Below are positions 1-64,000 of a stretch of DNA of 64,000 bases, piece after piece. Positions within the stretch are counted from its first letter, which is position 1, and each line of letters starts with the position of its first letter. The stretch covers positions 151,622-215,621 of the forward strand of contig QPMI01000170.1 of NCBI GenBank assembly GCA_004431415.1. Reading direction: 5' to 3'. A program made the translations under genes and the position numbers. The notes under the pieces are model-generated. The model ran no database searches. It was not told the origin of the DNA and saw only the letters and a program-made list of their open reading frames with translations. The stretch comes from Cyanophora paradoxa CCMP329. Taxonomy: Eukaryota; Plantae; Glaucophyta.

Positions 1-20
1 TCGACGTCGTAATCCGATGA

Positions 21-96
21 TCAAACCTCAACTTTCGTCCAACTTTCGTCCAACTTTCGTCCATCAAACCTCAACTTTCGTCCAACTTTCGTCCAG
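21..96. repeat. Short tandem repeat of CAACTTTCGTC (11-mer), with an ATCAAACCT spacer present twice
   Basis: About 5 copies of CAACTTTCGTC are read directly at 29-94. Confidence 0.8.
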
Positions 97-351
97 TATG
101 AGTGCCGATCGACGAGTGCCGGAGCTACCTGGGCGAGCAGGCGCGCCGCCTCGGCAAGGGGGCCACATCCGTGTAGGCAACGTGGTCGTCTCACTGCCCA
201 GCGACCAGGCGCAGGTCGTTAAGCTCCTCGCTGAGTTGGTGTGCCTTTCTACCCAAGGGCTACTACCAGTACCTTAGTGACCTCTAGCTAGTGATCTTGA
301 GATGCCTAAGAGATAGCTCCTAAGCCTCATGTGTTCTTGCGCCACGTTTAG

Positions 352-3300
352 CTGACGCCCCGCTGTCCGCCCCGGCGCCGCAGTCCGACAAGCAGCGGAA
401 AGGGCTCATCACCCCGGACTCGCGGGCGGCGTCGGCGATCAGCGGGCCGCGCCGCTCGCGCCCGCCGTCGCAACGGGAGGCCCGCAGCCCGTCCCCCGAA
501 AGCCGGGCGCGCACGCCGCTGCTGGGGGCCCTCGCGTCGGACGAGCCGCACTTCTCGTACCTTGTCTCGGCGCCGACGAGCGAGAAGGCGGGCACGCAGC
601 GCCTGGAGGACTACGTGGCGGAGATCCGCGCCCGCCGCTCCCTCCTGCACCTCGACGAGGCCGAGGACGAGGAGGGGCGGCGCGCGCCCAGCAGGGGCGC
701 GCTGGGGCTGGCGACGCCGCCGGCGCAGGCGGCGCGGCTGCCTTTCCCCAAGGTGGACGCCTCCAAGTTCAAGTGGAGCGCGGCGGTCGCCGTGCATCGC
801 GCCCAAGTCGGCACCTGGCAGTACATCTCGAAGCGCCCCGTGCGCCCCGCTGCCCGCCCGCCGCCGCCGCCCCTGCCGCGGCGCTGATGGCGGGGCGGCA
901 GGGGGAGATCTCGGTGAAGTTCGACTTCGGGCACCGGCTGCTCTCCTGGCGGCTGCGGGGCCAGACGGCAATCTTCCGCTGCGACGTGCCCTTCGGGGCC
1001 CTCGCCGGCCTCCACCTCGTCCCCGTCCCCGGCGCCGAGTCCTACGCCATGCTCACCCTCGAGGTGCCCCGCCCCGGACCCCGCCCCGCCCCCGCCCCCG
1101 CCCCCCTGAGCCCCCGCCCGCAGCTCGCGCACCCGTGCCGCTTCTACCGCGCCGCGAACCGCCCGCCGGCAGCGGGGCAGGCGGGGGCGGGGGCGCTGGG
1201 GCCGGGCAGGGGGCGCGGGCGGGGGCGGGCGGGGGCGGGTGGGAGGAGTGCGCGGACTTCACGTCCGGGAGGCGTCGCGGGTGGCGGAGCACTTCCTGCT
1301 CGTCGCCCTCGACGAGGCCCGCCCCTTCGTCGACGAGGCCCTCCGCGCCGACGAGGCCCTCCGCTACCGCCTCGCCGCCGCCCGCCGCGACGGCCGCGCC
1401 CCGCCCGCCTCCCGGGGCCCCTCGTCTCCCTCCCGGCCCCCGGCCCCTGAGCCGCCACACGCTCGACGCCGTCGCCGCCATCAACGACGCCATCGACGCC
1501 GGCATCGCCGCCGCCGCCCCCTCGCCCTCCCCCGCGCCGCCTCCGCCCCGCCCGACTCTCCTCCGCCCACCGCCCCGCCCCGACGCCCTCCCCGCCCCCT
1601 CCTCGACGAGCGCCGGGCCGCGCGAGTGGGGCGTGCCGCGGGTGGTGGGCCCGCTGCCGGCACCCCCGCTGGAGGAGGCGCCGCTCTCGGGGCCGGCGCG
1701 GCGGCTCGCGCAGCAGCAGCGGGAGCGGCAGGAGCAGCGGGAGGCGGCGGGGGAGGGGTACAGCTCGTGGTGGTCGAGGGTGGGGCGCGCGGGGCCGCAG
1801 GCGAGCTACTGGCAGGCGCCGCTCGCCTTCGAGCCGAGGACGACCCGCCGCCGCCGCGCCCCGACGGGACGCCGCCCGTCGGGGCGGCGGCTACGCCGGC
1901 GCCGCCTCCACCGGCGTCCTCCGCCGCATGAACAGGCGAGCGCCGCCCGTCGCCCCCCTCGCCCCCCGCCCCCTCGACCCCGCCCGCAGCATCATCCGCA
2001 AGTCGGGGGCGATGTCGCGGCGGGCGGCGACGAACCTGCGGCTGCACCAGAGCGCGCGGGCGCCGCTGCGGGACGGGCCGGAGGAGCAGGGGCCGCCGCC
2101 GGGGCCGGCGGGCCTCCTGCTGGCGACGGGCTCGCCGGGGCGGGGCGCCCTCATCGGCTTCGGGCTGCTCGCCCCGCGCACGCCGCCTCCGCGCGGCCGC
2201 CCCCGGCAGGCGACCGCGGCGCCGAGGAGGAGGAGGAGGAGGAGGAGGAGGCGCGGCCGGCGACGGACGGCTCTGCCCTCGCCGGCTGGCAGATGCGCTC
2301 CATCACCGACGGCGGGGCCTCCACGGGTCCGCCCCGAGAGGCGAGGAATGAGGGGGAGAGCGAGGAGGAGGCTGGGGGTGCGGGGGCGCTACCGGCGGGG
2401 GCGGAGGTGGCGGCGTGGGGCGAGGGCGGCGAGGAGGAGTCGCCGCTGGCGATCGCGGCGCAGCAGGCCGCCGCCGCCGCCGACCGCCGCTCCCCGTCCC
2501 GCGCCGGCTCCGCAGCTGCCAGCGCCCACCGCAGCCTCCCGTCCCGCGGCAGCGCCGGCAGCGCCCGCCCGCCCCCGGCGCCGCCGCCCGCCGCACGCCG
2601 CCGGCCCTCCCGTGCGCCCCCCTCGGGGCCCGCCCTGCCGGCCGCCCGCCCGGCGTCGGGCTCCGGCATTGCCGGCCTGCCGCTCGCCATCGCGGGTCTC
2701 CCGCAGGGGCGGTCGCGGGGGAGGAGCCTTTTCCGCCGGGGCCGGGCGGGGCGGAGAGCGCCCGCTCCTCCCTCGCCAGCGGCGGCAGCACCGCGCGCCC
2801 CGCCCCGCCGCCCCTCCCCGCCCCCTCTCCGGGCGACGCAACGGAGGATGCGGGCGGCGAGGCGCCCGGCGGCGACGCACCCGCAGCCGGCCGCGAGGAG
2901 CGCCAGGCGCAGCCCGAGGAAGCAAGGGAAGGAGGAGAGCAGAAGGATGCGGAGGTGGAGGCAGGGGCGGCGCCTGAGGCGGCGGATGCGGGCCCGGGTG
3001 GAATCGAGGAGGGCACGGCAGAACCCGAGACGGAGGCGGCAGCGACAGAGGCGGAGGCCGGGGAGGAGGCGGCGGCAGAGGAGGAGGGGGCCGGCGAGGC
3101 GGAGGGCGCGGAGCCGGAGGGCGCAGGCAGAGAAGAGCCCGCGGAGGGCGCGGAGCCGGAGCCCCCCGCGCAGGAGGAGGAGCCGCTCGAGGAGGCGGCG
3201 GAAGCAGCGACGGCAGCGGCCGCAGAGGCGGCGGCCGCGGAGGCTGGCACTGCGCAGGCGGCGGGCCCCGCGGACCCCGAGGCTGGCATCCAGGATGCCC

Positions 3301-5838
3301 CGGGGCCTGCAGCCGCCGAGCCAGCTGTCGCGGAGGCCCCGGGGCCGGCCGCAGAGGATGCGATGGCGGCGCTGCAGGAGCCGGAAAAGGCCGTGGAGGA
3401 GGCCGCGGAGGGGGCGGGGGAGGCCCCGCCGGCGGAGCCCGACTCGGCGAAGAGAAGCGAGGGGCGAGCAGCGTCCGAGTCGCAGCTCCCCTCGCAAGCC
3501 GCCGCCCGCTCGCGGCCCGTGTCGGCGGCAGAGCGCGCGGCTGCGCTGGCGGCGGCTGCGGCTGCGGGGGCCGGGGCGGGGCGGGGCGGGGCACGCGGAG
3601 GGCCTGGAGGGGCGCTGGCGGCGGCGGCGACGGCGGCGGGCGAGGCGCCCTTCGCCCCCTCCGCCTTCCTCGGCGGCCGCTTCGCCCTCGACGAGCGCGC
3701 GCCCGGCGGGGCGGCGAGCCCGCCCCTGCCGAGGAGGCGGCGCCGGTGGCGGGCCGGCCGGCGGCGGCGGCCGCGGGCCGGCCGGCGGCGGCGCGGGCTG
3801 TGAAGGACGGGGAGCGGGCGGAGGTGGCGGCGGCGGCACGGCAGGCGCGGCAGGCGGCGGCCGACCTACGGCGCTGGCTGGGGACGCCCCCCGCCGAGCG
3901 CCGCCTCCGGCGCCTCAAGGAGCGGCAGGCCCAGTGCGCCCCCGCCCCACCGAGACCGACCCCGCGCCCGCGCCCCTCCCGACGCCGGCCCGCGCAGGCG
4001 CGAGGCGACGGGCCCGCGTTCGCCGTCGCCGGCGCCGGGCTCGCCCCGAGGGAGGGGAGACGTCAGTGGGGCCCTCGCGGCGCGCCTGCAGCGGGCGCGG
4101 GGCGGCCCGGCGGGGGCCGGGGCTCCCCGAGCCCCTGCCCTCCCTGCACGTCTCCGCCGCCGTCCACTACGCTCACGCCGAGGGCCTTCAGGAGGCGCGC
4201 GGGCCCCGCGCCTCCCCCCTGCCGGCCTGGGGCCGGGGCGCTGAGGCGGGGCGGGGGCAGGAGGCGGTGCACGGGACGTACGCGGCGGCGGTGGCGGAGG
4301 CGGTGGCGGAGGGGCGGATCGAGCCCGGCGAGGCCATCGCGCTCCTCGACGACTTCCTCGCCAAGCGCGCCGAAGCCCTCGCCGCCGGCCGCGCCGGCAT
4401 CGCCCCGCCCGCCGCGCCCCGGCCGCAGCGCCTCGCCCCGACGACCGCGCGTACGAGTGCGCGCCGCCCGACCCGCCGCGCTCCGGCCCCCCCGACGAGC
4501 TGCGCGCAGGCCGAACCAGCTGGAGTACGCGCCGATCGATGTGCGCGGGGTGGACATGCACGGCAAGGCCACGCGGCGCATCCGCCGGCGGCGGCGGACG
4601 AGCGCCGAGGGGACGCCCGTGCAGGGGGCGGCCACGCCGGATCTCTCCCGGTCGCCGACGTTCCTGGCGGACGGGGCGCCGCCCCAGTGGCCCTCGCCCT
4701 TCGCGGCGCGCGGGGCCCTCCTCCCGAACATCGCGGGGCGCACCTCGGGCCCCACCACGCCGCCTTCGCCCCGCCCTCCCCTCGCCGGCCCCGGCCCCGG
4801 CGGCCGGCCCGCGGGAGGCGGTGCCGGCGGTGCCGGCGGAGGCGCAGCGGCCGCGGGAGGAGGTGCAGCGGGAGCGGGACATGCTGCGGTGCGCGCGCGC
4901 CCCCCGGACCGCCGCCTGGTCCCCGGCGCGATCGCGAGCTGACGTGCGCGCTGGCAGGCGGCGGAAGCTGACGGTGCCCGGGGCCCGCAAGATCGTGAGC
5001 GAGCCCAAGGGGAAGCCCTCGATCCTGCCCCAGTACGGCGTCGACTGGCTCGAGCGGCGCGGGCCGGCCGCCCCGGCCCGCGCGGGGGCGCCCGGCGCAG
5101 GCGCCCCCGACTCGGAGGCGGAGGAGCAGGCAGTCGAACAAGCTGCGGGGGCGGAGGCGGACGAGCGGGGCGGGGCGGGCGGCCCCTGCGCGTCGACGGG
5201 CGGGCACCTGCGCCGGCGGCCCTCCCGCCACGCACCTCCTCTCCGCGAAGCCGCTGCTGGGCCCGCGGCCCCTCGCCGCCCTCGCGCTGGCGGCGCCCTC
5301 GCCGGACGCGCGCGCCGGCTCACCGCCGCGCCCGCGGGCCGGCCTCCCCTTCGTCGACGGAGTCTCCCTGGGCCCGGACGGCCTGCCCCGCTCGCCTTCG
5401 CCGCTCGCGCCCGGCCCGGCCTCGCCCTCGTCGGCGGCCGCCGGGGAGGCCCCGAGGGGGAGGCGGCCTCGGTGGCGCCCGACGCGGAGGCGCTTCTCGC
5501 CGCCCGCCGCTCCGCCACGCCGGCCTCCCCGGCGCGCCCCGGCCCCGCCTCCGCCAGCGCTCCCGCGGCTCCTCCCGCCCCGCCACCTCCGACCGCCCCG
5601 CCGCGCTCCCGCCGTCCTGGAGCGCGCGGGGGCGCTCGCGCCCAGACACGACGGAGGCGGCGGCGCTCGCCGCGCAGGCCCTCGACAGCGTCGCGAGCGC
5701 CGTCTCGCTCGCCGTCGACGGCTTCGACGGGCTTGCCTCGGTCGCCGCCCTCGCCGAGCCCCGCCCCATCTCCGTCGGCGTGCGCCCGAATTCCGCCACG
5801 CAACCCCCACCAGCGCGCGCACGTGGCGCCCTATGTAA
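352..5838 (+). CDS. Large multi-exon protein: TRF2/HOY1-type PH-like domain followed by long Ala/Pro/Glu-rich low-complexity regions (5' end probably upstream; may be two genes)
   Basis: Spliced 790-1310 reads VHRAQVGTWQYISKRPGEISVKFDFGHRLLSWRL...LTLELAHPCRFYR...WEECADFTSGEASRVAEHFL. This resembles the plant motif LRIGSWE...GDLVAKCYFAKRKLVW...WQATSDFTGGQAS. Introns at 840-901 and 1064-1123. The 3' structure is uncertain. Confidence 0.55.
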
Positions 5839-6052
5839 ACGCTGACTGCGCCTCGTTTTTGCGCAGTCTGTCAAGCCTTGGGCCGACGACCCCGACCACC
5901 ACGTATAGCTATCAGCTAGCGCTGCCAGGCTGTTGTCTCGGCATTTTCGGCTGTCACAGTGTTGTCTCTAGTTATTGCGCACGAACACTGGCGTGCGGAA
6001 CCGGGGTTCGGATCCGGTGGAGGTCTTTTCACGTGAGGTCTGTTACGGTAGC

Positions 6053-6574
6053 CAGTGATGGCATTAATAATACTCCCCAAAACGCCGACCTTAACATTAA
6101 TAGTTAAGGTCTTTATTATAATATTAATAACATTATAGTGTATTATAATAATGCTCCATACAAATCCCGCCCCGGCAGCCCCGTCCTGCTTCTTCTTCGT
6201 ACATTCAGCACTCTTAAATGAAGCAGATAAGCAAGATTCAACCGTTTGAACTGTGCAGCTACGTGTTTAGAACAGGCTTGTGCCTTCTTTAAGAGATGGT
6301 GAGAGGGGTATGGTACCTGAGGTGTGTTCCATGGAGCTGTCAGGATGTCCGAGCGCTCGCAGAGCATTCAGACACATCTTAAACATCGTTTTAAAGCGTT
6401 GAGTTGCGTCGTGGTGCGCTCCTGGGCAAAAGAAAGCGCACTAATAGGGGGTACCCCCGTATATTAATATTGTATTGTTAAGGTCCCCGATTCGGGGGAA
6501 CCTTATAATAATACTATTATAATGCATTATAATAATGTTTATTACTGGATATTAATATTAAACGGCCATCACTG
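6053..6574. mobile_element. hAT-type MITE, 522 bp
   Basis: 10-bp TIR CAGTGATGGC...GCCATCACTG. Perfect 8-bp TSD ACGGTAGC at 6045-6052 and 6575-6582. AT-rich interior with TATTATAATAATG repeats and no coding capacity. Confidence 0.93.
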
Positions 6575-6819
6575 ACGGTAGCGCGGCTCCGGCCGCGGAT
6601 CCCAAGTCGCTCTGGCTCTTGGCATTCTCAGTCCGTAGAAGATTTCTGCAGCTCTTGTGGCACTGTTAGTTTGTCGGTTAGCGTCTCTACAGGACAGTCA
6701 TCCTCGTGGGCCCAGGCGCCCATTAAAAGCGATAGTGAAGCGAAGGAGAAGTCTCGGAGGCCTGCGGCGTGCCGTGTGCGCTTCGCCCCGGTTTAGCGTG
6801 TCACGGCTTCCGGAGCAAG

Positions 6820-7896
6820 ATGATCGCAAGCACCGGGCGCTCGGGCTCGAATAATGTTGTGAGGGACTTTGCGAGCTTCCAGGTGCGCTGCTAGGGCGCC
6901 GATCGTGTCATGGGTGGTTCCGGAGCCTACGGTCGATCTGCGGCGTGGCCTGCGCCCGATCTCGCACGAAACGTCTCTAATGTACATGTACTGCGGCACA
7001 GGAGCAAATCGTGAAGGTCCGAACGCTTTCCCGCGAGCCTCGCGTCGCCGCTACTAGCTCTACATGGCCGCCACTAGCAACAGGAACAGCGACTGCGCAC
7101 GCGCAGTCGTCTAAATGACATCTTTTAGGAATATCGGCAGCGAGCTTCGTGGTCAATGAAGTACGGGGAGGAACTCGAGAGGAAGAGGATCGCCCGCAAC
7201 GGCGCCGACGAGTCTCGTGACGTAGCTAGTGACTACTTCTTCCTGCTGGTGAGCGAGACGCTTTCACCCTCGCACGACTTGCCCCCGACGCGGCCCGCGC
7301 AGCTCCAGAAGAACGCGGAGCAGTTCGGCCACGCGCCTCCGGCGCTGCAGGAGCGCCTAGGGCTGCGGAACGGGCCCTCCGCCCCGACTTCCAAGGACCA
7401 GCTCCCTTGGGGCGACCACGCCCTCCCCTCGGCACCGCCGGAGCCCCGCGTGCCCCACAGGAACGGACTGCACCCCAGCAGCAGCAGGCGCGGGCAGGAA
7501 GCGCACCGGGCGGAAGCGCCGGCGATGACGACGCCGCCGGCCTCGCACGGGGTGCGCCCCGAGGGCGCGTTCCTCGCGGCCCAGGCCAAGGCCTCCGTCT
7601 CGCCGCAGAAGGCCGCCGCCTCGCCGGGGAAGGCGCCTGCAATCGGCACGCCCACGAGGCCGCCCGTACTCCCCGCCCTCGCCGTCGCCGGCAGGGGCGG
7701 TATGAGCCCGGCCAGCAAGTCCCCGCGCGCCCCGGCGCCCTCGGGCGCGGGGGCGGGGCCGTCGCCGCTGCGCCCCGGGGAAGGCTCGCCGCGGAGGGCA
7801 CTGCTCGCCGGCGGGGGCGAGAGCAAGTCGTTCTCCTCCCCGCGGCCCCGCGTGCTCCCTGCCAAGGCCCTCCGCTCCTCCAGCGCCCGGCATTAG
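6820..7896 (+). CDS. Hypothetical protein, possibly a ciliary microtubule-inner-protein-like N-terminal helix with a Pro/Ser-rich tail
   Basis: Exons 6820-6882, a 15-nt micro-exon 7002-7016, 7129-7248 and 7303-7896 join in frame via GT-AG introns: MIASTGRSGSNNVVRDFASFQ|EQIVK|EYRQRASWSMKYGEEL. Confidence 0.5.
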
Positions 7897-8110
7897 CGCC
7901 CCAGCTATAGGTCTCCGGCCCCCCGCATCGCCGCACCCTATCGAGGGCCCTCTCGGCCCTTCATTTATTCACGTAATTAATGTATTCGCGCCAGCTGCAG
8001 CTCTCCGTCGTGTAATTATTTTTCGCGTTTGATTTTGCCGCTGTATCGTTGCTTTGAAATAGCTGCAATGGGCTAGCATTGCGCGCTGCTTCGCGCGAGG
8101 GCGGGGCGGG

Positions 8111-9375
8111 TCAGGAGGAGGAGGCGGCGGCGAGGAAGCGCTTGACGACGGGGAGCTGGGGCAGGCCGGTGTCGGGGGCCCCAGCGGCCTTGGCGGCCGG
8201 CGAGGAGTACGTCTCGAGGAGCTGCCTGCGGACCCACTCCTCGACGTCGGCGTTCTCGCGCACCTCGGCGCTCTCCTTGGACTTGCCCCGCAGCGCCGCC
8301 GCCACGGCCACGGTCGCCATCAGGCAGCCGTACAGGCACCGCAGCGACATCGTCCCCGCGAGCCGCATCGAGTGGATGTAGTACTTGCGCGCCATCTTGA
8401 AGTTCTCCAGCCCGCCGATGGTGAAGAGGACCTGCGCGCGCGACGCTCAGCGCCCCGCCCTGCCTCGCCCCGCCGCCTCGCTGCCACGGCGCTCGCCTCT
8501 GCGTATTTGAGGTGGAACGTCGAGTTCTGCGGCGCCGAGAGGATGAGCTCCTCGAAGCAGAACTGGGCGCTCGTGAACCTGTTCGCGCTTTTCGTTACTG
8601 GCGGGGTCCGCGGCGAGCGGCCGGCATGCGGCGCACTGGTGCAGCGAGATGTACAGGTCAGCAAGCTCGGACCATGCGTCCGCGTCCGCCTGGTACACCT
8701 TGAGGTAGGCGTTTAAAGCGTCCACAGCGGCGCCCCACTGCCCCTGCGCCTTGTGGATCGCTACTCTCCGCTTCAGGACGATCTGCACCCTCGATGTGAA
8801 CCGCAAGCTTCGGTGCTTCCTGAGAGCCGCGCACGGGGTTCGCAGCGTCCTCGCTCAACAGCTGCGTGTACAGAACAATGGCCGCGTCGTAGTCGCCTTG
8901 CGCCTCCAGGATCATGCCCTCCAGCCTCCTCACGCGGAAGCTGGACGGGTATTTCGATCGTAGCGCCTTGAAGCATTCCTGCGGGGGGCCGGCGAAGAGG
9001 GGCATGAGCGCGGGACGGGACGGGATGCGTGGCGGCGCACATTCGCGCAGTCCAGGTCGCCGGCGTCTAGAGCCGCAATGAGCGTCTGTTCGTATACGTC
9101 CCAGGCTGCGCGAGGCGGGCAGCCGCGCGGCGTGAGCGCAGCGAGGTCGGCTCGATGCGCAGGCCTCGCGACCAGCGAAGCTACGAACCTTCGCTGCCGA
9201 GCTTGCCGCGCTGCTTCAGCGCCCGTCGACCGCATGGCAGCGCCTCAGCCTTCCGTGCTTTGGTCTCACGAAGCAAGGACAGGATCCTTCGCACGAGCCC
9301 AAAGTCCGCCGATGCAAAGCTGCATTGCCTCAGCGTGTCCAGCGCCTGGAGGAGCGCTGGATAACTCGACGCCAT
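8111..9375 (-). CDS. EMC2: ER membrane protein complex subunit 2 (TPR protein)
   Basis: Spliced motifs WDVYEQTLIAALD, YPSSFRVRRLEGMILEAQG, KRRVAIHKAQG, DADAWSELADLY, FCFEELIL and KYAEVLFT. Confidence 0.93.
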
Positions 9376-9735
9376 GGTCGCGCAACCCACGAGATCGCGT
9401 ACCCCGTTTGTGGCAGAAAGTCTCACGAAATGCGAGCCTCCCGCGCCTCTCGCTCTGATCGAACGCGCAACTGAACAAAATCGGGGCTGCAGGTACCCGA
9501 CGGCAGGCGGCGAGCCTCTGCCCCCTGGAGTCCAGCCGGTCGCGCTGCCGGCGAATGACGGCAGGTGCGCTCGATTTTGGTCAAAGCCTGCCCGAGCTAG
9601 CCGCCTTCCCATCTCTCCTATCGAGCCTGCGGTGTGGCCTTATGACGGCGCGCCGCGCGCTGAGCGCTCTTACGCACGCAGGAGCTCGAACAATTGTTCT
9701 GATGCGCGTTTTCACGCAGCTTCCTCGCTCAGTTC

Positions 9736-11855
9736 ATGGCGATGCAGCGTCAGCAGGCGGCTCAGTCCGGCCCGCCACCCCCGCCGGACCCGCGAAATCC
9801 TCTGAACCGTAGCGCGCCGCCACCGCACGGCGCGCCGCACGGCATGCCGCACGGCGCTCCCTCGTACGGTTTTCCTCAGCACGGGGCGCCCCAGATTCCA
9901 CACCCACCGGGAGGCATCCCGCCCCCACCGGGCGGCATCCCGCCCCCACCGGGCGGCATCCCGCCCCCACCGGGCGGCATCCCGCCCCCGCCGGGCGGCA
10001 TCCCGCCCCCGCCGGGCGGCATCCCGCCTCCCCCCGGGGTACGCTTCCCAGGCCTCGCGGTCCCTCCTCCGCCCCCGCCGGCGGGGTGGCAGCCGCCGGG
10101 TGTGGCCCAGAAGCCCTCGGCGTACGAGCAGGCCTTGTATCAGGGCCCCCCCGTGGCGGGCGCCCCTCAGCAACCCGCGGAGGCCCCGCCTGGGGTGGCC
10201 CCGCCAGCCCCGCCGGCGCCGGCGGCGCCGAAGGGGTTCGTTCTCGCCTCGCGGCCCTCTACGTCTTCCTCGGCGGCGCACAAGCCGGCGCCGGCCTCGG
10301 AGGCGAAGAAGAAGGCCTTCGTCTACAACGAGGACGAGGAGGAGGTGCCCCGCATTTCCTTTCCTTTCCTTCTTCTCCGCTGACCCCTCGCGGCAGGAGC
10401 TCAAGGAGGAGCCCGTGAAGCGGCCGCGCGTTGGCGTCGCGTCGGCCGTGCAGCAGCCGCAGCAAAAGCCGGCGCCGCCCCCGAGCGTCCCCGCCAAGCT
10501 CCCGGGCTCGGGCCTCAAGCCCGTCCTCTTCCAGTCCTCGAACCCCTCCGTCTCCCCGTCGCCGCCAGCGGCGGCCGCACCACCGGCGGCGCCGCCCGTG
10601 CCGTCCGGCCCGCCGCCGCCGGAGGACGTGGAGATGAGGACGCTGATCGAGCGGGTGGCGGAGTACGCGACGAAGAACGCGGAGTTCGAGAACATCACGC
10701 GGAGCAAGAACAAGGAGAACCCCAAGTTCCGATTCCTCTTCGACGAGGCCTGCCCCGAGGCGAAGTACTACCGCCACCGCCTCGCCCTCCTCCGCTCCGG
10801 CGGCTCCACCTCGTCCCCGCCCGCCCGCCCCGCCGCCTCTGTCGCCTCCGGCTCCTCCGCCTTCTCCACTGGCCCCGCCTTCGTCCCCGCCCAGTCCTCT
10901 TCCACGCCCCCGGACGCCCCATCGAGCTCCAAGTGGGACGCCCCGCCTGCCTCGGCCTCCTCCGGCGCCGCCCCGGCGGGGCTGGCGCAGGAGGTCGCGG
11001 CCGCCGCGGCGCGCGCAGCCGCCGCCGCCGCCGCGCTTGCGAACTCGGAGAACGAGATCCCAGAGGACCCTGTGGCGCGCATGGAGTATTTCTTCAAGCA
11101 GAAGGCGGGCCTTGCGCGCCGAGCGGCGGCTCGTCTCGGTTCTTACGGCGGCGGCAGGTCGCGCGGCACGGCCTCGGGGACAACTCGAACGACCCGCCCC
11201 CGCCGACGAAGCCCGGCCGCAAGAAGCGGAACTTCAGCGAAGGTCCGCGCGCCCCTCTCGCTTCGCCGTAGCCCGGGCCCACCCTTGAACGGCGCAGGCC
11301 CGCCGCCGGAGGAGAAGGAGAAGAAGGGCCACCATATCGGTAAGGGCCCGCCGGCGCCAGTCCCCAGCCAGGGGGGCGGCTGAGGCGGCAGCAGGGGACC
11401 ACCTCCCGCCGGAGGAGCTGGAGGCGTTCCTGGCCAAGTGCCAGGACCCGAACGCCCCCGCAGCGCGCCCCGACGAGAAGTACAAGCTCGACTCGAGTAA
11501 CGTCGGACACAAGCTCCTCCAGAAGATGGGCTGGGCCGAGGGCACTGGCCTCGGCGCCGAGCAGCAGGGGATACAGGCGCCCATACACGCGGGGAGCGTC
11601 AGGCTCGACGGGGCCGGCATCGGCGCCGGCGACGCCTCCGAAATTAAAGAGGGCGACGGTCCGTCCTGGTCGCCTCGTCCGGCATCCCGCCCGCACGCTT
11701 ACCCAGCCTCAGACATCTACGAGCAGTACAAGAAGAGGATGCAGCTGAGCTACAAGCACCGTGCGCCGCGGCTCTCGCTCGAACGCACGCCCGCCCCGCT
11801 TACTCCGCCTGCAGGGCCTAATCCGTTTAACAACCCTCGAAAATCGTACTACTAG
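9736..11855 (+). CDS. SUGP1: SURP and G-patch domain splicing factor (SUGP1/SF4-like)
   Basis: SURP domain LIERVAEYATKNAEFE...NPKFRFLFD...YYR, then KGHHIGD, G-patch SNVGHKLLQKMGWAEGTGLG...GIQAPI, and the C-terminus DIYEQYKKRM...RPNPFNNPRKSYY. Confidence 0.9.
9904..10036 (+). repeat. Coding 21-nt tandem repeat (PPPPGGI, about 6 copies)
   Basis: The unit CCGCCCCCRCCGGGCGGCATC repeats inside the first exon of the SUGP1-like gene. Confidence 0.9.
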
Positions 11856-12084
11856 AGTATAAGCGTTGTACAAAGCTGATTATGAGCCCGCAATGCACGC
11901 TCCAGCCCGACGTCCAATTTATCGGGCCCGCGCCACACTAGCCCGCTGCCCTGCACTCAAGCCCATTGGTATTGCGGCCATACGGGAAAGAAAGGCATCC
12001 GCGTGAGATTCGGGGGCAACAAGTCGCACGAACACACTCCATCTCGAAAAGAAAGAGAGCGCCGAGAACCGGCTCGGAGTCTGT

Positions 12085-12841
12085 TTAAGACTCGGCAAGG
12101 TCACGAAGGCGGCGGATCGTGGAGCGGACGGTCGCGGCCGCGGCGGTGCTGCGCGGTAAACAGCGATAAGCGGTTGGCCGGGGCGGCAGCTGACGGGCAG
12201 GGCAGGGCGGAATGGCGATCGGAACGGTGTGTGGCTCGGACACGGCGGGGAGCACGGCTGCTAGACTTAGCTATTGCATCAACATGGGAGCTACTCACTT
12301 CATGGTCCACGCGCCACCAGCGACGGTCTTGCAGCACGACTTGCACTTCCAGATGCCGACCGCAGCGCGCTTCACGGAGTCCTAAAGAGGCGAACGAGGT
12401 AGCAAGTGAGCATCGGGTGCTACCCGCCGAATGCACGCCCCGGCGGGCCGCTGAACATGGCTGCCTCTCGCATCGCGCCGAGACCGCACCTTGCCGCAGA
12501 ACGCGCAGGTGTACTTCGCGTGCTGGGTGATTTCCATCTTCTTGATCTGCTTACGCAGAGAAGCACCATAGCGAGTGGCGTACTTGCCGACGACGCCGGC
12601 CTGTCGGGGCTGTCAGCTGCTGAGGGCGGCTGCCATGCGGGTGGCGCTCGCCTTCTTCGTGCGCTTGCCCTGAGAGCCGCCGCGGGTGGAAGCAAAGCGG
12701 GGACGGGCGAAAGTCAGAGCAGGCTAAGCAGAGGCGAAGGCGGGACACGCGATCGAGGCGTCGCCGGTCGCCAACTAGGGACCTCTACAGCTACTGATGT
12801 ACAAGCTAAACTCCCGCGTGCCGCAGGGGCCGACGTACCAT
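12085..12841 (-). CDS. RPL37A: 60S ribosomal protein eL43 (L37a)
   Basis: Spliced M|GKRTKK|[37 protein letters not shown]|[28 protein letters not shown]|[20 protein letters not shown]. Intron 12601-12651 is GC-AG. Confidence 0.97.
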
Positions 12842-13095
12842 GACTGCTGTTGATCGCCCCGCGGAATGACCCTACCCCCGGCTCGCTCCCCCCTCCTCAC
12901 CAGCGGGTACCGCGTCGAGCAAGTTTGAAGCTTTCCCGCGCCAGCAGCAGGCCCCGGAGCGCACGGATCGCCGCACGGAACATCACCATCGCATCAGCTG
13001 CCTCTCAGCGACTGCACCGCTCATTTAGACGAGGTGCGCGTTCCCGCGGTCGAGCGCAAGGCGCGCGGGAAGGCGTGCCGACGCGCCGAGCGCAG

Positions 13096-13520
13096 ATGGG
13101 TCCCTCAGATGATGTGCCGCACCCCCGCATCAACGGGGGAATGGTTCGGAGCATGGCAGGGAAGCCGGGCAAGGCCATCCTCGTCGGCCGCGTTCTCGGC
13201 ACAAGCGGGGCAACAGTAACGATCGAGGCGAGCGATGGCGCGGAGGTCATCGTCGCGCCGCGCGCACAATCGGCCGGCCTGTACAACCCTGGCAGTGTTC
13301 TCGAGGTGACTGGGACGGTGAACGCCACCGGCGTCGTTCAGGAGACGGAGCAACCCGTCGATCTCGGCGCCAACTTCGGTGCGGCCCGCTTGCGCACACC
13401 CCCTCACTCTCGCCGCGGGAATAAGGAACGCTCAATCGCGGTGCCGGCGCAGATTTGAAGCGCTACAACCAACTAGTTGGATTTGCAAACAACCAGTACG
13501 CAGGTCTTTTCAAGGTGTAG
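13096..13520 (+). CDS. RPA3: Replication protein A 14 kDa subunit
   Basis: PHPRINGGM...ILVGRV...TIEASDG...VLEVTGTVN...DLGANF|DLKRYNQLV...YAGLF, about 115 aa OB-fold with one coding intron. Confidence 0.85.
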
Positions 13521-13715
13521 CTAGAGCAGAGGCGTGTGTGTACAGTCTACAGGTTCAAATGCGCATGCAGCTTTCGTCCAGGGTTCCGGACAAATGCATG
13601 CCCCAGCCTGCAGCCCGTGCGCGGTCTTTCTCGCGGCCTCGCGTTCTATCTCAGGCGTGTGGTGAGGTCCTTGACTTGAAATACCATTTTGCACAAACGA
13701 TAGAACGGGCTGGCG

Positions 13716-15826
13716 CTAGCTTGCGGGACAGGAACTGGCGCGCGGGTAAAGGCGTCGAGGGCAGTCGTATTGCCGCCACTTGCGCAAGCTCCACGGGTTC
13801 GCCGACTCGATCGGCTGCTGCTTGTCCCGGATGGCGGCCAGCCGCTTCTGAAATCGCTCCCAGTTGTTGTCCTTCGCATACCCTGCGGATCGCTCGAAAG
13901 GAGTGCATCGCGAAGGAGGTACCGCGACACGCACGCTGCCACATGGGTCCGCTCGAGAAGATCCTGTGCTGGATCTGCGCAGGCGTCAGCGGCTAGCGCG
14001 GTCGAAGACGGGCGTGCGCCGCACGTTCTCGACGATGCTCTGCCCGTCAATCCAGAGGTCTGGGGGGCGTGGCGTGAGCGCTGCGGGGCCATCGAAGCGA
14101 CTGCAGCCGATGATCGACACGGACCGTAGCCGATGAGCTCGGCGCGAAGGCGGACATCGATCTGCAGGCGGGGCGCAGAGTCAGAGAAGGGCCGGCTCGG
14201 GGCGAGTTCGCGGCGGCGGCGGCGGCGGCGGCGGGCCTCGTGGCAGTCGTCGCCGACGTCGAGGAACTCGTCGAGGCCGTTCAGCGCCTCGTACGCGCTC
14301 CACGGCGCCGACGCGAAGCTGCCGCGCGAGGCCTCAGCCGCGGGCGGGGACGCGGTGCCGCGGGGCCCGGGGGGACCTCATCTCCCAGAAGGTGTCGGGC
14401 CCCGGCTGTTTCTCGAAGCCGGGCTTCCGGTTGATCACCTCCTGCGGCCTGCACCGGCACCAGCGTCAGTGATGTAAAGAGGCCTAGCGAGCCGGCGCAC
14501 CGGAAGAAGAACGGCGACCACTTGCCGCCGATCACGGAGGGAGGCTGCTTGACCTCCTCCTGCGCACCCGGCATCAGGACGACGCCCTGACGATTCTGCG
14601 CTACCCCGGGCCAAGGAACGAGCCTTGAAGATCAGGAGGGAGCGGAAATCGCCCATCGCCTCCTCGTCAATGATCGACTTGATGTCATTGTGCCCGTAAA
14701 CTGCATCCAGATAAGGGAGGGCGGTGGGAGGGAGAAGGGTGGGGTAGGGGGAAGGGAGGAGGGGGAGGGGGGGGGGGAGGGGGGGAGGGGGGCGGACATA
14801 TTTCGGGATACGCGAGGAAGGACTTCGGATGCTCCCGGTAGAACTCGATCGTCCGCTCGACGAAGCTAGAGGGTGGAGATCAGGGGAAATCTGGGTACAG
14901 CAGAGAGAGGCATGTCTTACCGCGGGGGTACCCAGGAGAAGTCCATCAGGATGGTGACAATTTCCCCCGAGATGAGGAGCAGCCTGCGCCGCCATCAGGC
15001 CCCGTGTCGCTTCTCAATTCCGCGTCAAGGGAGGGTTACCCCGTGTTGAGCGCCTTGTATATACCGAACTTGGTGCCCTTTAACTCGACGGACTGCAGGA
15101 GTCTCAACTTTTGGCAAGGGAGCGCGGCGGGCGGGCTCGTAAGAGAGGACGTGAACTGGCCTTGGGTCGGCTGGGGATGACGCCTAGGCAGGGTATTCCC
15201 TTTTCCTTGGCCATCTCCATAACCGCCGTACCCCGGTAGGCCGCCAGCTCGTCCACGCTGATGTGGGATTGAGGGGGGTCGACGGCAGATGAGGGCGGGA
15301 GCCGCACATGACAATCTCGTAATCCTGTGAAGTCTGTGCCGCGAGCGAGTTGAACAAGACGTCGTATCCACCGGGCCGCTTTGTCACGAATACCTGCGCA
15401 CGCGTGAGTCCTTAGCTCCGCCTGTTGCTCGCTTGCGGGCTCTCCGCGACAGCGGACAATTGAGAGGATGGGTTTCCTGCACGGCGGCTCGTAGCTAACG
15501 TCAATGAATAGCGGGACCGATGTGCAGTACTGCGTGGCCTCATCGTCATCTGCCCTCTTCGCTAGAAGCTGCGTGCTCCCCGCTTCGAGCTTGCTTGCGT
15601 CGACCAGGCTGGGCTGGGCTTGCTTGCTCTTCCGCGTAATGCTCTTCACAACCGGGACATCCACGAAAAACTGGCTCAGAATCACCAATAGGATAACCTT
15701 CGGACGAGGAGAGTCAGCGAGAGCGCAGACCAAGCCGCATCGGGCGCGCACCGCGCCTCCGGCCGCAACGGCGATGCGCCGCGAGCTGCGCTTCAACCGG
15801 CGCTGCAGCCGCCGCAGCGCGAGCAT
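13716..15826 (-). CDS. Type II membrane GT-A fold (GT2-like) glycosyltransferase
   Basis: Basic N-terminus and TM segment VILLVILSQFFV, then VFVTKRPGGYDVLFNSLAAQTSQDYEIV, KALNTG|LLLISGEIVTILMDFSWVPPRFVE and YEALNGLDEFLDVGDDCHE|IDVRLRAELIGY. Confidence 0.7.
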
Positions 15827-16205
15827 CCCTTAAAAGCGCGCCTCCTTTCCGCCGCGCCGCCCGTTTGAGCTTATGAGTTCGAGCGGTTGTCTTCGTGCGC
15901 GACGCGCTACGCGTGGGTGGCAGGCCGCGGGCGGCGGGCGGCGGGCCGCGGGCGGCGGGCCGCGGGCCAAGACTGGGGGTATCGCTGCTGGATCAAATCG
16001 CGGCGGCGAGCCGAACTCTCTTGCATTAGCACACAACACAACTACAATGAGTTTCACATCGCCCAATAAATCTCTCCGACTAGATATTATCGAGGACCGT
16101 GCGGCGGCGAGCCGTATCCCGGCTTAAGCTCGGCCGCCTCGGCGAAGCACGAAGCACAAAAGCACAAAGCTCAGCGAAGAACGAAGCACAGCAAGAGGGT
16201 CGGCG

Positions 16206-18006
16206 ATGAAGGTGGCCGACGGTGCGGGGATGCGAAAGCGGGCAATTGCAAAGGGCGCCAGCTGCCTCCACGAGAGCGCATCCCGGGATTCAGCTCAAAC
16301 CGAGTATGAGGCGAAGGACCTTGCCGCTCGAGCGTCGAGCTCAGCGTCGAACCCCTCCACCCGAGCGGCGCCGCACGTCCAGCGCGAAGAGGCGTTCGAT
16401 GGCCTGCGAGGAGTGTGCGTGTTATGCCACGCTCGCGCGCGTCTGCTCGACTGCGCCCTGCCTGCCTCACTTGGGCGCTGCCTGCCTGCCTGCCTGCCTG
16501 ACTGTGCCACTCGTCTATCGGTTTAACTCTTGGATCCTGCAGCGCGGTACTCTTGGTTGCATGGAGTCACACAAGCCCGTGGTTGATCAACTATTATCAG
16601 GTGCATGCGCATGCGTCGAGCGCAATCAAATCGCTACTAAGCCGGCCGGGCCCCCGTGCTGCTGACTTTCACTCTGTAGGGAATGCACGACCTCCGCTAC
16701 TACGGCCTCTTCACGGTAAATTCTGATAGGGGAGGGGTCCGCTGCGGGCGAAGCTTTTAAGCCGAACATGTTGATATATAGCGCCGGCGGCCGCCTTGAT
16801 TGACGCCTGCCCAGTTTTTCGTACTCAGCATCTTTCTGCTTGTCAAGAAGTGTCTTCAACTCCCACGCTCGCTGGCGCTCTCCCTCTCTTGGTGGCTCCG
16901 ATTCAGTCTCAAAAGATTTGCCCGCGTTCTGCCCCTTTACTACGCCATCATTTTCTGCATCTCTAAGAACGAGTTTCTCAACGAGAGCTTCTCCGGCCTT
17001 GTCGGTGGGCCTCTCCGACCCCTCCAAAATCTCTTTCCGACCCCGACCGGCCTGAGCCGCGGCGTCGCCCAGGCTGGACGGAGGACTACTACCTCCTGCG
17101 TAAGCCTGTGCACGTTTTTTGGACGATCCCGATGGAGCTGGAGGCGTACCTCATCGTACCCCTAGCGGCCGTACCCGTGCAGCTCGCACCTCGCGCGGCG
17201 CCCCTCGTCTCCCTCGCTCTAGCCGCCGCCGGCTACGGCGCCTGGCAGCGGTACCCCCTCTCGACCTACCCAGACTGGTGCCTGCATCTGTCGTCCCCCG
17301 CGAGCCTCATCCTGCTCCTTATTGCCCGCGCAGGTATGCCCACATCTGGCCGTACAGCCCCGTGTTTCTGTGGGCCGCGTCAGCGGCGGTTCTAGGCAAC
17401 TACCTGGCTCGAGGGCCCCTGGCCAAGCAGGGCCCGCAGGCGGGCCGGGTGGGCTGCATCGCGTGCGCCGTCGCCCGGTGGTTCATGGACCTGGCGTGCT
17501 TCGGCCTGGTGGTACTGGCGATTTGGACGAAGCACACCCTGGACCCGCAGCCCGACCGCCGCGTGGTCACTGCCGGTGAGCTACACTTCTCAGCACTAGA
17601 CTCCATGTGCATCAGCTGAATTCGGCCAGGCCTTCTCATCGTAATGCTCGTTCTATGCCTTTCACTGAGCCCCGGCCTCCGCTTCTCCCGGCTACTCTCT
17701 TGGTCCCTCCTTGTCTTTCTGGGGAGGATCTCCTACACCTTCTACCTCCTTCACGTCGTTGCCCGGTGACTGCTTCCTTGTTCCCCCCCCCCCCCCCCCT
17801 TCCCCTCTCCTTCCAATCTGCCCGTCCTCATCGAAGCGCGCGCATGCAGGCACGTCGTCAACTATGGTTACTTTGCCTTTCTCACCAATAAGCAACCGGT
17901 GGAGTTCGCAATGCTGTACTTCCTGGTTTCGGGGGCCCTCGGCGCCCTCGCACACTTCCTCGTGGAATGGCCACTCACTCTCGTGACCAATTACCTCCTT
18001 CCCTAG
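16206..18006 (+). CDS. Acyltransferase family 3 (OafA/YrhL-like membrane O-acyltransferase)
   Basis: FDGLRG, VLSIFLL, RFSLKRFARVLPLYY, HVFWTIPMELEAYLIVPL and RISYTFYLLH motifs, with many hydrophobic segments. Confidence 0.85.
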
Positions 18007-18399
18007 CTATAGCCCAACAGGGCACGTGCATCAAAGTCGTAGCATCCCGATTGCCCTACTGTCCATCTCAGGCCCGGCATCGCAGATCGAAGTAAGAGCC
18101 AACTTTACAGAGTAACACGTGCGGGAATGTACAGGGCTACGCTATAAATGTAGCGAGGGAACTCGCTGGTAGATCTACAATAAGCAAATAGAAACGAAAG
18201 AATCTACAAGGACGCCTACCGGACGAAAGTCTATAGAAAGCCTAACGACACTCGGGTTGGGGCAAAATTTTGTACGTAGAAATGCGCATACCAAGCACAA
18301 GAGATGGCCGGCATTCGCCCCCGAGCAACATGCATCCAGCAGGCTACGGTCATGACCGACAGATCATCCCAGCCAGAGGAAGCGGTGTTGCCAAGGATG

Positions 18400-19526
18400 C
18401 TAATCGTCCTGTGATCGCATCATTAGCGGGTGAAGCGAATACTGGATACGCGTTGGGCCCACCATCTCTTCGACGCTCATATAGCCGCCCTCTTTCACGT
18501 CGTCGGCGCCGTCATCCTCGCTCATACGCTCGCCGTCCTCGTCCTCGGTCGACTCTTCGGCGTCCGAGTTCGGCGCAAGCTTGCTGCAAGTTCGAAACGC
18601 GCTATCAGCTATCTGAAAAGGACAAGAGAGCGCGCGGAACACTCGTGGATTGCTAGAAACACAACTAAGCCGCAGACGCCTCGCTGCGAGCGCGCGAACC
18701 TCTTGCTTGTGCAAGTGAAGAATATGACCTTCCTCTTCCGCTTGTTGTAGAAGAAGTAGTTGAAGGACCACCTGCGCGGACCTGGTCAGGCACGCACGCG
18801 GGCATTCAAATCGGCACCTGCGCACAATTTGCCCTCGGAGAGCGGGTCCGAGTCGAGGTCCGGCAAGTAGCTGTATATAGAGCATTCGTCCGGCTGGATG
18901 ACTTCAAAGATGGCCGCCCACAGGCGCTCACAAAGGCCGCTCCCATTGCGGTCAAAGGCCTCGGCCAGGCTCGCGTTCACGTGGTTGATGACCATCCGGA
19001 GGTCAGGTTCCTTCGTGAATTGCTCCGGCTTGACATTCCTGCGCCCCGGTCAGCACGGCCGTTCCGCGCAAAAACTGGAGGGGCGGCCAACACGACGCAC
19101 GAGAAGTCGTAGTCCGGGAAGCTCGCGTTCAGGGTCGCGATAAGGTTGATAAGAACCTTCCTGTGATTCAAGGGGTCAGTTTCGCAGCGCGCGGATGAGG
19201 AAGATTCGCACCGATTCGCGGCATCCGTGAGGCTGCCAAGCGGAGAAACCAGGAGAGGCTCCGGGCTCGTTGCCAGCTCGGATTCAATCTTCGATTCAAT
19301 CTTCGCAGCGAGCTGCTTCTCTCCGCTGGCCTGTTTGCCTGCGGAGCGGTTCCAAATAAACGAGCAATCAGCACCGGGCTCCGGAACCGGCGGAACACGA
19401 GGGGCAGCAAGCTAAGAATCACGCACAACTGTACACTTCCAGCCGGCCAGTAAGCCTGCTGTCGACCAGGTTCGCCCGGAGCTCTGAGTTCAACGCCGAA
19501 AGCGTTGGGTCGTCAATCCACCTCAT
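18400..19526 (-). CDS. MAF1: Repressor of RNA polymerase III transcription MAF1
   Basis: GRLEVYSC|K, RKVLINLIATLNASFPDYDFS, CSIYSYLPDLDSDPL, LWSFNYFFYNKRKRKVIFF and an acidic tail. Confidence 0.95.
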
Positions 19527-19747
19527 GTTGGGTCCTTTTGCTGCTCACAACTCTATCCTGTCGATCATAAAAGCTGTGGGAGCTGGCGAGGCTGAGTTGC
19601 GGTTGTTGATTCTCTGACGATGGGGGGTACAGCCACTCTGGGTTCTTGGAGGCGCGCGCTGCCAGTCGAGGGTTGCAGGCTCGAGCTCCACACGCGTACG
19701 TACACGCTGCCCCAGCTGCAGTAGGATAGCTATATAACAACAACTTG

Positions 19748-21888
19748 TTATATATAGCAACAACTTGTACGAAGTACTATCAACAGAAAGCGGCTCGAGC
19801 TTCGACGCGCGCCGCTAGGCCTGCGCTCCCTCGGGTCCCCCGCCGCTCTCCGACGCCGCGTCTGGCCGAAGGAAGTGCACCGCGGTGTCGGGCATGGCCT
19901 GCGCAGGTCATAGAGCTCAGGGGCGGGAAGCTGGGGCTGAAGCGCAGGGAGGGTCGAGGGCACGGCGCGGATGAGCTCCTGCTCGATGCGCGCGAGGCCC
20001 GTCGACCCGGCGCCGTCCAGAATGAGCTCCTGGCGGGCGGCGTGAGGCTCAGATGGGGAAAAGAGGCGGGTGTGCATGCGCCTGGAGGAAGGCGCCGAGC
20101 GCGTCAAATGCTTCGAGGCAGGCGGGGACGTCGAGCGGGCCCTCGAGCTTCAGGCGCCGCAGCGAGGGCACCTCCGCAGCCAGCCGCGCCAGCAGCGCGG
20201 GGGGCGCCCCCTGCCCCGCCCCCCGTCAGCACGCACGCCGGCGGGGACCGCGCCCGGGGGCGGGGGCGGGCCTGGGCGCCGGTCTCGAGGGAGAGCTCGC
20301 GGAGGCGGGCGAGGCCGCCGAGCGGGTGCTCGGCCAGCTGGGCGGCCCAGTCCGCCTCGGCGCCCCACGCGAGGAGGCGCAGGCACTGCGCGCCCGTCAG
20401 GCGGGGCGTCGGCCGGCGTCCAGAGCGCGGGCGGGCCTCGAGGTTCGCAAGGGAGGGGATGGCGGCAACTACCGAGTCGTGGTCCGGGCCCCCGTCGAAC
20501 TGGATCTCCTGGGGGCGAGGTGAGGGCCGTGCCGGGGGCGGTTGCGCGACAGGCTCTGACCAGGCAGCGGAGGGTGGGGCGAAGGGCGGCGAGCGGGGCG
20601 GCGTCGAGTTGCACGTCGAGTGTGCAAAGACTGCGGCCCGTGCGTGCCGTGAGCCGGTCCCGCCCGCGGGCGTGCGGCGTCGGCCTGGCGGGGAGGGGCG
20701 TGGCGGGGAGGCACCTGAGCTTCTCGAGGCGGGTGAGGGAGTGCAGGAAGCGGAGGCTGCCGAAGGTGGCCCCCATGTCGAGGTCCCGCAGCGCCGTCAG
20801 CGCCTCCAGCGGCGCCACGTCCCACTCCCGCGCCGGCGGCCACACCGAGTCCCCGTCCTCCCCCCGGAAGAAGAACGCCTGCCGGCCTCTTATTGGGCGC
20901 GGCGGGGTGCGCGTGGTGGCAATCGAGCACCAGGCTCTCGAGGCGGGTCAGGGCGGCGACGGCCTGCACGGCGGGCCTGATGGACTCGCCCTCCGCGGTG
21001 TAGGATGAGACGGTGAGCGCGGTGAGGTGCTCCGCGGCGCACGCCGAGAGCGCCCGCAGCTGCGCGCTGGAGAGGGAGATATTGTCGAGCTGCAGCGTCC
21101 TGATCCGCGTGCTCTTGAGGAGCAGGGACAGGGCCGCTTGACACGCGGGGAAGATGAAGTGCAGAGAGAATTCATCGGACACCTTGGCTTCTTTAGAAAC
21201 GGAAAGATTCGGACGCATAATACGCAAAGCTAAAACACCTGCAGGGCCAGCGACTGGAGCGCCTCGAACTTCCTCAGGAGCGGAAGCGCGCCGACGGGGA
21301 CTTCGTTGAGCAGTTCTCCCCGAAACTGCTCGACGTTAGTCAGTTGACGCACCTGCGGGACGCCACGCGCACCTCGATCCGCAGCTTCCGGAGCCCGCAG
21401 CGCAGCGGAGTCTTATACAGCGTGTGCACATCCTCGTACACGAGAGATGCGTCGGTGAGAAGCAGTGATCGTACGTTTTTCAAAGCTGAGGGCGGGGCCG
21501 CCGCCAGCGCCGCGATGTCGCTCGAGCTCGCCCGCTGGACCGCCAGCGACTCCCAGAGCGTCGGGTGCGTGAACCCGACGCGGCGGAACCGCCTGCAGAC
21601 CCGAGCCAGCCTCAGGACGCAAATAGGTTCCACCTCGCGCAGCGCCGGGACGTCTGGCCTCGCGCAGGGTCACGCGGGTGCTCTTAACGGCATGCGCAGC
21701 TAGTCGGGGCGCTGACCCGCTGGGGAAGGAAACTGCGGGCACGGCGGCGGTTCCAGCAGCTGCTCAGGCCGCCGCTCGGACGCCATGCGGAGGATCAGGG
21801 CCATGAGGTCGTCCGGAACAGAGTCGAACGCGCCGGCAGGCTCGGCAACGCGGCCGAGCTTCCCACACACGACGCTGGAGCGCGGCAT
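19748..21888 (-). CDS. F-box/LRR-repeat protein
   Basis: FDSVPDDLMALIL...LARVCRRFRRVGFTHPTLW (F-box), then LRR-like units LRKLRI, IRTLQL, LTRLESLVL and LTALRDLDM. The 3' end is approximate. Confidence 0.75.
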
Positions 21889-22240
21889 TGAGTCTGGAAG
21901 GCCAGCTGTGCTGGTGCGCTCGATGGCAGCCCAACTTCTCGTACCCACTACGCTGGCCGCCCGTACCCCCCACCACCAAAGACCCTTTATACGAAACCAG
22001 CAGACATGGCTCCGAACCCTTGTAAGCCTTGTAACCGCTACTCCGCCTCCACCACCTCCGCCTCCGTCATGTCCTCCTCCGCCGCCATCACAACCATGCA
22101 GCTCGCCGGACCATGCGTCGTCGGCCCGGGGGCGCCGTAACCCTACTAGATAGCAAGCTTCTAGCCTCGCGCGCTCCCGCGCGCAAGTTCCCTCCGGCCC
22201 GGCGGTCGCGCGGCCACCTGACACGACCACTTCCAAGAAC

Positions 22241-24234
22241 ATGGTCGGAAAAGCAACGCCTCTTTCCTATGCGGGCAACCGCGGCAGCCTCCTTGCTGCC
22301 GAGCTCGCGACCTTCGCTGTTTCGAATTCAATGGATCCGCGGCCGAATCCCGACCTCGAGGTCAGCGTCTCCAGCCCGCCGACTAGCCCCTGCGTTCGGG
22401 CAACCAGCTCTCCTCGTGCGCGCCTTGGGTTCTCCCCAGGCTGCGCTCGCGCGAACAGCAGCAGCGAGCGTATCCGCCTCCCTTCAGTGGCAGAGCTCTC
22501 GCCAGCCGCGGCCGTCGACTTCGCGGATACTTCTTCTTCCGATGAAAGCAGCGCTGACTCTGGCTCAGCTCCCAGCAGCGGCACGTCGACTCGGATTGAC
22601 CCCACGTTCGCCCCTCCCGAGCCCGGGCACCGGCCCCGTCGTGTGCGCTCGACCGACTTCGAGGTCATCACACGTGCGTTTTTCCCCAGTTACCGTCTAA
22701 CACTAAATTAACAGCCCGTTGATAGTGGGTTATAAATCTGGCCCTCCCTTAGGCGGAATAACAGCGAATGGGGCGGTGATGTTGCGCCACCTAACCGTTG
22801 AGCTGTCACTTGCAGCCCTCGGGTCGGGAGGGTTCGGATCGGTATATCTTGGTGCACTGTTTCTCTCCCTTTTCCCTGGACGTTCTTTTGGCTGCGTGAA
22901 CTTACGAGATCTACTTTTTTAGTTCGGCACCGCGCCACCGGCGGCATCTACGCTCTGAAGGTCATGCGGAAGGATCAATTGATTCAGCGGGAACAGGCAC
23001 ACTACGTGAAGGCGGAAAAGGAAATTCTTCTTGCCGCCGGCTCGCATCCCTTCATCGCCGATTTAAGCGCGTCGATGCAGTCCGCGACCCGCGTCTGTGC
23101 GCTCCTTGTCGAGTAATCCTTTGTCGGGTGGACCCCCTCACTCCTTTCCCAGACCTCGTCCTCAAGTTCTGCGCGGGCGGCGAGCTCTTCAATCGCCTCC
23201 GGACGGAGAAGATGCTGGCAGAAGACCAAGCGCGATTCTACGCGGCAGAAGTGAGCCGGCTGATTGTTTTTGAACGCGGCGCCCAGCTTAGAGCATCTGT
23301 GTCCCGTCAGGTTGCGCTGGCCATTTCCCATCTCCACTCCTTGGGCATCGTGCATCGCGATTTGAAGCCCGAGAACATTCTGCTGGATCGCGAGGGACAC
23401 GTATGCGTGACGGACTTCGGCCTCGGCCGGCAGAACATCGACGAGGAGAGTGCCACGACCCTTGCTGGCACGGCGGAGTACATGGCGCCGGTGGGCATCC
23501 TGTCGCCGGGGCTCGTTTGCTTCTGACCGTTTCGGGCGCGCAGGAGATCGTCGCGGGGGTCGGGTACGGTAGGGCAGTCGACTATTATTCGCTCGGCTGC
23601 CTCCTCTTCGAGATGCTCTGCGGCGACCCGCCGTTCCCTCGTGCGCCCCGCCGCCCCGCCAGCGCCAGCGCGACGAGGCTCACCGGGGGGGCGGGCAGGC
23701 CCCAAGAACGGGAACGTGAAGGAACTGCACAAGGCCATCCTGGGGAACAAGTTCAAGCTGCCGAGCTACCTCTCTAACGAGGCGCGCTCCCTCCTTAAGG
23801 GCCTCCTCCACAAGGACCCCGCCCAGCGCCTCGGCTCCAAGGCCGGCATCGAGGAGATCAAGAAGCACCGTGCGCCGGCCCCCTTTCGCTCGATCCCCCC
23901 CCTGCTGACCGGCGCGGCAGCCTTCTTCTTCCGCAAGATCAACTTCGAGAAGCTGTATGCGCGGCAGATCGTGCCGCCCTTCGTCCCGAGCTTCCCGGGG
24001 GGCGAGATGGACGTCTCCAACTTCGACCCGCGCGCCACGGCCGGCGGCCGCGCCGCCAGCGACATCTCGCGCCTCCTCGACGCCGGTGCCCCCGCCGGCT
24101 CCGTGCCCGTCCCGGCCCCCGGGGGCGGCGAGGCGGACCACGAGGCGGCCTTCAAGGCCTTCTCGTGGTACGGGCCCTCCCTGCTCGCCTCCCTCGAGCT
24201 CGCCGCCGCCCGCCCCAGCCCCGGGGCCGCCTAG
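22241..24234 (+). CDS. AGC-family Ser/Thr kinase (S6K/RSK-like)
   Basis: [49 protein letters not shown] and the hydrophobic motif FKAFSW. Confidence 0.92.
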
Positions 24235-24582
24235 CCCCTCCCCTCTCCCGCCCCCGCGGCGCCCACGGCAGCCCTCCAGGCCCCCCCGGGCCCGGTCCCC
24301 CTTCGGCGCGCTCCCGTTTTGTCCTTTCGCCTCTCTCTCTAGATTTCGCGGGGCAGACAGTGCAGCTTCCCGCGCGTTTGCTTTCTCTGCAGCGCGGGGC
24401 AGAATGTGTAGCTTCCGCGCACGCAAGGGCTTTCCCTCTCAAGCTTTAGTACCTAGGGCAGGTAGACGATGCAGCAGCACTCGCGCTGTACAGGCGTGCG
24501 CGTTTCACCACGCATATTGCTCACAACAGGTTTAATAATACTTCGCTGTATCTTGCCACAGTGCAGTCCTTTCATACCCTGA

Positions 24583-24601
24583 GGTGTGTGTGTGTGTGTG
24601 T
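24583..24601. repeat. (GT)n microsatellite
   Basis: About 9 GT units. Confidence 0.85.
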
Positions 24602-25104
24602 CCTTGGCATGATTGCTTCGCCGCAGACTCCCAGTGTTCCGCTCTTGAGAACTCAAGAGCCCAGCTGATTTCGTACTTGCAAATCATATTTTTTAGAACT
24701 CAAGAGCGAATTTTTACTATGTAGCGCTATTGCAAGTTCTGCAAGCGGAGCTCCAACAATTGGACAGTTCGTTATCACTGAGAGTCATATGTAGAATTGA
24801 GTCATCGTATCGATTCGTATGTAGAACTCGGAATTGAGTCAGGTCAAGTAGTTCGCTATCTTATGTAGAATTGACAAGTCGTACACAAGGAGCGCAGGGC
24901 CGGGTGCCGGGGGCGAGTGAGTTGGGGGAGCAGTGGAAGTGACCCTACGGCTAATTGAACAGAGGGAGCTTCGGAGAGGCGAGGGGGAAAGGTGGAGAGA
25001 GGCACTTGGGCGGAATGGGCAAGAGGACGGGCAGGGACGGATTGCGGGGTTTGAGGCTCCGCAGGCAGGCCTCACTGAGTCACGAACCCTCTGCGGATCA
25101 GGAG

Positions 25105-26740
25105 TCAGCGATGCGTAAGACCCGGGCTCGAGCGGCGGCTGGAGCGCGGACCGAGCTCGCCGAGGAAGATGTTCTTGTCCGAGCTGCAGGAGCCGATGAT
25201 CGGCTCGTTCGGGTGGAAGTCCACCTCCTGCGGCCGGGTCGGCGCTCACGGGGGCGAGGCTAGGGGGAGGGGGGGCGAGGCCGCGCACGTTGACGCAGCC
25301 GGCGTGGCCGGGGAGCTTGTAGGTGATCTTGCGGGTGTTGGTGTCCCAGACGTACACGAAGCGGTCGCCGGAGCCAGCCGAGATCTTCGAGCCGTCCGGC
25401 GACCACGCGCACTTCAGCAGGTTCTTCTCGAACGTGTGCTGCACCCCGAAGAACGTCTTCACGCAGCGGTTCTCGGGCGCGAACGGTCGCAGGTCCCACA
25501 TCCTGCGCGGGGCAGGGTCAGAAGGCGGGACGAGGCCGAGCGGGGGTACGGCGCGGGACCGCACCGCACACTGTTGTCCATCGCGTTTGATAGCACGTGC
25601 GTTCCGTCCGGGCTCAACCGCAGGGAAGTGATCTGCCCGCGGTGGGTCAGCTGGGCACCTTAGCTGGGGCCGCTGGGACCGCGCACGGTGTCTGTGTGGC
25701 CCGCGAGCTTCATCACAACCTCACCCTTCCGCAAGTCCCAGATCTGTGGCGGCACCGGATTAAGGGCGGGCGGGGTCCGGGGGAGGGGAGGTGGGGGCGG
25801 GGCACACGCGAATGTCGTTGTCGAGGCCGCCTGTGAGAACCTGTGTGGAGTGCTCCGTGAACGCGACTGTGCAGATCGCGTACTTGTGCTTCAGGATCTG
25901 CTGCGAGCCCCTGACGCGCACATCCCAGACCTGCGGGGGTGGGGGGGGGGGGGGGGGGGGGAGCGTTCGGTCGAGGCGCCCGGCGGCGGTGGGGAGGGGC
26001 GTCGTGCGCACGCGCGCGGTAGTATCATCGGAGCCAGAGACCACAAGCGGCGGGCCCTTGACCGCGGGGCAGCACGCATTCACGTAGCTGGTGTGCTCGT
26101 GCATCTTCTTCACACGCGCGCCCGTCTCAGCGTCCCACAGCATGACCGTCTTATCCGCCGAGGAGGAGAGGATCTTGCTGCGCGCAGGCGCAGGTGCGCT
26201 CGTCAGCGCTCTCAGCTGCGCAAGCAGGGCATCTCGCGAACCTGCCGTCGTAAGACCAGTGGACGTCAAGCACGGCCGAGCTGTGGCCGCGGATTACATT
26301 GTAGTTCTTGCAGTCCTCATACACGTTCCAGAGATCTGTGGGATGGCGCCCCCGGCTTGAGGCGGCTGGCGAATGGGCCTGCGGCGGCACGGCGCACAGA
26401 CTGTCTTGTCGAAGGACGCTGACGCTAGATGCTTGCCGTTCGGGCTGAACTTCATCGAAAACACCTCGCCCTGCGTTTCGGGCATGCCGCTTACACTTCC
26501 GCGCGGCGAGGTCGAGGCACTGGCACCTTGTGCCCGGTGAGCAGCATGATGGGCGCTTGGAGGTTCGATGTTCGCTTGACGCCCTGCCGATGCAAGCATC
26601 GAACGGAGGGCGCGGAGCTGCCGCGGGGTGCGCACGGCGGGGATGAGTGCGCCATCGGTCTTCTGCTTCTTGATAATGGCCCCCGCGTTGGGCTCGTCAT
26701 CGACCTTCCGTTTGACGATCAGGGCCCCTGCGTCCGCCAT
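25105..26740 (-). CDS. SNRNP40: U5 snRNP 40 kDa WD40 protein
   Basis: RTSNLQAPIMLLTGH, WDLRPFAPENRCVK, HTFEKNLLKCAWSPDG, YKLPGHAGCVN|EVDFHPNEPIIGSCSSDKNIFLGEL. Confidence 0.96.
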
Positions 26741-26843
26741 CTTTCGCCGCAGTGGTCCTGGTCGACCAGGGTACTACCCGTTTACTAGCCAAACCAGTAC
26801 CCAAGACGAGAATAGCACATCAACTGCGTGGGCCGCTAGCAAG

Positions 26844-28153
26844 ATGTCGGCGGCCGGGACCTACGCCAACAACACAACCGCAAATCACCTGCTTACAGAG
26901 GACTATGTGAAGGTGCGGCGGCAAGGCATAGGTCGCTTGTCTTGACTTCGCTGACGAGCGGCCGCGCAGACACATATCGACACAGGGAAGGGAGAGAAGG
27001 AGAAGAAGTATAAGTATCTGCTACCAAAGCACAGCGAGAGTCCCTTCGGCGACTTCCCTCCCTCGCACAAGACCCGGCGGATGAAGGAGACCTCGCCGAC
27101 CCACGAGATGCCCCTAGAGATTGTTGCAACGCGTGCATCGCCGACACAGAGTGCGTCGTGTGCCTCCGCATGCCCCCCGCCCGATTCCACGCCCTGACCT
27201 ATTTTCATCCCTGCAGCAGACTTCCAGCGAAAGAAGGAGCCGGTGAATGTCCTTGCGCCCAGCTCGCTAGCAGAAGGCAGGAAAGAGTTCGCACCGCCGC
27301 GGCCTATTGCTGGCGCTTTCCAGCGGAGGCCAGTGAAGCCGACTGAGTTCCGGCGTTTCTACGACCGCGGTGATCTCCCCATTGCGGTGGAGCACAGGGG
27401 CACTGGCAACAAGATCCAGTGGAAGGTGCGATGCGTGCCGCTGTCGGTAGCTAAGCTACTCGCTAAGTGTGCCGCTCCCCAGGTTGAGATTGAGAAGCTC
27501 GACTACCACCACTATCTGCCCATATTCTTTGACGGTCTTCGGGAAAAGGAGGAGCCTTACCGGTTCTTGGCAGTCCAGGTGCGAGCTACCGGTCTTGTTG
27601 CCTTAGCCAGAGCGACCTGACGCGCGGCGGCCGCAGGGTGTCTTCGATATGCTTGAGAACGGCGGCTCAAAGATTCTGCCCGTCATTCCTCAGCTTATTA
27701 TCCCCATTAAGAGTGAGCGCGGCGCCTGCCCGGTCGCAGGCGCCATGTTCATCTTGTCTCGCGCAGCCGCGCTCAACACGCGGGACCCGGAGATCATCTG
27801 TGCCGTCCTTAAGGTCTTGCAGCAGCTGGTTGTGTCCGGAGAGATGATTGGCGAGGCGCTGGTGCCGTACTACCGGCAAATCCTCCCCATCTTCAATCTG
27901 TTCAAGAACAAGAACTGTGCGCGCTCTAGCTCCGCTGATCTGCCCGCTCAGTGCTGATACGAAGCGTACAGTGAACTACGGAGACGGCATTGACTTCGGC
28001 CAGCGGCGGCGGTTGAACATGGGCGATCTCATCCAGGAGACTTTGGAGCTTTTCGAGGTGCACGGGGGGGAGGATGCGTTCATCAACATTAAGTACATGA
28101 TCCCCACGTACGAATCTTGCGTAGAAATTAGTGCCGACGCCGCAGCAAAGTGA
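26844..28153 (+). CDS. PACRG: Parkin co-regulated gene protein (axonemal inner junction)
   Basis: [56 protein letters not shown] and [19 protein letters not shown]. Confidence 0.97.
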
Positions 28154-28355
28154 GGACCGCCTCTGGTCGGGGCGTTGCAGCAGTTTAGTCAGGCGAGTAG
28201 TAGTGCTTGTGTACAAAGATCATCGCGTAGGCTGCTTTCACCGCTTTCGATTGCACGCTCGGAAAGAGACGACTTGCATAGACTCCCTTAAAGAGAGATG
28301 GTGGGTATGCTGTGATAAACAGGCCTAGGGGTGTCCATGACGGGAAGGGGACGAG

Positions 28356-29550
28356 CTAGAAAGAGGACTGGGGCTGGGCTGCGCCGGTCGGTGCATCTTC
28401 GGGGCGGGAGGCGGCGGGCTCGGCGGGAGGGGAGAGGGAGGCGTCGGACTCGGAGGAGGCGGGGGAGTCGGACTCCGGGGCGGGGGCCTGGCCCTCGGGG
28501 GCCTCCCCGTAGGGGACGACGGCGGCGAGGCGCTCGCGGTAGCGGAGGACACGGTGGCCCCACAGGGCCAGGTGCCTGCCGCCGCTCAGCCCGCCGCCCC
28601 GGGCAGGCGGGGCGTAGGGGGCACGGGCACCAGCTCCGGATCTTCTTCGCGTAGGCGACGTGCTGCGAGAGGAGCTGCTGGCGCCCCACGCCCCCCGTCG
28701 CCGGTCTCCGCGTGATCTCCTGCGGCCACGACTCGAGGGCGTAGAGGGTGGGGCGGGGCGGGCAGGGGGGCGCACGGCGGTCGTGACCTGCCGCCGCATG
28801 GGCTTCAGGCGCGAGAGCGTGTGCTTGTTGTGGTCCTTCGGGGGCGGCAGGGCGGGCTGCTCCTGCGCCGCTTCGCCCTCCTGTGCAACTCTCAACGACG
28901 GGGCGCGCGCGCGCTAGGTTCCCTTCCTACCGCGCTCGAGCGCGGGGGCGCCCAGATGCTGCCCCCCACGTCGTGGACGAGCCACTGGCGGAGCGCAGCG
29001 TACAGAGGCGTATCTTCGTTGAGGTGCGACACGGGAACGCGTCTCCTGCAGATGACCGCCGTGTCCGCGCTCCTGCAAGGTGCGTGAGAATCTACGACGG
29101 GCCAGCTCTTGCTTGCGCACTCCACGTCCAGCCCATCTCCTGGCGGGCCCTCCGGGACGCTCGCGCTGTACTGATCTACGCATGGAGCTGAGCGGCGCCC
29201 GGTTCTGGGGTGCGCCGATGCGCACCATCCTCGCTGGCCATGTGCTCGTCGCCCTCGGCGTCTACATCTCTGTGTGAAGGGCGCTAGCTAAGATGAAAGC
29301 TGAGAATACTGAAAGAATGCAACGCACAGCCTGCGGCTCACTCCATCGCGCTGGCTGTGGCCGTGGGTCAGGTCGGCCCCAAAGAGTCAGCCTGTGGCGC
29401 CGCTAGAGCGCACCCGTCCTCCAAGCTCTCCCGGGCACGCGTGCTCCGAACTTTGCCGGCGCTCATGGTCAGCAGCGCGCCCACGGTCGCCTGCGTCGGG
29501 CTTTCCTCCGTATCCTGCCCGGCAGTGTCCGCGTCTGCCGGAGCCTCCAT
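28356..29550 (-). CDS. LIN37-like protein (DREAM/MuvB subunit)
   Basis: EDTPLYAALRQWLVHD, LPPP and LLSQHVAYAKKIRSW|HLALWGHRVLRYRERLAAV match the two conserved LIN37 blocks as I recall them. The start is uncertain. Confidence 0.65.
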
Positions 29551-29684
29551 CCCGACTGAGAGCGATTCTTCGGCTTTTCGGTCGCTTTTGATGTCCACTG
29601 CTACGCGGTTTGTCGCCCTCGAGCTCAGCCCGTTGAGGGTAAGCTCACTGTACCCCTGCAGACAGGCACCTTGGAGCAATCCTT

Positions 29685-29814
29685 GAATTACGATCATGAT
29701 CAAGCTCTGGATAGCTTAAGATCACAAATTTAAGAAGCTAAGAATTACGACCACATGTACAAGGAATCAGAGAATTACGATCGCACGATGATCTAGATCT
29801 AGATCTATAGCTAG
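29685..29814 (+). repeat. AATTACGA-motif dispersed repeat, left part (interrupted by the 9.5-kb TIR element)
   Basis: GAATTACGA at 29685, 29742 and 29772. The same motif resumes at 39419-39656. Confidence 0.6.
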
Positions 29815-29896
29815 CACAGCGGTACGCTTGTATGGGGAAGAACTTCGCCGGAGGTTTGCTGCAACTTACCTAAAAGTACTCCAACTTCTCCGCAAG

Positions 29897-30397
29897 CAGT
29901 GATGGCTGGGTTATTGATAACATATTTTAGCAACCATTATTTTAACCCAGGTATTTTGATTATTGATAGTGGTGCCAAATTCCAGGGGTTATCGATAACA
30001 CCGCTAATTAATGGGGGTGCGGTGCAAAAATCCCATTTTCCTCGCGCAACAACGCGCAGAAACGATTAAGAATGACAGCAGAACGTTAAAGAATGCTGTT
30101 AGACACCAGGGAAACTCCAGCAGGCTCTGATGCGACGGATGCCGGATGACAACCCCTCGTCTTTCTGCCTGTAGACTTCTATGAGCTGGTCAGCAGCGTT
30201 TAATTGCTTTGGATAGTGGATAAGAGAGCGTTCTGAACAGTTTGGCGACGTTTCTGCTCTGTCCGAGCGGGGTTTCTATGGCGCTTGTGGGGGTGGTTAT
30301 CGATAACATACGGTGCCATAATAATAATATAAAATAATGGTGCTAAAGATTATCGATAGCGGTCACGATTTGCCAAGAATTAATAATACCATCACTG
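29897..30397. mobile_element. hAT-type MITE, 501 bp, nested in the TIR element
   Basis: TIR CAGTGATGG...CCATCACTG. 8-bp TSD TCCGCAAG at 29889-96 and 30398-405. Subterminal TTAT(C/T)GATA motifs. Confidence 0.93.
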
Positions 30398-32511
30398 TCC
30401 GCAAGTACCGCTAAAAAAACCACCAAGAACCTCTGCACGGACCTCGAAAGGTACGACCAGGGTACGGGTGGTTGAGGTACCGGATCACTGACAATCCCGA
30501 AGCTCATACAAGCCCAGGATCGGGCACTAAAACCTGGTCGGCGTTCCGGGCCGTAGCTAGGCGCTCCAGCTGCAGGAATGGCGTCCTATCGATCAATACT
30601 GGTGTCTCTGATGCCAAGCGCGCGCCCCCGAAGCGATTCAGGTGCCGTCCGTGCGAACTGCTTCGCCCCACTGGTCTGACGCGGTCCGAGCTGCAGCTAG
30701 GTGGCCGGAAAGTGCAGGCGGTCAACCTATGAGCTGACGGCTATCGGGCAGCGCAGGCAGGTGCGGCTTTTCAAAGTCGCCGCTAACGGTCACATTGCAC
30801 TGAGCGCAATCTGCCCGCAGACAAGCGCTCTCGCTGGCTGAAACGCATCTAACGAGTCTGTAGAGGGGGCCAGAGTGCTTCGCCGCTGCCGCCGCCGCCG
30901 ACTAGGTGTGGTGCTGCCGCCGCCGCTGCCGCCCACTCCATTGACGAAGCGCAGACCCTGTAGATCAGCCGTCGTGCAAGCCGTGTCGTCGGTAGAAGCA
31001 GATGCTGTCTCTTAGGCCGCCCTCCTTCACGGTTCGCCGCCCGCTTGCATGCTCTCGACCGCCCGACCGACGCACGACCCGTATCGATTGCAGCGCGCTC
31101 GGCTGGCGGCGGCATGATGTAGCAGAGCTTTCTGATCTGTGCAGCAATGCCGCGGTCCGTTCGGTTTCCTTTTTCCGGTTGTCCGCTCCTTCGCCGCCTG
31201 CTGATTCCTCTCGCACGCAGCCAGACGGTGCTGCGCTATTGCTGCTCTGATGAATACGAAGCGATAGTGCTGTTTTGGCGGAGCTGCTGCATCGACGAGC
31301 AGCCGCCTCGCTACGCCGGCCGGCCGGCCGGCGCTCTCTTGAACCCTGCGCTTCTAGCTGCGCTGCTTGGCTCGCGCTGCTAGATCTAGACAGTTTGGCT
31401 TTCAGTATGGCTGGAGCGCAACACCCGCCGCCAGGCCGGTCTAGATCTGCTGCCGGCTGGCGGACCGCGCCCGGCCTCCAAGCACCGCTTTCTGCGTGGC
31501 TGCTCTCCAGCCTAGCCTAGGATTCTGTGATCTATTTGTGTTTTAGTGAAGCACACGCTCTCGCACCCACTGGGCCAGGCTCGGCGCGGATCTTGGGGCT
31601 TGGTTAGTTCTTGGCCGCAGTGCTTGAATGGGTCGCATGATGTGTGTCGGCACCCCTCAGAAGCGTACTGCAGCAGATCTGAGCGTATAAGCTTGCACGG
31701 GCCGGCTGAGTACGCCGACGCCGCGCCTTGCACGCCGAGGCAACTAGTCCGCCAGGCCGACACCCCCTCGGCTGCGCGCACGCCGTCATTCGGTGGCTGG
31801 TCCGCCGCGAGCCCTCCGAGGGCTCGCATTGAAGAGAAAACTCAATTTGACACCGCGCGAATGCTTCGGGGATGAGCTGCGCGACGTTTACTTGACGCGC
31901 GACGCGCTGATCCTGTGAGTGATCATGAGCGATATGAGGTGCGGGGTAAGCGAGTTCGCGACGCAGAAGCTGCAGGCGGGCTGTATATGGCCTTATTTAA
32001 TGTTATCATGCTTAGTTATAGCGGCCACCGCACTGCGGCAGTTGCCAAGTGCGCTGAGCGGGATGCGCTAAGCAGTAGGCTAGGCCCAGAGGCGCCCCAA
32101 GCAGAGAGGGACAGGCCCGTACAGCACCGTAGGGCGACGGCAAGCGGGTGCCATTACGTACACAGCAGGCGCAGAGCCGGTGTAAGACAGCAAGTAACAG
32201 GTACAGCGTAAGACAGTAAGTACAGAGAACAAGGACAAGAACGACAGCCAGCAAGCGAGCGCCGCGCAGGGCAAGCGAGGGCCCAGGGCTAAAATAAGCG
32301 GGCCAGTTGGCAACAACGTGGCACCAGGAATAGCAGGCTACAAAGGGTACAAGGCAAGGCAAGCTGCCGGCTTAGAGCCGACGACCAGGGCTAGCTGGGA
32401 GTCGGAAAGTGGGCGGCACACGCTTCCCGCTACAAAAAGCCGTCCTCGGCGCTACGAGCTAAAGGCTGAACTAAAGCTGCGTAGGCGAGGCTGAACGGAC
32501 TACAAGCCAAA

Positions 32512-33669
32512 AGCCGGCTACCGTCCCTGCACAGAAAGCCGTCCTCGGCGCCACAGCGGGCGGGCCGGAGGGGCAAATGAAAATCCATCAGGCCGTCGGC
32601 ACCAGTATGAGGAACTGGGCCCAACAAGGAAAGTTGGGTGAGGGACCCACGACCTGACGCCAGAGCGCGCGGAGCGCCGCCAGCCAACCGGGGGCAAACC
32701 CTCTAAATCCCGCCGGAGGGGAAAACGAGTGCTAGCGCTAGCACTAAGCTCGAATTCGAAGCCGGCGCCGCCCGCCGGGCTGCGGCGGCGCCGGGTCGAA
32801 AGTTCCACAGTGTAGAAGGTACTTGACGTCGAGTGTAGGAGTGTAGGACCGCAGGCTCGATCAGCAGAGCCGCAGCGGCAGAGTACGCGTTGCGGGCCAA
32901 GCTCGGCGCAGCTTGCCGCAGTGCGTTGCCAAGTGACTCGGCCGGCGGAGTCACAAGGCGGGGCGATCGGACAGCACAGTAGAGTGTGCAGCCGCGTACG
33001 CGTAGAGCAGGCAAGCCATGAAGAGTAGAGGAGGCGAGCCAGTCGTACGGGGTCAGGCTCCTGGTCGCATCATACACGATGGTAGCCGCTCTTGGCGATG
33101 GGTCTGTATGATGCGACCAGGAGCCTGACCCCGTACGACTGGCTCGCCTCCTCTACTCTTCATGGCTTGCCTGCTCTACGCGTACGCGGCTGCACACTCT
33201 ACTGTGCTGTCCGATCGCCCCGCCTTGTGACTCCGCCGGCCGAGTCACTTGGCAACGCACTGCGGCAAGCTGCGCCGAGCTTGGCCCGCAACGCGTACTC
33301 TGCCGCTGCGGCTCTGCTGATCGAGCCTGCGGTCCTACACTCCTACACTCGACGTCAAGTACCTTCTACACTGTGGAACTTTCGACCCGGCGCCGCCGCA
33401 GCCCGGCGGGCGGCGCCGGCTTCGAATTCGAGCTTAGTGCTAGCGCTAGCACTCGTTTTCCCCTCCGGCGGGATTTAGAGGGTTTGCCCCCGGTTGGCTG
33501 GCGGCGCTCCGCGCGCTCTGGCGTCAGGTCGTGGGTCCCTCACCCAACTTTCCTTGTTGGGCCCAGTTCCTCATACTGGTGCCGACGGCCTGATGGATTT
33601 TCATTTGCCCCTCCGGCCCGCCCGCTGTGGCGCCGAGGACGGCTTTCTGTGCAGGGACGGTAGCCGGCT
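32512..33669. repeat. Long inverted repeat: 565-bp arms, 28-bp spacer
   Basis: 32512-33076 is the reverse complement of 33105-33669. Mirror ORFs with identical translations (32518..32808 minus and 33373..33663 plus) confirm it. Confidence 0.95.
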
Positions 33670-33688
33670 AGCCGGCGTACGCACAAGC

Positions 33689-34024
33689 CGCCGGGCTGCG
33701 GCGGCGCCGGGTCGAAAGTTCCACAGTGTAGAAGGTACTTGATGTAGAATGTAGGAGTGTAGGACCGCAGGCTCGATCAGCAGAGCCGCAGCGGCAGAGT
33801 ACGCGTTGCGGGCCAAGCTCGGCGCAGCTTGCCGCATTGCGTTGCCAAGTGACTCGGCCGGCGGAGTCACAAGGCGGGGCGATCGGACAGCACAGTAGCG
33901 TGTGCAGCCGCGTACGCGTAGAGCAGGCAAGCCATGAAGAGTAGAGGCGGCGAGCCAGTCGTACGGGGTCAGGCTCCACAGCAGCAGCAGGCCACTGGTC
34001 GCATCATACAGACCCATCGCCAAG
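33689..34024. repeat. Third, diverged partial copy of the palindrome arm
   Basis: Same orientation as 32772-33076, with several substitutions and an 18-bp insertion. It extends into the spacer sequence. Confidence 0.9.
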
Positions 34025-34969
34025 GATCCTCCACGATCAGACGGGATGGCAAACCACGGACACAGCTATCGAGTCCGCCGGCGTACGCAGATGCAGCGCG
34101 TAGCCAGGGCTTAGGCAGGCCACCATCGCGGGACAGGAGACAGCATCAGCGCGGCCCGGAATGATCATCGGTGCTCGCGTGATAGTCGTAGGCAAGACGT
34201 ATGGACCTATCAGCAGCGGAGAGTCGCAAGCGGAGGCTTGGTCGGAAGCACCCGGACTAGAGCGCCGGTGCGTGCTGGCTTGGTCAGCGTGGAATCACCC
34301 ACAGCTAAGCAGACCGAAACAGCGCTGGCGTCCAGCTGGAATCACCCAGCTGCCAGGTTCAACCGAAGCACGGGAATCACCCAACGGGCCGACGCAGTCG
34401 ACGCGCGAGCGTGAAGACTGGTCGCGGGCATCACCCAGTGCTGCTTGCTGACGCTCTTCAACAGACAGGTCCGCTGTCCGCCGTCCAACTTTAGCTATGG
34501 CTGCTCACGTCGTCGTAGGACGTTCCAGAGCGCATTCTTTACGCTTCTGTTGACCTTCGCCCGCCGGACAGGCCTCGGTCAGACCTCCGCCCGCTGAACA
34601 GGCCTCGGTCGCTGATCAAACGCCCCCGACAGGAAAGAACGACAGTCCGCACACGCGTGAGATGTGCGTGAAGCGACTGACATCTGGCTTGACGAGCTGG
34701 ACGTCCCGGAGAAGGGCAGCTACGTCGTCGGAGCCAGGGCAAGGTCTTGGCATCTTGTCTACCGTCTAGGTGCGACAGCGCGCACAGTAGACTTGACAAC
34801 AGATAGATGCGCTTCCTCGCATAGAGATCGCTGTCAAGTGGAGCTGCGCCGGCTTCCACTGACGCGTACGCAACCCGCAGAGCCGAGAGAGACGCGGAGC
34901 CGCACGTCCTCTGGATGCAGGGTGGAGTCAAGTGGAGTGATCCTCACGAGGGATGCCACTCGCCGCCGC

Positions 34970-35225
34970 TGAGCGTGCCTCGGGAGGTCCGCAGGCGCCA
35001 CAGCAGCCGTCGTAGGTAAGACCTCGGGCGCGTACTGGGGCCATGTTATCCCAGGGCATTTCACGTCGCAGCGGTTTGACTCCATGCGTTCTTCAGATAC
35101 ACTCGCCACCATTGAGCGTGCCTCGGGCTAGCCAGAGGTGCCATCGCAGCCGTCGTAGGTGAGACCTCGGGCGCGTACTGGGGCCATGTTATCCCAGGGC
35201 ATTCACGTCTTGGCGGGCTGACTCT
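34970..35225. repeat. Imperfect tandem duplication (about 110-bp core) inside the LTR element
   Basis: TGAGCGTGCCTCGGG...GCAGCCGTCGTAGGT(A/G)AGACCTCGGGCGCGTACTGGGGCCATGTTATCCCAGGGCATT occurs at about 34970 and about 35113. Confidence 0.85.
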
Positions 35226-36666
35226 GTACTTTCTGCAGAGAGAAAAGATTGATTGACCGGCGCTTCATAGCTGCCTTGCGAGCCTGGCATGTCACGAGCA
35301 TGCGGGCAACTCGACAAAACAAGACGACGACGAAAAGAAGGTATGTTCATGAAGAATACTCATTCAGAGAGCTTTTATCATCATACGTCTCACTGCACGT
35401 GGACCAGAGAAGAAACGACATGCCACGACGACAAGAAGATCATCATTCGATCGGCGTCAACACGCAATTCGATCGGTATGACGACGTGTGTAGATGTAGA
35501 GGGTGTTGCTCCACATACAATACATTTAGTAGTACGTTGTGGTGTCGTCCCCCGATACAATGCAATACAGTTTCACTCGACATGCGCGCGGGCTGCATCA
35601 GCATTTGCTCTTGAGCGCAGCCACGGCACGTTTAGATGACTGTGAGCGCATGCGGCTCAATAGACGGGTTGGCGGACGCTTCCCACTACAGAAAGAGTGG
35701 TGCGCCAGGTCCGTAAGCAAGAAAGGCGCAGTGGCGGGTGGAAAGGCATGAACCATGCGGTTCGTATTGCTAAGCTCTGCCGCATAGGCGCTTCCCACTA
35801 CAAGAAAGTGGAGGCCGTACGCGCAAGCCAAGGCAAACGATGGCGTGCTTGTCCAGGGGTTCGGGCAAGAGCGCAGCGTTCGTCCCCAGGCATACGAGCT
35901 AAAAAGTCGAAGCCCAACGCAGCAGCCCCCATGCGCTGAGCGGGATGCGCTAAGCAGTAGGCTAGGCCCAGAGGCGCCCCAAGCAGAGAGGGACAGGCCC
36001 GTACAGCACCGTAGGGCGACGGCAAGCGGGTGCCATTACGTACACAGCAGGCGCAGAGCCGGTGTAAGACAGCAAGTAACAGGTACAGCGTAAGACAGTA
36101 AGTACAGAGAACAAGGACAAGAACGACAGCCAGCAAGCGAGCGCCGCGCAGGGCAAGCGAGGGCCCAGGGCTAAAATAAGCGGGCCAGTTGGCAACAACG
36201 TGGCACCAGGAATAGCAGGCTACAAAGGGTACAAGGCAAGGCAAGCTGCCGGCTTAGAGCCGACGACCAGGGCTAGCTGGGAGTCGGAAAGTGGGCGGCA
36301 CACCAAGTTGCCAATTTCATGACCTCTTTCAAATCCGAAATGAGGGGTCAGTTTCATGCTGGTTGATAAGGCATTTTGAAGAATTAATCATGCGGTTTTT
36401 TGGCAACTCGTCGGAGGCTGTCCACGCGCTTTTGCCTGCAGTTTCTGTCGATAATAGTTCATAACTGATACATTTTGGAGCATTAGAGGCTGCCGGGGCC
36501 GCGCGCGGCTCTCGGACTCCTGCCACAGGTGCTGTCACTGCAGCTGGGCCTCGGGGCCAGAACTGAGTTCGGAGCCAAACACACACATACAGCGCGTGCG
36601 CTTCAAATCACATCGTATTTGCACTAAATTAAAACTTTAAAAAGCCCTGAAAGAGCCGCTGAGTCC

Positions 36667-38219
36667 AACGCCGCCGCGGCGCCCGGCGCCGCCCCGCGCC
36701 GCCCGGGCGGCCGCCAGCGCCGCCCCACGCCGCCGCCCGCCGCCCCGGCGGCCCCGCGCCGCCTGGGCGTCTGCCCCACGCCGCCCCGCGCCGCACCACG
36801 CCGGCACGCGCAGCCCAGGCGGCCGCCCCGCGCCGCCCCGCGCCGCCCCGCGCCGCCCCGCGACGCCCCGCGACGCCCCGAGCCGCCCCGCGCCGCCCGC
36901 GCCGCGCGGGCGGCCGGCAGCGCCGCCCCGAGCCGCCGAGCCGCCCCGCGCCGCGCGGGCGGCCGGCAGCGCCGCCCCGAGCCGCCGAGCCGCCCCGCGC
37001 CGCGCGGGCGGCCGGCAGCGCCGCCCGAGCCGCCGAGCTGCCCCGCGCCGCGCGGGCGGCCGCCAGCGCCGCCCCGCGCCGCCCGCGCCGCCCCGCGCCG
37101 CCCGCGACGCCCCGAGCCGCCCCGCGCCGCCCCGCGCCGCGCGGGCGGCCGGCAGCGCCGCCCGAGCCGCCGAGCCGCCCCGCGCCGCGCGGGCGGCCGG
37201 CAGCGCCGCCCCGAGCCGCCGAGCTGCCCCGCGCCGCGCGGGCGGCCGCCAGCGCCGCCCCGCGCCGCCCCGCGCCGCCCCGCGCCGCCCCGCGCCGCCC
37301 CGCGCCGCGCGGGCGGCCGGCAGCGCCGCCCCGAGCCGCCCCGCGCCGCCCCGACCCGCCCCGCGCCGCCCCGCGCCGCTCCGCGCCGCCGCCGCGCGGG
37401 CGGCCGCCAGCGCCGCCCCGCGCCGCCCCGAACCGCCCCGCGCCGCCCCGCGCCGCGCGGCGGCCGGCAGCGCCGCCCGAGCCGCCCCGCGCCGCCCCGC
37501 GCCGCGCGGGCGGCCGGCAGCGCCGCCCCGAGCCGCCCCGCGCCGCCCCGAGCTGCCCCGAGCTGCCCCGCGCCGCGCGGGCGGCCGCCAGCGCCGCCCC
37601 GAGCCGCCGAGCCGCCCCGCGCCGCGGGGGCGGCCGGCAGCGCCGCCCGAGCCGCCCCGCGCCGCCCCGAGCCGCCCCGCGCCGCCCGCGCCGCCCCGCG
37701 CCGCTCCGCGCCGCCGCCGCGCGGGCGGCCGCCAGCGCCGCCCCGAGCCGCCGAGCCGCCCCGCGCCGCCCCGCGCCGCCCCGAGCCGCCCCGCGCCGCC
37801 CCGCGCCGCCCGCGCCGCTCCGCGCCGCCGCCGCGCGGGCGGCCGCCAGCGCCGCCCCGCGCCGCCCGCGCCGCCCCGCGCCGCCCCGCGCCGCGGGGGC
37901 GGCCGGCAGCGCCGCCCCGAGCCGCCCCGCGCCGCCCCGAGCCGCCCCGCGCCGCCCGAGCTGCCCCGAGCTGCCCCGCGCCGCGCGGGCGGCCGCCAGC
38001 GCCGCCCCGCGCCGCCCCGCGCCGCCCCGCGCCGCCCCGCGCCGCGGGGGCGGCCGGCAGCGCCGCCCCGAGCCGCCCCGCGCCGCCCCGCGCCGCGCGG
38101 GCGGCCGGCAGCGCCGCCCCGAGCCGCCCCGCGCCGCCCCGACCCGCCCCGCGCCGCCCCGCGCCGCTCCGCGCCGCCGCCGCGCGGGCGGCCGCCAGCG
38201 CCGCGACGCGCCGCGCCGT
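36667..38219. repeat. About 1.55-kb almost pure G+C minisatellite
   Basis: Arrays of GCCGCCCCG(C/A) 10-mers are punctuated by GCCGCGCGGGCGGCCG(G/C)CAGC units, with higher-order duplication (about 37345-37415 and 38133-38203). Confidence 0.92.
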
Positions 38220-39315
38220 CCCACTGGGGCCACGCCGCCTTATTGGCGCCCTGCCGATGCTGCATCAGCGTGATGCGCGCGTGAACGCGGCGGCGGGACA
38301 GCCTGGCAGGGCGAGGCGAGGTCGAGGCCAGTGTGCGTGCTGCTCGTTGTTATGCGCACTATGTCGTTGATCATACTACGTCGCTGTCAACGAGACGAAC
38401 GAGGGCGACACCTCCCGCCGCTTCTTGCACTCCGCGCCGCTCTTGGCCGCCCATGCAACGGCGCTGGCTCCTTGGATCTTGTCCGCGGACTTCTTGTGCT
38501 TGCTTCTTGTCTATGGGCTTCTTCAACCTGAAGGCGCCCGACGCGCCCTACTGCGGCGCGGGGGTCAGCGCTGTGCGGGAAGGCGAACGAACGCCGCTGC
38601 GGCCGCTTTTAAGCAGCGCAGCGAACACGCCATCCTGGTAGCCGCTGAGCGCCGTTGAACACGCATGCGCACCAGAACGCAGCAGCACCGTGGCACGGGC
38701 CACGGCCGCGCGCGGCCGGCCGACGCTCCCGGCCGACGCTCGCTTGCTGCTGCTAACTAGGGTAGGCGGCAGCTGCTGCTGCAGCGGCAGCGCGCGCCGC
38801 CCCGAGCGGCCTCCCTGGGCGGCGCCCTGATCATGAGCGGCCGGGCGCGGGGTTCCCCTGATCATCGCCCAAGTCCAATTTTTTTCGGGGTTCGCGATCG
38901 TGTGGCGAGCGAATCCCGTTGGCTGACGGAAAATTTTTCTGCTTCCAGGGCGGACGCCCTGCTTACCCAAGCTAGAGATTGATGAGCACTTTCTAATCGT
39001 TCTAACCGCGCGACGCCTTGAGCAAGCTGTGCGGAGCGGGAGCAAACCGAAGGATTGCAGCCTTCGCTGCGGCGATTTCATCCCGGGGGTTGAACTTGGG
39101 GGGTGAAAGCGGGATACACGAATTTGTTTTTTGACTCGAGGTCTTAGGACTTGACGTCAAATTGCCGGTTCGACGGTTTCGCTGTCGTGACTCGGAGGTT
39201 TTTTGGGCTCCAAGTTGACGTGACACGGAGGTTGTTGGCTCCTAGAGTCCTAGACTCGGCTCCTAGCGCAAACCTCCGGCGAAGTTCTTCCCCATACAAG
39301 CGTATCGCTGTGTAG

Positions 39316-39670
39316 AGCTATAGCTAGTACGTATACTAGGTTACCAGGCTGGGGCCAGACTAGATCAGAGAGCTACGAGCGCCCCCAATTGCGCGTGCAA
39401 GATTACGAGCACAGATGAGAATTACGATAAGAGCCCAGACGATAAGAGCTAAGATAAGAGCTAAGCCGAGAAGTCAGCGGGGCAGCGAAACCGTTTCAAG
39501 TTTGAACTTCGGAACTACGATTATAATTACGATCGCCTAGCTACTAGGCTATATATATATAGAATTACGACCGAGAAGCCCTTGAAGGGGGGTCGAAGGT
39601 CTAGAATTACGATCGTCTGGGCTGTTGTTATATAATTACGATCGGAAGAATTACGATCGCTAGAGCCAGA
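39316..39670 (+). repeat. AATTACGA-motif dispersed repeat, right part
   Basis: At least 6 AATTACGA copies. 39406-39609 matches the reverse complement of 42417-42553. Confidence 0.75.
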
Positions 39671-40295
39671 GTCCGCCCTTGCAACTTGTAGACAGAGAGT
39701 TACGAACAGGGGGTACACGTACGCACGCGAGTCGACGCAGCACCTCTCCGATCGCGAGCGGCGAAACGCAGCACACGCAGCGCAGGACTCCGGGACGTGG
39801 ACGCGGGGCGGAGGATGAAGCCCGTCCGGCTCGCCCCGCTGGGGCCGCTCCCCTTTCCGGCGCCGGCTGCCCCGGCGGCAGGCCCCTCGGGCTCGTTGCC
39901 CGCAGACCCCTCTAGCCCCCCCTCGTCCCCATCGCGATCGTAGTTTGTAGGAACCCCAGGGGGAAGTTGCGCGCCCCCCTTCAGAGGGCCCTGCCTGCGT
40001 CGTCCGCGGCTTCTCGCCCCCGTAGTTAGCACCGCCGCTTCTAGCCTGCGTTGTCCGCGGCTGGTATGCCAGTGTTATCAATGTGCAATCCTTAGCCAAG
40101 ACTGTGCCCCGAATATACGGTTATTATATACCGCAGCCGCTGAGCTGCAGCGCCCTGTACCCGCCGCCGCCGCGCCACGCGCCTAGCCGAGTCGCCGCAA
40201 CGCTCGTGCAGTAGCCCTCGAGCATCTGGAGATCTCTTCCAGAGTGCTTCGCAAACTGCAGTTGCGACCAACCGCGCAGCTGCAGGGGGGCGGGC

Positions 40296-41706
40296 CTAGT
40301 CCTGATCGAGGTTGATGTCCTCCTCGGGGGGCGCGTCCGCCGCCTTCGGGGGCGCATCGGACGCCTCGACCTGCATGACAGAGCCTCAGCCGATATTTGT
40401 GTCAGAGAGGGGGCTGTGGGACGCGCCGCCGCGGCGTCACCCTCGACGCCCGGTGCGGGGGGCTCGGCAGCTTGCGCAGCGCCCTCCTCGCCAGCCGCCT
40501 CCTTCTTGCTCGCCGAGTCCTCCGCTTCCTGGGGCTTGGGCGGCGGGCCGCCGCGCCGGCGCCGCGGCTCGGCGTTCGCCACCTCCTGAGGGGCGGTCAG
40601 GGTCAAGCGGTCAGGATCGAGACGTTTCCGCTCCCACGCACGGGGAATTTATCGTGCGACCACTTGTCGCTGTCGGGACCGTCGCGTCCAAAATAGGTGG
40701 GCACGCCTGTGCGAAGGGGTGACGCTGCGGCCAGGACAGAAGGCGGGGGTAGGAGACGCGAGCTCGAGCGCACCCATGCCTCCGCGGCGCTTGTCGTCTC
40801 CAGCGCGATCGTCTGTACGAGAGAAAAATCGCACGAAAGAATAACGAGGGTGAGCATCAGGAGCACCGTGCAGGAAGTAGCGACCGCCGCGGGGCACGAC
40901 GTAATCCGTCTCAGGATTGCGCTCGACGGGGCGAGGCGGGCCGTTAGGGCGGCCGACGGCGGGACGCGTGTACCCATCGTCCCGGAAGCCGCTGAACCTG
41001 TGGAAGCTGTCGCCGCCGGGCGGGCCGCCGGAGCTGCCGCCCGACCGGAACCCGCCGCGCTCCTCGTGGCGCGAGGGCGGGGCGTTCCGGAAGCGGTCGT
41101 CGTGCACTGTGCAGCGTTCGAATGCGCGTACAATTGCTGCGGAAACGGAGGGGCGCACTGTAGCCGCCCCGGGGCCGGTCGTCGGTGCGTGGGCGTACGT
41201 CCCGATCATCGCGGTCACCGCGCGTGATCGTGCTCATTGGCCGCTTGCGGTCGTCGCGCCTGTCGTCGAAACGATCGTCCCGCCGGCGGTCGTCGCGTGG
41301 CGGGCTTCGTCGCCGGTCGTCGCTGCTGACCAACGTAAGCGGGTGCAGGCCTCACGAGGTCCGGCCGAACGAACCGCCCTTCGACCCTGCGGACGATAGA
41401 AGCATAAGCTTGCTTGCAACAAACGAAGAAGCCAGGCGGGCAAACCGTGAAATTGTCGAGCGGACCGACGGGCGATCCCCGCGCGGGGGCGGGGGGCTCC
41501 TCCGCGCGGGCGACCGTCGGCTGCTCCCGCGAGGAGGCGATCGACTGCGCCGACGGTCATCGCGCTCGTCCCTGGAACGACTGCGCGAAACGAGCTCAGC
41601 AGCCGGCATCCAATCTGGAGAGCGGCTGCTCCGCTTACCGCCAGTCTGGAGAGCGGCTGCCCCGCTTACGTTCTGGGCTCCGCCTGCGCTCGCGGTCCGC
41701 GTACAT
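40296..41706 (-). CDS. Btz-domain protein (CASC3/MLN51/Barentsz-like) with an RS/RD-rich N-terminus
   Basis: RS-rich exons, then NPETDYVVPRGGRYFLH|DDR and DKWSHDKF, the hallmark Btz/SELOR blocks. Confidence 0.75.
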
Positions 41707-41914
41707 TTTCGACGTGTGTATCCCTACCCCGCTCTCCCCCCCGGTCTGACTCTCATCTGGCGCACCGGCGCGCAAGAGGCACCGGTTTGCGCGTAGTTCG
41801 TAGCTCGACTGAGTACAGTCACGGCTTCCAGCCGCCAGCGACCGCTCGATCAAACCGCTCGACCGCCAGCGAGCGTACAGCGGTAGCGCGGCACGGCTCA
41901 GCTTCGCGCACGTG

Positions 41915-44900
41915 ATGGATGCGTGGAAGAAGGCGCGCCGCCTGCCCGCGCGCCGTGTCGCCGTGTGCCGAAGTGCTCAGTGCTCATTCGAAAGCGCGCC
42001 GTGTCGTCGTGTGCCGTGTGCAGTTCCAGCAAGAGCGCGAGGAGGCCGAGCGCAAAGAGCGAGAGGACAAGCAGCGCCGTATCCGGGTCTGTCCGCGGCA
42101 TTTCGCTCTTTTTCTGGGTTGACACTCAGCTCGCATTCACAGGAAGAGATTGCGAGGACCAACGCGGTAGCTGCAGGCCGCGGCGCAGCCGAGGAGGCCC
42201 TGCAGCGCGAAAAGGATGCGCTCGCCATGCCCGTAATCGAGAGCTCGGGCGTGCGGCCCGTGATTAAGACAGGTACATTCGCGCGGCGCCATTCAGCGAC
42301 GCGTCCGCGTTCACGCGGGGCGCGCGCAGCATCAGTCGAGGGCGCTGCGGGTGCGGAAAAGAAGGGAATGTCGTCTTCTTTCGTCCGCACCAGCTCTCGC
42401 TCGACACGTGCGGCGCTAATTCTAGGCCTTCGACCCCCCTTCAAGGGCTTCTCGGTCGTAATTCTAGGCGATCGTAATCGTAGTTTCGCTGCCCCGCTGA
42501 CTTCTCGGCTTAGCTCTTATCTTAGCTCTTATCGTAATTCTCATCTGTGCTCGGCCGGGGCTAAGGCCAGCGCAGCGGCGGCCGCCGCCGGCGACGCGGA
42601 CGTGTCGCACGAGGAGCAGAAGAAGGTGCGCGAGGCCGCCACCGCGCTGCCCGCGCCGCTCGGCCGCTGAGTGAGCGGCAGATCCTCGACAGTGACATTC
42701 AGAGCCTCGCCGCTGGCGGGGCGGTCAAGCGGGCCAAGGAGGCGGCCCTCGCCGGTGCCCGCCCGGCGGCCCGACAGCCGGCGCGTCTCCGGCTGAGAGC
42801 GGGGCAGCGATCCAGGCGGAGCAGGCGAGCGCGCGGCCGGCGGTGGCGGCGAAGATCGCGGAGGTGGCGCCCGGGGAGTGCCGGCACGCCGGCGGCGAGC
42901 GCGTCTCCATCCGGGGCGCGGGGCTCGTCGCGCCGGGCTCGCCCGCCGAGGACCTCCAGGCCCGCCGCCGCGCCCCCGCCCGCCCTTCCTCCTCCCCCCG
43001 AGGCGCCGGCCGCCGCGCAGGTCACGCTCGCCGGCTGCCCCGTCGCCGAGGTCGTCTCCGCGTCCGAGTCCGAGGCGCGCCGGCCGCCGCCCGCCCCCGC
43101 CCCTCGCCCCCGCCCCTGAGCCGGCGGCAGATCGTCGTGGTGGCCGGCCCGGGGGCGGGGGCCGGGGCCGGGGCCGGGGACGTCTCGGTGAAGTGCAAGG
43201 GGCGGGCGGTGGCCGTGAAGAAGGCGGCCTTCAGGTACCGCCCGGCGCCGTCAGTGAGCGGGGTGGAGCCGGCGGAGGGCCCGCTGGCCGGGGGCGAGGA
43301 GGTGCGCGTGGCAGGGGCGAACCTGTGCGACGCGGGGGACCCGGGCGACCTCGAGCGGGTCGAGCTCTGCGGCGTGCCCCTCGCCGCCCTCGCCCCGGCC
43401 CCCGACGGCTCCCTCGTCGGCAAGCTCGGGGCCTGCCCCGGGGCGCCCGGCCGCGGGGACGTCGTCGTCGTCTCGAGGAAGTTCGGGACGGCGCGCCTCG
43501 CCGGCGGCTTCGCCTACCTCCCGCGCGGCCGCGTCGCCGCCGTGGAGCCGGCGGCGGGGCCCCTCGCCGGCGGCACCCGCGTGCGCCTCTCGGGCGAGAA
43601 CCTCTGCCGCGGCCCGAGGACCTCGTCGAGGCCCGCCCTGCCCCCGTCCCCGCCGCCGCGCCGCGCCCCGGGGCTCGCCGAGCGCTCGCGGGGCGCAGGT
43701 CTCGGTGGCGGGCGTGCGGGCCGCCGCCGTCTTCGTGGCCCGCGAGGCCGAGGTCGTCTTCGAGGTGCCCCGCCCCCGGCCCGCCCCCGCCCCGCCCCCG
43801 CCCCGCCCCGCCCCGCCTCAGCCGGCCCCGCCAGGTGCCCGACCTCTCGAGCCTCGCGCCCGGCAAGGCGGACGTCGCGCTCCGCTCGCGCCGCTTCGGG
43901 GAGACCGTCGCAAAGCAGGCCTTCACCACCCACCGCCGTGCGCCCCCCTCCCCGCCGCGCCTTGCCCAAGTGCGCGCGGGGCGGGCGGTGAGCGGGGGCG
44001 GCAGCGGGGGAGGTGCGGGAGGTGGCGCCGCAGGTGGGACCCCTCGGGGCGGCGGCGAGGTGCACGTGCGCGGCGTCCGCCTCTGCGCCTCCTCCGCCGA
44101 GGGCGCCGCCTGCCTCGCCGCCGTCCGCCCCGCGCCCCCGCTCCGCCTCGCCGCCCCGTTGAGCGGGCGGGGCGGGGCGGGGCAGGCCGGGGGCGACCTG
44201 GAGGGGGTGTGGCTCTGCGGCGTCCCGCCAAGGCGATCGTGCGCTGCTCGCCGGAGGCGGTGACGGTCGTCGCCGGCAGCGCCGCCGCCGCCGGCGTCGC
44301 CCCCGGCGCAGGCGACGTCGCCGTCGTCTCGCGGACGCACGGCAGGGCGCGCCCCGCCCCGCCGCCCTCGCGGCGCCGCCTCTGACGGGACGGGGGCGGG
44401 GCCAGGCGGTGCTGGCGGGGGCCTTCACGTACGCGGCGGCCTCGCACGGCGCCGCCGCCCTCGCCGCCACGCGGGCGGTGCGCTGGCGCCGGCCCCGCGG
44501 GGAGGGCGGGGAGTGAGGGGGCGGGGCAGGAGCACGAGGCGGAGCTGGAGGCGGCGCGGCAGCAGCGCAAGAGCGACGCCCTCGGCGACCTCCCCTCCCG
44601 CCGTCCGCCCCCGCCCCCGCGCGCAGGCTCCCCGGCACCACAGCACGCTCACGAGGAGGCGCAGGCATCGTGACCGAGCGGCGGGAGGAGCTCATGTCGC
44701 GCGTGCGAGCCCTCCTCGGCAAGGCGGTGCGCGCGGGCGCCGCCGGGGCCGGCCCCGGGGCGCGGCGGCGGCTCACGGGGGCGCGCGTGGGCAGCCGGTG
44801 GGGGAGGCGGAGCGGGCGGAGTGCGCGGCTGCCGCCCACGAGCTGCTCATGCAGGAGCTCGACGCCGTCCGCTCCAGCCGTCCGCCCCGCCCCGACCCGG

Positions 44901-47861
44901 GCCGCCCCCGGGCGCGCCCAGGAGGCCTCGCTGAGGCGGGGCGGCGGCGCAGGCTCGGGGCGGAGCAGCGAGTTCCGCAAGTTCCAGGAGGAGCGGGAGA
45001 AGGCGGCTGCCTCGGAGCGGCAGCGCCTCTCCTCCGGCCTCTACGACGACCTCGCCGCCAGGAGTCCGCCCCCGCCCGCCCCCCGCCTCGGCCAGGCCCG
45101 CCTCGTCGCTCCTGACGGCGGGCGGGGCGCAGAGGCGGTCTCGACGGGGAAAGAGGTCGCCAGCGAGCGCATGGCCGCCGCCCGCGCCCGCGCCGGTGCG
45201 TCTCGCAACGAGCCGCCACCGTCAGCGCCCGCTGATTCCCTCCTCAGACCGCATCCTCCCGACCCGCCGCCTGCGCCTCGGCGCCGAGCCGGAGGCGCCG
45301 GCGGCGCCGGAGCGCGCGGGGCGGGCGGGGCGGGGGCCCCCGGGCCCCGACGAGCGCCGGCGCGCGCAGCTGCTCTTCGCAGAGAAGGCGCGCCGCCCCG
45401 GGCCGGCCGCGGGGAGGGGCGCGGGGTGACGCGCGGGGGCAGGTGGCGGCGATGCGGCGGGCGAAAGAGGCGGCGCTCGCCGCCCGCATCGACTCCCCGC
45501 CGCCGGTCCCGCCCCGCCCCGCCACGCTTGCGCCCCGCTGAGCGGCGCGCAGAGGCGACGCTGGAGGAGGCCGTGGCGGGGGCGGCGGAGCCGGTGGCCG
45601 GGCCGGGGGCGCTGCCCGTGCCGGACCCGCGCTGCTCGTACCTCGACGGCCCGGGGGCGACCTGCGGCACCGCCGCCGCCGTCACCCTCTACCTCCGCGA
45701 CGCCTCCCGCCGGTGCCCGGGGCCCGCCCGCCCGGCCCGGCCCGCCCTCGCGTGACGGCGGCCCCGGCAGGCACCTGTGGAGCGGGGCGCGGGGCGGGGC
45801 AGCGGTGGAGGCGCGGGTGCGGGGGCCCCAGGGGCACCAGCTGCCGGCGGTGGTGCACGACAACCGGGACGGGAGCTACGCGATCAGCTTCCGGCCCCGC
45901 GAGGAGGACCTCCCCGCGGCGGCGCCGGCGGCCTCGGCGCGCTACGAGGTGGAGGTGACCCTCGGCGGCCGCCCCGTCGGCAACTCGCCGCTGCCCGTGC
46001 TCGTGACGCGGCCGGCGCTGGGGGCGGCGGGGACCATCGAGGACGTCGTCCAGTCGGACCTCGGCTACAGCGAGGAGGAGATGGCCGCCTGCCGCCGCTT
46101 CGACGGCGTCGAGTACGCGGAGGGCGGCCTCGCCCTCGACCTCGCCCTCGTCCTCGACTGCACCAACTCCATGCAGCCGTACATCGACGAGGCCCGCCCC
46201 GCCCCGCCCCGCCCCGCGCCTGCGGCCTGACGCGGTGGCGCCTCAGATGAAGCGGACGCTGGCGGAGGTGGGGCGGCTGGTGCGGGAGCTCTCGCCGCTG
46301 CTCGGCAAGGGCCCCGACGCCCTCCGCGTCGCCCTCGTCGCCTACCGCGACCACCCCGAGCCCGGGCGGCCCCCCGTGCGCCACCCCCCGCCCCCCGCCT
46401 CCCCGCCCTCACGCTGGCGGGCAGGAGGCCGGGGCGTGGCTGGTGAAGACGCGGCCGCTGGGGGCCGACCTGGACGGCCTCGCCGCGGAGCTTGACGGGC
46501 TCCAGGAGGCCGGGGGCGACGACAGGCGCGCCCCGTCCCGCCCCTCTTGAGGGCGGCCGCTGAGGGCGGGCGGGGGGCAGCCCGGAGGCGTGCGAGGACG
46601 CGCTGGCGGCGCTGGCGCGGCTCGAGTGGCGCCCCGCCGCCGCCCGCCTCGCCGTCCTCGTCTCCGACGCCCCCGGCCACGGCGCCATGCTACCCGACGC
46701 CCTCAAGTGGGACCGCTACCCCCAGGGCCCGCCCCCTCCCCCCTTCGCCCCACACCGCCCCGCCCCGAGCGCCAAGGGGCCGGCCGGCAGGGGGCCCGAC
46801 GGGGCTGGCGTGGGAGGTCGAGTGCGAGCGTCTGCGCCGCGCCGGCATCGCGCTCTGCAGGTGCCTTCGAGGGCCCCGGGCGCCCCTCGGGCGCCCCCAC
46901 GCCGCCCCGGCTCACTGTGGCCCGGCAGCGTGGACTGCTCGTACGACAACGGCCTCGCCTACCTCGAGTACGTCGAGAAGCAGGGGCGCGCCCACTTCGC
47001 AGCCCAGGCGCGCCGCACGCTGCCCCGCCGGCCTCCGAGCGGAAGCGGGGGCGGGGGCCTGAGGGGGCGGCAGGACACGGGGGAGGCGAGCGGGGCCGAG
47101 CTGGACGACGCGTGGCGCCGCTCCGTGCGGGCCTACTACACCTCCATCATGCTCTTCCTCCGTCCGCCCGCCCCCTCCACCCTCCCGGCCTCGACGCCTC
47201 GCTGAGGCGCCGGGCAGGGGCGGCGGCGGAGACGACGGGCGGGGCGTGGCTGCCGGTGGCGGGCGGGGCGCCGCACCAGGCGGGTCGCGCTGGGCGCGCA
47301 GTGCCTCGGGGTCCCCTGATGCGCGCGGCGTCAGGTATCGGCGGCGCTGTACGCGCACGCGGAGGCGGCGCTGGACCGCGCCCGCTTCGAGGCCCTCGTC
47401 GCCGCCCGCGCCGTCGACCTCCGCGAGGCCCGCGCCCCCGCCCCGACGCCCCCGCCCCGCCTCACCCCGCCCCCGCAGGCCCTCCTCCGCCTCCCGAGCG
47501 TGGCGGAGCGGCGGCGGCACCTGCTGGGGGCGCTGCGGGCAGAGGGGCGCGGGTGCGGCGGGTGGCGGAGGAGGGGCCGATCCGCGTGCTACGCTTCGCC
47601 CCCGTGGAGGAGGCCGACGTCGAGGTCCGCCCCGCGCCCCCCGCCCCCGCCCGAGGAGCCCACTGCACGCCCCCTCCGCCCCCGCTGCGGGCCCGTGCTC
47701 CCCCCGCCTCCCCCGCCTGACGCCCCCGCCAGGCGGCCGTCTCCGCCCTCCTCGCCCGCTGCCGCGCCATCGAGCGCGCCCCGACGCGCCGCGCCGCCCT
47801 CGACCGCCTCGCCGCCGCCGGCGGGGCCCTCCTCGCCGTTGCCGACGCCTTCGAGCCCTAG
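41915..47861 (+). CDS. Large multi-exon protein: coiled coil, about 4 IPT/TIG repeats, filamin repeat and vWA domain
   Basis: VSGVEPAEGPLAGGEEVRVAGANL and VAAVEPAAGPLAGGTRVRLSGENL (IPT). SYLDGPG...VHDNRDGSYAISFRP...YEVEVTLGGRPVGNSP (filamin). LDLALVLDCTNSMQPYIDE...RVALVAYRDH...SDAPGHG (vWA MIDAS). Confidence 0.8.
42417..42553 (-). repeat. Inverted, compact copy of the AATTACGA repeat inside an intron
   Basis: The reverse complement aligns to 39406-39609 apart from 4 gaps. It lies between a GTCCGC donor (about 42383) and an AG acceptor (about 42570-75). Confidence 0.8.
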
Positions 47862-48023
47862 CCGCGCCCCCGGGGCCCCGGCGCCGCGCGCGTCGGCTGC
47901 GCTGTGCGCTCCGCTATGCGCTCGGCTGCGTGGTGGACGAGTGCGCCCCGGTGTGGGCGCGCGGCTGCACTTGCGATACACACAGGCATACATAAGTTAC
48001 TCGGAGGGGGAGGCGTCAGGGGG

Positions 48024-48914
48024 TCAGGGCGTGAGGGCGGCGGGGGAGACGGGCTGGAAGGGCGAGGAGGGGGCGTGCGTGATGCCGCCAGCGACGCGGA
48101 GCGGGGCGGTGAAGCGGGCGGAGGGGGCGGGGCTGGTGCGGGGGGAGATGGCCTGCGGGGCGGGGAGGGAGGCGAGGGAGGCGGCGGGCGAGTTGGAGCT
48201 GGAGGCGGCGAGGGCCTGCGGGAGCTCGGGGAGGGCCACCCCGGGGGGCCCCTCCGCCGGCCGGAAGTACGGCGAGCTGTGCCGCGCACTCTCCAGCGGC
48301 GGCAGCGCCCGCCGCCCCGCGCTCCCCGCGCTCACCGACGACTCCGTGCGGGGCAGGGCCTTGATCGGCGGCAGCGGCTGCTTCTGCCCCGCCCCGAACG
48401 AGGCGCTCCGCCCCAGCTCCCCCGCCGGCTTCGCCGAGCCGCGGAAGCCCTTCAGCGGCGCCAGCTGGTCGCCTCCCGCCGGCGGCGGCGGCGACGGCTC
48501 CGGGGCGGCGCCGGGGAGGGGATCCGGCGGAGGCCGCGGGGTCGACTCCTCCGGGAGACCGGAGGCCGCGTAGTGGCCATGGCGGTTCGCAGCGCGGTCC
48601 GCGTCGAAGCCCAGGAGCGGGTTCGTGTGCCCGCCCGCCGTCTGCGACGCGATGATGTCCTCGATCCCCGGCGGGCCACGCGGAGAGGGCGCTGCCGCGT
48701 TCTGCTCGATTGCGTGCAGACGCTCAGCTGCGGGCGAGGGCTGCGCGGAGAGGGGAAGCGGGAGATGCTCTCACCTGCGTTATGGAGAGCAGCTGCAGCT
48801 GCAGCCCTGGCAGGTTCGGCTCTAGTGTGACCTGCGAGGGGCCGTGTCACTGCGATGTCAACAGCACCCCGGGGGGCGGGCTCACCGTCGTCTTGCGCTG
48901 CAGCGCATTGCCAT
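48024..48914 (-). CDS. Hypothetical Pro/Ser-rich protein with small 5' exons
   Basis: ATG at 48914, GT...CAG-bounded segments and coding-like codon usage at 48024-48575. No domain was recognised. Confidence 0.35.
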
Positions 48915-49429
48915 TTTGAACGGTTACCATCGCTGTCAATCCGAAGGTCAGACACGCTCAAGATTGGGCGGGGCTTCTCTCGCGGGCGGCGGGCCGGATC
49001 CGATCCGACGTGGAGGCGAGATCCGGCCGATTCGCACGACTACGGATCGCCGCGCTCTAGAGAGCATCGTAGTAACATAACAGAGCTAAACCGGCACCAA
49101 GGGCTGCTCCCTGCCGCTATGGGCGAAACCAATGGCAGCAGCAGCGAGCAGCACGCACATGCAGTCGATGACGGCTTAGAGGCCACAGATAGAGGCGGCC
49201 TAAGATCATCGTGCTTCTCGGGCTTCGTTGGCTGATGTGGCGGATCTCTCTTCTCATCGAAGTACCGCTCGGGGGGCTCGCTAAAGGCTGTTGCGGGACT
49301 TTCCGCTATCACTGCGTTGCGCCCGCAGCATCCGCCCATGGCCGGAGCTTCGGCTTGCAAGAAGCTGGGTTGTGTGGGGGGATTGAAGTGGTCAGGGATA
49401 CCGCGTGTTTGTCGCATCATCAAGCCGCG

Positions 49430-52352
49430 ATGAAGGCGCTCGGCGTGCGGAGGGCGGCGTGGGTCTCCCCGTGCCTCCCCGCGCAGCCCGCAGCGGCCCG
49501 CCTCGTCAGACCACCTTTTCTGGGCGACGTTGTCCTGCAGGCTGCGCCGCAGAGGCGGGGCCGGCAGCGAACCCGCGTGCGTGTGCACGAGAGGACATTC
49601 GAGGGCCCGACGGCGCTGTACAGCTTCCAGCCGGACAGCTCGCAGCGGAGCGAGGCGCACCTGCTCACGGTCCTCTCCCAAAGGGAGGAGGACGAGTTCA
49701 GATCGGAATCGACCCACCAGAGGCCTCGCAGCCCGAGCCCGTCCGCGTCGGACGAGAACGGCGGGTTCCTGCTGGACGCCGGCGCGCACATAAACTGGTG
49801 CCCTTCCCCCGCCCTCTTGAGCGCCACTCTTGAGCGTTCTTTACAGTGGCGACTGTCCTCTGGTCTCGGACGACGGCGGTTCGCGCGCGCGCAGCCGCGG
49901 GGCTCGGCGCCGCTCACAGAGGCCGGCGCGCAGCGTGCACGGTGGTCACGAGTCCGCAGGCGCCGCTGGAGCGGCCGCTGCACACGCTGGCGGAGACGCA
50001 CGCGGCGCTGCTGGAGGAGTGGGTCCCCGAGCTGAACCGGGGCGTGGACCCGGCGCAGCTGGCGACGACCTCGGCGCGACCCGTCTGGTGGCGCTGCCCC
50101 TCGGGCCACGTCTACGAGGCCTCCGTCGCCGCTCGCACCGGCTCGACACAGGCCGGTGCGCCCCCCGCAGCCCGCGCCCCGCCCTCCCCCGCCGACGAAG
50201 CGGCCGGCCCCGCCAGGCTGCCCGCACTGCCGGCCGCGGAGGGTGCGTCCCGGGCGCTCGCTGGCGGAGCTGTACCCGGCGGTGTCGCGGGAGTGGGACG
50301 AGGAGCGGAACGGGGCGCTGGGGCCGGAGGAGGTGGCGCCGAGCTCGGCGCGGCAGGCGTGGTGGCGCTGCCGGGCGGACCCCGAGGCGCACGTCTGGCA
50401 GCAGTCCGTCGCCGCCCGCGTCGCCGGCGGCCGCCTCGCGCCCTGCCCCTACTGCTCGGGCCGCAAGGTGCGCGCGCCGCCCCGCGCCGACGCCGGCGCG
50501 TGCGCGTGGCGAGCCGGGGCAGGTGCTGGCGGGGGAGAGCCTCGCGGCGCGCTTCCCGCGCATCGCCGCCCAGTGGCACCCCACCCGCAACAAGGAGAGC
50601 CCCGAGCAGGCCCGCCACGCCCCGCCCCCTTCCTTCGCCCAGCGCGCCCCCCGAGCCGCCGCCGGCAGGTCTCCCCGAACTCCTTCCGCCGCGTCTGGTG
50701 GATGGCGCGCCGCCCGACCCCCGCCCGCGCCGCTGCTCCGGCCTTCCGCTGAAGTGGCGGGGCGGGGCGCAGTGCCCGTCGCACGAGTGGCAGTCGACGG
50801 TGTACGCGCGCACGCGCCTGCACGACGCCGGCTGCCCCATCTGCGAGCGCTGGAACATCTGCGCCGGTGCGCACCGCGCGCGCACCCGCCGCGGGGCGCG
50901 CGGGGCGGGGCGCTGAGGGGCGGGCAGGGAACAACCTGCTGGCGCGGTTCCCGGCGGTGGCGGCGGAGCTGGACGCGGAGGCGAACGGCGGGGTGACGGC
51001 GGCGGCGCTGGCGCCGGGCTCGAACAAGAAGGTCTGGTGGCGCTGCGGGGCCGGCCACGCCTGGCTCGCCTCCCCCGCCATGCGCACCGCCTCGGGCACC
51101 GGCTGCCCCGAGGTGCGCGCGCCCCAGCGCCCCGCGCCCCGCCCCGCCCGCCCGCCGCGCTCAACGAGGGCGGGGGACCAGTGCGCGGCGGGGCGGGCGG
51201 TGCGGGAGAACAACCTGGCGGAGCGCTACCCGCGGTGGCCGCCGAGCTCGCCCCGGACCTCAACCCGGGCGTCACCCCGAGCAGGCCCGCCCCCGGCCCC
51301 GCCCCGCGCCCCGCCCCCTCCCCGCCCCGCCCCGCCGCCCCTGACGCGGCGGCAGCTCTCGGCGGGGAGCGGGCGGCGGCTCTGGTGGCGCTGCGGGGAA
51401 GGGCACGTCTGGCAGTCCACCGTCCTCAAGCGCGCCCCGCCCCCGCCCAGTCGCGCTCGGTGTCGGGGCGCTGGGCTGAGGGGGCGCAGCCGGACGGCGG
51501 CGGGGCGGTCGGGGCGGTGCCCGCAGTGCACGGGGCGGCGGGCGACGCGGGAGCGCTCGCTGCTGGGGACGCACCCCGCCCTCGCCGCCCAGTTCCACCC
51601 CGAGCTCAACGCCCCCGTCCGCCCCGCCCCGCCCGCCCCCCGCCCACGCCCCGCCCACGCGGGGCCGGCGCGGGGGCAGCTGCGGTCGAGGAGGTGACGG
51701 CGGGGAGCGGGCGCAAGGTCGTCTGGAAGTGCCCGCAGGGCGACGACCACGTCTGGGCCGTGCGCGCCCCGCCCCCGCGACCCCCGCGCCGCCGGCCCCG
51801 GGCGAGCCGCGGGTGCGGCAGGCGCGGGTGCGGTCGCGGACGGCGGCGAAGAAGGCGGCGGGGTGCCCGTTCTGCGCCGGCCTGCGCGTCCCGCCCTCGC
51901 GCTCCCTGGCCGCCCGCCCGAGCTCGCCGCCGAGCTGCACCCCGAGGAGAACGCGGGGTGGACCCCGCCCGCGTCTCCGTCGCCTCCAACGCCCGCCTCT
52001 GGTGGCGCTGCGCCGAGCACCCCGAGCACGCCTGGCGCGCCCCGTCGCCGCGTGCGCACCCCGGCCCGCCCGCCCCGCGCCGGGCTCGCCGCCGAGCGCC
52101 CCGCAGGCGGGCGCTGGCAAGGCCGGCTGCCCCGAGTGCGCGATCGAGGGCCTCTCGAGCGAGGGGGGCAGCGAGGGGGAGGGCGAGGGCGGGGCGGCGG
52201 GGCGGCGGAGCGGCTCTGGGCGGGAGGCGGTGCGGCGCTCGCTCTCGCGGCGGCTGGCGGTGGCGGAGCGGGCGCGGGAGCAGACGCTGGCCGTGCCGGC
52301 CGACCCCCGCTTCGTCGTCGCCGACGCCCGCTCCTCCTGGTACCGCCGCTGA
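49430..52352 (+). CDS. Treble-clef/probable zinc-ribbon (DUF4379-like) repeat protein, about 7 repeats
   Basis: The repeat SLAxxxPxxAxEW(D/H)xxxN...P..V...S..kVWWRC...H.W...V..R.....CPxC recurs from about 49980 to 52145. The N-terminus resembles a presequence. Confidence 0.85.
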
Positions 52353-52545
52353 GGCGCCCGCTCCCCTGCCCGCCTGCGATGTACTTGTACCTGCATTGCT
52401 TCTAAATATCTGCTTTTAAGTAATTGAACACGTCTAGGCGTCTTCGCCGACGCACGCGGCAGTTGCGGCAGTTTCCGCGTATCCCCCCGGGGCGCCACCC
52501 CCACCGTGGTAAACGTAGCTGTGCTCGCCGGATCTGCTCTGCTTG

Positions 52546-53866
52546 ATGCGATCGAGCGGCGCCGGGGTGGCTATTGCGAGCAGCGCCGTCATCCTCGTTG
52601 CAGCCCTGGTCGTCCTCAAGCAGCGTTGGTCCGCCCCGGCCGCGGGCCCCCGCGCGGGCGCCGCCGGCACGCAGGGAGCAGACGCGGGCGCGATGAGGAT
52701 CCTCTGCTTCGGCGACTCTCTGACCGAGGTGCGAGTGCAGCTGCGACTTAGCGCGGGTCCGCCCATGATCCAAGCGCCTCGCGTAAGTACGCTCTTCGCA
52801 GGGCTACTACGGGGTGCGTAGAGTCCGCTGCATGCAGGGGCCAGCCGCTGGCGGCCGACGCGGGGGCGGGGCATGGGCAGTGGGGCAGGGAGGGCGGGCC
52901 CTTCTTCGCGCCCTACACAGTGCGCCTGCAGGAGCTCCTCGACGGGCTCGGCGCGAAGAGGCCCATCCTCGTCGAGGCGCGCTAGCAGCCGCCGCCGCCG
53001 CCGCCGCCGCTTCTTAGGCGGGGGGTCGGGGTCAGAACGCGGGGCGCTCGGGGGAGGTGGCGACGGCGACGATGCACAGCCGTCTCGAGGCCCTCCTCCA
53101 AGAGCGCCCCCCCGGCCACTACGCCTGGGTCCGTACGCCCCGCCCCCCGCCCTCCTCGAGCTCCTCGAGCTCGCCCACGCTCACTACGCCGCCCCGGGCG
53201 GGGGCGCGGCAGGTGGTCATCCTGGGGGGCGCGGTGCGGGGCGCGCGCGGCTGGGGCGGGGTGCGGGGGCCGAGGGGGCGGGGCGCAGAACGACCTGGTG
53301 CGGGCCGTTCCGGCCGAGCGCGTCGCCGAGGCCCTCGTCCGCCCCGCCCGCCCCCCGCCCCGCCCCACCCCGCCCCCGCCCCCTCCGCTGCCTCTCGCTG
53401 ACGCGGCTCAGGGCGGCCTGCACGCGCTGGCGCGCTCGCGGGGGGCGCGCACGGTGGCCCTCACGGTGCCCGAGCTGGACTCGCCCACGCCGGCCTTCAG
53501 CGAGCTCCAGACCCCCGCCATCCGCACCAAGCGGCCCGCCCTCCCCGCCCGCCCCCCGCCTTGCCCTGAGGCGGCCCCAGGGAGGCGATCAACGGGGCGC
53601 TGCGGGGGATGTGCGGCGGGGGCGCGGGGGCGCCGCTGCTGCTGGACGTGGCGGCGGCCCTCCCGCAGCACTCCGAGCCCGACCCCGCCGCCCGCGCCCG
53701 CCTCTGGGACGACGGGTCCGCCTGCCCCGCCCCGCTCCTCCGCCCCCTCTTGAAGGCCGGCAGGGTGCACCTGACGCCGGAGGGGTACGCGCGGCTGGGC
53801 GAGCTGGTCTTCGACGTGCTGCGGCCGCACCTCGCCGCCCTCCGCGCTCGACCCCTCTCCTCCTAG
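52546..53866 (+). CDS. SGNH/GDSL hydrolase with an N-terminal hydrophobic anchor
   Basis: AVILVAALVVL, block I RILCFGDSLTE|G, block III VVILGG|xNDL and block V WDDG|VHLTPEGY. Confidence 0.9.
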
Positions 53867-54145
53867 CTCCCCGCCCCGGGCCCTCTCCGCCCCCTCCCCG
53901 CCCTTTTCCCCCCCGCCCCTTCCCCACCCTCAAACCACCCCCAACCTCGACCTCCTCCCTCCCTCCCTCCCCCCCTCCCCCCCCTTGCTCCTCCTCCACG
54001 CACCTAACTCAACCCCCATGTCCAACCCCACCCCTCCCAATGCCACCGCCGCCCCTCCGCACTCCGAAACGATCAACGAAAGCTGGAGCTTTGCATTTGG
54101 ATCCTTAACCTCTGCCAGGTGCACCGGGGAGCTCGGGGGCAGCCC

Positions 54146-56125
54146 TCACTCTACGCCGGCGCCGGCTCCGTGCCGCCGGGGGCGGGAGCCGCAGGAGGCT
54201 GCGGGACCGGGGGGGCGGGGGGCGGGGGCGTGAGGAGCGGGGGCCCGGGGCGGGGCGCGGGAGGAGGCCCAGGAGCGGCACGCGTCCTCGCACGCCTGCG
54301 CGGGCGTCACGGGGCACGCCGCGCGCGGGGAGCGCGCTGGCTCTGGGCGTGGGGGCGGGCCTGGGAAAGGGGCGGCGGGGCCGCCAGGCGAGGCCGCCCG
54401 CCTCGAGGGGCGCCGCCGCCGCCGCCACGTCCGCCCAGACGGCCAGCGCGTCCCCCGCCCGCCCCGGCCCGTACCTGCCGCCGGCGCCCTGCTTCGCTGC
54501 GGCGGCAAAGGCCAGGGCCGGCGTGGGGCGGACCGGAGGGGCAGGGGCCGGCCGGCGGTGCGCTCGACGAGGCGGGCGAGGCGGAGGACCGAGCAGGGCT
54601 CCCCCGAGGCCACGTTGAAGGCCCGGAACAGCGCCCCCTGCCCCCGCCCCCGCCCCACTCAGTGAATTGCGCGATCGATGCGTCGGAGGCTGAGGGTGCG
54701 GCCGGAGCGCGGGTTTCGGGCGCTTGCGTGGCGGGGGCGGCGGGCGGCGAGGCGGAGGGCGGCGAGGAAGCTGTCGGCGGCGTCGCAGACGTGGAAGAAG
54801 TCGCGCGCGCCGCCCCGCCCCGCCCCGTGCACCGTCAGCTCCCGCTCCGCCCCCCGCAGCACCTGCAGCACCGCGATCACGCGTACGCAGGAGGGGCCGG
54901 AGCGCTGGCGGGGGCGAGGCGCCGGGGCGCACGCGCTCGATGCGGGGCATGAGGTTGGCGTGCGGGCCGGCGCCGCGCTCGCGCAGGGCCCCGCTCTCGT
55001 GCGCCCCGACGGGGTTGAAGAGACGGAGGGCGACCACGCGCCACGGCCGCCCGGCGCTCGAGCCGGGGCCCCTGCTGCTCCCCGCCGCGACCTGCTCCAG
55101 CATCTCCTCCGCCGCCCGCTTCGAGGCCCCGTAGGGGCACGTCGCTCCCGCCGCCTCCGCCGCCGCCTCCTGCAGCGGCCCCTCCGATCGCGAGCCGTCA
55201 CCGTACACCGTCGCTGCCGGCGCCCGGGCAGAGGTCCGAGAGTCAGCCGGAACCCAATCGCAAGCGCCGGCGCCGCCGGGCCGCGCGATGGGAGCGGAGG
55301 GCTGGGCGGGCGGGCGCACAAGAAGAGGCGAAGACGAGGACGCGGGGCCCGTCGGGGAGGGCCTCGGCTGCGCTCAGCAGCGCCGCCGTGCCCCCCACGT
55401 TCACGTCCCAATACAGCGCCGCGCTCTCCAGCGACTCCGGCACCGACTTGCGCGCCGCGAGGTGGCAGACCGCCCAGGGCCGCGCGGCGGCGAGGGCCCG
55501 GGCGGTGGCGGCGCGGTCGCGGAGGTCGCAGCGGAAGAGGGGCAGCGGGCGCCCGGCGAGGCGGGCGACGGCGCGGAGGGCGGCCGCGCTGCCCGTCGAG
55601 AGGTCGTCGAGCACAGAGACCTGGCGCGAGACCGTCAGTTTCGATTTACATTTGCCGGTCGCGCTTCAAGGCCTGAATGTAGATCTGCAGCTGAAACTTT
55701 CGCACCTGGAAGCCGGCCTCGACGAGAGCAAGGCAAACGTGGGAGCCAATGAAGCCGGCACCGCCTGTCACTGCCCCGCGGCCGTCAGACGTGCTGGTCG
55801 TGATGCAGAGTGCGTGAAAGGTGCTCTAACCGAGCACGCGCGCTCCATGCGGTGGCTCGAGCTCGTCCTCTCCGGATCCTTGCAGTTGCAATTGCAATTG
55901 AAGCTCGTGATCCCGATCGGAAAACGAGAACGGAACGAGAGGCGCGCTGGTCGCGACTGTTGTGTTCGGCGCAAAATCGATAACACGGTCAAGATCTAGA
56001 CCGGCGGCCGCGAAAAGTGGTTCGGAACCTGCGCGAGTTTTGCGCGAAAATCGCAAGGGTGGCCGCAACAAAACTAGACGCACCGCGAAAACGATCGCGC
56101 TGACCGAGAAAGAACTTTTGGTCAT
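54146..56125 (-). CDS. UDP-glucose 4-epimerase-like extended SDR (GalE/UXE-like) with an N-terminal extension
   Basis: RVLV|TGGAGFIGSH, HLAARKSVPES, VFASS|ATVYG, PYGASK, LRLFNPVGAHESG, RDFFHV and FNVASG. The start codon is uncertain. Confidence 0.88.
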
Positions 56126-56994
56126 GCGAGCCGAGCGCAAATACGTATACATGCGCATCCTTTGCTCGGGGGCGGGAATGCTTGATTGCAGGTTCAGAAT
56201 GCAGCTCCGCGACGTGCGCGCGGGGCGTGACGAGAGACAGCGCATGCGCATGCATATGTGCATTGATCAGCGGCGTGCAAAACAGCATTTTAGCGTCGAC
56301 GCCGCGAGCTTCAAATTCAATGTTGGAGCTGTCAGTTAGCTGGGGTTTGGTGGGGTTTAGCTGTCAGTTAACGTTAGCTCGCGAGCTCGCGCTAGCTATA
56401 TAGCTCATGATCAAAATACTATGATACTCGCAGAGCTCGAGCTCGAGGAGCCTCGGAGCCTCTCAGAGTCTCAGAGTCTGTTGCGTGGCCATGGCCATGG
56501 GGAGCTCCGGCTCTCTCGGGTCATGGGGAGCTCGAGGCTCTCTAGATCTAAATCTGCAACTTAGAAGCCCTAGGCCTGGAGTTGGACAATGGCAAGCCAA
56601 ATTTAAAGGCCGGGCCTGCGCGCGGTGTCTGCGGCTCCGAGGCCGGATCCGGGATCCGCATGCGCATGCCGCAGTGCACCGCGACAGTTGCAACTTGGAA
56701 GCCTTCACTGGATTCACGGCCTACAGCTAAGGCTCCTTCAAGGCTCAGCGGCTTCTCGCCCTCAGGGTCAGCTGCAGCCCATAATAATTGAATCGGAATT
56801 GAATCCGGGTCATGAACCAGTTTTGCAACTGCATATGCATCAACTAACTCTGCAGCTGCCGCAGTGCAGTGTGCCAGCCGCGGGCCGGGCCCGGGGCGTG
56901 GGGCGCCTACTAGGCTCATGATCAGGAGGCCCGGCGCGCCGGCGTAAGCCTAGGCCCGGCCTTAGCCTACAGGTAAACCGGCGCCTACACCTGA

Positions 56995-59900
56995 TCACGC
57001 GGCGGCGGGGGGAGGGTCCTGGGGGTCGGGGGCGCGGGGCCGGCGGAGGGTGCAGGTGCGGCAGAGGGGCCGGCTGCGGTAGTCGGCGACGAGGCGGCGG
57101 TAGACGGGGGCGCCCCAGAGGCGCAGGAGGCCCCCGTCCGCCACGTTCCCGAAGTAGCCCAGCCCCGCCCGCTCTGCCCGCCCCGCCCCCGATCAGCCCC
57201 GCACGGCCCAGGGTCATGATCAACCCCCGGCCCGGGTCTCGCTTTGAGGGCCCGGGGAGGGGAGTCTGGGATGCGGAGGCACCGGCGTCGGGGGCGCAGC
57301 AGGGGTCGAAGCGGCCCTCGGCGCTGACCCAGGCCTCGCGCCCGAGGAACGGGCACACGTCCTCCTCGCCCCGCTCCTGCGCGCCGGCCCCCGGCATCGA
57401 CGCAAGCTCAGCGAGGAGCGGGGGGGGGGGGGGGGGGGGGGGGCCGGCACGCGGGGCCGGGCGGGGTCGAGGTCGTCGAAGTTGTCGAGGCGGAGCGGCA
57501 GGCCCGTCGCCCGGTGCCGCGCCCCCGCCGCGAGGGCGCGGCACTCGGCGGCCACCGCGTTCCAGCGCGGCGCCGCCTCCGCGGTCCGCAGCCCCTGCCC
57601 CGCGATCTCCCCGAAGTGCGCCCAGAGGCTGCCGGCGGCAGCGGCGGTCGGCGCGGAGGCGGCGGCGGGGCGGGGTGGCGGGGGGCGCGCTGGTGGCCCT
57701 TGACGCGGTCGACGCCGAGGTCGGCGGCGAGGCGCACCAGCGCCGGCAGCTCCGCCAGGTTCCCCTGCGCCCCGCGCCTCGCATCGCCACCGCCGGCAGC
57801 TGCCCCCCGGCGCAGGCGCGCGTGCGGCCCCGGGCACCTCCATGAAGGTGCACTGCAGCGTCACCGTGCACCTGCCGCCCCGCCCTCGCCCCCCGCCCCC
57901 GGCGCCGGGCCCCGCCCCCCGGCGCACCGCTGCTCGGGGTGCTCCCGCGCGTGCTCGTCCCGCACCCGCAGCAGCGTCCTCAGGTTCTGCGGGCGATGGT
58001 AGTCAGGGCGTGGGCGGAGGCGCAGGCGGGGGGGCGATGGAGGGGGCGGGGGGCCTGGAGCTGGCGCTGGAAACGGGTGCCGTGCATGATCGCCTCCTGC
58101 GTCGCCGCCGTCGCCCCGTTCCAGCTCACCTGCGCGGCCCCGGTGCACGCCGTCGCACGCCGCCCGGCGCCAGGCCATGGGCCCCGGGCGGCCGCGCGGC
58201 GAGCCTTGATATCGGAGGCGACGGGGACGATGTCGCGGGCCCACGCCTCCGCCCCGCGCCCTGCCCCGCACCTCGCCCCGGGCGGAGGGGGAGGGGAGGG
58301 GTGCGGCGGGGCCCCGGGGCCGGGGCGGGCGGGCCTGGGAAGGTGCCGTTTGTGGTGAGGTTGAGCTTGAGGCGGAGGCGGGCGCAGAGGGCGAGGAGGG
58401 CGGGGAAGCCGTCCCACAGCAGCGGCTCGCCCATCGTCGACGGGATCACCTGCCCGCCCGTCCCCGCGCGCTCCCGTGGGCCCCGCTCCACTTCGAAGCG
58501 GGGCGGGGCGGGGGGCGGGGCGGGCGGGGACCTCGCGGAGGCCGCGCCCCGCGCACTCCTCGAGCACCCGCGCCACCTGCCCCGCCCCGGCCTCAGCCCC
58601 GCCTCGGGGAGGGCGGGGGGCGGGCGGGCCATGTGGAAGCTGGCGCGGCGGGGCGGGCGGCCCGAGGCGAGGCGCTCCCGCCACACGTCGCTGTGCGGCG
58701 AGAAGCACTCGCACCTGCCCCCGTCACCTCCACCGCCGCCGGGCCGGGGCCGGGCGGGCGGACGGACATCTCGCAGTGGAGGTTGCAGTCGTCGGGGTTC
58801 GTGTCGAGCGTGACCCGCCACGGGCCCTCCAGCGCCGCCGCCGCCTCGGGGCCCGGGGAGGGGCCCGGGGCAGGGGCCGGGGCGGGGCCCCGGTAGAGCT
58901 GGAGGAGCTCCCGCACGTGCTCCGCGAGGGGCACGGCCCCGCCGTCCGCCGAGTGGAGGTAGCCCCGCGCCCCGAGCGCCGCCAGCCCGTCCCGCCCCAG
59001 GTCGATCGCCCGCTGCCGCCCCGGCCGCCGTCAGAGCCTCGCGGGGGGCGGGCGTGGGGGGCGAGGGAGGCGCCTGGAGGGCGGTGGCGAGGCCGGCCTC
59101 GTCGCGGAAGGGGGCGAGGAGCCCGTTCACGCCCTCCGCCACCTGCTCCGCCATCCCGCCCCTGCGCCCCCGCTCCCGCACTCGGCCAGCGGGGCGCGCG
59201 AGGCGGGGCGGGGCGGGCGGGCCGGTCGAAGGTGATGACCGGGCGGCGGGCGTGGAGGGCCTGAAAGAAAACGAGCGCTGTCGGCGCCCGCGCGAGAGGC
59301 GCCCCGGCGCGGGAGGGGAGGCCGGCGCCCCCGCCCCCCGTCTACCGCCCGCCTGGCAAGCGCCTCCGCCGCGGCGGCGAGGGGCGTGGAGAGGGCCGCC
59401 GGGGCGCGCACCTCGTGGATGACGAGCGGGGAGCACTCGTCCCACACGGAGGGGACGACGAGGGCGTCGCAGCCGGCGAGCACGCGCTCCGCCACCGCCT
59501 CGTTCCCGCACTCCCCCATCACCTCCACGCGCCCGCCCGCTCCCCGGCACCTGCCCGCCCCGTCGGGGCGGCGCGAGGGCGGCGAAGGGCGGCGGGGCGG
59601 GGCCTGGGCGGGGTCGGCGAGGGCGCGGCGGAGGGCGGCGAGGAGGGCGGGGTCGCCGGCGCCCCAGATGCGGAGGCGGGCGTCGCCGCGGGTGCGCCCG
59701 AAGGCGCGCAGCAGGCGGTCCAGGCCCTTGCTCGGGTGCAGGCGCCCCAGGAAGGCGAGCTCCACGGGGCCGGCGCCGGCCTCGCGCGGCGGCGGCGGCG
59801 GCGGGAGGTCGAAGCCGTAGTCGAGGACGGCGAGGCGGCCCGGCGGGGCGAGGAGGGCGGCGAAGCGCGCGTCGGAGCGGAAGCGCGCGGCGAGGCTCGC

Positions 59901-61190
59901 GGCCGGCGCCACGAAGCAGTCCACGTGCCGGCACGCCTCCAGCACCGCCGCCATCCGCGCCCCCACCTGGGCCCTCTCTGAGCCGCGCCGCGCCCGGAGC
60001 GGGGTGGGGCTGGGCCGGGGCGGACCCAGCGCGTCCAGTAGGCGGCGTCGGCCTCGGCCTCGGCGGGGAGGCCCGTGGCGAGGCGGTTGAAGCAGTCCGC
60101 CGCGCACCGCTCGTCCCGCTGCCCCTCGCACGCCGCCCACGGCTCCCCCGCCGTCAGCCCGCTCTTCAGGAACTGGCCCCGCGGGCACATCAGCCTGCGC
60201 GCCGCCCGTGAGCTCGCGCCGGGGCTGCGGTGGGCGGGCGGAGCGGGCGGGGGGGCGGGCCAGAAGTCGTGGAGGGTGAAGAGGACGCGGGCGCCGCGGG
60301 CCTTGGCGACGGCGGGGAGGCCCACGCTGAGGTGGTTCAGGTGCCTGCGCGCCCCGCGCGCCGGCGTCTGAGGGCGCCAGCGAGCTCGGGCTCGAGGCGC
60401 GCACCCGAAGTGGACCACGTCGGGCTTGAACTCGGCGCAGACCTGCGCGCGCGCCGGCCGGCCCGAGCGCGCTCGGGCGGGCGGGTCGAGGCGGGGGCGG
60501 GGCGGGGGCGGGCGCGGACTGCGTCAAAGGCGGCGTCGATGGCGGCGTCGGCGAAGGCGGCGTTGGAGCGTGCGTGGTTGACGAGGCGCACGGCGACGCG
60601 CCCGTCGCGCGCGTCCCGCCCCGCCCGCACGCCGTAGTCCGGCGCGGTCGGGTCCTCCTCGCGCGCGAAGACGAGGACGTCGTGGCCGGCGTCGGCCAGG
60701 CCCCGCCCCAGCGTCTGCGTGTAGATCTCGCTCCCCGCGCTGTACAGCGGCGGGTACCTGCGCCGCCCGCGTTCAGGTCCGGGAGCGACAGAGGCTCGGG
60801 GACGGACCCGTAGTTCACGAGAAGGATCCTCATGCGCTCCGATGGGGCGGGCGAGGGCGCGCCGGCGTCCGCATGCGAAGTACTTGTGGCGGAGACGACC
60901 CGATCATGATCGATATCAGGGAACGCGGCCGGCGGAGCAGGAGCGGAACGGCGGGAGAACAGCCGATGCTCGCTGCCGGTGAAGAAGAGCTTCGCGGACG
61001 CGCGGGAGCAAGGCCGGCCTGCGCATGCCGCGGCCGCGGTCGACGTCGCGGACCGCCGAGAGCTCGAGCACCTCGAGCGCGCGCATGCGGACGCCCCATC
61101 GAAAGAGGCGCGCGGAGACGAACGGCAGCCTAGGCCTTCGAATGCGACAGGGGCGCTGCCGAGAGCAGGCACGAAGAGCGGAGAGGGCAT
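56995..61190 (-). CDS. Fusion of a GT4 (GT-B) glycosyltransferase and a radical SAM/SPASM-like enzyme, with a putative plastid presequence
   Basis: GT4 part: MRILLVNYG|YPPLYSAGSEIYT, KPDVVHFG|H, TLHDFW|LMCPRG, FLGRLHPSKG, VVPSVWDECSPLVIHE|A, GGMAEQV. It continues in frame into DTNPDDCNLHCEMC (CxxxCxxC), STMGEPL, LTTNG and the C-terminal CPFL...FDPCC...FGNV...CRTC. Stop at 56995-97. Confidence 0.9.
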
Positions 61191-61639
61191 ATCCTGTAGC
61201 GGTGGAAGGATGTCAACGAGCGATACAAACGCACAATGTAGAACTCACTCTGGAAAACTTGCACCTTGCAATTGTGGAAAACCGCAACTGACGGAAAGCC
61301 GCAACTGACGGACTTCCGATCGCGATCGCTGCATGCACCTGTACGCCCCAGTTGGGCCGAAAATTGGGCCGAAAGTACGGCTCCGGTCGCGATCGAGTCC
61401 GCGATGGCAGTACCGGTACCGCAATTGATGATGAGCGCCACTGCTGCGGCTATCCATATGTGCGCAGTGCAGCTGCTGATCATGAGCTGCAGCTGCAGCA
61501 CAGAGCCCTCCGAAGTTTAAGGAGAGGATGCGCGTATACTTGAAAGCAGAGATCCAGAGCAATTGCGATGTAACCCTCGGCCTCATTTCTCACTTCCACT
61601 GATCATGAGCCCAGGGCCGGGCCCCGTTGCAAGTACTAG

Positions 61640-63677
61640 TCAGGGGCGGGTCTCCGGGGCGACTGCGGCCGCGGGGAGGCGGGTGCGGAGGGCGGCGGCG
61701 GCGAGGAGTGCGGCGGCGGTGGCGGCGGTGGAGAGGAGTCCAAGGGGCCGCCACGCCTCCGCGAGGCCCCCGCAGGCCGCCCCGCACGCCAGCGCCAGCG
61801 CCGCCCCCAGCGCCTTTCCCGCCGCCTGCGCTGCGCCCCGGCGTGAGAGGGCGAGAAGAAGGGAGGAAACGCAGCCGGCGGGGCGGACCGAGGACGTCGA
61901 CGCGGGCCTTGGCGGCGCGGCGCTGCCCCGCGTCTGCCAGCGCCCAGAGCGCCTGCACGCCGCGCGCCCTGGCGACCTCGCCCCGGAGCCCGGAGTGCAG
62001 CGCGGGGCCGGTCGCGAGGCAGCGCGCACGGCGTCCTTGGCGGGGTCGAGGAGGGCATACTTGCCGGCCCGCGAGACGGCCTGCAGCACCTGGCCCGCCG
62101 CCACCGCCGCCCCCAGCGCCCCCGGCCCCGCCGCCGCGGCCGCGAGGAAGGGCAGGGAGGCAGCGAGGACGGCGAGAGGCGTGGCGGCGGCGGCGAGGGG
62201 CAGGCGGGCGGGGCGCGCGAGGAGGGCCCCGCGGGGAGCAGCGCCGCCACCATCGCCGCCCCCGTCATCTGAGCCGGAGTCAGGCGGGCCCGAGCGGGCC
62301 GGGGCGGCGGGGCGGGGCGGACGGCCTCGAGTGCGGCGACGTGGGCGGCGAAGCGGGCGGCGGAGCCGGCGGCGGCGCGCTGCGCGAGGGCCTTCCAGAG
62401 GACTCCAGCAGCAGGCTCCCGCGTTGTACCCCGCCACCAGCGCCCCCAGCGCCGCCGCCGTCGCCCCCGCCGACTCCTCCCCGCCCCGCCCGCCCGGCAC
62501 GGCCCCCGTCGCTTGCTCCGCGGCCTCCGCCCCGCCCGGCTGGGGGCTGGACTCGGCGCCAGCCGGGGAGGCGGCGGCGAGAAGGAGAGCGGTGGCTGCG
62601 GCGGCGGCGGCAATGGCGGAGCAGAGGGCGAGTACTGGGCCGGGGGCTAGGGGACCGGGCGAGGGCGGGGCGAGGCGGCGGGTGAGGGCGGCACCGGTGA
62701 GGAGGCCCGGGAAGTTGGCGGCGATGATGGCGGCGGGGAGGGCGGGGCGCCCGAGGAGGGGCGGGAGGGCGTCGTTGAGGGCGTGCCCCACGAGCGCGGA
62801 GAGGGCGAGGGCCGCCCACAGCTCCGCCCCCGCGAAGAAGAGCCCCGCCGGCCTGCCCCGCCCCACGCGCACCTCTCAGCCCCTGGCGCCGGCCGGGGGC
62901 AAGTCGGCGCACCACGCGGCGAGGAGCCGGGCGAGCGCGGCGGGGAGGCCGAGGGGCGCGAGGGCGGCGGCGGCGGCGGCGCCGTGGCCGGCGACGCGGG
63001 GTAGAGGAGCGCCCCGAAGGCGAGGGCCGCCCCGAGAAGGGCAGGACAGCGGCGAGCGCGAGCGGCCGCGGGGCGAGGCGCCGCGCCGCGCAGCCGTACG
63101 CGGCGGCGGCGGCCCAGGCGGCGGGCAGGAGGGCGATGCGCAGGAGGGGGATCGCGTCGGCGCCGGCGTGCTGCGCCACCAGCGTGTCTGCCGGGAGGCC
63201 AGGCGGTCACGTTGGAAGCCCGGCGAACGGAGACGGGGGCGGGCCTTTAAGGCTGCGGGCGACCGTGTTGGCGACCAGTGCGCAAAAGAAGGACGCCACC
63301 GCCGCGGCCGCCCTGCCGCGGAGGCCCTGGAGTGGCGCGCGCGTCAAGCGACGTAGAAGGGGAGCGCGTCTAAATGCACGCACGGTCTGCTTGTCAGGAA
63401 CGGCTTCGGATCCGCTGCACGCGACGGCTTTCGTGTCGGGGCGCGAGGGGAGGGCGAATATTAATGTGCGGCGGCCGTGAATCCAGCTGCAGCGGGGCCC
63501 CTGCGGACGCGGTATGCAAACAAAGACGCGATTTGCAACTGAGCCGATGTCATTGGGAGGGCGCCGGAGCTCGGGAGCGCGAGCTCGAGGCGACGGAGCC
63601 AGCCGAGGGTTGGACTGGCTTTGAATGCCCGCGCCGTGAAACCAACCAAGCGGCGCTGGTGCAACGAACGCGGCCAT
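61640..63677 (-). CDS. Divergent TLC-family (NTT-like) ATP/ADP or nucleotide transporter with a plastid-type presequence
   Basis: MAAFVAPAP N-terminus, NTVARSLK|DTLV...GADAIP, FFAGAELW, ANF, LLESLWK (after correcting homopolymer indels), AGKYALLDPAKD and AKARVDV..GK. Confidence 0.78.
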
Positions 63678-64000
63678 CGAAATCGCGCCGCAAAGGTTCA
63701 AATTCGGTCGAACTTGGCGTCCGGGCGGCGGGTACGCAATCCGAGGATGGCCTTCGTCTGCTCTCCGCCGGCCGTCGCGCGCCATCTCGCACGACCTGCT
63801 TTCCTCGGGAACATCGCGTCGCTTTCCGCGCATCCTCGAACGGCTGCTCTGCGCCGGCAGTTGGGCGCCTCGCGCCCCTGCGGCCGCTCGCCCCAGCTGC
63901 AGTTCACTTTCATGGCAGAACTGGAAAGCATAAGCGCTCGTCCATCGGACGATGGGACGCACCACGTTGACGAGAGCGGCCGCCCTCTATACGCGGAGCG

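What the first reader, a model, noticed from the sequence alone, without database searches (positions are those of the whole stretch)
56995..61190. Intron-rich eukaryotic GT4 glycosyltransferase-radical SAM/SPASM fusion with a plastid-like transit peptide
Seen in the sequence: once spliced, a complete GT-B glycosyltransferase runs in frame, through a short Pro/Ala linker (about 58820-58895), into a radical SAM domain. Its CNLHCEMC motif is split by intron 58715-58767, and a Cys-rich CPFL..PCC..CRTC auxiliary-cluster-type tail follows. The GT part has its own four-Cys insert (CPRG...C...C...C). A roughly 119-aa Ser/Ala/Arg-rich extension beginning MPSPLFVPA precedes the point where the bacterial-type protein would start (MRILLV, 60833). 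Established: both domain types are typical of bacterial envelope-glycan loci, and radical SAM enzymes need Fe-S clusters, SAM and a reductant. Inference: this is a horizontally acquired, intronised, organelle-targeted enzyme that transfers a sugar and then modifies it by radical chemistry. I know of no characterised eukaryotic pathway like this.
Basis: partly seen in the sequence, partly recalled or inferred. Interest (0 to 1): 0.82.

Follow-up and report, generated by a model that had tools for sequence, protein, structure and literature searches.

The report
Bacterial sugar-transferase/radical-SAM fusion gene in an alga
The alga (almost certainly the glaucophyte Cyanophora paradoxa) carries an intact, 20-intron copy of a two-domain bacterial enzyme (sugar transferase joined to a radical-SAM iron-sulfur domain) that is widespread and highly conserved in bacteria but has never been characterised, so the gene is real and of bacterial origin, but the fusion itself is not a eukaryotic invention.

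Summary
On the minus strand, 61190-56995, a homology-guided model of 21 exons and 20 introns (11 GT-AG, 9 GC-AG) closes into 927 codons with no in-frame stop. A profile of 48 bacterial 783-aa proteins maps colinearly (positions 10-779) onto it. One exon (59012-58768) holds the end of the GT domain, the linker and the start of the radical SAM domain, so the fusion is physical.

The fusion is not new. About 575 loci in bacterial species genomes encode it at about 70% identity, and split versions also exist. It sits in a compact cassette, not in envelope-glycan loci. The cassette holds an SDR sugar-nucleotide epimerase/dehydratase, GT4, rSAM/SPASM, a histidine-phosphatase-like protein, and a WG-repeat protein with or without an O-methyltransferase. 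No curated family names it and I found no paper on it.

The public model (EukProt tig00000718_g3754.t1) mis-splices two places.

Plastid (muroplast) targeting is plausible, with Phe at residue 6 of a 119-aa Ser/Ala/Arg-rich extension. The 5' end remains unresolved.

No donor lineage could be named, and no other eukaryotic copy was seen.

The parts
56995..61190 (-). Whole coding region of the GT4-radical SAM/SPASM gene: 21 exons and 20 introns, 927 codons plus TGA (943 if intron 6 is retained)
60834..61190 (-). N-terminal extension of 119 codons ahead of the residue that aligns with the bacterial start (MRILLV, ATG 60833). Composition: Ser 22, Ala 24, Arg 13, Pro 13; Phe at residue 6; first acidic residue at 18. 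It is a candidate muroplast transit peptide, but its translation is not shown.
   Evidence: Criterion from PMC4510345. The public model instead starts at 61086 in another frame, with an intron 61053-60990.
60520..60757 (-). Exon 2: start of the GT-B N-terminal (Glyco_transf_4) domain, profile positions 10-93
   Evidence: 65.8 bits, E 3e-22; PF13439, E 5e-5 on the raw frame
60092..60187 (-). Four-Cys insert in the GT N-domain (C-P-R-G ... C ... C ... C) within exon 5 (60194-60026). All four Cys are invariant in the bacterial family.
   Evidence: 53 bits; C131, C151, C159, C163 invariant
59412..59966 (-). Exons 6 and 7 (59966-59599, 59550-59412): GT-B C-terminal (Glycos_transf_1) domain with the E-x7-E motif (W-D-E-C-S-P-L-V-I-H-E). 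Intron 6 (59598-59551, GC-AG, 48 nt) is ambiguous and may be read through.
   Evidence: 93.6 bits, E 1e-30; PF00534 E 1.5e-4
59074..59260 (-). Exons 8 (59260-59223) and 9 (59161-59074), encoding the conserved P-V-I-T-x-D-x-G-G-M-A-E...N-G-L-L donor-binding stretch. The public model misses both.
   Evidence: (profile 358-388)
58768..59012 (-). Exon 10: a single exon carrying the last GT helix, the Pro/Ala-rich linker (about 58895-58820), G-P-W-R-V-T and the first two Cys of CxxxCxxC. This is physical proof of the fusion.
   Evidence: profile 398-463, 41.5 bits
58711..58787 (-). Radical SAM cluster motif C-N-L-H-C-E-M-C (Cys codons 58787-85, 58775-73, 58713-11), interrupted by intron 10 (58767-58715, GT-AG, 53 nt) inside the Met codon
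   Evidence: C456, C460, C463 invariant
57451..58714 (-). Exons 11-19 of the radical SAM barrel: 58714-58630, 58576-58532, 58449-58335, 58260-58205, 58129-58055, 57986-57928, 57871-57838, 57764-57691, 57628-57451. They include I-P-S-T-M-G-E-P-L-L (SAM-binding GGE-like stretch) and N-L-T-T-N-G.
56995..57376 (-). Exons 20 (57376-57283) and 21 (57173-56995): SPASM-type Cys-rich tail. Cys codons at 57355-53, 57301-296 (CC), 57063-61 and 57054-52 (CxxC). Stop at 56997-56995.
   Evidence: 43.0 and 31.4 bits; PF13186 on exon 21, 17.9 bits; 27.1 bits on P0001
61276..61312 (.). 17-bp tandem repeat (2.2 copies) in the GC-poorer 5' flank, about 90-120 nt upstream of ATG 61190. Possible promoter or 5'-UTR element; function unknown.

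Best explanation
This is a nuclear gene of a glaucophyte alga, almost certainly Cyanophora paradoxa. It descends from a bacterial gene that already encoded a GT4 glycosyltransferase fused to a radical SAM/SPASM enzyme. After transfer it gained about 20 short spliceosomal introns and an N-terminal extension, and it kept every residue that is invariant in the bacterial family. It is therefore most likely a working bifunctional enzyme.

Proposed mechanism (inferred):
- The retaining GT-B half uses a nucleotide sugar to glycosylate a small, probably phosphorylated, acceptor.
- The radical SAM half reductively cleaves SAM at its CxxxCxxC [4Fe-4S] cluster and abstracts a hydrogen from that glycoside. 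The outcome could be a rearrangement, oxidation, epimerisation or C-C bond change, with the Cys-rich tail holding auxiliary cluster(s).
- In bacteria the neighbouring genes supply the modified nucleotide sugar (SDR), remove the phosphate (histidine-phosphatase-like protein) and often O-methylate the product.

In the alga the enzyme is probably imported into the muroplast, where ferredoxin and Fe-S assembly are available. This last point is the weakest.
For: Gene and fusion (shown):
- Colinear match of the 783-position bacterial profile over 17 exon pieces.
- A closed 21-exon model with canonical GT/GC-AG introns.
- GT end, linker and rSAM start all in one exon (59012-58768).
- Full-length 45% identity to the bacterial fusion P0060.

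Organism (shown):
- The window's own model is EukProt tig00000718_g3754.t1.
- That ID format, the GC content and the intron density and length match the Cyanophora paradoxa assembly paper (PMC6704402).

Bacterial origin (shown):
- 55, 1673 and 2246 relatives. The listed hits (55, 120 and 120) are all bacterial or from metagenomes, apart from the window's own model.
- About 575 loci in bacterial species genomes spanning Myxococcota, Pseudomonadota, Planctomycetota, Latescibacterota, Nitrospinota and Gemmatimonadota, plus Cyanobacteria (Hormoscilla).

Constraint (shown):
- All invariant columns of alignments A1 and A2 include the algal sequence. Among them are the four GT Cys, CxxxCxxC and seven later Cys.

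Mechanism (inferred):
- Conserved operon of SDR, GT4-rSAM, WG-repeat+O-methyltransferase and a 250-aa protein.
- The 250-aa protein carries the R-H...R...H signature and matches PhoE-type histidine phosphatases (weak His_Phos_1).
- The GT profile's best solved relatives are 6kih (Tll1590, which I recall is a sucrose-phosphate synthase), MshA, BshA and GlgM. All are GT4 enzymes with small, mostly phosphorylated or acidic acceptors.
- An AlphaFold model of the bacterial rSAM domain (pLDDT 86.5) matches SPASM/twitch enzymes, including the sugar-nucleoside-modifying BlsE and DesII.
- Precedents for 'glycosylate, then radical SAM remodelling of the sugar': calditol synthase Cds and HpnI/HpnK/HpnJ (PMC13459092).

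Targeting (inferred):
- Phe at residue 6, Ser/Ala/Arg/Pro-rich composition, and ATG 61190 as the first in-frame ATG after a stop.
- The rule of Phe within the first 10 residues of cyanelle transit peptides (PMC4510345).
Against: - No transcript or protein data were available, so none of the 20 splice junctions nor the start codon is confirmed.
- In the N-terminal extension, GC3 is 0.74 against 0.98 in the conserved exons. Over 61130-61011 another frame carries the GC3-like signal, and the public model uses that frame.
- 119 aa is longer than the 11-110 range and the 63-aa median reported for cyanelle transit peptides (PMC4510345).
- The cassette partners (phosphatase, WG/O-methyltransferase) were not found in the window. 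Only a GalE-like SDR lies next door, and it is not specifically related to the operon SDR.
- SPASM enzymes classically act on peptides, so a peptide substrate is not excluded.
- The Cys spacing of the tail does not match the canonical SPASM CX2CX5CX3C pattern.
- The donor lineage is unresolved. The algal branch is very long, and its joins carry long-branch warnings.
Confidence: 0.7

Rival explanations
1. The enzyme is cytosolic or targeted elsewhere. The upstream open frame is then either 5' UTR, a differently spliced leader as in the public model, or a mitochondrial-type presequence, and there is no plastid transit peptide.
For: - GC3 of the extension is only 0.74, and over 61130-61011 another frame has GC 0.9-1.0 at its third position.
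- The public model starts at 61086 in that frame.
- Open frames are common by chance at 65-75% GC.
- At 119 aa the extension exceeds the usual cyanelle transit-peptide length (PMC4510345).
Against: - ATG 61190 is the first in-frame ATG after a stop.
- It follows a GC-poor flank.
- It gives M-P-S-P-L-F-V-P-A, with Phe at residue 6 and no acidic residue before 18. That resembles listed cyanelle precursors such as MESAFLVPAP and MSAFVVPVPS.
- The public model is demonstrably wrong elsewhere in this gene.
Confidence: 0.3
2. The radical SAM/SPASM half is a peptide or protein maturase (as in sactipeptide, streptide or anSME systems) and the GT half glycosylates the same peptide or protein. The product would then be a modified peptide, not a small glycoside.
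For: - The closest folds include SuiB, SkfB, PqqE and anSME.
- The weak best NCBIfam and PDB sequence matches are maturases.
Against: - The conserved cassette is tightly packed (overlapping or 6-bp gaps) and holds an SDR nucleotide-sugar enzyme, a histidine-phosphatase-like protein and an O-methyltransferase. No conserved precursor-peptide gene was seen, although my ORF cut-off was 90 aa.
- BlsE and DesII, which act on sugar nucleosides, match equally well.
- The GT relatives act on small acceptors.
Confidence: 0.1
3. The locus is a decaying or unexpressed relic of a transfer (a pseudogene), or an assembly contaminant from a bacterium.
For: - No expression data were available here.
- The algal sequence is a very long branch with a skewed composition.
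Against: - 21 exons keep frame with no stop, and 20 canonical introns interrupt the bacterial-type ORF, which a contaminant would not have.
- All family-invariant residues are kept.
- GC3 of 0.98 matches host coding style.
- A neighbouring intron-split gene lies on the same contig.
Confidence: 0.05

Closest known systems
Unnamed bacterial GT4-radical SAM/SPASM fusion proteins of about 783 aa (e.g. Polyangium spumosum P0042, Halomonas sp. 25-S5 P0017; annotated only as 'glycosyltransferase' or 'radical SAM protein')
   Same: - Same domain order, same junction and same four-Cys insert.
- Same CxxxCxxC motif and same C-terminal cysteines.
- Colinear over profile positions 10-779, at 45-52% identity.
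   Different: - The algal gene has 20 introns, a 64-119-aa N-terminal extension, a Pro/Ala-richer linker and extreme GC3.
- Its operon partners are not adjacent.
- Bacterial members are about 70% identical to each other, while the algal one is a long branch.
Split bacterial versions: adjacent GT4 (420-440 aa) and rSAM/SPASM (335-365 aa) genes, e.g. Candidatus Dadabacteria L082, L081, L084
   Same: - Same two enzymes at the same identity level (50-55% for the rSAM part).
- Same cassette with an SDR and a phosphatase-like gene.
   Different: - Two genes with overlapping stop and start codons instead of one ORF.
- The algal rSAM domain groups with one split form (P0212) in a quick tree, but that is a join of long branches and cannot be trusted.
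GT4 enzymes with small acceptors: sucrose-phosphate synthase (PDB 6kih; identity from memory), MshA (3c4q, 7qsg), BshA (5d00, 2jjm), GlgM (6tvp)
   Same: - Best sequence-profile matches of the GT half among solved structures.
- The synthase-plus-phosphatase logic of SPS/SPP and MshA/MshA2 parallels the cassette's histidine-phosphatase-like gene.
   Different: - Only the C-terminal donor-binding domain aligns (E 6e-17 at best).
- None has the four-Cys insert or a fused radical SAM domain.
- No NCBIfam equivalog reaches its cut-off.
Radical SAM enzymes that remodel sugars: BlsE, DesII (structures), calditol synthase Cds and HpnJ (genetics)
   Same: - BlsE (7vob) and DesII (8hzv) are among the top fold matches of the rSAM domain.
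- Cds and HpnI/K/J are precedents for glycosylation followed by radical ring chemistry (PMC13459092).
   Different: - Sequence identity is 14-18% only.
- None is fused to a glycosyltransferase.
- HpnJ belongs to another (B12-binding) class.
- This is a resemblance in logic, not a demonstrated relationship.
SPASM/twitch maturases SuiB, SkfB, PqqE, anSME
   Same: - Best overall fold matches (E about 1e-13, TM 0.6-0.65).
- Weak sequence matches (E about 1e-3).
- The Pfam SPASM domain scores above its cut-off.
   Different: - They act on peptides or proteins.
- The Cys spacing of the tail here (C...CC...CxxC) differs from the canonical SPASM motif.
- No precursor peptide gene was seen in the cassette.

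Membership tests
GT4 glycosyltransferases (GT-B fold, retaining; Pfam Glyco_transf_4 + Glycos_transf_1) | N-terminal Glyco_transf_4 domain above Pfam's gathering score | tested here: met
   P0001 (the window's public model): PF13439 at 51.6 bits against a 28.5 cut-off. Window exon 2 alone scores 23.9 bits.
GT4 glycosyltransferases (GT-B fold, retaining; Pfam Glyco_transf_4 + Glycos_transf_1) | C-terminal Glycos_transf_1 domain above the gathering score | tested here: inconclusive
   Single frames and P0001 give 21-22 bits against 26.4, because the domain is split over exons 6-9 and P0001 lacks exons 8-9. Bacterial orthologues score 90-101 bits. The joined exons were not scanned, by instruction.
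GT4 glycosyltransferases (GT-B fold, retaining; Pfam Glyco_transf_4 + Glycos_transf_1) | E-x7-E motif in the donor-binding domain | tested here: met
   Exon 7 encodes E-C-S-P-L-V-I-H-E, aligned to the invariant E337 and E345 of the family.
Radical SAM superfamily | CxxxCxxC motif for the SAM-binding [4Fe-4S] cluster | tested here: met
   C-N-L-H-C-E-M-C at 58787-58711, split by intron 10. It aligns with the invariant C456, C460 and C463.
Radical SAM superfamily | Pfam Radical_SAM domain above the gathering score, or a partial TIM-barrel fold | tested here: inconclusive
   P0001 scores 28.7 bits against 29.5. Bacterial orthologues score 42-53 bits. The AlphaFold model of the orthologous domain (pLDDT 86.5) matches SuiB, BlsE, SkfB, DesII and viperin at E 1e-13 to 1e-9. 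The algal protein itself was not folded.
Radical SAM superfamily | Reductive cleavage of SAM to the 5'-deoxyadenosyl radical | not testable with these tools
   Needs anaerobic reconstitution.
SPASM/twitch subclass | Pfam SPASM domain above the gathering score | tested here: met
   P0001: PF13186 at 27.1 bits against 21.5. Window exon 21 alone scores 17.9 bits.
SPASM/twitch subclass | Seven-Cys pattern (including CX2CX5CX3C) for two auxiliary clusters (motif from my own knowledge) | tested here: inconclusive
   Seven Cys after the core are invariant (A2: C98, C179, C281, C299, C300, C342, C345). Their spacing is C...CC...CxxC, not the canonical run. The number of auxiliary clusters is unknown.
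Bacterial 783-aa GT4-rSAM/SPASM fusion family (unnamed) | Full-length colinear homology, including the inter-domain junction | tested here: met
   Profile positions 10-779 in order. The junction lies in one exon. 45% identity over 828 columns to P0060.
Bacterial 783-aa GT4-rSAM/SPASM fusion family (unnamed) | Genomic association with the SDR, histidine-phosphatase-like and WG-repeat/O-methyltransferase genes | tested here: not met
   Profiles of the partners find nothing convincing in the 64-kb window. The adjacent SDR (55774-54515) is GalE-like. The rest of the algal genome could not be searched, and operons are not expected to survive in a eukaryote.
Nucleus-encoded muroplast (cyanelle) proteins of glaucophytes | N-terminal extension relative to bacterial orthologues, Ser/Ala-rich, with Phe within the first 10 residues (PMC4510345) | tested here: inconclusive
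   With ATG 61190 the extension is 119 aa, with Phe at residue 6, Ser+Ala 46 of 119, and the first acidic residue at 18. The frame signal is weak, and the public model uses another start with Phe at 13/14.
Nucleus-encoded muroplast (cyanelle) proteins of glaucophytes | Import, or detection in purified muroplasts | not testable with these tools
   Needs proteomics or an import assay.

The most novel reading that the evidence does not exclude
The cassette built around this GT4-radical SAM enzyme makes a still unknown, radical-tailored (for example ring-contracted, C-branched or epimerised) and often O-methylated small glycoside. That cassette is present in hundreds of bacterial species across at least seven phyla. 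A glaucophyte would then have captured its core enzyme and sent it into its peptidoglycan-walled plastid. This would be the first eukaryotic, organelle-located pathway of this chemistry.
Probability: 0.2. Interest if true: 0.75.

Novelty: new member of a known kind. Interest (0 to 1): 0.5.

Why it matters
It pairs two things. The first is a very widespread, strongly conserved bacterial enzyme family (about 70% identity across phyla) that is fused or operon-coupled and has no assigned product. The second is a clean case of its capture and intronisation by an early-branching alga.

For radical SAM enzymology, the cassette (SDR, GT4, rSAM/SPASM, histidine-phosphatase-like, WG/O-methyltransferase) is a well-defined target for finding a new sugar-modifying radical reaction.

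For algal biology, it adds a bacterial-derived Fe-S enzyme that may work in the muroplast. It also shows that the public gene model loses two catalytic stretches, which matters for anyone using that proteome.

It does not overturn anything. Bacterial-derived, intron-rich genes are already known to be common in Cyanophora (PMC6704402).

Tried and rejected
From then on I worked only with coordinates, references and stored ids.
- tblastn of P0001 against the window was swamped by low-complexity hits. I replaced it with exact-match mapping and a profile search of the three frames.
- NCBIfam has no family that reaches its cut-off for either the algal or the bacterial proteins.
- Profiles of the operon partners do not hit the window, apart from a generic SDR match. 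Co-transfer of an operon fragment is therefore not supported, and the neighbouring SDR is GalE-like.
- Donor lineage:
  - The full-length tree puts the algal sequence on a 4.5-substitution branch next to another long branch.
  - The rSAM-only tree joins it to a split-type bacterial protein, with a long-branch warning.
  - Neither tree is trusted. A cyanobacterial (endosymbiont) origin is neither supported nor excluded.
- Intron hairpins: all eight tested introns fold end to end, but only two beat dinucleotide shuffles. A general structural rule is not supported.
- Literature: no paper links Cyanophora to this enzyme or describes the fusion.
- Not done, by instruction: the spliced exons were never joined into one protein for any search, scan or fold. 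Exons were examined by reference, and the stored public model P0001 stood in for the whole protein.
- Not done: the exhaustive representative search. Its output carries no source names, so it could not tell eukaryotic from bacterial relatives.
- tRNA and Rfam scans of the window were empty.

Full report
**1. What is in the sequence**

I read 56800-61400 on the minus strand. The region is 70-81% G+C. That leaves long open frames in all three phases, so open frames alone prove little. Pfam on the raw stop-free frames gave only sub-threshold fragments:
- Glyco_transf_4 at E 5e-5 and 0.019
- Glycos_transf_1 at E 1.5e-4
- SPASM at E 0.004

This is what a domain chopped by introns should give.

**2. 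Relatives**

I ran a word search with the stop-free frame window:59130-61244:-, restricted to the part that holds the C-terminal GT domain. It returned two things:
- The window's own public model, P0001 = EukProt tig00000718_g3754.t1 (899 aa).
- 54 proteins, nearly all about 780 aa, at 35-41% identity that carry Glyco_transf_4, Glycos_transf_1, Radical_SAM and SPASM in that order. Those with an organism name are bacterial (Kofleriaceae, Halomonas, Polyangium); most come from metagenomes.

Some (1062-1098 aa) add an N-terminal NAD-dependent epimerase/dehydratase domain. The fusion therefore pre-exists in bacteria.

**3. Exon model**

A profile of 48 such bacterial proteins (783 positions) was searched against the three minus-strand frames. 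It matches in strict order from position 10 to 779 in 17 pieces, between 60756 and 57034.

Using those anchors, and requiring GT/GC...AG introns and frame continuity, I derived 21 exons and 20 introns. A script checked them:
- 11 GT-AG and 9 GC-AG introns
- all acceptors CAG
- intron lengths 48-151 nt
- 2784 nt = 927 codons plus TGA at 56997-56995
- no internal stop

Exon 10 (59012-58768) contains the last GT helix, the Pro/Ala linker and the start of the radical SAM domain. The two halves are therefore one ORF at the DNA level and not a gene-model join.

By instruction I never joined the exons into one protein for a search, a scan or a fold. Exons were handled by reference, and the stored model P0001 was used where a whole protein was needed.

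**4. The public model is imperfect**

Exact mapping of P0001 and its alignment to the bacterial P0060 show three problems:
- It reads through 59411-59346 and then uses a wrong-frame exon at 59277-59182. This loses the P-V-I-T..G-G-M-A-E..N-G-L-L stretch.
- It reads through 58204-58130. This loses S-W-N-G-A-T..E-A-I-M.
- It starts at 61086 in another frame, with an intron at 61053-60990.

On P0001, Pfam gives the following:

| Domain | Score (bits) | Cut-off (bits) |
|---|---|---|
| Glyco_transf_4 | 51.6 | 28.5 |
| SPASM | 27.1 | 21.5 |
| Radical_SAM | 28.7 | 29.5 |
| Glycos_transf_1 | 21.2 | 26.4 |

The last score is low because of the lost exons.

**5. Organism**

The ID format tigNNN_gNNN is the one used for Cyanophora paradoxa in the improved-assembly paper (PMC6704402). 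Contig names of that form also appear in a Cyanophora expression preprint. That paper reports a genome G+C of 67.6% and 9.2 introns per gene with a mean length of 86 bp. The window's composition and its 48-151-nt introns fit those figures. I take the organism to be C. paradoxa. The paper does not mention this gene.

**6. The bacterial family**

They span Myxococcota, Alpha-, Beta- and Gammaproteobacteria, Planctomycetota, Latescibacterota, Nitrospinota, Gemmatimonadota and Thermodesulfobacteriota. Hormoscilla (Cyanobacteria), Phycisphaerales and Spartobacteria members appear.
- *Conservation.* Members are about 70% identical to each other, and 46% to the algal protein.
- *Naming.* No NCBIfam model reaches its cut-off. 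Sources call them only 'glycosyltransferase' or 'radical SAM protein'.
- *Split forms.* Searching the rSAM half alone, as the operators advised, found many stand-alone rSAM/SPASM proteins of 335-365 aa at the same identity. In three contigs I inspected, these follow a separate GT4 gene of 420-440 aa with overlapping or near-adjacent stop and start codons. Fused and split forms are interleaved in a domain tree.

**7. Neighbourhood**

I clustered the ORFs of the 80 fetched loci. In the 66 loci where the target ORF was recovered, this showed a tight same-strand cassette:
- an SDR epimerase/dehydratase upstream, in 37 loci
- the GT4-rSAM gene
- a protein of about 568 aa with WG repeats and a Methyltransf_2 O-methyltransferase domain, in 52 loci
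- a protein of about 250 aa, in 44 loci

A PhyH dioxygenase or a carbamoyltransferase occurs occasionally.

The 250-aa protein has invariant R-H, R and H residues. Its profile matches PhoE-type histidine phosphatases (E 1.7e-6), and a precomputed weak His_Phos_1 hit agrees. In a Candidatus Dadabacteria contig the WG-repeat protein stands alone without the methyltransferase.

The flanks outside the cassette vary. This is not an envelope-glycan locus.

**8. What the halves resemble**

*GT half.* The GT profile's best solved relatives are Tll1590 (6kih; from memory a cyanobacterial sucrose-phosphate synthase), MshA, BshA, GlgM and PimB'. These are GT4 enzymes with small, often phosphorylated acceptors.

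*rSAM half.* By sequence it has only marginal hits to solved structures: anSME and PqqE at E about 1e-3. An AlphaFold model of the bacterial domain (pLDDT 86.5, pTM 0.86) matches the following:
- SuiB, BlsE, SkfB, DesII, PqqE
- viperin and anSME

It is therefore a SPASM/twitch-type radical SAM barrel. Two of its near neighbours, BlsE and DesII, act on sugar nucleosides.

*Cysteines.* Seven Cys after the core are invariant. Their spacing is not the canonical SPASM run, so the number of auxiliary clusters is open. The four-Cys insert in the GT N-domain is invariant too. It may be a metal or Fe-S site, but I could not test that.

**9. Mechanism proposed**

Shown: the gene, the fusion, its bacterial kinship, the conservation of catalytic motifs, and the cassette.

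Inferred:
- The GT half glycosylates a small phosphorylated acceptor with a nucleotide sugar that the SDR may first modify.
- The rSAM half then abstracts a hydrogen from the glycoside to drive a rearrangement, oxidation or epimerisation.
- The phosphatase and the methyltransferase finish the product.

The synthase-plus-phosphatase pairing is an analogy from my own knowledge (SPS/SPP, MshA/MshA2). The 'glycosylate, then radical remodelling' precedent (calditol synthase, HpnI/K/J) is taken from PMC13459092. A peptide substrate is the main rival.

**10. Targeting**

With ATG 61190 the protein begins M-P-S-P-L-F-V-P-A. Its features are as follows:
- Phe at residue 6
- 46 Ser+Ala, 13 Arg and 13 Pro in 119 residues
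- first acidic residue at 18
- an in-frame stop 19 codons upstream

Köhler et al. (PMC4510345) report the following for cyanelle transit peptides:
- Phe within the first 10 residues in most of them
- examples such as MESAFLVPAP and MSAFVVPVPS
- a median length of 63 aa
- a detection range of 11-110

The N-terminus fits, but 119 aa is long.

Against it, GC3 is 0.74 versus 0.98 in the conserved exons. Between 61130 and 61011 a different frame carries the third-position GC signal, and the public model uses that frame. The 5' end therefore needs transcript data. An extension of at least 64 aa exists under either model, unless translation starts at 60833.

**11. Origin**

Only bacterial or metagenomic relatives were listed, and no second eukaryotic entry appeared. 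The listings are limited in two ways: they show only the best 120 hits, and they are subject to the length and word filters. Short transcriptome fragments from other glaucophytes could therefore have been missed.

Trees cannot name a donor. The algal branch is very long, its composition deviates, and both of its joins carry long-branch warnings. Horizontal transfer from an unidentified bacterium is the simplest reading. Descent from the plastid ancestor is not excluded, since a cyanobacterial member exists.

**12. Verdict**

- The gene is real, fused, intronised and of bacterial origin.
- Targeting is plausible but unproven.
- The fusion is a widespread, uncharacterised bacterial architecture rather than something new in eukaryotes.

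I rate it a new member of a known kind, of moderate interest. Its value lies mainly in the untouched chemistry of the bacterial cassette.

Noticed in passing
window 54515-55774, minus strand: An intron-split SDR gene lies about 1.2 kb downstream of the GT-rSAM stop, on the same strand. Its exons match UDP-glucose 4-epimerase (GalE) best (NCBIfam 36.3 bits for one 71-aa exon; PDB GalE hits). They match the bacterial cassette's SDR only weakly (17 bits). A nucleotide-sugar enzyme next to the glycosyltransferase could be a functional pairing or a coincidence.
   Followed up: partly
window 56995-61190, the 20 introns listed: Nine of 20 introns use GC-AG. Most introns are C-rich in the 5' half and G-rich in the 3' half, and they fold end to end. 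Only two of eight tested are more stable than dinucleotide shuffles: 58531-58450 (z -5.1) and 57450-57377 (z -3.4). The latter contains a run of about 24 C.
   Followed up: partly
window 61276-61312: A 17-bp unit repeated 2.2 times sits in the GC-poorer 5' flank (0.48-0.58 G+C), 90-120 nt upstream of ATG 61190. It may be a promoter or 5'-UTR element.
   Followed up: no
window 59182-59411 and 58130-58204 (public model P0001): The public EukProt model of this gene retains intron sequence, uses a wrong-frame exon and skips two conserved exons. Its Glycos_transf_1 domain therefore falls below Pfam's threshold, and part of the radical SAM barrel is replaced by junk.
   Followed up: yes
L001-L084 (bacterial loci), e.g. 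L051:9066-14714, L082:5746-10552: A compact cassette is conserved across at least seven bacterial phyla and has no assigned product. It holds an SDR, GT4 and rSAM/SPASM (fused or split), a histidine-phosphatase-like protein and a WG-repeat protein with or without an O-methyltransferase. Some proteins fuse the SDR as well (P0012, P0047, P0054; 1062-1098 aa).
   Followed up: partly
L001 and L014 (Polyangium jinanense): One genome carries two copies of the fusion gene, on different scaffolds, at 91% and 74% identity to the Polyangium spumosum query.
   Followed up: no
window 1-64000: No tRNA gene and no Rfam family at gathering score was found anywhere in the window. G+C swings between 0.58 and 0.83 in 2-kb steps, and the GC-richest blocks look like exon-dense regions.
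   Followed up: no
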